Assembly (NCBI RefSeq): GCF_964204645.1
Contig: NC_134035.1
Coordinates: forward strand, 12,308,451-12,372,450
DNA length: 64,000 nt
Direction of reading: 5' to 3'
Origin: Tubulanus polymorphus
Taxonomy: Eukaryota; Animalia; Nemertea
Part shown: positions 1-64,000 of the stretch, in pieces
How positions within the stretch are numbered: the stretch's first letter is position 1
How the letters are laid out: each line of letters opens with the position of its first letter
Translations under genes and position numbers: made by a program
Notes under the pieces: generated by a model
What the model saw: only the letters and a program-made list of their open reading frames with translations
Databases searched by the model: none
Told to the model about the DNA's origin: nothing

Positions 1-245
1 TGGCAATTCTTTCCAGGGTTCTTTTTCCACCTACAACTAATAGAACAGCTCTTTGCAGCACAAGATTTCACTTAAATTGTCCCTCAAGAGCCTAGAAATT
101 CTATGAAAATAGATGGGAATTTCTAGATTTTCAAGACCCCTGTTTTGGCTTGGCGGATGCTCTGCGTGGAGACTTACCCTTTTTAGCTGTTTGCCTTTTT
201 CATTCATTGTGCTCCTATGAAAGTCTGCCCCTGGATCCACCCCTG
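1..245. mobile_element. Right end of a non-autonomous DNA element (CAGGGGTGGATCCAG-type terminus, hAT-like)
   Basis: CCCTGGATCCACCCCTG ending at 245 is the reverse complement of a common invertebrate MITE terminus; the other end is not visible in the window. Confidence 0.4.
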
Positions 246-315
246 CACTGCTTGTAGAGTAGGCATTATTACAGGTGTTTGACCGAGTAATAAACTATTG
301 TTTGTATCGTTACAG

Positions 316-595
316 ATTTTCAGAGTACATAACAGTATCTGATCCGCAGTATTTGATACATTTACCGAGCGAGATGCCTCTAGAGGAAGCTGCGTTGTTG
401 CCGACGGGAGCCTTAACGGCGTATAATGCGATACTTGAAGTCAGACGGATCAGCGAACGAATCATGTCTCAACGCGGTCGTGTTAACATCATGATCTCCG
501 GCGCCGGCGGACTCGGATTACTCACGTTAAACTTCGCGAAATATTTCTTCGGGAAAATGTCGAACGTCATTCGAATCGTCGTCACGGATTCATCG
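316..595 (+). CDS. ADH-like exon (start of NAD-binding Rossmann fold)
   Basis: Acceptor tacag|a at 315/316, donor tcg|gtaggt at 595/596; encodes GAGGLG. Confidence 0.9.
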
Positions 596-3500
596 GTAGG
601 TGGCACCACAGTGATGTCTTTATTGATTTTAACATGTTCGCTGCAACCCTGTGTCACATTAATGAGATATCTCATAGAGCTATTACATAGTGAGCCATTG
701 TTCAAAATTGACCAATGAGCATTGAGAATGAAAAAGTTTGTATGCATTGCCAACCAATCAGGAACTGTGTCATTTTGGACGTTAAGTGCAAATATCTAAC
801 TGTGAATAAGAATGATCAGTGACAAGATAACTCAATGAACTTTGAAATATCTTATGTGGTAATGATGGCAGAATCGACACCGAATGGCAGCAAACATGTT
901 AGTAAGTGTATGGCGTATTTATGGTTATGAATAATGTTGATGGTTCGTTTCTTGCAGATTGATAAATTAATGGACGCAGAAGAGATCGGATGTTATGATG
1001 CAATTCACTGGGAAGATCAATGTAAGTAAAACTAAGAGCCGCAGTTTCATCAGTTCTGCATCAATATTTCACTCAATGGTTTCGTAAACGGAAATGACGC
1101 AATGAGCCCAAAATGCTGTCTCCCGAGATCGCGTGCATCAAATTAGAAGACAACATCCTTAATCGTCATTATCTACGGCATAGTCCTCATTTCTATTATA
1201 TACAACTCCAATTGACTCAGTTGCTCATAGTAAAGTTAGGTTAATCAGTTGACTAGTATGGTAAAGGTCATGTTTTAATGACTGACTGAGCAACTACGCC
1301 TTGGCTGTATAGGGTGAACTGTGGATTCCGTAAAAACTCGACAAATGGTCGTAACTAATAATAGAACACACTATAGTTTGATCTTAACACTTTTCACTGT
1401 GTCAACCATCAGTTCTGTACTACAGCGACCATGCTCATTCTGGTCGTTCACCATTTTCTGACTAGTTCGGATAAACTGACGTTTGGTTTCACTTAGTTCG
1501 CAAATAGTCGACTGAAATTTCCGACGTGAAACGAAATCTTACGATGTTTAATTTATTTGTAGTGTACGAACCACAGTTAATCGATCGTGTTTTCGATGTG
1601 TTCAATGACGGTGTTGATATCGCTATCGATTACGCCGGATCGTTTCGTACGTTGACGAGAATACTCAAATGTCTCAATCAGGTTTGTGTTATTTGTAATT
1701 CTTGCAGCCGAAGTGAAGGAAGATTTGATCTCGAGTCTCCTCAACTTCTGTACTCGGTTCCACAGTTCATAGTTAAAATCAGACTCCGCTTAAAACTTTT
1801 GAAATTGACTAATCATGTGGAGCTGGGTTGTGCTGTTTTCATTACTCATTGTGTTCAGATGTTTAGTAAAGTATGTATAAGTCAGACTACTCCCAATTCG
1901 GTGCCCGTTACAGATCTCAAACCGCTCAATTGAAATCCTTCACCTATTGCTTAGTGAAGGGGGAAGTTAGGGTGAAGGTAAAATGCTGACAGTAATTCCA
2001 AGTTACTCATAGGAGGGGATGACTTATGCATGCTTTAATATACTTAGATAGATCACTGAACATTCTACGGATTGACAGCATTGTCAGAAGTGTTTGAAGT
2101 TCTCGAGTCACATTGGAATATACACATTATTCATTTCTCTGATGATGAGGTTTAGTTAAAACCTGGAAACTATCAGAATAAACTGTTAAATCATCAACTG
2201 TGAATGCTGGCAATCTGTAGAGGATGTATCTGCACCCTTATTTACATGTGTGTCTGATCATTGTGTAGAATTCAATTAATTTTATATATTTCAATTTGTT
2301 AACTGCACCACTTACATATACTACTACAATATACCAGGAATCAGTTTTATATACTGGTGCTAACTCAATTTCAAAAGAGAATCTCTATAGACTGAGCATT
2401 TAGGGGTCATTCATTTATTACGTACGCATAAAATTTGAATTTTTCAACCCCCCTCTGTACGAAAAATCGGCCATTTTTTCATATACATTAAGCATTACAG
2501 TACGCAATTGCACTGACCCCTCCCCCTCCCCTAATGCGTATGTAATAGATGAATGACCCCTAACTTTAACCTGGGGTTTACATCATTTCAATTTCAATTG
2601 TGTCAGCTCCCAGGTTCAAGTTGATACCACTCTATTAAACTGGGCCAGATTTATGTAGTACCAGTCTATAAAACAAGTCCCGGTGTTTCACAGCTTTCTA
2701 AAAATGTTTATAAACGTAATTTGTAGTGGTGTTTAATATGAGGAAAAATCAATCATCAACTCGTTGATTATTACTAGACCCTGGACCCGATTGATCCGGG
2801 TGACTTTCAAATCCCAAGTTAAAACATTGATAGAAATCGGATTTAAACAACCCATCACTGGATCGTGGTGTTAGGTATCGGGCCAAAAAATGGCATTCAT
2901 AAAACATCTTCATTTCCAAAAATATCGTAGCCACTTTATTTCTTATGTAAGTTTATACTTTAAGCTGACACAATTTGGCATCTTAATTGGTACTACTGTC
3001 AAACCCTGCTCTATCCGAATTTATCCTGTTTTTGCTGAATTAAGCGGGTTCTAGTGTAGCTACAGTGGATTGGCTTGAAATGAATCGTTTTCTAATGAAT
3101 ATTCTGGTATAGGTCGAGAATGATGATTGATTTTAAAGTTTTCATAATTTGACTGTAGTGAGATAGATATATATATAGAGAGAGAGAGGATCCCACCCGT
3201 GTTAATTGATTCGTTTTATTTCACTGTTCATTTCTGCAGCAGGGCGGACGTCTGTTAGTGCCGGGCAGTTGTGAAACTCAATCAGAAATCGACATGGCCG
3301 ACGTGTCTCGTAATGAACTCGGAATCGTCACCATACCGCAAGGAACCATCGAACAATTACAAGAAATTGTCAAATTGTTCGCGTCCGGGCAGGTAAGAAC
3401 TTATCCGTTTATTACGCTAATGTTAAGGGGTCATTCATTTATTACGTACGCATAAAATTTGACTTTTCAAGCCTCCGCCCCCTCTGTACGCAAAATCAGC

Positions 3501-3918
3501 CATTTTTTCATATACATTTAGCATTACAGTATGCTATTGCACTGACCCTACCCCTCCCTTAATGCGTACACAATAAATGAATGTTCTCTTAGATGCAGGG
3601 TGGCCACTTACCTGGAAATTAGGAAAGATCAGGCAATTTTCTTTTCTATGGAAAAATTAGGGGATATTGCAAGAAAGCTAAAAATCTGGGAAATATTTTA
3701 GGGAAATTTATAGAAAAATAAAGAAGCTTGGACTTAGATTGTTACTCTCATCAGTGGTTATTTGAAATTAATATTATGACGTTTTATTCCAGATTCTGCC
3801 TCCTCCGTATAGTGTTTACCCGATTGAGGATATCGTCGATGTTTATCACGATTTAGCGACGAGTAAAATCCACGGTCGAGCCGTACTGAAAGTGGCCGGT
3901 TCCGAGGACGTCTTCTAA
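316..3918 (+). CDS. Medium-chain dehydrogenase/reductase (alcohol dehydrogenase-like), 3' part of a spliced gene; exons 316-595, 958-1021, 1563-1681, 3240/3243-3392, 3793-3918; 5' exons lie upstream of the window
   Basis: GT-AG junctions with compatible phases give one open frame: (G)FSEYITV...MPLEEAALLPTGALTAYNAI...NIMISGAGGLGLL...VVTDSS|IDKLMDAEEIGCYDAIHWEDQ|LYEPQLIDRVFDVFNDGVDIAIDYAGS...KCLNQ|GGRLLVPG...QGTIEQLQEIVKLFASGQ|ILPPPYSVYPIEDIVDVYHDLATSKIHGRAVLKVAGSEDVF*. MDR hallmarks: GFxEY, Rossmann GxGxxG, acidic residue after beta-2, GVDxxID, GGRL, C-terminal GRAVL. Confidence 0.92.
958..1021 (+). CDS. ADH-like exon (not in ORF track)
   Basis: Acceptor tttcttgcag|att, donor t|gtaagt; IDKLMDAEEIGCYDAIHWEDQ matches the MDR 'xxKLxxAxxxGAxxxI' helix. 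Confidence 0.9.
1563..1681 (+). CDS. ADH-like exon
   Basis: Acceptor ttatttgtag|tg, donor cag|gtttgt; encodes GVDIAIDYAG. Confidence 0.9.
2135..2185 (+). ncRNA. Degenerate minimal hammerhead ribozyme motif, Penelope-like element relic
   Basis: TTCT-CTGATGA-TG-AGGTTT(agtta)AAACCT-G-GAAAC-TATC-AGAA, followed by AATAAA: core boxes, stem II and a short stem I are present. Confidence 0.5.
2333..2684. mobile_element. Old MITE with ~30-bp imperfect TIRs, hosting a nested younger MITE
   Basis: Left ACCAGGAATCAGTTTTATATACTGGTGCTA versus reverse complement of right end ACCGGGACTTGTTTTATAGACTGGTACTA. Confidence 0.55.
2403..2560 (+). mobile_element. PIF/Harbinger-type (Tourist-like) MITE, copy 1
   Basis: TIR GGGGTCATTCATTTATTACGTACGCAT ... 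ATGCGTATGTAATAGATGAATGACCCC, flanked by TTA/TAA; three copies in the window. Confidence 0.8.
2996..3155. mobile_element. Degenerate pogo/Tigger-like MITE relic
   Basis: TA-CTGTCAAACC ... TTTGACTG-TA termini. Confidence 0.35.
3240..3392 (+). CDS. ADH-like exon with tandem NAGNAG acceptor
   Basis: tttctgcag|cag|ggc; donor cag|gtaaga; encodes GGRLLVPG...GTIEQLQEIVKLFASGQ. Confidence 0.88.
3427..3588 (+). mobile_element. PIF/Harbinger-type MITE, copy 2
   Basis: Colinear with 2403-2560; TAA/TTA flanks; right TIR decayed. Confidence 0.8.
3793..3918 (+). CDS. ADH-like last coding exon
   Basis: Acceptor ttttattccag|att; KIHGRAVLKV; TAA stop at 3916-3918. Confidence 0.9.
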   Translation: MLPPPYSVYPIEDIVDVYHDLATSKIHGRAVLKVAGSEDVF

Positions 3919-5168
3919 GGGACTCCGTTCTGGAGTCATGATTTTGCGCTGCGTTATGCAATTTCTCGATATATCAAAATCACGCAGACTTTTGAAAAAA
4001 TGCGGATTTGACAGTTCACCATCGGTCGAACTATGTGCTTAAAACACCGGAAATCTCATCTGTTCTTCTTTGTGGAAACTTTGTGGCAAAATTCGAGTCG
4101 AAGTTAGTGAAAAACTGTACTGAAATATCTGATAGTCTTATATCATAGAACAGAGATTTGGATATCATCAATATCGCAGGAGATCCAATTTCCATGTTGT
4201 AAATAAGGCAGGTTTCGATTGGCCTCTACTGAATCCGGAATTCTTTTCATGCATGTTCATTTCAAACAGAATATGCTCTACCTATTCCAGAATGGCATAA
4301 ACTGTAAACCCCTGAAAGAGGATTCCAGTAGAGAGTTTGTAATCCGAAATATCTATTAAAATAGCGGGATATGTTCAATCGAAACCTGCTGAATATATTG
4401 ATCAAAACGTCATTGTGCGCATTGTAAATATATATTCATTGTAAATATAACGTATTGTAAATAGCTGGTACATGTAAATAGGTTATAATATGAATAATGT
4501 GAGTTAAAATTGATGTAACATCTTGGCTAAAAATTCCTTGTGGATAATGTGTATAAAGAATCGTATGTGGATATTGTGCGTACCTCTGTATACATATATA
4601 TGTATCATAGGTGTAAATATGAAAATTTCATGCGTCAAAAATGTCTCAAAAATCCATACCATCGCAGCTATGAACTAGAAGCGCTAGTTTCCACTGTGCC
4701 AAGCTTTTTAAATTCAGTTGCTTTTATTTAAAGATAACTCAGTTTATCTCTCATAGAAGACAATCACTTAGAAGCTTTTTTTTTTAATCGCAGGTGAACA
4801 TAAAACTGAAGTGTTTGCCGTCTAGATTGGGTGTTCTATGGTTAATTTTTTTCGTTATCATAAATTCACTTCATTCTCTAGCCAGATTCATGTAGATTTT
4901 GCTACAATACATGTCTAGAGATCGCTGGTTATAATTCAGCTGCTCTGCAAAAATCAAGCCATCCTAGCTTTAAGAGTTTATTAGTTACCGTAGGTATTTA
5001 TAGTAGCTGTTTGAAAAATGCATTTCTGTGCTATGAAAAAGCTTTAGTATTTGTAGCTGCTCAATAGAGTTCCCTTAGGTACAACATCATATTCATTTCA
5101 GATATTTGGGAAAATGAGTTAAAAAGAAATAAGGAAAATATTATTTGTGTGAGAATCTAACGTTTCTA

Positions 5169-5517
5169 CGTTGGATCCTCGTTACAACAACCTCGGATAT
5201 AAGGGGTCATTCATTTATTACGTACGCATTAGGGGAGGGGAAGGGGTCAGTGCAATGCGTACTGTAATGCTTAATGTATATGAAAAAATGGCTGATTTTG
5301 CGTACAGGGGGAGGGGGGGTTTGAAAAATTCAAATTTTATGCGTACGTAATTAATGAACGATCCCTAACGACGATTTTGTCGGTTATCACAAACCTAGAA
5401 TTTCATCATTAGAATATGTGCGACAATTTCAATAATTTCATACTGGATATAATGAATTATTGGTTATACTGAAAATATTTTCTGCCCTTTGAAGTTCGTC
5501 GTAACGAGGTTAACCCG
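5169..5517. mobile_element. Tc1/mariner (pogo/Tigger-like) MITE interrupted by Harbinger-type MITE copy 3
   Basis: Ends CGTTGGATCCTCGTTACAAC / GTAACGAGGTTAACCCG; internal CATACTGGATATAA..GGTTATA..ATATTTTCTG shared with the uninterrupted copy at 56061-56248. Confidence 0.65.
5203..5365 (-). mobile_element. PIF/Harbinger-type MITE, copy 3 (inverted)
   Basis: Reverse complement of the copy 1/2 body; TAA target duplication on both sides (5200-5202, 5366-5368). Confidence 0.85.
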
Positions 5518-5975
5518 ATTTTAATGTTAGTCTCATGAAATTCATTCGATATTGAAAATGAAATTATCTCATTTTCCAACTCAAAACTGATTTGGCTAGT
5601 CAAACCATTTTACCTATAGATAATTTGCGTTTAGTTCGTGATGCTTTATCGTTTATTTTGTTACATTGTAAATAAATGAAGAGTTTATTGTATATATACT
5701 GTTTTATATGATACTTCTGATTAATTGTAATAAACTTTATGATTAAACAATAGATTGTTATTGTTTGGTATTTTATCACTATTTCTGAGATGATTTTAGG
5801 AAGAGGTGTTGCTTCCCACGACGAATAGATATATTTTGGATGAGCGCCAGGCGTGAACTAGAGAGGATGGTTGATTAAAAATATTGAAATGATTTATTGC
5901 TATTACATAAGCGGTTAGTTTTAGCTTTTACCATTATCAATCCATGGCAGCACAATACGAACCTTTCAATATATC

Positions 5976-6048
5976 GGCCGGTTAGCTCAGTCGGTTAGAG
6001 CGTCGTGCTAATAACGCGAATGTCGTGGGTTCGACCCCACACTGGCCA
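5976..6048 (+). tRNA. tRNA-Ile(AAT): tRNA-Ile (anticodon AAT); T-arm one base short, possibly a pseudogene or a homopolymer error
   Basis: GGCCGGTTAGCTCAGTCGGTTAGAGCG-TCGTG-CT-AAT-AA-CGCGA...GTGGGTTCGACCCCAC-ACTGGCC-A; acceptor and anticodon stems pair; close to the canonical animal tRNA-Ile(AAT). Confidence 0.9.
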
Positions 6049-7645
6049 TAACTATAGTCTCGCCGACAGTCGTTTCTTTTAGCTTTTGCAGCACTTGGTC
6101 GACGTAGATTGAAATTTACGTTTTTTACAGAAAGAGATGAAATATCCTGTATTGCTTGTAGTACGGCGCCACATTCCGTCACTTTTATTCATTTCAAAAA
6201 GCTACAAATTGTATTACTCATTATTTTCTCATTCAAAGTACCGGTAATTCCCACACTTAGTTTTACCTTCAAACTCAGTGTGGTCCAGGATCGACCTTCA
6301 ATGATTAACCAGTATCTGGACTAAGCGTAACTCGGATTGAAGATTCAAGATTTTAGAATCAGGGTTGATACCATTCAATATTCCTATTATCAATGAAAAC
6401 AAGATTAATCAAATTACAAGAATATTGACGATGAACCACATTGGGCTGAGTTTAGCTTACCAGAGGACGATAAAATGTTGCAACTTTGTCGTCGACGGGA
6501 CAGAAAGTCGAAATTTAGTGGCCCTCAAGCAAACTGTCAAATGCGTAGACACCATATCGCTGAGGTGAGAATTGTGTCTGTTTCCTGGAGACTGTTTGGC
6601 CGGGAGAAAATTCTGATGTCCGAGTCCAGAGGCCGGGCGGGGCGGAATCTGTTCACGTTAACAAAGCCGTTTTAATGCAAAAATTGGGATCAGGGTGCTG
6701 CCCCCAAATCCTGGCAATAGTCATATTCGGTGCGTTGTGAAGGCTTTATACCCAGTACCGATTTGTGGATTGAGTTGTAAGGGTTTGCCCAAGCACTTTA
6801 TTTTCCCAAAGGTATTAGCACATCTTGGGATCGTATCGTCCAATACGGGCAGCCCAGAGCCCACACGGCTGAAATGGCCGCTTCTACCATGCGGCGATAA
6901 AAAAGGCGGACATCTGTGATAAATAAATATTATTTATCTAGAACGATGGATTTTCGATTTTGGACGTGTTTGGGCATGCATGGTTGCGAAAGAATCACAG
7001 CGAGACCAGTCTCGTTCTGGATACCCGGTGCGCAGAGCCGGAACGCCTCAGCCAATCAGCGTCGAGTATTACGGGTCGCGCAGCAGGCGAAGATGGAGAT
7101 GGATTTTTTCGCAATTTTTTTCAACAAATTCGCCATCAATCCTCTTAGAAAAAAGTCGTAACGTCAATCTGAACGCAATAAATCGATTCACACCGAAACA
7201 GGGAAGCGACTGCTGATAAATGTAAGTTTGGATGGTATCGCGAAAAAGTTTTCGAAGCGGATTCAAAATTACGCTTCGAAAAGTTGTCATCGAGTCGTTT
7301 CGAAACAATAGCGATTCGCGGCTCATTGAGGGGCAAAAAGAAACAACTTTCCTCGAAATATTCAATGTATGAATCTATTGAATAACTTAAAACGATTATG
7401 ACGCGACCATGATTTACACATTTAAGGGTGTTTTGAAATTATTTTTCATTATTTACGATTGATTGAAATTATGAAATACGGGTTTTTTCATGGTTTGTTG
7501 TATTTCTCGGATCCATATGACCTCTGACCTCATGGCGATATTTTTCTCACTTCTCAACTGCGTCTCCAATAGCATCAAATGATTTCGATTTATTCAATAA
7601 TATATTGTCGCGCTGTTTCTACTATTCATCTATTTATTGTTACAG

Positions 7646-8499
7646 TTACAATGGAATTGTGTGCGACTTCACAGATGACTGGTGCTAATGTTTGAATCGA
7701 CTTTCGGAGCAGAACCCAAAACAATAGCTATCAGCTGCTGTTCCCACCGTCTCTAGAGAGTGGTTGCATCGAACTCTCCACCTGATGCAGCATTTAGACT
7801 CCTCATTGATGGTCACATCCTCCTCAACATAGATTAACTACAAAAATCTGAGGATACATTGGTGGTGAGTAAAAACTTCCCTTTTTGAATTTATACCCAT
7901 CTAAAGAGTGGACCCTGAACTCTGAGACAATCTACAGCCTGACCCTACGAATTCTTTGAGACAATCGGCAGCCTTGGCCCTGAGACAATCTACAGCCTGA
8001 CCCTGGAATTCTTTGAGACAATCTGCAGCCTGGGCCCTGAGACAATCTAGAGCCTGACCCTGGAATTCTTTGAGACAATCTGCAGCCTGGGCCCTGAGAC
8101 AATCTACAGCCTGACCCTGGAATTCTTTGAGACAATCTGCAGCCTGGACCCTGAGACAATCTACAGCCTGACCCTGCAAACCCTCTTGAGACAATCAGCA
8201 GCCTGATATAAGACATGTTATCAGCACACTTTCAAAAACTGATCATCCATCCTTTTATCATTAATCATAACAATCACCAGCAAAAATATTTTGCCAAAAA
8301 TATCTTATGGGAAATTTTGCTTACACATTGACTTTTTTGGATGGATTTTAGAAGCAAAATGTTCAGTGCTAAGGATTGATCAATCATTTATAAATTGTAA
8401 CAGCTGATCTTGGAAGCTGTTGGAATCTGGATGCAAACAAGAATGACAGGATTGGATTATACTCGGTCAGTAACAACAAGAGAGAAGGGTTGCAGATCT
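7646..8499 (+). pseudogene. Degraded exon-like segments (7646-7864, 8404-8499), possibly a decayed DNA-transposon accessory gene or lncRNA
   Basis: Good acceptors (tattgttacag|, ttgtaacag|) and donors (gtg|gtgagt, tct|gtgagt), plus an upstream donor t|gtaagt at 7221/7222. All frames of 7646-7864 have stops. Confidence 0.3.
7910..8208. repeat. Minisatellite, 57-bp unit (33+24-bp related subunits), about 5 copies
   Basis: TGAGACAATCTACAGCCTGACCCTGGAATTCTT + TGAGACAATCTGCAGCCTGGGCCC; unit starts at 7981 and 8038. Confidence 0.95.
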
Positions 8500-8799
8500 G
8501 TGAGTACGAAATAAAAATCTAGCTGAAATTATGTTTCATAGATAGTTCAATTTGTAAAATCAGAAAGTTTCATTTTATTGATTAACTTTCATGAAAAGGT
8601 AAGGTTTATTAGAGAGTAATGACCTTTTAAACTGTCAGTTTGTTATTGAATGTTTAAAGGGTATCATTCAATATTACCAGCTTCATACAATATTACAGCT
8701 GTTTCTACTTGTATGCAATATGTGAATTTTTGATGGGAATTCCTTAAAACACACATTTGTTTTTGAGCGTTCTCTCCATCCAAATGTTTTATCCTCCGC

Positions 8800-11700
8800 T
8801 CTTCGACTGATTTTTTACCAGGTTTTGTAAGTTACCTCCCCTAAACTATCTTGCACTGGTTTCAGCCCAGGATGTTTCATTTGCTGGTTTCAGCTCAGGA
8901 ATATTATCTTAACTCTTTGAAATTTTGGTTGCTTCTCGAAATTTCTGATGATAAAATCTAGAGTCTTTTTACACCTTTTCATCCCTGGTTCCACTCCAGG
9001 AGGGGGAATATTTTAGCTAGTAAAGTACAATTGTATTGGTTATGGTTTTTTCATAGCACAAAAAAAACCCTTGCACCATTTTAGTAGATGCCATCTTGTA
9101 TCCTTTTTGATTTTTGAGAAACATCCATACTTCACACATTTGATAAAAACTTGTGCCATCTCAGGTCAATAAGAATAACCACAATGCAACAGCACTGCAC
9201 AGTGCTAGTTTTAGGTGTCAGCACAAATAAAATACCACAGTACCAGCAATTATAATAATTCGCATATATATTCTATAAAGACTAGCGCCATTTTATTAGA
9301 TGAAGATATCTTGTACCCTTTTAAAATTTGACTAACAACTCGCGCCATTTTTTAAGATGAAATCTCAGATGAATAACCGAAGTGCATCTAGACCACCCAA
9401 TGTCAAGGTAAGTTGTAGGTTTAAGGTGACAGCAATCAGACACTTCACAGATAAAACACGCAATACTTCACACATTTGATAAAAACTCGCGCCATTTTTT
9501 AAGATGAAATCTCAGATGAATAACCGAAGTACATCAAGACCACCCAATGTCAAGGTATGTTGTAGGTTTAAGGTGACCGCATTCAGACACTTCACAGATA
9601 AAACACGCAATACTTCACACATTTGATAAAAACTCACGCCATTTTTTTAGATGATGATGTCTTTAGTTTATGAAAAAACCCAAGAACTTTTGGACTGATT
9701 CTTCACCAGGTTTTGCAAATTACTTCCGCTACTCCTTTGCACTCCTTTCAGCCCAGGAATATCATCTGATCATAATTACTGAAATTTTAGTTGGTTCTTG
9801 AAACTTCCGGAGTCTAACACGCTTTAGTGCAGGCTTTTATTACTGGTTCATCACTTTTTAGAATCGATTGTAGTCAAGTCTTTTAGTTTCAAATATTGAC
9901 TTTGCTTCACAGATAAAAGTCCACAGTTAAACGTCAATAATTCACATATTTGATAAAAACTCGCGCCCCTTTATTAGATGAAGATATCTTGTATCCTTTT
10001 TAAATGTTTGGAAAAAACTCGCACCATTTTCATCGGTGACAATTCTTGCATTGATCCTTTTTAAATTTTTGTTTAAGAACAGTACCAGCAATCATCATAA
10101 TTCACACATTTGATTAAGACTCGCGCCATTCTATTAGTTGAAAAAACTCGCGCCGTTTTATACCATGAAGATATCTTGTACCCTTTTAAAATTTGAATAA
10201 CAACTCGCGCCATTTTTTAAGATGAAATCTCAGATGAATAACCGAAGTGCATCTAGACTACCCAATGTCAAGGTATGTTGTAGGTTTAAGGTGACCGCAT
10301 TCAGACACTTCACAGATAAAACACGCAATACTTCACACATTAGATAAAAACTCGCGCCATTTTTTAGGTGATGATGCTTTAGTGCAGGCTTTTATTACTG
10401 TTTCATCACTTTTTAGAATCGATTGTAGTCAAGTCTTCTAGTTTCAAATAATGACTTTACTTCACAGATAAAAGTCCACAGTTCAACGTCAATAATTCAC
10501 ATATTTGATAAAAACTCGCGCCATTTTATTAGATGAAGATATCTTGTATCCTTTTCAAATGTTTGGAAAAAACTCGCGCCATTTTCACCATTCTTGCATT
10601 GATCCTTTTTAAATTTTTCTGTAAGAACTCGCGCCATTTTTATTAGATGAAATTTCAGATGATCAACAAGACTGTACATTGTCAAGGTGCTTTATAGGTT
10701 TTTCGTTGACAGGATTCCCTAAATTCACAGATAAGAAAACAGTACCGGCAATCATAACAATTATTTGATTAAGACTCGTGCCATTTTATGAGATGTTTTA
10801 TGGGATGAAGATATCTTGTATTCATTTGAATGCTTGAAGAAAATCTCGCGCCATTTTATAAGACAAAATCTCAGGTGAATATCCAAAGTTAATCAAGACT
10901 ACAACACGTTGTCAAGGTATGTTATAGGTTTTAGTTATAATCACAATACTCCACACATGTAATGAATACTCGTTCCATTTTATATAGGATGATGATATCT
11001 TGTATCTTTATTGATAAAATCTGCCCCTTACTGAAATGAAATTGCACCATTTTGTGAGATGAAATTCCGTGAAATTTCATTACATCAAATCTCATGAATG
11101 TCCACACAATCCACACAGCACCTGCATCTAGACTTCACACATTCGCTAAAAAACTTGCTCCATTTTGTAAGACGATGAAATCTTGGATGAATAACCACAG
11201 TGCATTAATGCTATTTAGTAGCAAGGTATGTCTATCAAATAGCCTATAGGTTTTAGGTGACAGCGCTTCCAGACTTCACATAAACAGAGCACATCATAAA
11301 TTCACATATTTGATAAAAACTCTTCATGAGATGATGAGATCTTGTATCCTCTTCAACATAAAAAAGAGCGCGCCATTTTGTCAGATGGAACAGCGAGCCG
11401 TTTTATTGGATGGAACCTCGCGCCATTTCTGGAATAACCCGATGAATGACCACAACGCATTAACACTATACTCAGTTCCAATGTACTGTATAGGTTTTAG
11501 ATGACTGCACTCTAAGACTTCACAAATAGATTACCACAGTACCAGCAATCATCATAATTCACACATTTGATTAAGACTCGCGCCATTTTATTAGTTGAAA
11601 AAACTCACGCCATTCTATAAGATGAAGATATCTTGTACCCTTTTAAAATTTGAATAAAAACTCGGGCCATTTTTTAAGATGAAATCTCAGATGAATAACC

Positions 11701-14700
11701 GAAGTACATCAAGACTACCCAATGTCAAGGTATGTTGTATGTTTAAGGTGACAGCATTCAGACACTTCACAGATAAAACACGCAATACTTCACACATTTG
11801 ATAAAAACTTTTGCCATATCAGTTCAACCACAATGCAACAGCGCTGCACAGTGCTAGTTTTAGGTGTCAGCACAAATAAAATACCACAGTACCAGCAATT
11901 ATAATAATTCACATATTCTATAATGACTCGCGCCATTTTATTAGATGAAGATATCTAATACCCTTTTAAAATTTGAATAAAAATTCGCGCCATTTTTTAA
12001 GATGAAATCTCAGATGAATAACCGAAGTGCATCTAGACTACCCAATGTCAAGGTATGTTGTAGGTTAAAGGTGATAGCATTCAGACACTTCACAGATAAA
12101 ACACGCAATACTTCGCACATTTGATAAAAACTCACGCCAGTTTTTTAGATGATGATGTCTTTAGTTTATGAAAAAACCCAAGAACTTTTGGACTGATTCT
12201 TCACCAGGTTTTGCAAATTACTTCCGCTACTCCTTTGCACTCCTTTCAGCCCAGGAATATCATCTGATCATAATTACTGAAATTTTAGTTGGTTCTTGAA
12301 ACTTCCGGAGTCTAACACGCTTTAGTGCAGGCTTTTATTACTGGTTCATCACTTTTTAGAATCGATTGTAGTCAAGTCTTTTAGTTTCAAATATTGACTT
12401 TGCTTCACAGATAAAAGTCCACAGTTAAACGTCAATAATTCACATATTTGATAAAAACTCGCGCCACTTTATTAGATGAAGATATCTTGTATCCTTTTCA
12501 AATGTTTGGAAAAAACTCGCACCATTTTCATCGGTGACCATTCTTGCATTGATCCTTTTTAAATTTTTGTGTAAGAACTCGCGCCATTTTTATTAGATGA
12601 AATTTCAGATGATCAACAAGACTGTACATTGTCAAGGTGCTTTATAGGTTTTTCGTTGACAGGATTCCCTAAATTCACAGATAAGAAAACAGTACCGGCA
12701 ATCATAACAATTATTTGATTAAGACTCGTGCCATTTTATGAGATGTTTTATGGGATGAAGATATCTTGTATTCATTTGAATGCTTGAAGAAAATCTCGCG
12801 CCATTTTATAAGACAAAATCTCAGGTGAATATCCAAAGTTAATCAAGACTACAACACGTTGTCAAGGTATGTTATAGGTTTTAGTTATAATCACAATACT
12901 CCTCACATGTAATGAATACTCGCACCATTTTATATAGGATGAAGATATCTTGTATCTTTATTGATAAAATCTGCCCCTGTTTGAAACGAAACTGCACCAT
13001 TTTGTGAGATGAAATTCCGTGAAATTTCATTAGATTAAATCTAATGAATGTCCACACAATCCACACAGCACCTGCATCTAGACTTCACACATTCGCTAAA
13101 AAACTTACTCCATTTTGTAAGACGATGAAATCTTGGATGAATAACCACAGTGCATTAATGCTATTTAGTAGCAAGGTATGTCTATCAAAAGCCTATAGGT
13201 TTTAGGTGACAGCGCTTCCAGACTTCACATAAACAGAGCACATCATAAATTCACATATTTAATAAAAACTCTTCATAAGATGATGATATCTTGTATCCTC
13301 TTCAACATAAAAAAGAGCGCGCCATTTTGTCAGATGGAACAGCGAGCCGTTTTATTGGATGGAACCTCGCGCCATTTCTGGAATTACCTGATGAATGACC
13401 ACAACGCATAAACACTATACTCAGTTCCAAGGTACTGTATAGGTTTTAGGTGACTGCACTCTTAAGACTTCACAAATAGAATACCACAGTACCAGCAATC
13501 ATCATAATTCACACATTTGATTAAGACTCGCGCCATTTTATTAGTTGAAAAAACTTGCGCCATTTTAAACGATGAAGATATCTTGTACCCTTTTAAAATT
13601 TGAATAAAAACTCGCGCCATTTTTTAAGATGAAATCTCAGACGAATAACCGAATTACATCAAGACTACCCAATGTCAAGGTATGTTGTAGGTTTAAGGTG
13701 ACAGCATTCAGACACTTCACAGATAAAACACGCAATATTTCACACATTTGATAAAAACTTGTGCCATCTCAGGTCAATAAGAATAACCACAATGCAACAG
13801 CACTGCACAGTGCTAGTTTTAGGTGTCAGCACAAATAAAATACCACAGTACCAGCAATCATAATAATTCACATATTCTATAAAGACTCGCGCCATTTTAT
13901 TAGATGAAGATATCTAATACCCTTTTAAAATTTGAATAAAAACTCGCGCCATTTTTAAGATGAAATCTCAGATGAATAACCGAATTACATCAAGACCACC
14001 CAATGTCAAGGTATGTTGTAGGTTTAAGGTGACAGCATTCAGACGCTTCACAGATAAAACACGCAATACTTCACACATTTGATAAAAACTCACGCCATTT
14101 TTTAGGTGATGATTTTTTTAGTTTATGAAAAAACCCAAGACCTTTTGGACAGATTTTTCACCAGGTTTTGCAAATTACTTCCGCTACTCCTTTGCACTAG
14201 TTTCAGCCCAGGATGTTTGATTGCACTCCTTTCAGCCCAGGAATATCATCTGATCATAATTACTGAAATTTTAGTGGGTTGTTGAAACTTCCGGAGTCTA
14301 AAACGCTTTAGTGCAGGCTTTTATTACTGGTTCATCACTTATTAGAATCGATTGTAGTCAAGTCTTTTAGTTTCAAATATTGACTTTGCTTCACAGATAA
14401 AAGTCCACAGTTAAACGTCAATAATTCACATATTTGATAAAAACTCGCGCCACTTTATTAGATGAAGATATCTTGTATCCTTTTTAAATGTTTGGAAAAA
14501 ACTCGCACCATTTTCATCGGTGACAATTCTTGCATTGATCCTTTTTAAATTTTTGTTTAAGAACAGTACCAGCAATCATCATAATTCACACATTTGATTA
14601 AGACTCGCGCCATTCTATTAGTTGAAAAAACTCGCGCCGTTTTATACCATGAAGATATCTTGTACCCTTTTAAAATTTGAATAACAACTCGCGCCATTTT

Positions 14701-17700
14701 TTAAGATGAAATCTCAGATGAATAACCGAAGTGCATCTAGACTACCCAATGTCAAGGTATGTTGTAGGTTTAAGGTGACCGCATTCAGACACTTCACAGA
14801 TAAAACACACAAGAACACACATTTGATAAAAACTCGCGCCATTTTTTAGGTGATGATGTCTTTAGTTTATGAAAAAACCCAAGACCTTTTGGACAGATTT
14901 TTCACCAGGATTTGCAAATTACTTCCGCTACTCCTTTACACTAGTTTCAGCCCAGGATGTTTGATTGCACTCCTTTCAGCCCAGGAATATCATCTGATCA
15001 TGATTACTGAAATTTTATTTGGTTCTTGAAACTTCCGGAGTCTAACACGCTTTAGTGCAGGCTTTTATTACTGTTTCATCACTTTTTAGAATCGATTGTA
15101 GTCAAGTCTTTTAGTTTCAAATAATGACTTTACTTCACAGATAAAAGTCCACAGTTCAACGTCAATAATTCACATATTTGATAAAAACTAGCGCCATTTT
15201 ATTAGATGAAGATATCTTGTATCCTTTTCAAATGTTTGGAAAAAACTCGCGCCATTTTCATCGGTGACAATTCTTGCATTGATCCTTTTTAAATTTTTCT
15301 GTAAGAACTCGCGCCATTTTTATTAGATGAAATTTCAGATGATCAACAAGACTGTACATTGTCAAGGTGCTTTATAGGTTTTTCGTTGACAGGATTCCCT
15401 AAATTCACAGATAAGAAAACAGTACCAGCAATCATCACAATTATTTGATTTAGACTCGTGCCATTTTATGAGCTGTTTTATGGGATGAAGATATCTTGTA
15501 TTCATTTGAATGCTTGAAGAAAATCTCGCGCCATTTTATAAGACGAAATCTCAGTTGAATATCCAAAGTTAATCAAGACTACAACACGTTGTCAAGGTAT
15601 GTTATAGGTTTTAGTTAAAATCACAATACTCCACACATGTAATGAATACTCGTTCCATTTTATATAGGATGATGATATCTTGTATCTTTATTGATAAAAT
15701 CTGCCCCTCTTTGAAATGAAACTGCACCATTTTGTGAGATGAAATTCCGTGAAATTTCATTACATCAAATCTAATGAATGTCCACACAATCCACACAGCA
15801 CCTGCATCTAGACTTCACACATTCGCTAAAAAACTTGCTCCATTTTGTAAGACGATGAAATCTTGGATGAATAACCACAGTGCATTAATACTATTTAGTA
15901 GCAAGGTATGTCTATAAAATAGCCTATAGGTTTTAGGTGACAGCGCTTCCAGACTTCACATAAACAGAGCACATCATAAATTCACATATTTGATAAATAC
16001 TCTTCATGAGATGATGATATCTTGTATCCTCTTCAACATAAAAAAGAGCGTGCCGTTTTGTCAGATGGAACAGCGAGCCGTTTTATTGGATGGAACCTCG
16101 CGCCATTTCTGGAATAATCCGATGAATGACCACAACGCATTAACACTATACACAGTTCCAATGTACTGTATAGGTTTTAGGTGACTGCACTCTAAGACTT
16201 CACAAATAGAATACCACAGTACCAGCAATCATCATAATTCACACATTTGATTAAGACTCGCGCCATTTTATTAGTTGTAAAAACTCGCGCCATTTTATAA
16301 GATGAAGATATCTTGTACCCTTTTAAAATTTGAATAAAAACTCGCGCCATTTTTTGAGATGAAATCTCATATCAATAACCGAATTACATCTAGACTACCC
16401 AAGGTTAAGGTAAGTTGTAGGTTTAAGGTGACAGCATTCAGACACTTCACAGATAAAACACGCAATACTTTACACATTTGATAAAAACTCACGCCATTTT
16501 TTTAAGCGATGACGTCTTTAGTTTATGAAAAAACTCAAGACCTTTTGGACTGATTTTTCACCAGGTTTTGCAAATTACTTCCCCTACTCCTGTGCACTAG
16601 TTTCAGCCCAGGATGTTTCTTTGCACTCCTTTCAGCCCAGGAATATCATCTGATCATAATTACTGAAATTTTAGTGGGTTGTTGAAACTTCCGGAGTCTA
16701 AAACGCTTTAGTGCAGGCTTTTATTACTGGTTCATCACTTTTTAGAATCGATTGTAGTCAAGTCTTTTAGTTTCAAATATTGACTTTGCTTCACAGATAA
16801 AAGTCCACAGTTAAACGTCAATAATTCACATATTTGATAAAAACTCGCGCCATTTTATTAGATGAAGATATCTTGTATCCTTTTTAAATGTTTGGAAAAA
16901 ACTCGCACCATTTTCATCGGTGACAATTCTTGCATTGATCCTTTTTAAATTTTTGTTTAAGAACTCGCGCCATTTTTATAAGATGAAATTTCGGATGATC
17001 AACAAGACTGTACATTGTCAACGGCTTTATAGGTTTTTCGTTGACGGGATTCACTAAATTCACTGATAAAAAACCACAGTACCAGCAATCATCACAATTA
17101 TTTGATTAAGACTCGCGCCATTTTATGAGATGTTTTATGAGACGAAGATATCTTGTACTCATTTGAATGCTTGTAGAAAATCTCGCGCCATTTTATAAGA
17201 CGAAATCTCAGGTGAATATCCAAAGTTAATCAAGACTAAAACACGTTGTCAAGGTATGTTATAGGTTTTAGTTATAATCACAATACTCCACACATGTAAT
17301 GAATACTCGCACCATTTTATATAGGATGATGATATCTTGTATCTTTATTGATAAAATCTGCCCCTGTTTGAAATGAAACTGCACCATTTTGTGAGATGAA
17401 ATTCCGTGATATTTCATTATATCAAATCTAATGAATGTCCACACAATCCACACAGCACCTGCATCTAGACTTCACACATTCGCTAAAAAAACTCGCGTCA
17501 TTTTGTAAGACGATGAAATCTTGGATGAATAACCACAGTGCATTAATGCTATTTAGTAGCAAGGTATGCTATCAAATAGCCTATAGGTTTTAGGTGACAG
17601 CGCGTCCAGACTTCACATAAACAGAGCACATCATAAATTCACATATTTGATAAAAACTCTTCATGAGATGATGATATGTTGTATCCTCTTCAACATAAAA

Positions 17701-20700
17701 AAGAGCGTGCCATTTTGTCAGATGGAACAGCGAGCCGTTTTATTGGATGGAACCTCGCGCCATTTCTGGAATTACCTGATGAATGACCACAACGCATTAA
17801 CACTATACACAGTTCCAATGTACTGTATAGGTTTTAGGTGACTGCACTCTAAGACTTCACAAATAGAATACAACAGTACCAGCAATCATCATAATTCACA
17901 CATTTGATTAAGACTCGCGCCATTTTATTAGTTGAAAAAACTCGCGCCATTTTGTAAGATGGAGATATCTTGTACTTTTTTTTAAATTTGAATAAAAACT
18001 CGCGCCCATTTTTTAAGATGAAATCGCAGATGAATAACCGGATTACATCAAGACCACCCAATGTCAAGGTATGTTGTAGGTTTAAGGTGACAGCATTCAG
18101 ACACTTCACAGATAAAACACGCAATACTTCACACATTTGGTAAAAACTCACGCCATTTTTTTAGGTGATGATGTCTTTAGTTTATGAAAAAACCCAAGAC
18201 CTTTTGGACAGATTTTTCACCAGGTTTTGCAAATAACTTCCCCTACTCCTTTGCACTAGTTTCCGCCCAGGATGTTTGATTGCACTCCTTTCAGCCCAGG
18301 AATATCATCTGATCATAATTACTGAAATTTTAGTTGGTTCTTGAAACTTCCGGAGTCTAACACGCATTAGCGCAGGCTTTTATAACTGGTTCATCACTTT
18401 TTAGAATCGATTGCAGTCAAGTCTTTTAGTTTCAAATATTGACTTTGCTTCACAGATAAAAGTCCACAGTTCAACATCAATAATTCACATATTTGATAAA
18501 AACTCGCGCCATTTTATTAGATGAAGATATCTTGTATCCTTTTTAAATGTTTGGAAAAAACTCGCGCCATTTTCATCGGTGACAATACAATTCTTGCATT
18601 GATCCTTTTCAAATTTTTGTGTAAGAACTCGAGCCATTTTTATAAGATGAAATTTCAGATGATCAACAAGACTGTACATTGTCATGGTGCTTTATGGGTT
18701 TTTCGTTGACAGGATTCACTAAATTCACTGATAAAAATCCACAGTACCAGCAATCATCACAATTATTTGATTAAGACTCGCGCCATTTTATGAGATGTTT
18801 TATGAGATGAAGATATCTTGTACTAATTTGAATGCTTGTAGAAAATCTCGCGCCATTTTATAAGACGAAATCTCAGGTGAATATCCAAAGTTAATCAAGA
18901 CTACAACACGTTGTCAAGGTATGTTATAGGTTTTAGTTATAATCACAATACTCCACACATGTAATGACTACTCGTTCCATTTTATATAGGATAATGATAT
19001 CTTGTATTTTTATTGATAAAATCTGCCCCTCTTTGAAATGAAACTGCACCATTTTGTGAGATGAAATTCCGTGAAATTTCATTACATCAAATCTAATGAA
19101 TGTCCACACAATCCACACAGCACCTGCATCTAGACTTCACACATTCGCTAAAAAACTTGCTCCATTTTGTAAGACGATGAAATCTTGGATGAATAACCAC
19201 AGTGCATTAATGCTATTTAGTAGCAAGGTATGTCTATAAAATAGCCTATAGGTTTTAGGTGACAGCGCTTCCAGACTTCACATAAACAGAGCACATCATA
19301 AATTCACATATTTGATAAAAACTCTTCATGAGATGATGATATGTTGTATCCTCTTCAACATAAAAAAGAGCGCGCCATTTTGTCAGATGGAACAGCGAGC
19401 CGTTTTATTGGATGGAACCTCGCGCCATTTCTGGAATAACCTGATGAATGACCACAACGCATTAACACTATACTCAGTTCCAAGGTACTGTATAGGTTTT
19501 AGGTGACTGCACTCTAAGACTTCACAAATAGAATACCGCAGTACCAGCAATCATCATAATTCACACATTTGATTAAGTCTCGCGCCATTTTATTAGTTGA
19601 TAAAACTCGCGCCATTTTATGAGATGTCAGAATTCTCTGATGAATAACCTAAGTGAGTCAAGACTGCACAGTTCCAAGCTCTGTTACATAGGTTTAAAGT
19701 GACAGCTGCACTCCCACACTTCACTGGTAAAAAAAAAACATTTGATACAAACTTAACTCGCGCCATTTTGTAAGACGAAATCTCGTGCCATTATATCTCA
19801 GATGATGAAATGTCGAATGGATAACCACAGTGTATTAAGACTATAGTATCAAGGACTCTTTAATCGTTTTTAGAGCCCATGAAAGTACTAACGTATTTTC
19901 AACATAAATGTGTATGCTTCCAGACTGCAGGGAAACAGACCCGAGTACCAGCAATCGTAATTCACATATTTGATAAAAACTCGCGCCAATTCATAAAATG
20001 ATCATATCTTGTATCTTTTCTGATATCAAAAAAGAGCGTGCCATTTTGTCAGATGAAACATCGAGTCGTTTTATTAGATGGAACCTCGCGCCATTGCATA
20101 AGATGGATTATCTGGTGAATGACCGCAGTGCATCAACACTACGCAGTTCCAAGGTACTGTATAAGTTTAGGTGGCAGCACTCAAAGACTTCACAAATAAA
20201 ATACCACAGTACCAGCAATCATCATAATTCACACATTCGATTAAGGCTCGCCCTATTTGTTGAGATGATGATATCTTGTATCCTTTTTAATGAAAAAAAA
20301 CCGCGCCATTTTGGGAGATGAAACTGCACCATCATATAACATCATTAAACATCGAGCCATTTTATTAGATGAAATGAATAAAAACAGGCATCAACCCTAC
20401 ACTTTACCAAGGTATGTTACAAAGGTTTAAAGTGAGTGACAGCACTCAAAGACTTCGCAAATAAAATACCACAGTACCAGCAATCATACTTCAGACACTT
20501 TATGATGATAGTGTTCTTGTGATACAAAATAACTCGTGCCTTTTTACGAAATGAAACATCGAGCAATTTTTGAGACGCAACCTCGAGCCATTTTATAAGA
20601 TAAAATCTTGTATGAGTTGTGCATCAGGTAGTCTACAGTGCATCAGGGGTATACAGTACCGAGTTATGTTTAACAAATATAGGTTTAAGGCGCTTCCAGA

Positions 20701-21100
20701 CTTCACAGAAACAGACCACGTTACCATTATTCATTTCACATTTTTGATTAAAACTCGTGCCATTTTATTAGATGATTATAACTAGGATCCTCTTTAATAT
20801 AAAAAAGAGTGTGCCATTTCATGAGGTTAACCCTCATGCCACTATTAGAAGAAACCTTGCACTATCATTATAAGATGAAACATCGCGCCATTCTATTAGA
20901 TGATGAATAACCACAGTGCATCAACACTGCGCACTACAAAGGTATGTTATCGGTTATAAGCGAGAGCAGTCCCACAAAAAGACACAATTCCAGCTTCCAA
21001 ACTTCGCTCATTGGATAAAAATCCAAGCCATTCTATACAATGATAATCTTGCTTTCTTTATACATGTAATAACAAAGTTGTGACCTTTTATGAGATGACC
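8800..21100. repeat. Complex tandem repeat / satellite: 147-bp and related modules in ~1.66-kb higher-order units (5 copies, with variable module insertions); diverged tail at about 19.6-21.1 kb
   Basis: Homologous blocks recur at 10931, 12881, 15611, 17268 and 18933 (spacings 1950, 2730, 1657, 1665); 147-bp period at 9338/9485/9632; recurrent AAAACTCGCGCCATTTT. Confidence 0.93.
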
Positions 21101-22381
21101 AACAGCCAGGCTTCCCAGGTGAATTACCACAGAACCAACGACCGGACTCCACAGATGAATTACCACAGAATCATCATCAAACTCTACCACAGATCCAACA
21201 TCCAAACTTCACATGAATAACCATAGAACCAACATCCAAACTTCACAGATGAATAACCACAGAACCAACATCCAGACTTCACCACAGAACCAATGTCCAG
21301 GCTTCACAGATGAATTATCACAGAACCAACATCAAACTCTACCACAGAACCAACATCCAAACTTCACAGATGAATATCCACAGAACCAACATCCAAACTT
21401 CACAGATGAATAACCACAGAACCAACATCAAAACTTCACAGATGAATAACCACAAAACCAACATCAAAACTTCACAGATGAATCACCACAGAACCAACAT
21501 CAGACTCTACCACAGAACCAATGTCCAGGCTTCACAGATGAATTACCACAGAACCAACATCAAACTCTACCACAAAACCAACATCCAGACTCCACAGATG
21601 AATTACCACAGAACCAACATCCAGACTTCACAGATGAATTACCACAGAACCAACATCCAGACCCCACAGATGAATTACCACAGAACCAACATCAAACTCT
21701 ACCACAGAACCAACATCCAGGCTTCACAGATGAATTGCCACAGAACCAACATCAAACTCTACCACAGAACCAACATCCAAACTCCACAGATGAATTACCA
21801 CAGGACCAACATCAAACTCTACCACAGAACCAACATCCAGACTCCACAGATGAATTACCACAGAACCAACATCAACCTCTACCACAGAACCAACATCCAG
21901 GGTTCACAAATGAATTACCACAGAACCAACATCAAACTCTACCACAGAACCAACATCCAAACTCCACAGATGAATTACCACAGGACCGACATCAAACTCT
22001 ACCACAGAACCAACATCCAGACTCCACAGATGAATTACCACAGAACCAACATCAAACTCTACCACAGAATTAACATCCAGACTCCACAGATGAATTACCA
22101 CAGAACCAACATGCAGACTCCACAGATGAATTACCAAAGAACCAACATCCAGGCTTCACAGATGAATTACCACAGAACCAACATCAAACTCTACCACAGA
22201 ACCAACATCAAACTCTACTACAGAACCAACATCCAGACTCCACAGACGAATTACCACAGAACCAACATCAAACTCTATCACAGAACCAACATCCAAACTC
22301 CAAAGATGAATTACCACAGAACCAACATCAAACTACCACACCAGACTCCAAGGTATTTATGATCTAGGTGATGCAGCTTCC

Positions 22382-25300
22382 AGACTTAAAGAATCAAGAC
22401 CACAGAACCACCATCCAGACTTCGCAGATGAATTACCACAAAACCAACATTCAGATTCAACAGATGAATAACCACAGAACCAACATCAAACTCTACCACA
22501 CCAGCAGAATCCAAGGTATTTATCATGTTATAGGTGATGCAGCTTCAAGACCTGACAGATGAATTACCACAGGACCAACATCAACCTCTACCACAGAACC
22601 AACATCCAGACTCCACAGATGAATTACCACAGAACCAACATCAAACTCTATCACAGAACCAATGTCCAGACTCCACAGATGAATTACCACAGAACCAACA
22701 TCAAACTCTATCACAGAACCAACATCCAAACTCCACAGATGAATTACCACAGAACCAACATCAAACTACCATACCAGACTCCAAGGTATTTATGATCTAG
22801 GTGATGCAGCTTCCAGACTTAAAGAATCAAGACCACAGAACCACCATCCAGACTTCGCAGATGAATTACCACAGAACCAACATTCAGATTCAACAGATGA
22901 ATTACCACAGAACCAACATCAAACTACCATACCAGACTCCAAGGTATTTATGATCTAGGTGATGCAGCTTCCAGACTTAAAGAATCAAGACCATAGAACC
23001 ACCATCCAGACTTCGCAGATGAATTACCATAGAACCAGCATTCAGATTCAACAGATGAATAACCACAGAACCAACATCAAACTCTACCACACCAGCAGAA
23101 TCCAAGGTACTTATCATGTTTTAGGTGATGCAGCTTCAAGACCTGACAGATGAATTACCACAGAACCACCATCCAGACTCCACAGACGAATTACCACAGA
23201 ACCAACATCAAACTCTATCACAGAACCAACATCCAAACTCCACAGATGAATTACCACAGAACCACCATCAAACTACCACACCAGACTCCAAGGTATTTAT
23301 GATCTAGGTGATGCAGCTTCCAGACTTAAAGAATCAAGACCATAGAACCACCATCCAGACTTCGCAGATGAATTACCATAGAACCAGCATTCAGACTTCC
23401 CAGATGAATTACCACAGAACCACCATCAAACTACCACACCAGACTCCAAGGTATTTATGATCTAGGTGATGCAGCTTCCAGACTTAAAGAATCAAGACCA
23501 CAGAACCACCATCCAGACTTCGCAGATGAATTACCACGGAACCAACATTCAGATTCAACAGATGAATAACCACAGAACCAACATCAAACTCTACCACACC
23601 AGCAGAATCCAAGGTATTTATCATGTTTTAGGTGATGCAGCTTCAAGACCTGACAGATGAATTACCACAGGACCAACATCAACCTCTACCACAGAACCAA
23701 CATCCAGACTCCACAGATGAATTACCACAGAACCAACATCAAACTCTATCACAGAACCAATGTCCAGACTCCACAGACGAATTACCACAGAACCAACATC
23801 AAACTATCACAGAACCAACATCCAAACTCCACAGATGAATTACCACAGAACCAACATCAAACTACCACACCAGACTCCAAGGTATTTATGATCTAGGTGA
23901 TGCAGCTTCCAGACTTAAAGAATCAAGACCACAGAACCACCATCCAGACTTCACAGATGAATTACCACAGAACCAACATTCAGATTCAACAGATGAATAA
24001 CCACAGAACCAACATCAAACTCTACCACACCAGCAGAATCCAAGGTATTTATCATGTTTTAGGTGATGCAGCTTCAAGACCTGACAGATGAATTACCACA
24101 GAACCACCATCCAGACTCCACAGACGAATTACCACAGAACCAACATTAAACTATCACAGAACCAACATCCAAACTCCACAGATGAATTACCACAGAACCA
24201 ACATCAAACTACCACACCAGACTCCAAGGTATTTATGATCTAGGTGATGCAGCTTCCAAACTTAAAGAATCAAGACCACAGAACCACCATCCAGACTTCG
24301 CAGATGAATTACCATAGAACCAGCATTCAGACTTCCCAGATGAATAACCACAGAACCAACATTCAGATTCAACAGATGAATAACCACAGAACCACCATCA
24401 AACTACGACACCAGACTCCAAGGTATTTATGATCTAGGTGATGCAGCTTCAAGACTTAAAGAATCAAGACCACAGAGCCACCATACAGACTTCGCAGATG
24501 AATTACCACAGAACCAACATTCAGATTCAACAGATGAATAACCACAGAACCAACATCAAACTCTACCACACCAGCAGAATCCAAGGTATTTGTCATGTTT
24601 TAGGTGATGCAGCTTCAAGACCTGACAGATGAATTACCACAGAACCAACATCAACCTCTACCACAGAACCAACATCCAGACTCCACAGATGAATAACCAC
24701 AGAACCAACATCAAACTCCACCACACCAGCAGAATCCAAGGTATTTATCATGTTTTAGGTGATGCAGCTTCAAGACCTGACAGATGAATTACCACAGGAC
24801 CAACATCAACCTCTACCACAGAACCACCATCCAGACTCCACAGACGAATTACCACAGAACCAACATTAAACTATCACAGAACCAACATCCAAACTCCACA
24901 GATGAATTACCACAGAACCAACATCAAACTACCACACCAGACTCCAAGGTATTTATGATCTAGGTGATGCAGCTTCCAGACTTAAAGAATCAAGACCACA
25001 GAACCACCATCCAGACTTCGCAGATGAATAACCACGGAACCAACATTCAGATTCAACAGATGAATTACCACAGAACCAACATCAAACTACCACACCAGAC
25101 TCCAAGGTATTTATGATCTAGGTGATGCAGCTTCCAGACTTAAAGAATCAAGACCACAGAACCACCATCCAGACTTCGCAGATTAATTACCACAGAACCA
25201 ACATTCAGATTCAACAGATGAATAACCACAGAACCAACATCAAACTCTACCACACCAGCAGAATCCAAGGTATTTATCATGTTTTAGGTGATGCAGCTTC

Positions 25301-28300
25301 AAGACCTGACAGATGAATTACCACAGAACCACCATCCAGACTCCACAGACGAATTACCACAGAACCAACATCAAACTCTATCACAGAACCAACATCCAAA
25401 CTCCACAGATGAATTACCACAGAACCACCATCAAACTACCACACCAGACTCCAAGGTATTTATGATCTAGGTGATGCAGCTTCCAGACTTAAAGAATCAA
25501 GACCATAGAACCACCATCCAGACTTCGCAGATGAATTACCATAGAACCAGCATTCAGACTTCCCAGATGAATAACCACAGAACCAACATCAAACTCTACC
25601 ACACCAGCAGAATCCAAGGTATTTATCATGTTTTAGGTGATGCAGCTTCAAGACCTGACAGATGAATTACCACAGGACCAACATCAACCTCTACCACAGA
25701 ACCAACATCCAGACTCCACAGATGAATTGCCACAGAACCAACATCAAACTCTATCACAGAACCAATGTCCAGACTCCACAGATGAATTACCACAGAACCA
25801 ACATCAAACTCTATCACAGAACCAACATCCAAACTCCACAGATGAATTACCACAGAACCAACATCAAACTACCATACCAGACTCCAAGGTATTTATGATC
25901 TAGGTGATGCAGCTTCCAGACTTAAAGAATCAAGACCACAGAACCACCATCCAGACTTCGCAGATGAATTACCACAGAACCAACATTCAGATTCAACAGA
26001 TGAATAACCACAGAACCAACATCAAACTACCACACCAGCAGAATCCAAGGTATTTATCATGTTTTAGGTGATGCAGCTTCAAGACCTGACAGATGAATTA
26101 CCACAGAACCACCATCCAGACTCCACAGACGAATTACCACAGAACCAACATTAAACTATCACAGAACCAACATCCAAACTCCACAGATGAATTACCACAG
26201 AACCAACATCAAACTACCACACCAGACTCCAAGGTATTTATGATCTAGGTGATGCAGCTTCCAGACTTAAAGAATCAAGACCACAGAACCACCATCCAGA
26301 CTTCGCAGATGAATTACCACGGAACCAACATTCAGATTCAACAGATGAATTACCACAGAACCAACATCAAACTCTACCACACCAGCAGAATCCAAGGTAT
26401 TTATCATGTTTTAGGTGATGCAGCTTCAAGACCTGACAGATGAATTACCACAGGACCAACATCAACCTCTACCACAGAACCAACATCCAGACTTCACAGA
26501 TGAATTACCACAGAACCAACATCAAACTCTATCACAGAACCAATGTCCAGACTCCACAGACGAATTACCACAGAACCAACATTAAACTATCATAGAACCA
26601 ACATCCAAACTCCACAGATGAATTACCACAGAACCAACATCAAACTCTACCACAGATCCAACATCCAGACTTCACAGATGAATTACCACAGAACCACCAT
26701 CCAGACTTCACAAATGAATTACCACAGAACCAACATCAAACTCTACCACAGAACCGACATCCAGACTTCACAGATGAATTACCACAGAACCAACATTAAA
26801 CTCTTTCACAGAACCAACATCCAAACTCCACAGATGAATTACCACAGAACCACCATCAAACTACCACACCAGACTCCAAGGTATTTATGATCTAGGTGAT
26901 GCAGCTTCCAGACTTAAAGAATCAAGACCACAGAACCACCATCCAGACTTCGCAGATGAATTACCACAGAACCAACATTCAGATTCAACAGATGAATAAC
27001 CACAGAACCAACATCAACCTCTACCACAGAACCAACATCCAGACTCCACAGATGGATTACCACAGAACCAACATTAAACTCTATCACAGAACCAACATCC
27101 AAACTCCACAGATGAATTACCACAGAACCACCATCAAACTACCACACCAGACTCCAAGGCATTTATGATCTAGGTGATGCAGCTTCCAGACTTAAAGAAT
27201 CAAGACCACAGAACCACCATCCAGACTTCACAACTGAATTCCCACAGAACCAACATCAAACTCTACCACAGAACCAACATCCAGACTTCACAGATGAATT
27301 ACCACAGAACCATTATCAAACTCTACCACAGAACCAACATCCAGACTTCACAAATGAATTACCACAGAACCAACATCAAACTCTACCACAGAACCAACAT
27401 CCAGACTTCACAAATGAATTACCACAGAACCAACATTAAACTCTACCACAGAACCAACATCCAGACTTCACAAATGAATTACCACAGAACCAACATCAAA
27501 CTCTACCACAGAACCAACATCCAGGCTTCACAAATGAATTACCACAGAACCAACATCAAACTCTACCACAGAACCAACATCCAGACTCCACAGATGAATT
27601 ACCACAGAACCAACATTAAACTCTACCACAGAACCAACATCCAGGCTTCACAGATGAATTACCACAGAACCAACATCAAACTCTACCACAGAACCAACAT
27701 CCAGACTTCACAAATGAATTACCACAGAACCAACATCAAACTCTACCGCAGAACCAACATCCAGACTCCACAGATGAATTACCACAGAACCAACATCAAA
27801 CTCTACCACAGAACCAACATCCAGGCTTCACAGATGAATTACCACAGAACCAACATTAAACTCTACTACAGAACCAACATCCAGGCTTCACAGATGAATT
27901 ACCACAGAACCAACATCAAACTACCACACCAGACTCCAAGGTATTTATGATCTAGGTGATGCAGCTTCCAGACTTAAAGAATCAAGACCACAGAACCACC
28001 ATCCAGACTTCACAGATGAATTACCACAGAACCAACATTCAGATTCAACAGATGAATAACCACAGAACCAACATCAAACTCTACCACACCAGCAGAATCC
28101 AAGGTATTTATCATGTTTTAGGTGATGCAGCTTCAAGACCTGACAGATGAATTACCACAGAACCACCATCCAGACTCCACAGACGAATTACCACAGAACC
28201 AACATTAAACTATCACAGAACCAACATCCAAACTCCACAGATGAATTACCACAGAACCAACATCAAACTACCACACCAGACTTTAAGGTATTTATGATCT

Positions 28301-31300
28301 AGGTGATGCAGCTTCCAAACTTAAAGAATCAAGACCACAGAACCACCATCCAGACTTCGCAGATGAATTACCATAGAACCAGCATTCAGACTTCCCAGAT
28401 GAATAACCACAGAACCAACATTCAGATTCAACAGATGAATAACCACAGAACCACCATCAAACTACGACACCAGACTCCAAGGTATTTATGATCTAGGTGA
28501 TGCAGCTTCAAGACTTAAAGAATCAAGACCACAGAACCACCATCCAGACTTCGCAGATGAATTACCACAAAACCAACATTCAGATTCAACAGATGAATAA
28601 CCACAGAACCAACATCAAACTCTACCACACCAGCAGAATCCAAGGTATTTATCATGTTATAGGTGATGCAGCTTCAAGACCTGACAGATGAATTACCACA
28701 GGACCAACATCAACCTCTACCACAGAACCAACATCCAGACTCCACAGATGAATTACCACAGAACCAACATCAAACTCTATCACAGAACCAATGTCCAGAC
28801 TCCACAGATGAATTACCACAGAACCAACATCAAACTCTATCACAGAACCAACATCCAAACTCCACAGATGAATTACCACAGAACCAACATCAAACTACCA
28901 TACCAGACTCCAAGGTATTTATGATCTAGGTGATGCAGCTTCCAGACTTAAAGAATCAAGACCACAGAACCACCATCCAGACTTCGCAGATGAATTACCA
29001 CAGAACCAACATTCAGATTCAACAGATGAATTACCACAGAACCAACATCAAACTACCATACCAGACTCCAAGGTATTTATGATCTAGGTGATGCAGCTTC
29101 CAGACTTAAAGAATCAAGACCATAGAACCACCATCCAGACTTCGCAGATGAATTACCATAGAACCAGCATTCAGATTCAACAGATGAATAACCACAGAAC
29201 CAACATCAAACTCTACCACACCAGCAGAATCCAAGGTACTTATCATGTTTTAGGTGATGCAGCTTCAAGACCTGACAGATGAATTACCACAGAACCACCA
29301 TCCAGACTCCACAGACGAATTACCACAGAACCAACATCAAACTCTATCACAGAACCAACATCCAAACTCCACAGATGAATTACCACAGAACCACCATCAA
29401 ACTACCACACCAGACTCCAAGGTATTTATGATCTAGGTGATGCAGCTTCCAGACTTAAAGAATCAAGACCATAGAACCACCATCCAGACTTCGCAGATGA
29501 ATTACCATAGAACCAGCATTCAGACTTCCCAGATGAATTACCACAGAACCACCATCAAACTACCACACCAGACTCCAAGGTATTTATGATCTAGGTGATG
29601 CAGCTTCCAGACTTAAAGAATCAAGACCACAGAACCACCATCCAGACTTCGCAGATGAATTACCACGGAACCAACATTCAGATTCAACAGATGAATAACC
29701 ACAGAACCAACATCAAACTCTACCACACCAGCAGAATCCAAGGTATTTATCATGTTTTAGGTGATGCAGCTTCAAGACCTGACAGATGAATTACCACAGG
29801 ACCAACATCAACCTCTACCACAGAACCAACATCCAGACTCCACAGATGAATTACCACAGAACCAACATCAAACTCTATCACAGAACCAATGTCCAGACTC
29901 CACAGACGAATTACCACAGAACCAACATCAAACTATCACAGAACCAACATCCAAACTCCACAGATGAATTACCACAGAACCAACATCAAACTACCACACC
30001 AGACTCCAAGGTATTTATGATCTAGGTGATGCAGCTTCCAGACTTAAAGAATCAAGACCACAGAACCACCATCCAGACTTCACAGATGAATTACCACAGA
30101 ACCAACATTCAGATTCAACAGATGAATAACCACAGAACCAACATCAAACTCTACCACACCAGCAGAATCCAAGGTATTTATCATGTTTTAGGTGATGCAG
30201 CTTCAAGACCTGACAGATGAATTACCACAGAACCACCATCCAGACTCCACAGACGAATTACCACAGAACCAACATTAAACTATCACAGAACCAACATCCA
30301 AACTCCACAGATGAATTACCACAGAACCAACATCAAACTACCACACCAGACTCCAAGGTATTTATGATCTAGGTGATGCAGCTTCCAAACTTAAAGAATC
30401 AAGACCACAGAACCACCATCCAGACTTCGCAGATGAATTACCATAGAACCAGCATTCAGACTTCCCAGATGAATAACCACAGAACCAACATTCAGATTCA
30501 ACAGATGAATAACCACAGAACCACCATCAAACTACGACACCAGACTCCAAGGTATTTATGATCTAGGTGATGCAGCTTCAAGACTTAAAGAATCAAGACC
30601 ACAGAGCCACCATACAGACTTCGCAGATGAATTACCACAGAACCAACATTCAGATTCAACAGATGAATAACCACAGAACCAACATCAAACTCTACCACAC
30701 CAGCAGAATCCAAGGTATTTGTCATGTTTTAGGTGATGCAGCTTCAAGACCTGACAGATGAATTACCACAGAACCAACATCAACCTCTACCACAGAACCA
30801 ACATCCAGACTCCACAGATGAATAACCACAGAACCAACATCAAACTCCACCACACCAGCAGAATCCAAGGTATTTATCATGTTTTAGGTGATGCAGCTTC
30901 AAGACCTGACAGATGAATTACCACAGGACCAACATCAACCTCTACCACAGAACCACCATCCAGACTCCACAGACGAATTACCACAGAACCAACATTAAAC
31001 TATCACAGAACCAACATCCAAACTCCACAGATGAATTACCACAGAACCAACATCAAACTACCACACCAGACTCCAAGGTATTTATGATCTAGGTGATGCA
31101 GCTTCCAGACTTAAAGAATCAAGACCACAGAACCACCATCCAGACTTCGCAGATGAATAACCACGGAACCAACATTCAGATTCAACAGATGAATTACCAC
31201 AGAACCAACATCAAACTACCACACCAGACTCCAAGGTATTTATGATCTAGGTGATGCAGCTTCCAGACTTAAAGAATCAAGACCACAGAACCACCATCCA

Positions 31301-34300
31301 GACTTCGCAGATTAATTACCACAGAACCAACATTCAGATTCAACAGATGAATAACCACAGAACCAACATCAAACTCTACCACACCAGCAGAATCCAAGGT
31401 ATTTATCATGTTTTAGGTGATGCAGCTTCAAGACCTGACAGATGAATTACCACAGAACCACCATCCAGACTCCACAGACGAATTACCACAGAACCAACAT
31501 CAAACTCTATCACAGAACCAACATCCAAACTCCACAGATGAATTACCACAGAACCACCATCAAACTACCACACCAGACTCCAAGGTATTTATGATCTAGG
31601 TGATGCAGCTTCCAGACTTAAAGAATCAAGACCATAGAACCACCATCCAGACTTCGCAGATGAATTACCATAGAACCAGCATTCAGACTTCCCAGATGAA
31701 TAACCACAGAACCAACATCAAACTCTACCACACCAGCAGAATCCAAGGTATTTATCATGTTTTAGGTGATGCAGCTTCAAGACCTGACAGATGAATTACC
31801 ACAGGACCAACATCAACCTCTACCACAGAACCAACATCCAGACTCCACAGATGAATTGCCACAGAACCAACATCAAACTCTATCACAGAACCAATGTCCA
31901 GACTCCACAGATGAATTACCACAGAACCAACATCAAACTCTATCACAGAACCAACATCCAAACTCCACAGATGAATTACCACAGAACCAACATCAAACTA
32001 CCATACCAGACTCCAAGGTATTTATGATCTAGGTGATGCAGCTTCCAGACTTAAAGAATCAAGACCACAGAACCACCATCCAGACTTCGCAGATGAATTA
32101 CCACAGAACCAACATTCAGATTCAACAGATGAATAACCACAGAACCAACATCAAACTACCACACCAGCAGAATCCAAGGTATTTATCATGTTTTAGGTGA
32201 TGCAGCTTCAAGACCTGACAGATGAATTACCACAGAACCACCATCCAGACTCCACAGACGAATTACCACAGAACCAACATTAAACTATCACAGAACCAAC
32301 ATCCAAACTCCACAGATGAATTACCACAGAACCAACATCAAACTACCACACCAGACTCCAAGGTATTTATGATCTAGGTGATGCAGCTTCCAGACTTAAA
32401 GAATCAAGACCACAGAACCACCATCCAGACTTCGCAGATGAATTACCACGGAACCAACATTCAGATTCAACAGATGAATTACCACAGAACCAACATCAAA
32501 CTCTACCACACCAGCAGAATCCAAGGTATTTATCATGTTTTAGGTGATGCAGCTTCAAGACCTGACAGATGAATTACCACAGGACCAACATCAACCTCTA
32601 CCACAGAACCAACATCCAGACTTCACAGATGAATTACCACAGAACCAACATCAAACTCTATCACAGAACCAATGTCCAGACTCCACAGACGAATTACCAC
32701 AGAACCAACATTAAACTATCATAGAACCAACATCCAAACTCCACAGATGAATTACCACAGAACCAACATCAAACTCTACCACAGATCCAACATCCAGACT
32801 TCACAGATGAATTACCACAGAACCACCATCCAGACTTCACAAATGAATTACCACAGAACCAACATCAAACTCTACCACAGAACCGACATCCAGACTTCAC
32901 AGATGAATTACCACAGAACCAACATTAAACTCTTTCACAGAACCAACATCCAAACTCCACAGATGAATTACCACAGAACCACCATCAAACTACCACACCA
33001 GACTCCAAGGTATTTATGATCTAGGTGATGCAGCTTCCAGACTTAAAGAATCAAGACCACAGAACCACCATCCAGACTTCGCAGATGAATTACCACAGAA
33101 CCAACATTCAGATTCAACAGATGAATAACCACAGAACCAACATCAACCTCTACCACAGAACCAACATCCAGACTCCACAGATGGATTACCACAGAACCAA
33201 CATTAAACTCTATCACAGAACCAACATCCAAACTCCACAGATGAATTACCACAGAACCACCATCAAACTACCACACCAGACTCCAAGGCATTTATGATCT
33301 AGGTGATGCAGCTTCCAGACTTAAAGAATCAAGACCACAGAACCACCATCCAGACTTCACAACTGAATTCCCACAGAACCAACATCAAACTCTACCACAG
33401 AACCAACATCCAGACTTCACAGATGAATTACCACAGAACCATTATCAAACTCTACCACAGAACCAACATCCAGACTTCACAAATGAATTACCACAGAACC
33501 AACATCAAACTCTACCACAGAACCAACATCCAGACTTCACAAATGAATTACCACAGAACCAACATTAAACTCTACCACAGAACCAACATCCAGACTTCAC
33601 AAATGAATTACCACAGAACCAACATCAAACTCTACCACAGAACCAACATCCAGGCTTCACAAATGAATTACCACAGAACCAACATCAAACTCTACCACAG
33701 AACCAACATCCAGACTCCACAGATGAATTACCACAGAACCAACATTAAACTCTACCACAGAACCAACATCCAGGCTTCACAGATGAATTACCACAGAACC
33801 AACATCAAACTCTACCACAGAACCAACATCCAGACTTCACAAATGAATTACCACAGAACCAACATCAAACTCTACCGCAGAACCAACATCCAGACTCCAC
33901 AGATGAATTACCACAGAACCAACATCAAACTCTACCACAGAACCAACATCCAGGCTTCACAGATGAATTACCACAGAACCAACATTAAACTCTACTACAG
34001 AACCAACATCCAGGCTTCACAGATGAATTACCACAGAACCAACATCAAACTACCACACCAGACTCCAAGGTATTTATGATCTAGGTGATGCAGCTTCCAG
34101 ACTTAAAGAATCAAGACCACAGAACCACCATCCAGACTTCACAGATGAATTACCACAGAACCAACATTCAGATTCAACAGATGAATAACCACAGAACCAA
34201 CATCAAACTCTACCACACCAGCAGAATCCAAGGTATTTATCATGTTTTAGGTGATGCAGCTTCAAGACCTGACAGATGAATTACCACAGAACCACCATCC

Positions 34301-34672
34301 AGACTCCACAGACGAATTACCACAGAACCAACATTAAACTATCACAGAACCAACATCCAAACTCCACAGATGAATTACCACAGAACCAACATCAAACTAC
34401 CACACCAGACTTTAAGGTATTTATGATCTAGGTGATGCAGCTTCCAAACTTAAAGAATCAAGACCACAGAACCACCATCCAGACTTCGCAGATGAATTAC
34501 CATAGAACCAGCATTCAGACTTCCCAGATGAATAACCACAGAACCAACATTCAGATTCAACAGATGAATAACCACAGAACCACCATCAAACTACGACACC
34601 AGACTCCAAGGTATTTATGATCTAGGTGATGCAGCTTCAAGACTTAAAGAATCAAGACCACAGAACCACCAT
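22382..34672. repeat. Higher-order tandem duplication, 2 x 6,129 bp
   Basis: Identical ORF-track entries at a constant offset of 6129 (22534/28663, 26543/32672, 27174/33303, 28303/34432); shared rare variants such as CTTTAAGG and GTTATAGG. Confidence 0.92.
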
Positions 34673-35103
34673 ACAGACTTCGCAGATGAATTACCACAGA
34701 ACCAACATTCAGATTCAACAGATGAATAACCACAGAACCAACATCAAACTCTACCACACCAGCAGAATCCAAGGTATTTATCATGTTTTAGGTGATGCAG
34801 CTTCAAGACCTGACAGATGAATTACCACAGGACCAACATCAACCTCTACCACAGAACCAACATCCAGATTTCACAGAGGAATTACCACAGAACCAACATC
34901 AAACTCTATCACAGAACCAACATCCAAACTCCAAAGATGAATTACCACAGAACCAACATCAAACTACCACACCAGACTCCAAGGTATTTATGATCTAGGT
35001 GATGCAGCTTCCAGACTTAAAGAATCAAGACCACAGAACCACTATCCAGACTTCGCAGATGAATTACCACAGAACCAACATTCAGATTCAACAGATGAAT
35101 AAC

Positions 35104-38100
35104 CACAGAACCAACATCCAAACTCCACAGATGAATTACCACAGAACCACCATCAAACTACCACACCAGACTCCAAGGTATTTATGATCTAGGTGATGCA
35201 GCTTCCAGACTTAAAGAATCAAGACCACAGAACCACCATCCAGACATCGCAGATGAATTACCATAGAACCAGCATTCAGATTCAACAGATGAATAACCAC
35301 AGAACCAACATCAAACTCTACCACACCAGCAGAATCCAAGGTACTTATCATGTTTTAGGTGATGCAGCTTCAAGACCTGACAGATGAATTACCACAGGAC
35401 CAACATCAACCTCTACCACAGAACCAACATCCAGACTCCACAGATGAATTACCACAGAACCAACATCAAACTCTATCACACCAGCAGAATCCAAGGTATT
35501 TATCATGTTTTAGGTGATGCAGCTTCAAGACCTGACAGATGAATTACCACGGGACCAACATCAACCTCTCCCACAGAACCATCATCCAGACTCCACAGAT
35601 GAATTACCACAGAACCAACATCAAACTACCACACCAGACTCCAAGGTATTTATGATTTAGGTGATGCAGCTTCCAGACTTAAAGAATCAAGACCATAGAA
35701 CCACCATCCAGACTTCGCAGATGAATTACCATAGAACCAGCATTCAGACTTCCCAGATGAATAACCACAGAACCAACATCCAGACCCCACAGATGAATTA
35801 CCACAGAACCAACATCAAACTCTATTACAGAACCAATGTCCAGACTCCACAGATGAATTACCACAGAACCAACATCAAACTCTATCACAGAACCAACATC
35901 CAAACTCCACAGATGAATTACCACAGAACCAACATCAAACTACCATACCAGACTCCAAGGTACTTATGATCTAGGTGATGCAGCTTCCAGACTTAAAGAA
36001 TCAAGACCACAGAACCACCATCCAGACTTCGCAGATGAATTACCACAGAACCAACATTCAGATTCAACAGATGAATAACCACAGAACCAACATCAAACTC
36101 TACCACACCAGCAGAATCCAAGGTATTTATCATGTTTTAGGTGATGCAGCTTCAAGACCTGACAGATGAATTACCACAGAACCACCATCCAGACTCCACA
36201 GACGAATTACCACAAAACCAACATTAAACTATCACAGAACCAACATCCAAACTCCACAGATGAATTACCACAGAACCAACATCAAACTACCACACCAGAC
36301 TCCAAGGTATTTATGATCTAGGTGATGCAGCCTCCAAACTTAAAGAATCAAGACCACAGAACCACCATCCAGACTTCGCAGATGAATTACCACGGAACCA
36401 ACATTCAGATTCAAAAGATGAATTACCACAGAACCAACATCAACCTCTACCACACCAGCAGAATCCAAGGTATTTATCATGTTTTAGGTGATGCAGCTTC
36501 AAGACCTGACAGATGAATTACCACAGGACCAACATCAACCTCTACCACAGAACCAACATCCAGACTTCACAGATGAATTACCACAGAACCAACATCAAAC
36601 TCTATCACAGAACCAACATCCAAACTCCACAGATGAATTACCACAGAACCAACATCAAACTACCACACCAGACTCCAAGGTATTTATGATCTAGGTGATG
36701 CAGCTTCCAGACTTAAAGAATCAAGACCACAGAACCACCATCCAGACTTCGCAGATGAATTACCACAGAACCAACATTCAGATTCAACAGATGAATAACC
36801 ACAGAACCAACATCAAACTCTACCACACCAGCAGAATCCAAGGTATTTATCATGTTTTAGGTGATGCAGCTTCAAGACCTGACAGATGAATTACCACAGG
36901 ACCAACATCAACCTCTACCACAGAACCAACATCCAGATTTCACAGAGGAATTACCACAGAACCAACATCAAACTCTATCACAGAACCAACATCCAAACTC
37001 CAAAGATGAATTACCACAGAACCAACATCAAACTACCACACCAGACTCCAAGGTATTTATGATCTAGGTGATGCAGCTTCCAGACTTAAAGAATCAAGAC
37101 CACAGAACCACTATCCAGACTTCGCAGATGAATTACCACAGAACCAACATTCAGATTCAACAGATGAATAACCACAGAACCAACATCCAAACTCCACAGA
37201 TGAATTACCACAGAACCACCATCAAACTACCACACCAGACTCCAAGGTATTTATGATCTAGGTGATGCAGCTTCCAGACTTAAAGAATCAAGACCATAGA
37301 ACCACCATCCAGACTTCGCAGATGAATTGCCATAGAACCAGCATTCAGACTTCCCAGATGAATAACCACAGAACCAACATCAAACTCTACCACACCAGCA
37401 GAATCCAAGGTACTTATCATGTTTTAGGTGATGCAGCTTCAAGACCTGACAGATGAATTACCACAGGACCAACATCAACCTCTACCACAGAACCAACATC
37501 CAGACTCCACAGATGAATTACCACAGAACCAACATCAAACTCTATCACAGAACCAATGTCCAGACTCCACAGATGAATTACCACAGAACCAACATCAAAC
37601 TCTATCACAGAACCAACATCCAAACTCCAAAGATGAATTACCACAGAACCAACATCAAACTACCACACCAGACTCCAAGGTATTTATGATCTAGGTGATG
37701 CAGCTTCCAGACTTAAAGAATCAAGACCACAGAACCACTATCCAGACTTCGCAGATGAATTACCACAGAACCAACATTCAGATTCAACAGATGAATAACC
37801 ACAGAACCAACATCCAAACTCCACAGATGAATTACCACAGAACCACCATCAAACTACCACACCAGACTCCAAGGTATTTATGATCTAGGTGATGCAGCTT
37901 CCAGACTTAAAGAATCAAGACCATAGAACCACCATCCAGACTTCGCAGATGAATTGCCATAGAACCAGCATTCAGACTTCCCAGATGAATAACCACAGAA
38001 CCAACATCAAACTCTACCACACCAGCAGAATCCAAGGTACTTATCATGTTTTAGGTGATGCAGCTTCAAGACCTGACAGATGAATTACCACAGGACCAAC

Positions 38101-41100
38101 ATCAACCTCTACCACAGAACCAACATCCAGACTCCACAGATGAATTACCACAGAACCAACATCAAACTCTATCACAGAACCAATGTCCAGACTCCACAGA
38201 TGAATTACCACAGAACCAACATCAAACTCTATCACAGAACCAATGTCCAGACTCCACAGACGAATTACCACAGAACCAACATCAAACTCTATCACAGAAC
38301 CAACATCCAAACTCCACAGATGAATTACCACAGAACCAATATCAAACTACCACACCAGACTCCAAGGTATTTATGATCTAGGTGATGCAGCTTCCAGACT
38401 TAAAGAATCAAGACCATAGAACCACCATCCAGACTTCGCAGATGAATTGCCATAGAACCAGCATTCAGACTTCCCAGATGAATAACCACAGAACCAACAT
38501 CAAACTCTACCACACCAGCAGAATCCAAGGTACTTATCATGTTTTAGGTGATGCAGCTTCAAGACCTGACAGATGAATTACCACAGGACCAACATCAACC
38601 TCTACCACAGAACCAACATCCAGACTCCACAGATGAATTACCACAGAACCAACATCAAACTCTATCACAGAACCAATGTCCAGACTCCACAGATGAATTA
38701 CCACAGAACCAACATCAAACTCTATCACAGAACCAATGTCCAGACTCCACAGACGAATTACCACAGAACCAACATCAAACTCTACCACACCAGCAGAATC
38801 CAAGGTATTTATCATGTTTTAGGTGATGCAGCTTCAAGACCTGACAGATGAATTACCACAGAACCACCATCCAGACTCCACAGACGAATTACCACAGAAC
38901 CAACATTAAACTATCACAGAACCAACATCCAAACTCCACAGATGAATTACCACAGAACCAACATCAAACTACCACACCAGACTCCAAGGTATTTATGATC
39001 TAGGTGATGCAGCTTCCAGACTTAAAGAATCAAGACCACAGAACCACCATCCAGACTTCGCAGATGAATTACCATAGAACCAGCATTCAGACTTCCCAGA
39101 TGAATAACCACAGGACCAACATTCAGATTCAACAGATGAATAACCACAGAGCCACCATCAAACTACCACACCAGACTCCAAGGTATTTATGATCTAGGTG
39201 ATGCAGCTTCCAGACTTAAAGAATCAAGACCACAGAACCACCATCCAGACTTCGCAGATGAATTTCCACAGAACCAACATTCAGATTCAACAGATGAATA
39301 ACCACAGAACCAACATCAAACTCTACCACACCAGCAGAATCCAAGGTATTTATCATGTTTTAGGTGATGCAGCTTCAAGACCTGACAGATGAATTACCAC
39401 AGGACCAACATCAACCTCTACCACAGAACCAACATCCAGACTTCACAGATGAATTACCACAGAACCAACATCAAACTCTATCACAGAACCAACATCCAAA
39501 CTCCACAGATGAATTACCACAGAACCAACATCAAACTACCACACCAGACTCCAAGGTATTTATGATCTAGGTGATGCAGCTTCCAGACTTAAAGAATCAA
39601 GACCACAGAACCACCATCCAGACTTCGCAGATGAATTACCACAGAACCAACATTCAGATTCAACAGATGAATAACCACAGAACCAACATCCAAACTCCAC
39701 AGATGAATTACCACAGAACCACCATCAAACTACCACACCAGACTCCAAGGTATTTATGATCTAGGTGATGCAGCTTCCAGACTTAAAGAATCAAGACCAT
39801 AGAACCACCATCCAGACTTCGCAGATGAATTACCATAGAACCAGCATTCAGACTTCCCATATGAATAACCACAGAACCAACATCAAACTCTACCACACCA
39901 GCAGAATCCAAGGTATTTATCATGTTTTAGGTGATGCAGCTTCAAGACCTGACAGATGAATTACCACAGGACCAACATCAACCTCTACCACAGAACCAAC
40001 ATCCAGACTCCACAGATGAATTACCACAGAACCAACATCAAACTCTATCACAGAACCAATGTCCAGACTCCACAGATGAATTACCCCAGAACCAACATCA
40101 AACTCTATCACAGAACCAACATCCAAACTCCACAGATGAATTACCACAGAACCAACATCAAACTACCATACCAGACTCCAAGGTATTTATGATCTAGGTG
40201 ATGCAGCTTCCAGACTTAAAGAATCAAGACCACAGAACCACCATCCAGACTTCGCAGATGAATTACCACAGAACCAACATTCAGATTCAACAGATGAATA
40301 ACCACAGAACCAACATCAAACTCTACCACACCAGCAGAATCCAAGGTATTTATCATGTTTTAGGTGATGCAGCTTCAAGACCTGACAGATGAATTACCAC
40401 AGAACCACCATCCAGACTCCACAGACGAATTACCACAGAACCAACATTAAACTATCACAGAACCAACATCCAAACTCCACAGATGAATTACCACAGAACC
40501 AACATCAAACTACCACACCAGACTCCAAGGTATTTATGATCTAGGTGATGCAGCTTCCAGACTTAAAGAATCAAGACCACAGAACCCCATCCAGACTTCG
40601 CAGATGAATTACCACGGAACCAACATTCAGATTCAACAGATGAATTACCACAGAAGCAACATCAAACTACCACACCAGACTCCAAGGTATTTATGATCTA
40701 GGTGATGCAGCTTCCAGACTTAAAGAATCAAGACCACAGAACCACCATCCAGACTTCGCAGATTAATTACCACAGAACCAACATTCAGATTCAACAGATG
40801 AATAACCACAGAACCAACATCAAACTCTACCACACCAGCAGAATCCAAGGTATTTATCATGTTTTAGGTGATGCAGCTTCAAGACCTGACAGATGAATTA
40901 CCACAGGACCAACATCAACCTCTACCACAGAACCAACATCCAGACTTCACAGATGAATTACCACAGAACCAACATCAAACTCTATCACAGAACTAACATC
41001 CAAACTCCACAGATGAATTACCACAGAACCAACATCAAACTACCACATCAGACTCCAAGGTATTTATGATCTAGGTGATGCAGCTTCCAGACTTAAAGAA

Positions 41101-44100
41101 TCAAGACCACAGAACCACTATCCAGACTTTCGCAGATGAATTACCACAGAACCAACATTCAGATTCAACAGATGAATAACCACAGAACCAACATCCAAAC
41201 TCCACAGATGAATTACCACAGAACCACCATCAAACTACCACACCAGACTCCAAGGTATTTATGATCTAGGTGATGCAGCTTCCAGACTTAAAGAATCAAG
41301 ACCATAGAACCACCATCCAGACTTCGCAGATGAATTACCATAGAACCAGCATTCAGATTCAACAGATGAATAACCACAGAACCAACATCAAACTCTACCA
41401 CACCAGCAGAATCCAAGGTATTTATCATGTTTTAGGTGATGCAGCTTCAAGACCTGACAGATGAATTACCACAGGACCAACATCAACCTCTACCACAGAA
41501 CCAACATCCAGACTCCACAGATGAATTGCCACAGAACCAACATCAAACTCTATCACAGAACCAACATCCAAACTCCACAGATGAATTACCACAGAACCAA
41601 CATCAAACTACCATACCAGACTCCAAGGTATTTATGATCTAGGTGATGCAGCTTCCAGACTTAAAGAATCAAGACTACAGAACCACCATCCAGACTTCGC
41701 AGATGAATTACCACAAAACCAACATTCAGATTCAACAGATGAATAACCACAGAGCCAACATCAAACTCTACCACACCAGCAGAATCCAAGGTATTTATCA
41801 TGTTTTAGGTGATGCAGCTTCAAGACCTGACAGATGAATTACCACAGAACCACCATCCAGACTCCACAGACGAATTACCACAGAACCAACATTAAACTAT
41901 CACAGAACCAACATCCAAACTCCACAGATGAATTACCACAGAACCAACATCAAACTACCACACCAGACTCCAAGGTATTTATGATCTAGGTGATGCAGCT
42001 TCCAGACTTAAAGAATCAAGACCACAGAACCACCATCCAGACTTCGCAGATGAATTACCACGGAACCAACATTCAGATTCAACAGATGAATTACCACAGA
42101 ACCAACATCAAACTACCACACCAGACTCCAAGGTATTTATGATCTAGGTGATGCAGCTTCCAGACTTAAAGAATCAAGACCACAGAACCACCATCCAGAC
42201 TTCGCAGATGAATTACCACAGAACCAACATTCAGATTCAACAGATGAATAACCACAGAACCAACATCAAACTCCACCACACCAGCAGAATCCAAGGTATT
42301 TATCATGTTTTAGGTGATGCAGCTTCAAGACCTGACAGATGAATTACCTCAGGACCAACATCAACCTCTACCACAGAACCAACATCCAGACTTCACAGAT
42401 GAATTACCACAGAACCAACATCAAACTCTATCACAGAACCAACATCCAAACTCCACAGATGAATTACCACAGAACCAACATCAAACTACCACACCAGACT
42501 CCAAGGTATTTATGATCTAGGTGATGCAGCTTCCAGACTTAAAGAATCAAGACCACAGAACCACCATCCAGACTTCGCAGATGAATTACCACAGAACCAA
42601 CATTCAGATTCAACAGATGAATAACCACAGAACCAACATCAAACTCTACCACACCAGCAGAATCCAAGGTATTTATCATGTTTTAGGTGATGCAGCTTCA
42701 AGACCTGACAGATGAATTACCACAGAACCACCATCCAGACTCCACAGACGAATTACCACAGAACCAACATTAAACTATCACAGAACCAACATCCAAACTC
42801 CACAGATGAATTACCACAGAACCAACATCAAACTACCACACCAGACTCCAAGGTATTTATGATCTAGGTGATGCAGCTTCCAGACTTAAAGAATCAAGAC
42901 CACAGAACCACCATCCAGACTTCGCAGATGAATTACCACGGAACCAACATTCAGATTCAACAGATGAATTACCACAGAACCAACATCAAACTACCACACC
43001 AGACTCCAAGGTATTTATGATCTAGGTGATGCAGCTTCCAGACTTAAAGAATCAAGACCACAGAACCACCATCCAGACTTCGCAGATGAATTACCACAGA
43101 ACCAACATTCAGATTCAACAGATGAATAACCACAGAACCAACATCAAACTCCACCACACCAGCAGAATCCAAGGTATTTATCATGTTTTAGGTGATGCAG
43201 CTTCAAGACCTGACAGATGAATTACCTCAGGACCAACATCAACCTCTACCACAGAACCAACATCCAGACTTCACAGATGAATTACCACAGAACCAACATC
43301 AAACTCTATCACAGAACCAACATCCAAACTCCACAGATGAATTACCACAGAACCAACATCAAACTACCACACCAGACTCCAAGGTATTTATGATCTAGGT
43401 GATGCAGCTTCCAGACTTAAAGAATCAAGACCACAGAACCACTATCCAGACTTCGCAGATGAATTACCACAGAACCAACATTCAGATTCAACAGATGAAT
43501 AACCACAGAACCAACATCCAAACTCCACAGATGAATTACCACAGAACCACCATCAAACTACCACACCAGACTCCAAGGTATTTATGATCTAGGTGATGCA
43601 GCTTCCAGACTTAAAGAATCAAGACCATAGAACCACCATCCAGACTTCGCAGATGAATTACCACAAAACCAACATCAAACTCTACCACACCAGCAGAATC
43701 CAAGGTATTTATCATGTTTTAAGTGATGCAGCTTCAAGACCTGACAGATGAATTACCACAGAACCACCATCCAGACTCCACAGACGAATTACCACAGAAC
43801 CAACATCAAACTCTATCACAGAACCAACATCCAAACTCCACAGATGAATTACCACAGAACCACCATCAAACTACCACACCAGACTCCAAGGTATTTATGA
43901 TCTAGGTGATGCAGCTTCCAGACTTAAAGAATCAAGACCACAGAACCACCATCCAGACATCGCAGATGAATTACCATAGAACCAGCATTCAGATTCAACA
44001 GATGAATAACCACAGAACCAACATCAAACTCTACCACACCAGCAGAATCCAAGGTACTTATCATGTTTTAGGTGATGCAGCTTCAAGACCTGACAGATGA

Positions 44101-47100
44101 ATTACCACAGGACCAACATCAACCTCTACCACAGAACCAACATCCAGACTCCACAGATGAATTACCACAGAACCAACATCAAACTCTATCACACCAGCAG
44201 AATCCAAGGTATTTATCATGTTTTAGGTGATGCAGCTTCAAGACCTGACAGATGAATTACCACGGGACCAACATCAACCTCTCCCACAGAACCATCATCC
44301 AGACTCCACAGATGAATTACCACAGAACCAACATCAAACTACCACACCAGACTCCAAGGTATTTATGATTTAGGTGATGCAGCTTCCAGACTTAAAGAAT
44401 CAAGACCATAGAACCACCATCCAGACTTCGCAGATGAATTACCATAGAACCAGCATTCAGACTTCCCAGATGAATAACCACAGAACCAACATCCAGACCC
44501 CACAGATGAATTACCACAGAACCAACATCAAACTCTATTACAGAACCAATGTCCAGACTCCACAGATGAATTACCACAGAACCAACATCAAACTCTATCA
44601 CAGAACCAACATCCAAACTCCACAGATGAATTACCACAGAACCAACATCAAACTACCATACCAGACTCCAAGGTACTTATGATCTAGGTGATGCAGCTTC
44701 CAGACTTAAAGAATCAAGACCACAGAACCACCATCCAGACTTCGCAGATGAATTACCACAGAACCAACATTCAGATTCAACAGATGAATAACCACAGAAC
44801 CAACATCAAACTCTACCACACCAGCAGAATCCAAGGTATTTATCATGTTTTAGGTGATGCAGCTTCAAGACCTGACAGATGAATTACCACAGAACCACCA
44901 TCCAGACTCCACAGACGAATTACCACAAAACCAACATTAAACTATCACAGAACCAACATCCAAACTCCACAGATGAATTACCACAGAACCAACATCAAAC
45001 TACCACACCAGACTCCAAGGTATTTATGATCTAGGTGATGCAGCCTCCAAACTTAAAGAATCAAGACCACAGAACCACCATCCAGACTTCGCAGATGAAT
45101 TACCACGGAACCAACATTCAGATTCAAAAGATGAATTACCACAGAACCAACATCAACCTCTACCACACCAGCAGAATCCAAGGTATTTATCATGTTTTAG
45201 GTGATGCAGCTTCAAGACCTGACAGATGAATTACCACAGGACCAACATCAACCTCTACCACAGAACCAACATCCAGACTTCACAGATGAATTACCACAGA
45301 ACCAACATCAAACTCTATCACAGAACCAACATCCAAACTCCACAGATGAATTACCACAGAACCAACATCAAACTACCACACCAGACTCCAAGGTATTTAT
45401 GATCTAGGTGATGCAGCTTCCAGACTTAAAGAATCAAGACCACAGAACCACCATCCAGACTTCGCAGATGAATTACCACAGAACCAACATTCAGATTCAA
45501 CAGATGAATAACCACAGAACCAACATCAAACTCTACCACACCAGCAGAATCCAAGGTATTTATCATGTTTTAGGTGATGCAGCTTCAAGACCTGACAGAT
45601 GAATTACCACAGGACCAACATCAACCTCTACCACAGAACCAACATCCAGATTTCACAGAGGAATTACCACAGAACCAACATCAAACTCTATCACAGAACC
45701 AACATCCAAACTCCAAAGATGAATTACCACAGAACCAACATCAAACTACCACACCAGACTCCAAGGTATTTATGATCTAGGTGATGCAGCTTCCAGACTT
45801 AAAGAATCAAGACCACAGAACCACTATCCAGACTTCGCAGATGAATTACCACAGAACCAACATTCAGATTCAACAGATGAATAACCACAGAACCAACATC
45901 CAAACTCCACAGATGAATTACCACAGAACCACCATCAAACTACCACACCAGACTCCAAGGTATTTATGATCTAGGTGATGCAGCTTCCAGACTTAAAGAA
46001 TCAAGACCATAGAACCACCATCCAGACTTCGCAGATGAATTGCCATAGAACCAGCATTCAGACTTCCCAGATGAATAACCACAGAACCAACATCAAACTC
46101 TACCACACCAGCAGAATCCAAGGTACTTATCATGTTTTAGGTGATGCAGCTTCAAGACCTGACAGATGAATTACCACAGGACCAACATCAACCTCTACCA
46201 CAGAACCAACATCCAGACTCCACAGATGAATTACCACAGAACCAACATCAAACTCTATCACAGAACCAATGTCCAGACTCCACAGATGAATTACCACAGA
46301 ACCAACATCAAACTCTATCACAGAACCAACATCCAAACTCCAAAGATGAATTACCACAGAACCAACATCAAACTACCACACCAGACTCCAAGGTATTTAT
46401 GATCTAGGTGATGCAGCTTCCAGACTTAAAGAATCAAGACCACAGAACCACTATCCAGACTTCGCAGATGAATTACCACAGAACCAACATTCAGATTCAA
46501 CAGATGAATAACCACAGAACCAACATCCAAACTCCACAGATGAATTACCACAGAACCACCATCAAACTACCACACCAGACTCCAAGGTATTTATGATCTA
46601 GGTGATGCAGCTTCCAGACTTAAAGAATCAAGACCATAGAACCACCATCCAGACTTCGCAGATGAATTGCCATAGAACCAGCATTCAGACTTCCCAGATG
46701 AATAACCACAGAACCAACATCAAACTCTACCACACCAGCAGAATCCAAGGTACTTATCATGTTTTAGGTGATGCAGCTTCAAGACCTGACAGATGAATTA
46801 CCACAGGACCAACATCAACCTCTACCACAGAACCAACATCCAGACTCCACAGATGAATTACCACAGAACCAACATCAAACTCTATCACAGAACCAATGTC
46901 CAGACTCCACAGATGAATTACCACAGAACCAACATCAAACTCTATCACAGAACCAATGTCCAGACTCCACAGACGAATTACCACAGAACCAACATCAAAC
47001 TCTATCACAGAACCAACATCCAAACTCCACAGATGAATTACCACAGAACCAATATCAAACTACCACACCAGACTCCAAGGTATTTATGATCTAGGTGATG

Positions 47101-50100
47101 CAGCTTCCAGACTTAAAGAATCAAGACCATAGAACCACCATCCAGACTTCGCAGATGAATTGCCATAGAACCAGCATTCAGACTTCCCAGATGAATAACC
47201 ACAGAACCAACATCAAACTCTACCACACCAGCAGAATCCAAGGTACTTATCATGTTTTAGGTGATGCAGCTTCAAGACCTGACAGATGAATTACCACAGG
47301 ACCAACATCAACCTCTACCACAGAACCAACATCCAGACTCCACAGATGAATTACCACAGAACCAACATCAAACTCTATCACAGAACCAATGTCCAGACTC
47401 CACAGATGAATTACCACAGAACCAACATCAAACTCTATCACAGAACCAATGTCCAGACTCCACAGACGAATTACCACAGAACCAACATCAAACTCTACCA
47501 CACCAGCAGAATCCAAGGTATTTATCATGTTTTAGGTGATGCAGCTTCAAGACCTGACAGATGAATTACCACAGAACCACCATCCAGACTCCACAGACGA
47601 ATTACCACAGAACCAACATTAAACTATCACAGAACCAACATCCAAACTCCACAGATGAATTACCACAGAACCAACATCAAACTACCACACCAGACTCCAA
47701 GGTATTTATGATCTAGGTGATGCAGCTTCCAGACTTAAAGAATCAAGACCACAGAACCACCATCCAGACTTCGCAGATGAATTACCATAGAACCAGCATT
47801 CAGACTTCCCAGATGAATAACCACAGGACCAACATTCAGATTCAACAGATGAATAACCACAGAGCCACCATCAAACTACCACACCAGACTCCAAGGTATT
47901 TATGATCTAGGTGATGCAGCTTCCAGACTTAAAGAATCAAGACCACAGAACCACCATCCAGACTTCGCAGATGAATTTCCACAGAACCAACATTCAGATT
48001 CAACAGATGAATAACCACAGAACCAACATCAAACTCTACCACACCAGCAGAATCCAAGGTATTTATCATGTTTTAGGTGATGCAGCTTCAAGACCTGACA
48101 GATGAATTACCACAGGACCAACATCAACCTCTACCACAGAACCAACATCCAGACTTCACAGATGAATTACCACAGAACCAACATCAAACTCTATCACAGA
48201 ACCAACATCCAAACTCCACAGATGAATTACCACAGAACCAACATCAAACTACCACACCAGACTCCAAGGTATTTATGATCTAGGTGATGCAGCTTCCAGA
48301 CTTAAAGAATCAAGACCACAGAACCACCATCCAGACTTCGCAGATGAATTACCACAGAACCAACATTCAGATTCAACAGATGAATAACCACAGAACCAAC
48401 ATCCAAACTCCACAGATGAATTACCACAGAACCACCATCAAACTACCACACCAGACTCCAAGGTATTTATGATCTAGGTGATGCAGCTTCCAGACTTAAA
48501 GAATCAAGACCATAGAACCACCATCCAGACTTCGCAGATGAATTACCATAGAACCAGCATTCAGACTTCCCATATGAATAACCACAGAACCAACATCAAA
48601 CTCTACCACACCAGCAGAATCCAAGGTATTTATCATGTTTTAGGTGATGCAGCTTCAAGACCTGACAGATGAATTACCACAGGACCAACATCAACCTCTA
48701 CCACAGAACCAACATCCAGACTCCACAGATGAATTACCACAGAACCAACATCAAACTCTATCACAGAACCAATGTCCAGACTCCACAGATGAATTACCCC
48801 AGAACCAACATCAAACTCTATCACAGAACCAACATCCAAACTCCACAGATGAATTACCACAGAACCAACATCAAACTACCATACCAGACTCCAAGGTATT
48901 TATGATCTAGGTGATGCAGCTTCCAGACTTAAAGAATCAAGACCACAGAACCACCATCCAGACTTCGCAGATGAATTACCACAGAACCAACATTCAGATT
49001 CAACAGATGAATAACCACAGAACCAACATCAAACTCTACCACACCAGCAGAATCCAAGGTATTTATCATGTTTTAGGTGATGCAGCTTCAAGACCTGACA
49101 GATGAATTACCACAGAACCACCATCCAGACTCCACAGACGAATTACCACAGAACCAACATTAAACTATCACAGAACCAACATCCAAACTCCACAGATGAA
49201 TTACCACAGAACCAACATCAAACTACCACACCAGACTCCAAGGTATTTATGATCTAGGTGATGCAGCTTCCAGACTTAAAGAATCAAGACCACAGAACCC
49301 CATCCAGACTTCGCAGATGAATTACCACGGAACCAACATTCAGATTCAACAGATGAATTACCACAGAAGCAACATCAAACTACCACACCAGACTCCAAGG
49401 TATTTATGATCTAGGTGATGCAGCTTCCAGACTTAAAGAATCAAGACCACAGAACCACCATCCAGACTTCGCAGATTAATTACCACAGAACCAACATTCA
49501 GATTCAACAGATGAATAACCACAGAACCAACATCAAACTCTACCACACCAGCAGAATCCAAGGTATTTATCATGTTTTAGGTGATGCAGCTTCAAGACCT
49601 GACAGATGAATTACCACAGGACCAACATCAACCTCTACCACAGAACCAACATCCAGACTTCACAGATGAATTACCACAGAACCAACATCAAACTCTATCA
49701 CAGAACTAACATCCAAACTCCACAGATGAATTACCACAGAACCAACATCAAACTACCACATCAGACTCCAAGGTATTTATGATCTAGGTGATGCAGCTTC
49801 CAGACTTAAAGAATCAAGACCACAGAACCACTATCCAGACTTTCGCAGATGAATTACCACAGAACCAACATTCAGATTCAACAGATGAATAACCACAGAA
49901 CCAACATCCAAACTCCACAGATGAATTACCACAGAACCACCATCAAACTACCACACCAGACTCCAAGGTATTTATGATCTAGGTGATGCAGCTTCCAGAC
50001 TTAAAGAATCAAGACCATAGAACCACCATCCAGACTTCGCAGATGAATTACCATAGAACCAGCATTCAGATTCAACAGATGAATAACCACAGAACCAACA

Positions 50101-51775
50101 TCAAACTCTACCACACCAGCAGAATCCAAGGTATTTATCATGTTTTAGGTGATGCAGCTTCAAGACCTGACAGATGAATTACCACAGGACCAACATCAAC
50201 CTCTACCACAGAACCAACATCCAGACTCCACAGATGAATTGCCACAGAACCAACATCAAACTCTATCACAGAACCAACATCCAAACTCCACAGATGAATT
50301 ACCACAGAACCAACATCAAACTACCATACCAGACTCCAAGGTATTTATGATCTAGGTGATGCAGCTTCCAGACTTAAAGAATCAAGACTACAGAACCACC
50401 ATCCAGACTTCGCAGATGAATTACCACAAAACCAACATTCAGATTCAACAGATGAATAACCACAGAGCCAACATCAAACTCTACCACACCAGCAGAATCC
50501 AAGGTATTTATCATGTTTTAGGTGATGCAGCTTCAAGACCTGACAGATGAATTACCACAGAACCACCATCCAGACTCCACAGACGAATTACCACAGAACC
50601 AACATTAAACTATCACAGAACCAACATCCAAACTCCACAGATGAATTACCACAGAACCAACATCAAACTACCACACCAGACTCCAAGGTATTTATGATCT
50701 AGGTGATGCAGCTTCCAGACTTAAAGAATCAAGACCACAGAACCACCATCCAGACTTCGCAGATGAATTACCACGGAACCAACATTCAGATTCAACAGAT
50801 GAATTACCACAGAACCAACATCAAACTACCACACCAGACTCCAAGGTATTTATGATCTAGGTGATGCAGCTTCCAGACTTAAAGAATCAAGACCACAGAA
50901 CCACCATCCAGACTTCGCAGATGAATTACCACAGAACCAACATTCAGATTCAACAGATGAATAACCACAGAACCAACATCAAACTCCACCACACCAGCAG
51001 AATCCAAGGTATTTATCATGTTTTAGGTGATGCAGCTTCAAGACCTGACAGATGAATTACCTCAGGACCAACATCAACCTCTACCACAGAACCAACATCC
51101 AGACTTCACAGATGAATTACCACAGAACCAACATCAAACTCTATCACAGAACCAACATCCAAACTCCACAGATGAATTACCACAGAACCAACATCAAACT
51201 ACCACACCAGACTCCAAGGTATTTATGATCTAGGTGATGCAGCTTCCAGACTTAAAGAATCAAGACCACAGAACCACTATCCAGACTTCGCAGATGAATT
51301 ACCACAGAACCAACATTCAGATTCAACAGATGAATAACCACAGAACCAACATCCAAACTCCACAGATGAATTACCACAGAACCACCATCAAACTACCACA
51401 CCAGACTCCAAGGTATTTATGATCTAGGTGATGCAGCTTCCAGACTTAAAGAATCAAGACCATAGAACCACCATCCAGACTTCGCAGATGAATTACCACA
51501 AAACCAACATCAAACTCTACCACACCAGCAGAATCCAAGGTATTTATCATGTTTTAAGTGATGCAGCTTCAAGACCTGACAGATGAATTACCACAGAACC
51601 ACCATCCAGACTCCACAGACGAATTACCACAGAACCAACATCAAACTCTATCACAGAACCAACATCCAAACTCCACAGATGAATTACCACAGAACCACCA
51701 TCAAACTACCACACCAGACTCCAAGGTATTTATGATCTAGGTGATGCAGCTTCCAGACTTAAAGAATCAAGACCA
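35104..51775. repeat. Higher-order tandem duplication, 8,713-bp and 7,835-bp copies differing by an 878-bp internal duplication
   Basis: Offset 8713 (35193/43906 through 42314/51027), then 7835 (43399/51234, 43723/51558); offset 878 at 42148/43026 and 42314/43192. Confidence 0.9.
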
Positions 51776-53582
51776 TAGAACCACCATCCAGACTTCGCAG
51801 ATGAATTACCACAGAACCAACATTCAGATTCAACAGATGAATAACCACAGAACCAACATCAAACTCTACCACACCAGCAGAATCCAAGGTATTTATCATG
51901 TTTTAGGTGATGCAGCTTCAAGACCTGACAGATGAATTACCACAGAACCACCATCCAGACTCCACAGACGAATTACCACAGAACCAACATTAAACTATCA
52001 TAGAACCAACATCCAAACTCCACAGATGAATTACCACAGAACCAACATCAAACTCTACCACAGATCCAACATCCAGACTTCACAGATGAATTACCACAGA
52101 ACCACCATCCAGACTTCACAAATGAATTACCACAGAACCAACATCAAACTCTACCACAGAACCGACATCCAGACTTCACAGATGAATTACCACAGAACCA
52201 ACATTAAACTCTATCACAGAACCAACATCCAAACTCCACAGATGAATTACCACAGAACCACCATCAAACTACCACACCAGACTCCAAGGTATTTATGATC
52301 TAGGTGATGCAGCTTCCAGACTTAAAGAATCAAGACCACAGAACCACCATCCAGACTTCGCAGATGAATTACCACAGAACCAACATTCAGATTCAACAGA
52401 TGAATAACCACAGAACCAACATCAACATCTACCACAGAACCAACATCCAGACTTCACAACTGAATTCCCACAGAACCAACATCAAACTCTACCACAGAAC
52501 CAACATCCAGACTTCACAGATGAATTACCACAGAACCAATATCAAACTCTACCACAGAACCAACATCCAGACTTCACAAATGAATTACCACAGAACCAAC
52601 ATTAAACTCTACCACAGAACCAACATCCAGACTTCACAAATGAATTACCACAGAACCAACATCAAACTCTACCACAGAACCAACATCCAGGCTTCACAAA
52701 TGAATTACCACAGAACCAACATCAAACTCTACCACAGAACCAACATCCAGACTCCACAGATGAATTACCACAGAACCAACATTAAACTCTACCACAGAAC
52801 CAACATCCAGGCTTCACAGATGAATTACCACAGAACCAACATCAAACTCTACCACAGAACCAACATCCAGACTTCACAAATGAATTACCACAGAACCAAC
52901 ATCAAACTCTACCGCAGAACCAACATCCAGACTCCACAGATGAATTACCACAGAACCAACATCAAACTCTACCACAGAACCAACATCCAGGCTTCACAGA
53001 TGAATTACCACAGAACCAACATTAAACTCTACTACAGAACCAACATCCAGGCTTCACAGATGAATTACCAAAGAACCAACATTAAACTCTACTACAGAAC
53101 CAACATCCAGACTTCACAAATGAATAACCACAGAACCAACATCCAGACTTCACAGATGAATCACCACAGAACCAACTTCCGGGCTACAGTTCCAAGGTAT
53201 TTAATAGATTTCAGGTGATGAAGCATCCAGACCTAACAGATGGAAGATCATAGCCCTTACATCAAGACTTCACACTGATGATGCAAACAAAGTACCACAA
53301 TATGGGAAGTCTGATAAGGTAAATTTTACTTTGGCGATGATTAATATCGAACGGATCGTCAAAGTTGTCTAAATTGAATAATCAGGGATTAGGGGCAATT
53401 GTTAGGGGAGAATTAGGGGCCTATATCAAATCAGTGAATATCACTGTGTGAACGAATGTTAGACATATGACAATGATATCCATCTTCAACGACGAAATAA
53501 GACGAAATAAAAAGAAAACGAAGATAATCTGGCTAAGAAAATATTTTTATTGCGCTGTGTGTGCAAATGATATCAATAGTAG

Positions 53583-53617
53583 TAATGATAATAATAATAA
53601 TAATAATGATAATAATT
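53583..53617. repeat. (AAT)n microsatellite, imperfect
   Basis: taatgataataataataataataatgataataat. Confidence 0.85.
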
Positions 53618-54264
53618 TTAATAAATATAATATTTATTTTACAGTAAACTGTAAAATAAATTTGAAGGTTTTAGACAAATCGTTTTGGCATAAATAATTA
53701 AAATGAATGAGCAAAAAACATTGATACTTGTGTTTTAGAAATCGTATACGCACACAAGTATTTATGTAGCAAGTGTTTGTCTCTCGTATATATATAATAT
53801 ATATATACATATACATATAAATCATCACTATTGTTTTTGTCGATCTGTCGCCTACTGGAGATGAGCGTTTGTCTATCGCGGCGGCGGAGCGCTCTGTTGG
53901 CTTCGATGATCAGTTTCTGCGATGTAAAGATTGATAGTATCGTTGAGTATTCTCTCTATCAGTCTCTCACAACGCGAGTGAGTGAGTGAGTGAATAAATC
54001 CTTGCGTAACCGATAGAAAATTTCAACGCGCGATTAGAATCTACAGATCTCTTATTCTAATTACGAAATTCCTTGCGAGGGAAAATTTCATAGAATTTGA
54101 TCCTGAGTTGGGTAATTCTTGCCAGGATGTTTATCTCTGAAAGTCTTAATTCCTCACATGCCAGTGGGTGTGTTTGTGTATGTGGTGTGCTCGTGTCTGT
54201 ACAAACCATTGCGGTTCGCGGTTGGTTGGCTGGGCCGACGGGAACCTACTGCGGCATGCGAGTA

Positions 54265-54416
54265 TTATTTTCCTCCGCGACACAAGTATTTACCGGCTCC
54301 CGGAGCGTACCAACAGCCGGAGCCAGCTCTTTTCGTCTGAGTTTTGTCGGCACCGGATACGGTTTGTTCCAAGTCGACAGGTTCTGATGACGACGAACTC
54401 AACTGTTTCTCAGCGT
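54265..54416 (-). CDS. Last coding exon of a putative neuropeptide / secreted peptide precursor
   Basis: Minus-strand (CT)n polypyrimidine tract plus atttcatcag| acceptor; translation xAEKQLSSSSSEPVDLEQTVSGADKTQTKR-AGSGCWYAPGAGKYLCRGGK*: acidic/Ser spacer, dibasic KR, two Cys, terminal G-K amidation signal, stop. Confidence 0.72.
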
Positions 54417-55682
54417 CTGATGAAATAGAGAGAGAGAGAGAGAAAATATATTAAAACATACTCAGTATTATTTATTATTGTGAAATATTAAAATCGGAAT
54501 TCAGACTCGGTCAATTTCCACTTCATTCGTATCTTAAACTCAAAATTCAATTTAATTGCGAAAGTTGACAAGTTTTCAATGATAAAATGATAGAAACTGT
54601 TACTGTGATATCTATTTTGAGTAAAACAACCTAGCCTATTAGTACCGATGGTTCCAATTTCACAATCATTAGACATACGATCATACAAATAATCATTCAA
54701 ATAACATATATCATATAAATAATCATCGAAACATTAGACAGGGTATTTTCCTATCGAATAAATGAACTTATGAAAAAAATTATTAATCAAAACCAAAATG
54801 TATAATTTGATATCACAATTTTCACATTATTGGCATTCTAATAGTCAGCACAGAAGAACAGTGATCATATTTGACAGTGATCAATTACAATCATGTATAT
54901 GACATCAGTAATAATGGGTATATCTAGTACATGAAACTAGTACGTCAATGAAAAGATAGATTTTGTGTAGTAGAACACAGGTCGACAGTGAACAGCCTGA
55001 TTGCCGAGTGGCTATAAATGTGTATCGTCTTCACGCGAGTTACAAACATTGAGAAGATTAATCTTGTAGTGAGAAATTGAGTAGATAGGAATCTATGAAT
55101 CTCTATATAACGAGAGAGAAGAAAAAAAAACAATTTCAATTTTGTGCTCGTATCGTATCGCGTATTAGTATGTGTCGATAATAAACACGTGTGTGATTTT
55201 CTGGTGAAAGTAGATTTTTCGGCGGCTCGCGCGGTGCGAGTTATAAGTAATCCCGCGCTGCCACAGCGGCCGCCGCAGGGCCCGTGCGCAGCGGTTAAAG
55301 ACGATTCCGTCAAGATGAACTTGAGAATAAGGTTTTAATGATGACTGCCAGTTGGTGTCTTGTTGGGCACTAACTACTTCACGCCTCGTCTCAAATCGAT
55401 CTATATCGGTAAATAGCTAGTACATGAGAAGAGAAGACACATGTTTTTCACACCGTGGGATTCGCAGCTCTTGAAAGCGTTTCTTTTTCTCGAGATCGAC
55501 GAAATCTCAACAATTTCCAGCCGTTATAAACTGCGGGGCATTGTGCTTATTGTAAAAAACCATCAGTATCTTTCATATCAGATCTGAAAATCATATCTAA
55601 TCTAAAATCAGCGTTAACCATCAGGTAATGATCTACATATATGAAACAGACGAGAAGATACGCAATATCCGTGTAAGATGAT

Positions 55683-55906
55683 AACGAGAGAAATCCCACA
55701 ATAAACTCAGCCAAAACGAGAAACTTGAATATAATAGTATATATTTGCGCAATGTTTCGGCTAAAGACTATTAGCCATCATAATCCGTACTGAATGATAC
55801 GCCTGATGATGGCTAATAGTCTTTAGCCGAAACATTGCGCAAATATATACACTCTTCTATTCAAGTTTCTCGTTTTGGCTGAATCTATTGTGGGATTTCT
55901 CTCGTT
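55683..55906. mobile_element. Inverted repeat (~99-bp arms, 24-bp spacer), Penelope-like element terminus relic
   Basis: 55683-55781 is a near-perfect reverse complement of 55806-55906; contains CTGATGATG...CGAAAC. Inverted terminal duplications are typical of Penelope-like elements. Confidence 0.75.
55799..55841 (+). ncRNA. Minimal hammerhead ribozyme motif (Penelope type)
   Basis: CGC-CTGATGA-T-GGCTAA(tagtct)TTAGCC-GAAAC-ATT-GCG: both core boxes, a perfect 6-bp stem II and a short stem I. Confidence 0.6.
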
Positions 55907-56060
55907 TTATGAAACAGGTTAACTGAAAATCTCATCTTAAATCATATGATAATCATATTCGTTTATATCTAGGTTGATATGGAACGCATTGTTCCGTTGA
56001 TTAAGTATGTTAGTAGTCGAATGCTTCAGTTCAATTCAGGGCTTGTTTCCAGCTCGATAA

Positions 56061-56248
56061 CAGTGGAACGTCGTTTCAACGAACTCGGATACAACGATTC
56101 ATCAGATATAACTAAATAGAATATAACTATATAGAATTTTGTCCCATGTAAGAAAATTTGATTAATTCCATACTGGATATAACGAACTATCGGTTATAAC
56201 GAACATATTTTCTGGTCCTGTGAGGTGCGCTGCAACGAGGTTCCACCG
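56061..56248. mobile_element. Tc1/mariner (pogo/Tigger-like) MITE
   Basis: CAGTGGAACGTCGTTTCAAC ... GCAACGAGGTTCCACCG-TA termini; internal GGATATAACGAA-type repeats; same family as 5169-5517. Confidence 0.75.
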
Positions 56249-58019
56249 TATTCGATAAATTTCTCACGTGTGATCGTATTTTTAAGATTGCATATGAATA
56301 TTGGTGAAATTGTTCATAGGACATCGACGCGTATAGTATAGTCTCAGAGCGTATAGAAACTACAAACATTTTTTACGCGTAAAGCTTCATTCGAAATCTT
56401 GAAACGAACGAGATAGATTTGTTGTTTATCAACCATTGATAAAACGCTCGGTACGCGTTGAAAGATAATGAACCATAAAATCCCACATCATCCGAATTCT
56501 TAAAATGAACGAGATTTTTATTTCAACTATCGATAGAAATCTCTCGAGTCCGCGTTGACAAGTAATTATAAACTCCCACACTAAGGACAAAACTAGTCAT
56601 CAGTAATGTTTCCTTGAGCATAAGTTTATTAGCTAATATTCTAATAGCGCCATCTCTAGGAATACTGAGTGTGGAATCTAAGCGTTCGATCTTGTATCGT
56701 TTCTGTTTAGTATTTTATCTTTTTTACAAGTATAGCTCAATATTTTTCTGGATACAATATTTTTGTGGATACAACAGAATGAAATCGAACGAACGACATA
56801 AAACCCACTCAGTTGTAAATGTGATATCTACCTTTAAGTTTCAATAATAATTTCACATCGTTTAGAATCCTTTCCAATTCTGAAATAAAAAAAAAAATAG
56901 CAGAGAGTGAGTGACAGTGACGAGTAATTACACTTCATTCGCAATAAGAAAATTAACACGGCAAATTCGTTTTTATGGATCGGTTTGCGACCAAAAAACC
57001 ATTTCAGCTCCACACATATCTGTTGTATAGTTTTTGAATCGAGAAATGTAAATCTCATCCGATTCACTGTTTTAATTTTAATGCAATCCGATATAAAACA
57101 CGGTATCAGTGTTTTACATAGGACACAGTAACTAAAGGTTCCATGTAACGTGTTGGTTATAGAGGAAATGATGTCATAGCGCATCATTTTGGACGTCGAG
57201 CACAAGGATAGTTAACTGAAGATAAAACGCAAAAGTTCCCAAAACAACCCAGGCCTGTGTAGAGGGGTTTGGGGGTAGCGAATAATTGTGCCCTTCAAAA
57301 AGTCAGTGTGATAGAATTCGAAATTTGGATACCATTTTCATGTTTTGGCAAAAGGTTTAACTGCAAAGGGTCAAAGGGTATTGTGTGATCCAAGCACCCA
57401 GGAATTATTCCGTAAAGTTTTCAATTCGGCGCTGGTCTGTAACTTCACCCTATAATTCATCGAGTTGATTCTACTTACTTATCGTCTGAGATTTATCTGG
57501 TTTATTAAAATCTATGTTTTCTATTGCGATGTCGTTACAGTTGAGTTCATCTTTCAAATAGAGGCACTTGAATCTCTGCAGAATATCTACAATATTAATA
57601 TAGAATAAATATCACTGATTGAAGCGGTGACAATTCGAGATTTTCTATTGTTTCCGCAGTTTTCTCCCCACCGTCACAATATCGAATATTTGAATGCGTT
57701 CATTTTTAAACCGAGGCGTTTTATACCGAATTTGATTCTTAGAAAAAAACATATTTAATATTTTATGATATCATCCGCTTGATCCGTATGAATTTTAATT
57801 GTAATTTGAGCCGATGTCTAAGTTTGATATGTTTGTCATTATACACTGACTGAAACTTGGAAAATACTTTCGCTTAAAAATGGCGACCTTTTTGAACGAA
57901 TTGAAATTTCAAGCAATTGCATTCAATAAAATTCTTAGTAGTAATTTTTGTATCGGAAGATATTTCATTCCGGAATCTGGACCTTAAAGAACGGCAGAAC
58001 AACGCCCTGCTCTAAATTT

Positions 58020-58146
58020 GTGTGGGTTTAATTCGACTATGCACCCAGTTCCACAGTTGCGTGGGTTTATTTTGACCCTGGATTAGGTTCCACAGTCGCG
58101 TGGGTTTGATTTGACGACCCTCGATTCGGTTCCGCAGTTGTGGTTT
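58020..58146. repeat. Degenerate ~40-bp tandem repeat (GTGGGTTT...GTTCCACAGTTGC), about 3.5 copies, with another partial copy near 58267-58300
   Basis: Visible recurrence of GTTCCACAGT.GCGTGGGTTT. Confidence 0.6.
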
Positions 58147-58870
58147 CAATATACTAAATTTATTATCTTATATATATATCTCTCTCTGATTTATTTTTTA
58201 TTATCTGATATATTTCGTTGACGACAAAACACCTATAATTTGACGCAGGTGTCAGTTGCATGGTTGTGTGGATTTAATTTGATTCTGGGCCCAGTTCCAG
58301 CTACGCAACAAGATAAAGAAATGGCTTAGATTTCAAACGTTAATGTAACCGTACAACAACCTTGTAGAGAGTTTGTAACTGAAGAGTTTTTGAATATTTC
58401 ATTTCGACATATGAGACATATTACTAGGGCAGATCATGTGAATTGTACAAGATACCTGATACCTTTAGTGTTAGATGTATTTATCTAGAAGAAACATACA
58501 ACATTTTTATGTAGGATTTTGTTAGTTTCATATAACGATTGACTCTGAGTGGATTGCGAAGGTTGGATAAATTTTTATAGGAAATCGTTTTCTTTAGTTT
58601 TACCAAAAAAGGATAGTTTTAATACTATTCTGAACTATTATTTTAGATTATTCGACAGTTTCACGATTTTTTTTGAGAAAATCTAATCGCTGCAGGACGA
58701 ATTGTTGTTGAGATTAAAAGATGATTTCAAGATGATATCACTATTTGAAATAGGCGATTCCCAAATAAGAAGCTGCGTAGACAGTGACTGTCAAAGGCTG
58801 TGCTTATATTAACAAAAAGACATTTGCTACCAAAAGAAATCTTGAGATGCGAAATACGATATGAAAGCTG

Positions 58871-58943
58871 GCGCGTTCCAAGGATCGAACCTGGAACCTC
58901 TGGCACTGAAATCCAGCATGCTAGCCATAAGACCACTGTGGTC
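58871..58943 (-). mobile_element. tRNA-derived SINE head / tRNA pseudogene
   Basis: Minus strand GACCACAGTGGTCTTATGGCTAGCATGCTGGATTTCAGTGCCAGAGGTTCCAGGTTCGATCCTTGG: A-box-like sequence and B box GGTTCGATCC; acceptor stem does not pair. Confidence 0.6.
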
Positions 58944-60479
58944 AGATGACTGGCTGAGTTTTTGAATGTTTGTCTTGACTGAACCCGTGACCAGTCAGCT
59001 ATGAGTTGACCAATCAGCTAACCGTGTGGCGTGACCGATCGTCAGGCTTAATGACTGAATGTCAAATTATTCTAATGCACTAACAATAAATTGGATTGAA
59101 TTTCTTCATATCTTGAATGACTGATCAAACAGTGAAGCGCGACTGTAAAGATATCGTAAATACGTACCAGGCACTGGACTTTTTAAACTGATTAAATCAC
59201 ACAATAATTCGCCGTTATGAATTCTACATCTGACCCGTTTGACAACTTTCTCTGTAATAGAAATAGATAGATACTTTATAATCAATGGATTATTAGTCTG
59301 AAATTGTGGAGGCGGCAGCTGGTTTAGTTTGACTATGAGCCGCGACAGGGTGAAATTAATTCATTCTCAATAATTCGACTCTCGAAACAGACGCCATCAT
59401 CAACGTCGTTCCTTCCGCCAAACTAATGGACGAAAGTTGTTAAGTTTTTCGCGGTTTCTGTGTATTGAGTTTTGTTATAAGTTACCCGTGACCGTTGAGT
59501 GAGGTTTATTCGACATCAACGTTGTTTTAGCGTCTCGCGTAAATCACTCCAACTCGCCAGAACTAGTTACATTATGATCGTCTAACTATATTGACTCCAC
59601 GTGTTTATTTTCTATATCAGGGTTATTTATATTCACTCGGGCGGGGGCTTTCTCTCTTTGAGAAATGAATATGACGTTTTTCAGCGGACGGATATTCATC
59701 GGGCAACGACGCTCATAAAAACAACTGTAAATAATACAGATAGATCCTATCGACCCCCGTGGGAGACATTTACCTACAAATATCATAAATAACCTAACAC
59801 ATAGGATCTATCACTGCAGATATTCATATTGTTTGACCGCAAGGAGTTGATAAATCATCCCCGTCCCCGTAACCACTCGCTGGTTGCAGTTCAATAATAT
59901 CACTTAAACTATAAAACTGAGAAAATTGAATCTATTTCAAACATTTTTTCCCGTAAGAATGCAGGCCTATCCTTGCAGTAATGGCGGTATTACCCGATAA
60001 AGAGAGTTTCAATTTTGATTTTCCTCGACAGAAATAAACACCTTAGAGACGTTGACAAAAATAGCCAATCAATTAGTAACGCACTTAATAAGCGTAGAGC
60101 TTCGATCAGCAGCGTTCTTCTCTTTCTCTGCTATATTATTTTTTTCGCCTCATATTATTATAACGATGCCTCCTGGCGCCTAAATTCCGTTTCTGTCAGC
60201 GAAATAACACTTTTTTCTGTAAGGCGACAATGTTATAATGTTGCTATCTACGGCTAGATTACGGTCGATAATTAGTTGTTTATCTATTCGAAATTGTGTT
60301 GATTTCATGTTCGATTGATAAGCGCTGCCAACTATACGAAACTTCTAGTAAAATCCATTTGTTCATATCGAAATACCCGCGGGTCTGTATTCGTTTGATA
60401 GTAAGGAACTAATGATTGCGATCTGTTAATGACAAGTTTGCATTTATTTGAAGAGGGTGCGATAGATATAGATATATAA

Positions 60480-60810
60480 ATAACAGAGGGAGGAATTTGG
60501 GTGATAAAGGGAAGAGAAAAAGAGAAATAATAGCAAGGAGGGAGGAGTATATAGAAAGAAGAGAAAGGGGAGAGTGGAGAGTGCTAGAAACGAATGATCC
60601 CGAACTTTTCATGAAAGTTTTACATAGATTTGTAGAGGTTACTCGCGATAGATATAAACATGTAGAGGAAAGAGGAAAATGATTGAATGAAAGAGCTAGA
60701 GGGAGGGAGGGGGAGAGGGAGGGAGCGAGGGAGAGGGAGGGAGCGAGGGAGAGGGAGAGAGGAGGTAGAAAAGAGAAGAGAAGGGGAGAGACAGAAGTCA
60801 GAAACAAAGG
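60480..60810. repeat. Purine-rich low-complexity tract including short 18-bp GGGAGAGGGAGGGAGCGA repeats
   Basis: Almost pure G/A at 60698-60790. Confidence 0.85.
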
Positions 60811-61853
60811 AAAAGCCGATGACGTAAGAGACGGTTAATAGATATCTGCTTTTCATTCGTGTCATATGCAAAAATAGCAATGAAACGATGAATGAGAAAA
60901 GCCGAGTTTCAGCTTTTAAAGCGATTCAATCACGAATGAGCGAGATATTTTTTTTTTTCACTCTCGTGTCGTGAGTCAGATAATTTCTTGCGGTCGTTTG
61001 CACAAAATGAGATAATTCCAACGCGCCGCCGACGACATTTTATTTAACGATACACTCGCTCGATTGCGACGACACCGATAATTTATTTGCCCCCGTAAAC
61101 ATCGTGGAATAGTCGCCGAATATTCGGAAAAATCACAAATCGCCAGTTCTCTCACGAAAACAATCAAAACCAGTCAGTTTTTAAAAAGTGACTGTTTTGA
61201 TGAAGTTACCACCAGTGTGTCTTTATTGTAGATATGAGTCAATATACGGCGGGTTCACGCTATGAACGGTAGCATTCTACAACGGCCTTCTTATTCATTT
61301 ATTTTCGTAAACCATAATACTTAGTCAGTTTGATCAATAGTTTTTGATTGTTTCATCATTACAGTTACGAGGGTTCTTCATCTTCAGATATTCAAGCGCC
61401 AGTCCATATATAGTTGACTTGTGGCCCGATTTCCTATCTCAGTTATGGAGTTATTTGATTCATCGATACATCAACATAAGGATTTCTATAGTTTCCTAAC
61501 TGCTGATTTTTGTCTAACAATTTTAATGATAATGATTTCATTTCCACTATAAAGTACAACTTGTCACGAAGGGATATACGGGAATATACAAAATAAGAAA
61601 TATTTTGATATAATGTGGAGGAGATTAGATGAAGCCACTCAAGGTAAACGACCCCATCAGAGGCCGGTTCCTACGTTAAGACTTTTAATAGTCATTTCCT
61701 CTTCAATCTTTTAAGTCTGACTTAAGAAAATAAGACCCGTCTTAAGTTTAAAGACCAGCTCTAGTATGTGACGAGTCCTGGTGTGCAAGTTTGGTTTCAG
61801 CTCTAGAAATAGTGGATCTAGCGGAATTTAATGACACCTGAGAATGTGGTGCT

Positions 61854-61874
61854 GTGTGTGTGTGTGTGTGTGTG
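61854..61874. repeat. (TG)n microsatellite
   Basis: tgtgtgtgtgtgtgtgtgtgt. Confidence 0.9.
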
Positions 61875-63147
61875 TTCACTGATTCCACTGGGAATCACTC
61901 ACTCGTTCTCGGTTTTTAGCTGCTCGTATCTGATGATGATTCAATTCGATTTTGTGGGTTTTAATGCTTCCGCGTTGCTTGTGCCCTGTAATAATGTAAT
62001 TCGTAATGGGTTGTTTTTGTGTGCGCGCCAAGAATCGTGATTGAAACGCAAGAAGGCGTCATCGAAACCAATCTCAAAACATAACCATTCTACCAACTAG
62101 AATTTCACTATTGATGTTTGTACCAGTGTTCAGGTTATAGTAAACCGTCTCATTCATTCTTTATGTGTTTTTTCTTTATTTTTCTATTTCTGAATGTCAG
62201 TATTTTGTTATTATCTTGTCCAATAGAAATACTGATTCGATTTCAGTAATAGGATTACGCAATGTTACTGAAGGTCTTTCCACTGATTACTGATTAATTT
62301 GAACATTTTCTTTCATATTTCAACGCTATGTTCTTGTTGAACTTTTAACTGGTAACACGTTTTCCAGAGGATGGCGTGAATTCAGTAGTGCGTTGCTTTT
62401 TTCATTCTAGAAGATTCAATATCACGGAGGGGTGTAAATATACGCCCGCCAAAATCATAGGTTCCTAGACAAGTTCGTAGTAGTTCGCTCGACGAGCGAG
62501 CGCGCGCGCGCACACCTTCACTTTTATTAATTGTAGTTTCTGTCAGAAATGAAAGTTTTGCGGTTTCTCTTGTTCGAATATCGGCTACTGGATTCCTGGG
62601 ATGACTGTGAATTCCGCGCGAACAATGAACTGTCGCGGTTTCAACTCTCAGATTCAGAAATATCGCGTGGTTTATTGCGCCGTCGTTTATTACCGCGTGT
62701 AATCAATTCGTACCCACGATTATTCGTCGCTGCCGAATTGAAAAATTCTATCGCGGATATTCTGCGAGCGAGTTCTCTCGCAATGACCGATCGTCGTTTT
62801 GTAATTTCGTATCGTTCGTTTGCGCTGGTGATATTTTCTTTTGTAATAAATATTTCCTAAATCGAATGAGGGACCAAAGCGCGGAGAGGTATCTCGTTTG
62901 TTTGTATACGGCTGATCTGATTTCCTTTGTGTCCGCTTACTGATATATATATAAACTAGATAAGTCCATTGCCCAATGTATAAATACATAGCAAATCGAC
63001 GCGAATACAATTTCTTCAAGTTTCATACGTATCAGATGAACAAGAGTTAGAAGGTTATGGGAAACAGTATAGCTGTGTCCTTCCTTGCATTGTGGTGATA
63101 CTGTAGAATATGGAAAATAGAAGGTTGTTTTATTTGATGGAAACTTA

Positions 63148-63369
63148 GGCTAAAAAAAAATTGATACCTTGTTTCTCCGCTCTGCTGAGCTTAAATGTTG
63201 ACCCGGCCGGCCGCCTATCTACCCTATACATTACTTTTTTTAAAAATCGTGATCAATTTTACCTTAACAGACCCGGCCGCTATAGAAATGAACTGTTTAT
63301 AAATTTTATCATATTTTACAAAAATGACCCGGCCGCTGCGGAGAAACAAGGTATCATTTTTGTTTAGCC
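63148..63369. mobile_element. MITE with ~33-bp TIRs and TTA target duplication (Zator- or PIF/Harbinger-type)
   Basis: TTA-GGCTAAAAAAAAATTGATACCTTGTTTCTCCGC ... GCGGAGAAACAAGGTATCATTTTTGTTTAGCC-TTA; three internal GACCCGGCCG motifs. Confidence 0.85.
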
Positions 63370-63830
63370 TTAGGTTAATGATATATCAATGTCAATATTA
63401 ATTCGTCAAAGTAATTAATAATTGTACGACAATCCTACATCGATTTTACAGTTGGCGTTTCACCCTCTAAACCTATATCGTTTACATTTAAGTGACCCTA
63501 AGAAGCAATTTCCGTCGATATTACATTCTGTAGTAGGAATTTTCCGATACGCTTTAAAAGATTGTCGGATGTTGTAATACCTCATAGCGATGGATAGACT
63601 GAAAAAAAAAATAGAGGGAACATCACCAGCCGTGGTGCGCGGTATCAACGGGTAATGCGCGTTTCTGCGAGGTGACCTTTACATTCGCCTTCGGTATAAA
63701 TCGTCGAGTCGAAAAGGTATAAATCGGCTTAACTGTAAAACATCGCATAATGCGCGCATCAAGTTACTCGCAAATACCCCCCCCCCCGTAGCAAATAACT
63801 ACTAGTTAACAAGTTAACGTGATGCAGAAG

Positions 63831-63915
63831 TGGCATCCTCCCCCGGCAGGGATTCGAACCTGACGGCATCGAGATTGCCACGGCACGAAACCCTGCCATA
63901 ATCGACCGTGTGCGC
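63831..63915 (-). mobile_element. tRNA-derived SINE-like head
   Basis: Minus-strand B box GGTTCGAATCCC within a T-arm-like stem (CAGG/CCTG); no complete cloverleaf. Confidence 0.45.
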
Positions 63916-64000
63916 AGATACATGCGCAGTTCAGATGATGTGATTTTTAGCCAATCAGAAATCCCGTTTTATTTTAGCCCGGGTTTTCCCATTTATAGTT

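Follow-up and report, generated by a model that had tools for sequence, protein, structure and literature searches.

An uncharacterized gene of Tubulanus polymorphus, a ribbon worm, as a candidate precursor of a cyclic, amidated peptide

The window (the whole stretch of 64,000 nucleotides analysed here) carries on its minus strand, at 54265-54416, the genuine last exon of an annotated gene; it is more than a chance open reading frame (ORF). The gene is LOC141913230 of the palaeonemertean ribbon worm Tubulanus polymorphus, and its product in RefSeq is the 162-amino-acid XP_074660803.1, "uncharacterized protein LOC141913230". The gene is thus already annotated, as uncharacterized. Read directly from the sequence, the exon translates as ...SSDAEKQLSSSSSEPVDLEQTVSGADKTQT-KR-AGSGCWYAPGAGKYLCRG-GK-TAA, and its fuller reading after the opening AC is AEKQLSSSSSEPVDLEQTVSGADKTQT-KR-AGSGCWYAPGAGKYLCRG-GK-TAA. 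All 49 residues of the exon are identical to residues 114-162 of XP_074660803.1, which was also the only match to the exon (E = 2.9e-24) in a HMMER search of 1.84 billion representative proteins. An earlier note, made from the letters alone, had described a minus-strand exon with a (CT)n acceptor that reads through a spacer, a KR site, a peptide and a GK-stop; sequence and translation agree with that description, and the exon is identical to the end of the RefSeq protein. The note had also called the exon hidden, which is true of a prokaryote-style ORF list, where it is missing, but not of the RefSeq gene model, which already includes it.

Table 1. Features of LOC141913230 in window coordinates (exon 1 in window-equivalent coordinates)
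Feature	Position	Strand	Remarks
Exon 1	85485-85581 (window-equivalent)	-	97 nt; encodes the ATG and the signal peptide; 21.5 kb beyond the end of the window
Exon 2	59168..59251	-	84 nt, phase 1-1; residues 33-61 part; KR 37-38, Cys41/Cys50
Exon 3	57479..57586	-	108 nt, phase 1-1; residues 61-97 part; Cys68/Cys77
Exon 4	56832..56879	-	48 nt, phase 1-1; residues 97-113 part; spacer, part of predicted helix
Intron 4 3' splice site	54417..54446	-	polypyrimidine tract with (CT)9, acceptor AG at 54418-54417; read from the sequence
Exon 5, last coding exon	54265..54416	-	152 nt; residues 114-162 and TAA at 54265-54267
Lys141-Arg142, predicted prohormone-convertase site	54328..54333	-	one of two dibasic sites
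Predicted mature 18-mer AGSGCWYAPGAGKYLCRG, residues 143-160	54274..54327	-	Cys147, Cys158, 10 residues between
Gly161-Lys162, putative amide donor Gly	54268..54273	-	from the sequence; putative role after the carboxypeptidase E / PAM pathway
Probable 3' UTR	53633..54264	-	to the first AATAAA, 53638-53633; putative UTR end

The acceptor of intron 4 reads ttttctctctctctctctctctatttcatcAG|AC, with a tract that ends in ...tttcatcAG. Upstream of the exon the frame has no ATG and runs into a stop immediately 5' to the polypyrimidine tract, and the exon is therefore coding only if spliced. Since it opens with two bases, AC, which complete the codon G|AC (Asp113), intron 4 is in phase 1; the phase-1 entry at 54416/54417 proposed in the earlier note has the same acceptor and phase as the RefSeq model. 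On the other side of the exon, a hexamer position scan placed the first AATAAA about 630 nt 3' of the stop codon.

Four more exons lie upstream (Table 1). The exons were compared singly with the protein XP_074660803.1, with splice junctions taken from the RefSeq model; all five gave their matching segment of the protein, with the AG/GT flanks present. The four introns are all GT-AG and all in phase 1, and the codons that they divide, G|AG, G|AT, A|AA and G|AC, encode Glu33, Asp61, Lys97 and Asp113, in agreement with the protein. Exon 2 is enclosed by an ORF at 59106-59285, and none of the internal exons 2-4 contains an ATG. Exon 1 is 26 kb upstream of exon 2, past the end of the window, which is where the earlier note had guessed that the signal-peptide exon would lie. 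That note's search of 54.4-64 kb was right in finding no signal-peptide exon there, but overlooked exons 2, 3 and 4, all of which are coding and within the window. Our scan of 54.4-74 kb for an ATG followed by a hydrophobic stretch and a donor also gave no convincing upstream exon. In the NCBI pipeline, a join across a first intron of 26 kb would normally require transcript alignments if the gene lacks homologues. LOC141913230 is single-copy: a six-frame search of the 268-Mb, 77-contig T. polymorphus genome gave no paralogue of any of its exons.

Neither a homologue nor a paralogue of the gene was found, and a 32-kb satellite lies about 1 kb from its end. Both observations would suit an annotation artefact, or a young non-functional ORF that is transcribed but untranslated or without function. 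We regard this as very unlikely. The 162-codon frame stays open over 31 kb through four canonical introns of the same phase, which is hardly to be expected by chance; it starts with a signal peptide and ends with a textbook processing cassette. Furthermore, exon 5 is not significantly similar to the satellite, the best match being 10 nt long (E = 3.5).

The satellite itself is a tandem array of about 32 kb (window 21186-53143) that starts about 1 kb downstream of the LOC141913230 stop and about 0.5 kb beyond the AATAAA at 53638-53633. Its unit of about 60 bp is made of two halves of about 30 bp (ACCACAGAACCAACATC...), and is mixed with variant units of 155-433 bp. Higher-order copies occur at the kb scale: the TRF rows 35839-37194 and 44552-45907 are equal in period, copies, score and consensus, at an offset of 8713 bp. 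The array has a strong strand asymmetry (GC skew about -0.39, AT skew +0.36), and the 304-aa "ORF" on the plus strand at 52304-53218 is the satellite repeat read in frame. We also considered that the 18-mer might have originated from the satellite, one reverse frame of which reads SGCWFCG and so resembles SGCWY, yet we rejected this on the 10-nt best match given above.

The signal peptide that the earlier note expected in the full ORF is present as a signal-peptide-like N-terminus (residues 1 to ~24), with a hydrophobic core at residues 7-17 of mean Kyte-Doolittle hydropathy 3.03 (11-residue window; a heuristic measure). XP_074660803.1 has only two dibasic sites, KR 37-38 and KR 141-142. The segment that follows the signal peptide, SLQNHHRQEKVV-KR, has neither a Gly donor nor RF/RY/RW. 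Between the two KR sites there are about 100 residues, comprising two C-x8-C pairs, a predicted helix and an acidic, Ser-rich spacer; the pairs are C-RIHNGELL-C in exon 2 (Cys41/50) and C-LYLKDELN-C in exon 3 (Cys68/77). The predicted 18-mer behind the second KR site contains the Cys loop C-WYAPGAGKYL-C. It has an unmodified pI of 8.9 and a net charge of about +3, and the calculated monoisotopic mass of AGSGCWYAPGAGKYLCRG-NH2 with the disulfide is 1812.819 Da, which corresponds to [M+2H]2+ at 907.417 and [M+3H]3+ at 605.280.

KR is a prohormone-convertase site, and a C-terminal Gly-Lys is the carboxypeptidase E/PAM amidation signal. Judged from its sequence, the combination of a putative signal peptide, a KR site and a C-terminal Gly-Lys is the standard layout for the release of an amidated peptide. 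In the processing that we propose, the signal peptide would be removed in the ER and the Cys147-Cys158 disulfide would form; a proprotein convertase would cut behind both Lys141-Arg142 and Lys37-Arg38; a carboxypeptidase would take off Lys162; and peptidylglycine alpha-amidating monooxygenase would use Gly161 to amidate Gly160. This would yield the cyclic beta-hairpin 18-mer AGSGCWYAPGAGKYLCRG-NH2, which would act on a GPCR not yet paired with it, and the four-cysteine middle part of about 100 residues would become a spacer or an associated peptide. The T. polymorphus genome contains convertase genes with a P-domain as well as copper type II monooxygenase domains. Among the latter, four tandem pairs of PF01082 (copper type II monooxygenase) matches with a spacing of about 13 kb are found at C3:23388139-23427735, which suggests a local expansion of PHM/DBH-like genes.

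Taken as a whole, we give roughly even chances to LOC141913230 being an orphan prohormone-type precursor, whose last exon would yield a cyclic, amidated signalling peptide of 18 residues. The most likely role of such a peptide would be that of a lineage-restricted neuropeptide or peptide hormone. We hold more tentatively, as a possibility short of even chances, that the 18-mer founds an unrecognised neuropeptide family, either palaeonemertean-specific or too divergent elsewhere, with a GPCR of its own.

The structure predictions are compatible with this layout. In single-sequence AlphaFold2 models the 18-mer forms a two-stranded hairpin, with strands at 147-150 and 155-158 and a P-G-A-G turn, and the hairpin block reaches pLDDT values of 58-70 when the full-length protein is modelled and of 72-80 for residues 125-162 (38 residues) alone. 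The beta-hairpin with an APGAG turn that the earlier note had read from the letters is thus recovered in two model runs, and we place moderate confidence in a beta-hairpin spanning the Cys147-Cys158 loop, as predicted by these single-sequence models. Overall model confidence is low (mean pLDDT 40 for AlphaFold2, 0.52 for the ESM Atlas). Both predictors gave low confidence for residues 25-140 (pLDDT 30-50), a region in which the low-confidence AlphaFold2 model has a helix at residues 92-119. A low-confidence or disordered chain is usual for propeptides.

The middle part of the protein lends itself to a different explanation. In a mutual alignment, exon 2 and exon 3 score above 99.7% of shuffles, and this likeness, together with the uniform 1-1 phases, suggests from the sequence an internal exon duplication. 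With a significant internal repeat in its four-cysteine middle, the protein could work as a folded whole and not as a precursor: it would be a small, uncleaved secreted protein in which KR and GK are incidental and the six non-signal cysteines make three local disulfides. The C-x8-C units would then be a repeated module, and symmetric phase 1-1 exons are the typical signature of exon-shuffled extracellular modules. Nevertheless, we judge this explanation to be unlikely. The pLDDT of 30-50 over residues 25-140 in both predictors speaks against a folded middle part, no domain family was matched, and the order acidic Ser-rich spacer, KR, Cys-loop peptide, G-K-stop makes a very specific prohormone arrangement.

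We searched for relatives of the candidate precursor in several ways. Against 1.84 billion representatives, HMMER gave no match besides XP_074660803.1 itself; few nemertean proteomes are covered by the protein libraries, and with that many sequences E = 0.001 is out of reach for an 18-mer of about 60% identity. Word searches were blank with the exon 5 residues and returned only the protein itself with the whole of XP_074660803.1, the former result being expected because the method weighs only proteins of similar length. Pfam scans of XP_074660803.1 and of its residues 25-112 matched no domain, a PDB sequence search gave no relative of the protein, and the ESM Atlas returned noise only (best feature score 0.80, TM-scores <=0.31). 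The six frames of the T. polymorphus genome gave no match besides LOC141913230 itself. In the literature, fragments of the peptide were not found in PMC or bioRxiv full text, and a search for "CRGamide" gave irrelevant matches only. The precursor is missing from the nemertean proneuropeptide list, which has 64 T. polymorphus entries (PMC8557429 supplements); the curated T. polymorphus set has an anterior-end transcriptome as its source (PMC8557429). The nemertean neuropeptide supplement also has no entry for prohormone-4. The five families of cone-snail DREP (10.1101/2022.08.05.502922) were considered and rejected, since size and cysteine pattern do not match. The earlier note had been unable to place the peptide, and our searches of protein libraries, Pfam, PDB, genome frames and nemertean lists likewise gave no relative.

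In annelid hairpin antimicrobials such as arenicin, a disulfide-closed beta-hairpin lies at the C-terminus of a larger secreted BRICHOS precursor, and the placement of the 18-mer is similar. The same processing could serve a secreted toxin or antimicrobial peptide from epidermal mucus or proboscis glands, acting on other organisms. The predicted disulfide hairpin is mildly cationic (pI 8.9) and no homologue turned up in our searches, and orphan, fast-evolving, lineage-restricted secreted Cys peptides are what venom and defence genes typically encode. Nemertean peptide toxins are secreted in mucus and from the proboscis (PMC6410017). We attach a low probability to such a role. The peptide is absent from the T. 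polymorphus toxin transcripts in a toxin survey of 14 nemertean species (PMC9415933), and the gene is single-copy with no expanded family. Compared with the arenicin type, the LOC141913230 peptide has a far lower charge and a Gly/Ala-rich loop; a charge of about +3 with such a loop is weak for a membrane-active hairpin. Moreover, Pfam found no BRICHOS domain upstream of the hairpin (XP_074660803.1, residues 25-112) and no other toxin domain.

Curated neuropeptidomes exist for few spiralian phyla, nemerteans among them. The nemertean one comprises 72 precursor groups, with 45 types for T. polymorphus (Thiel et al. 2021, PMC8557429). Should the precursor reading be true, the LOC141913230 peptide would add an orphan ligand to the spiralian set, and the gene would provide a test case for the origin of a lineage-restricted neuropeptide, given its symmetric phase-1 exons, the possible exon duplication and an elevenin gene on the same chromosome. 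The predicted mass of 1812.82 Da is a defined target for peptidomics, and the peptide could be used for receptor deorphanisation. A gland-derived peptide would instead represent a new toxin or defence scaffold in nemerteans. In either case the result concerns one uncharacterised gene and introduces no new principle.

Among known systems, luqin has the same cysteine spacing. Luqin/RYamide precursors have a conserved C-terminal C-x10-C (PMC7041311); as in LOC141913230, the cysteines are exactly 10 residues apart and lie in the last exon of the precursor, a likeness insufficient alone for membership. In luqin precursors the defining luqin peptide comes right after the signal peptide, whereas XP_074660803.1 has none, and no amidated peptide is excised from the luqin C-x10-C region, in contrast to the prediction for the 18-mer. 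T. polymorphus has a luqin gene at C6:14209166-14212192 (minus strand), with a signal peptide and QQWRPQGRF-GKR in exon 1, and an ORF about 1.2 kb downstream of that exon carries its C-x10-C, C-VLFYSRIPTS-C. We rejected a luqin identity on these grounds: the genuine luqin gene, on contig C6, has its own C-x10-C exon, and XP_074660803.1 lacks the luqin peptide.

Elevenin (L11) is closer in sequence. In eight nemerteans, including T. polymorphus, it reads C-RKYVFAP[RK]-C-RG-VSA-KR straight after the signal peptide (PMC8557429). Both peptides have 17-19 residues, one disulfide loop, an aromatic-x-Ala-Pro in the loop and Cys-Arg-Gly, and both are flanked by KR. With respect to the elevenin core [YF]-V-[FY]-A-P-x-C-R-G, LOC141913230 shares Y-A-P and C-R-G, and its Pro and Cys are separated by six residues and not by one. 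Elevenin has eight residues between its cysteines versus 10 in the 18-mer, and lies right after the signal peptide, whereas the 18-mer occupies residues 143-160 of 162. At its C-terminus elevenin is non-amidated, with a G-V-S-A-KR tail, in contrast to the GK-stop amidation signal of LOC141913230. We located the canonical T. polymorphus elevenin gene at C11:10584052-10584077 (locus C11:10582552-10585577), on the same contig and strand (minus) as LOC141913230 and 1.78 Mb apart from it. Its mature peptide is split after Cys-Arg by an intron that we read as phase 2; because this intron divides the peptide, two whole-peptide DNA patterns missed the gene and a shorter pattern succeeded. The introns of LOC141913230, in contrast, are phase 1 throughout and leave the peptide uninterrupted. 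The earlier note's view that the peptide is not elevenin is upheld, since loop, position, tail and intron all differ and a canonical elevenin gene exists elsewhere in the genome.

LOC141913230 could instead be a divergent elevenin paralogue, arisen by duplication on the same chromosome, with a loop that grew from eight to 10 residues and a gained amidation site. The aromatic-x-A-P in the loop and the C-R-G are common to it and to nemertean elevenins (C-R-K-Y-V-F-A-P-R-C-R-G), and the shared contig makes up about 5% of the genome. We find this origin quite improbable. The letters in common amount to about five residues in total, and the 10-residue loop, the C-terminal position, the amidation signal in place of GVSA-KR and the phase-1-only introns, as opposed to a phase-2 intron within the peptide, all depart from elevenin; in addition, a genome search with XP_074660803.1 missed the elevenin locus. 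The location on the same chromosome hints only weakly at paralogy.

The last comparison is with the somatostatin/allatostatin-C (ASTC) group, in which a single disulfide-looped peptide is likewise found at the extreme C-terminus behind KR. A loop of 10 residues, as in LOC141913230, is also present in vertebrate somatostatin-14 and echinoderm SS1. However, the six-residue ASTC loop is invariant in protostomes (PMC9048919), with C-LVNLVA-C in nemertean ASTC and C-FFHAVS-C in ASTC-2 (PMC8557429). SSRP requires W-K in the loop (PMC9048919), whereas Trp and Lys in the LOC141913230 loop are six residues apart, with no WK, and SSRP-like genes have been reported absent from nemerteans (PMC9048919). 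All somatostatin/ASTC genes examined have in common a phase-0 intron in the pro-region (PMC9048919), unlike LOC141913230 with its phase-1 introns only. Since LOC141913230 has no WK motif, no six-residue ASTC loop and no phase-0 intron, we rejected membership in the somatostatin, ASTC or SSRP-like families; the earlier note had set allatostatin-C aside, and loop size (10 versus 6), sequence pattern and intron phase concur. The terminal layout is shared nonetheless. Nemertean ASTCs, whose precursors follow the pattern KR-peptide-C..C-Y-GRK-stop, are also amidated via G-(R)K-stop (PMC8557429), like the predicted amidation at the Gly-Lys-stop of LOC141913230, and the allatostatin C2 precursor of Lineus longissimus ends in KR-DYVRDCFFHAVSCY-GRK, the same arrangement; in that species amidated, dibasic-flanked peptides, including allatostatin C2, have been confirmed by MS (Thiel et al. 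2021, PMC8557429). For T. polymorphus, two receptors are labelled as somatostatin/ASTC-type, and one ASTC precursor and no ASTC-2 is given (PMC8557429 supplements), so that one receptor in this group may lack a known ligand. Because there are two receptors but one ASTC precursor, the 18-mer could be the missing second ligand of a somatostatin/ASTC receptor, with a somatostatin-like loop of 10 residues.
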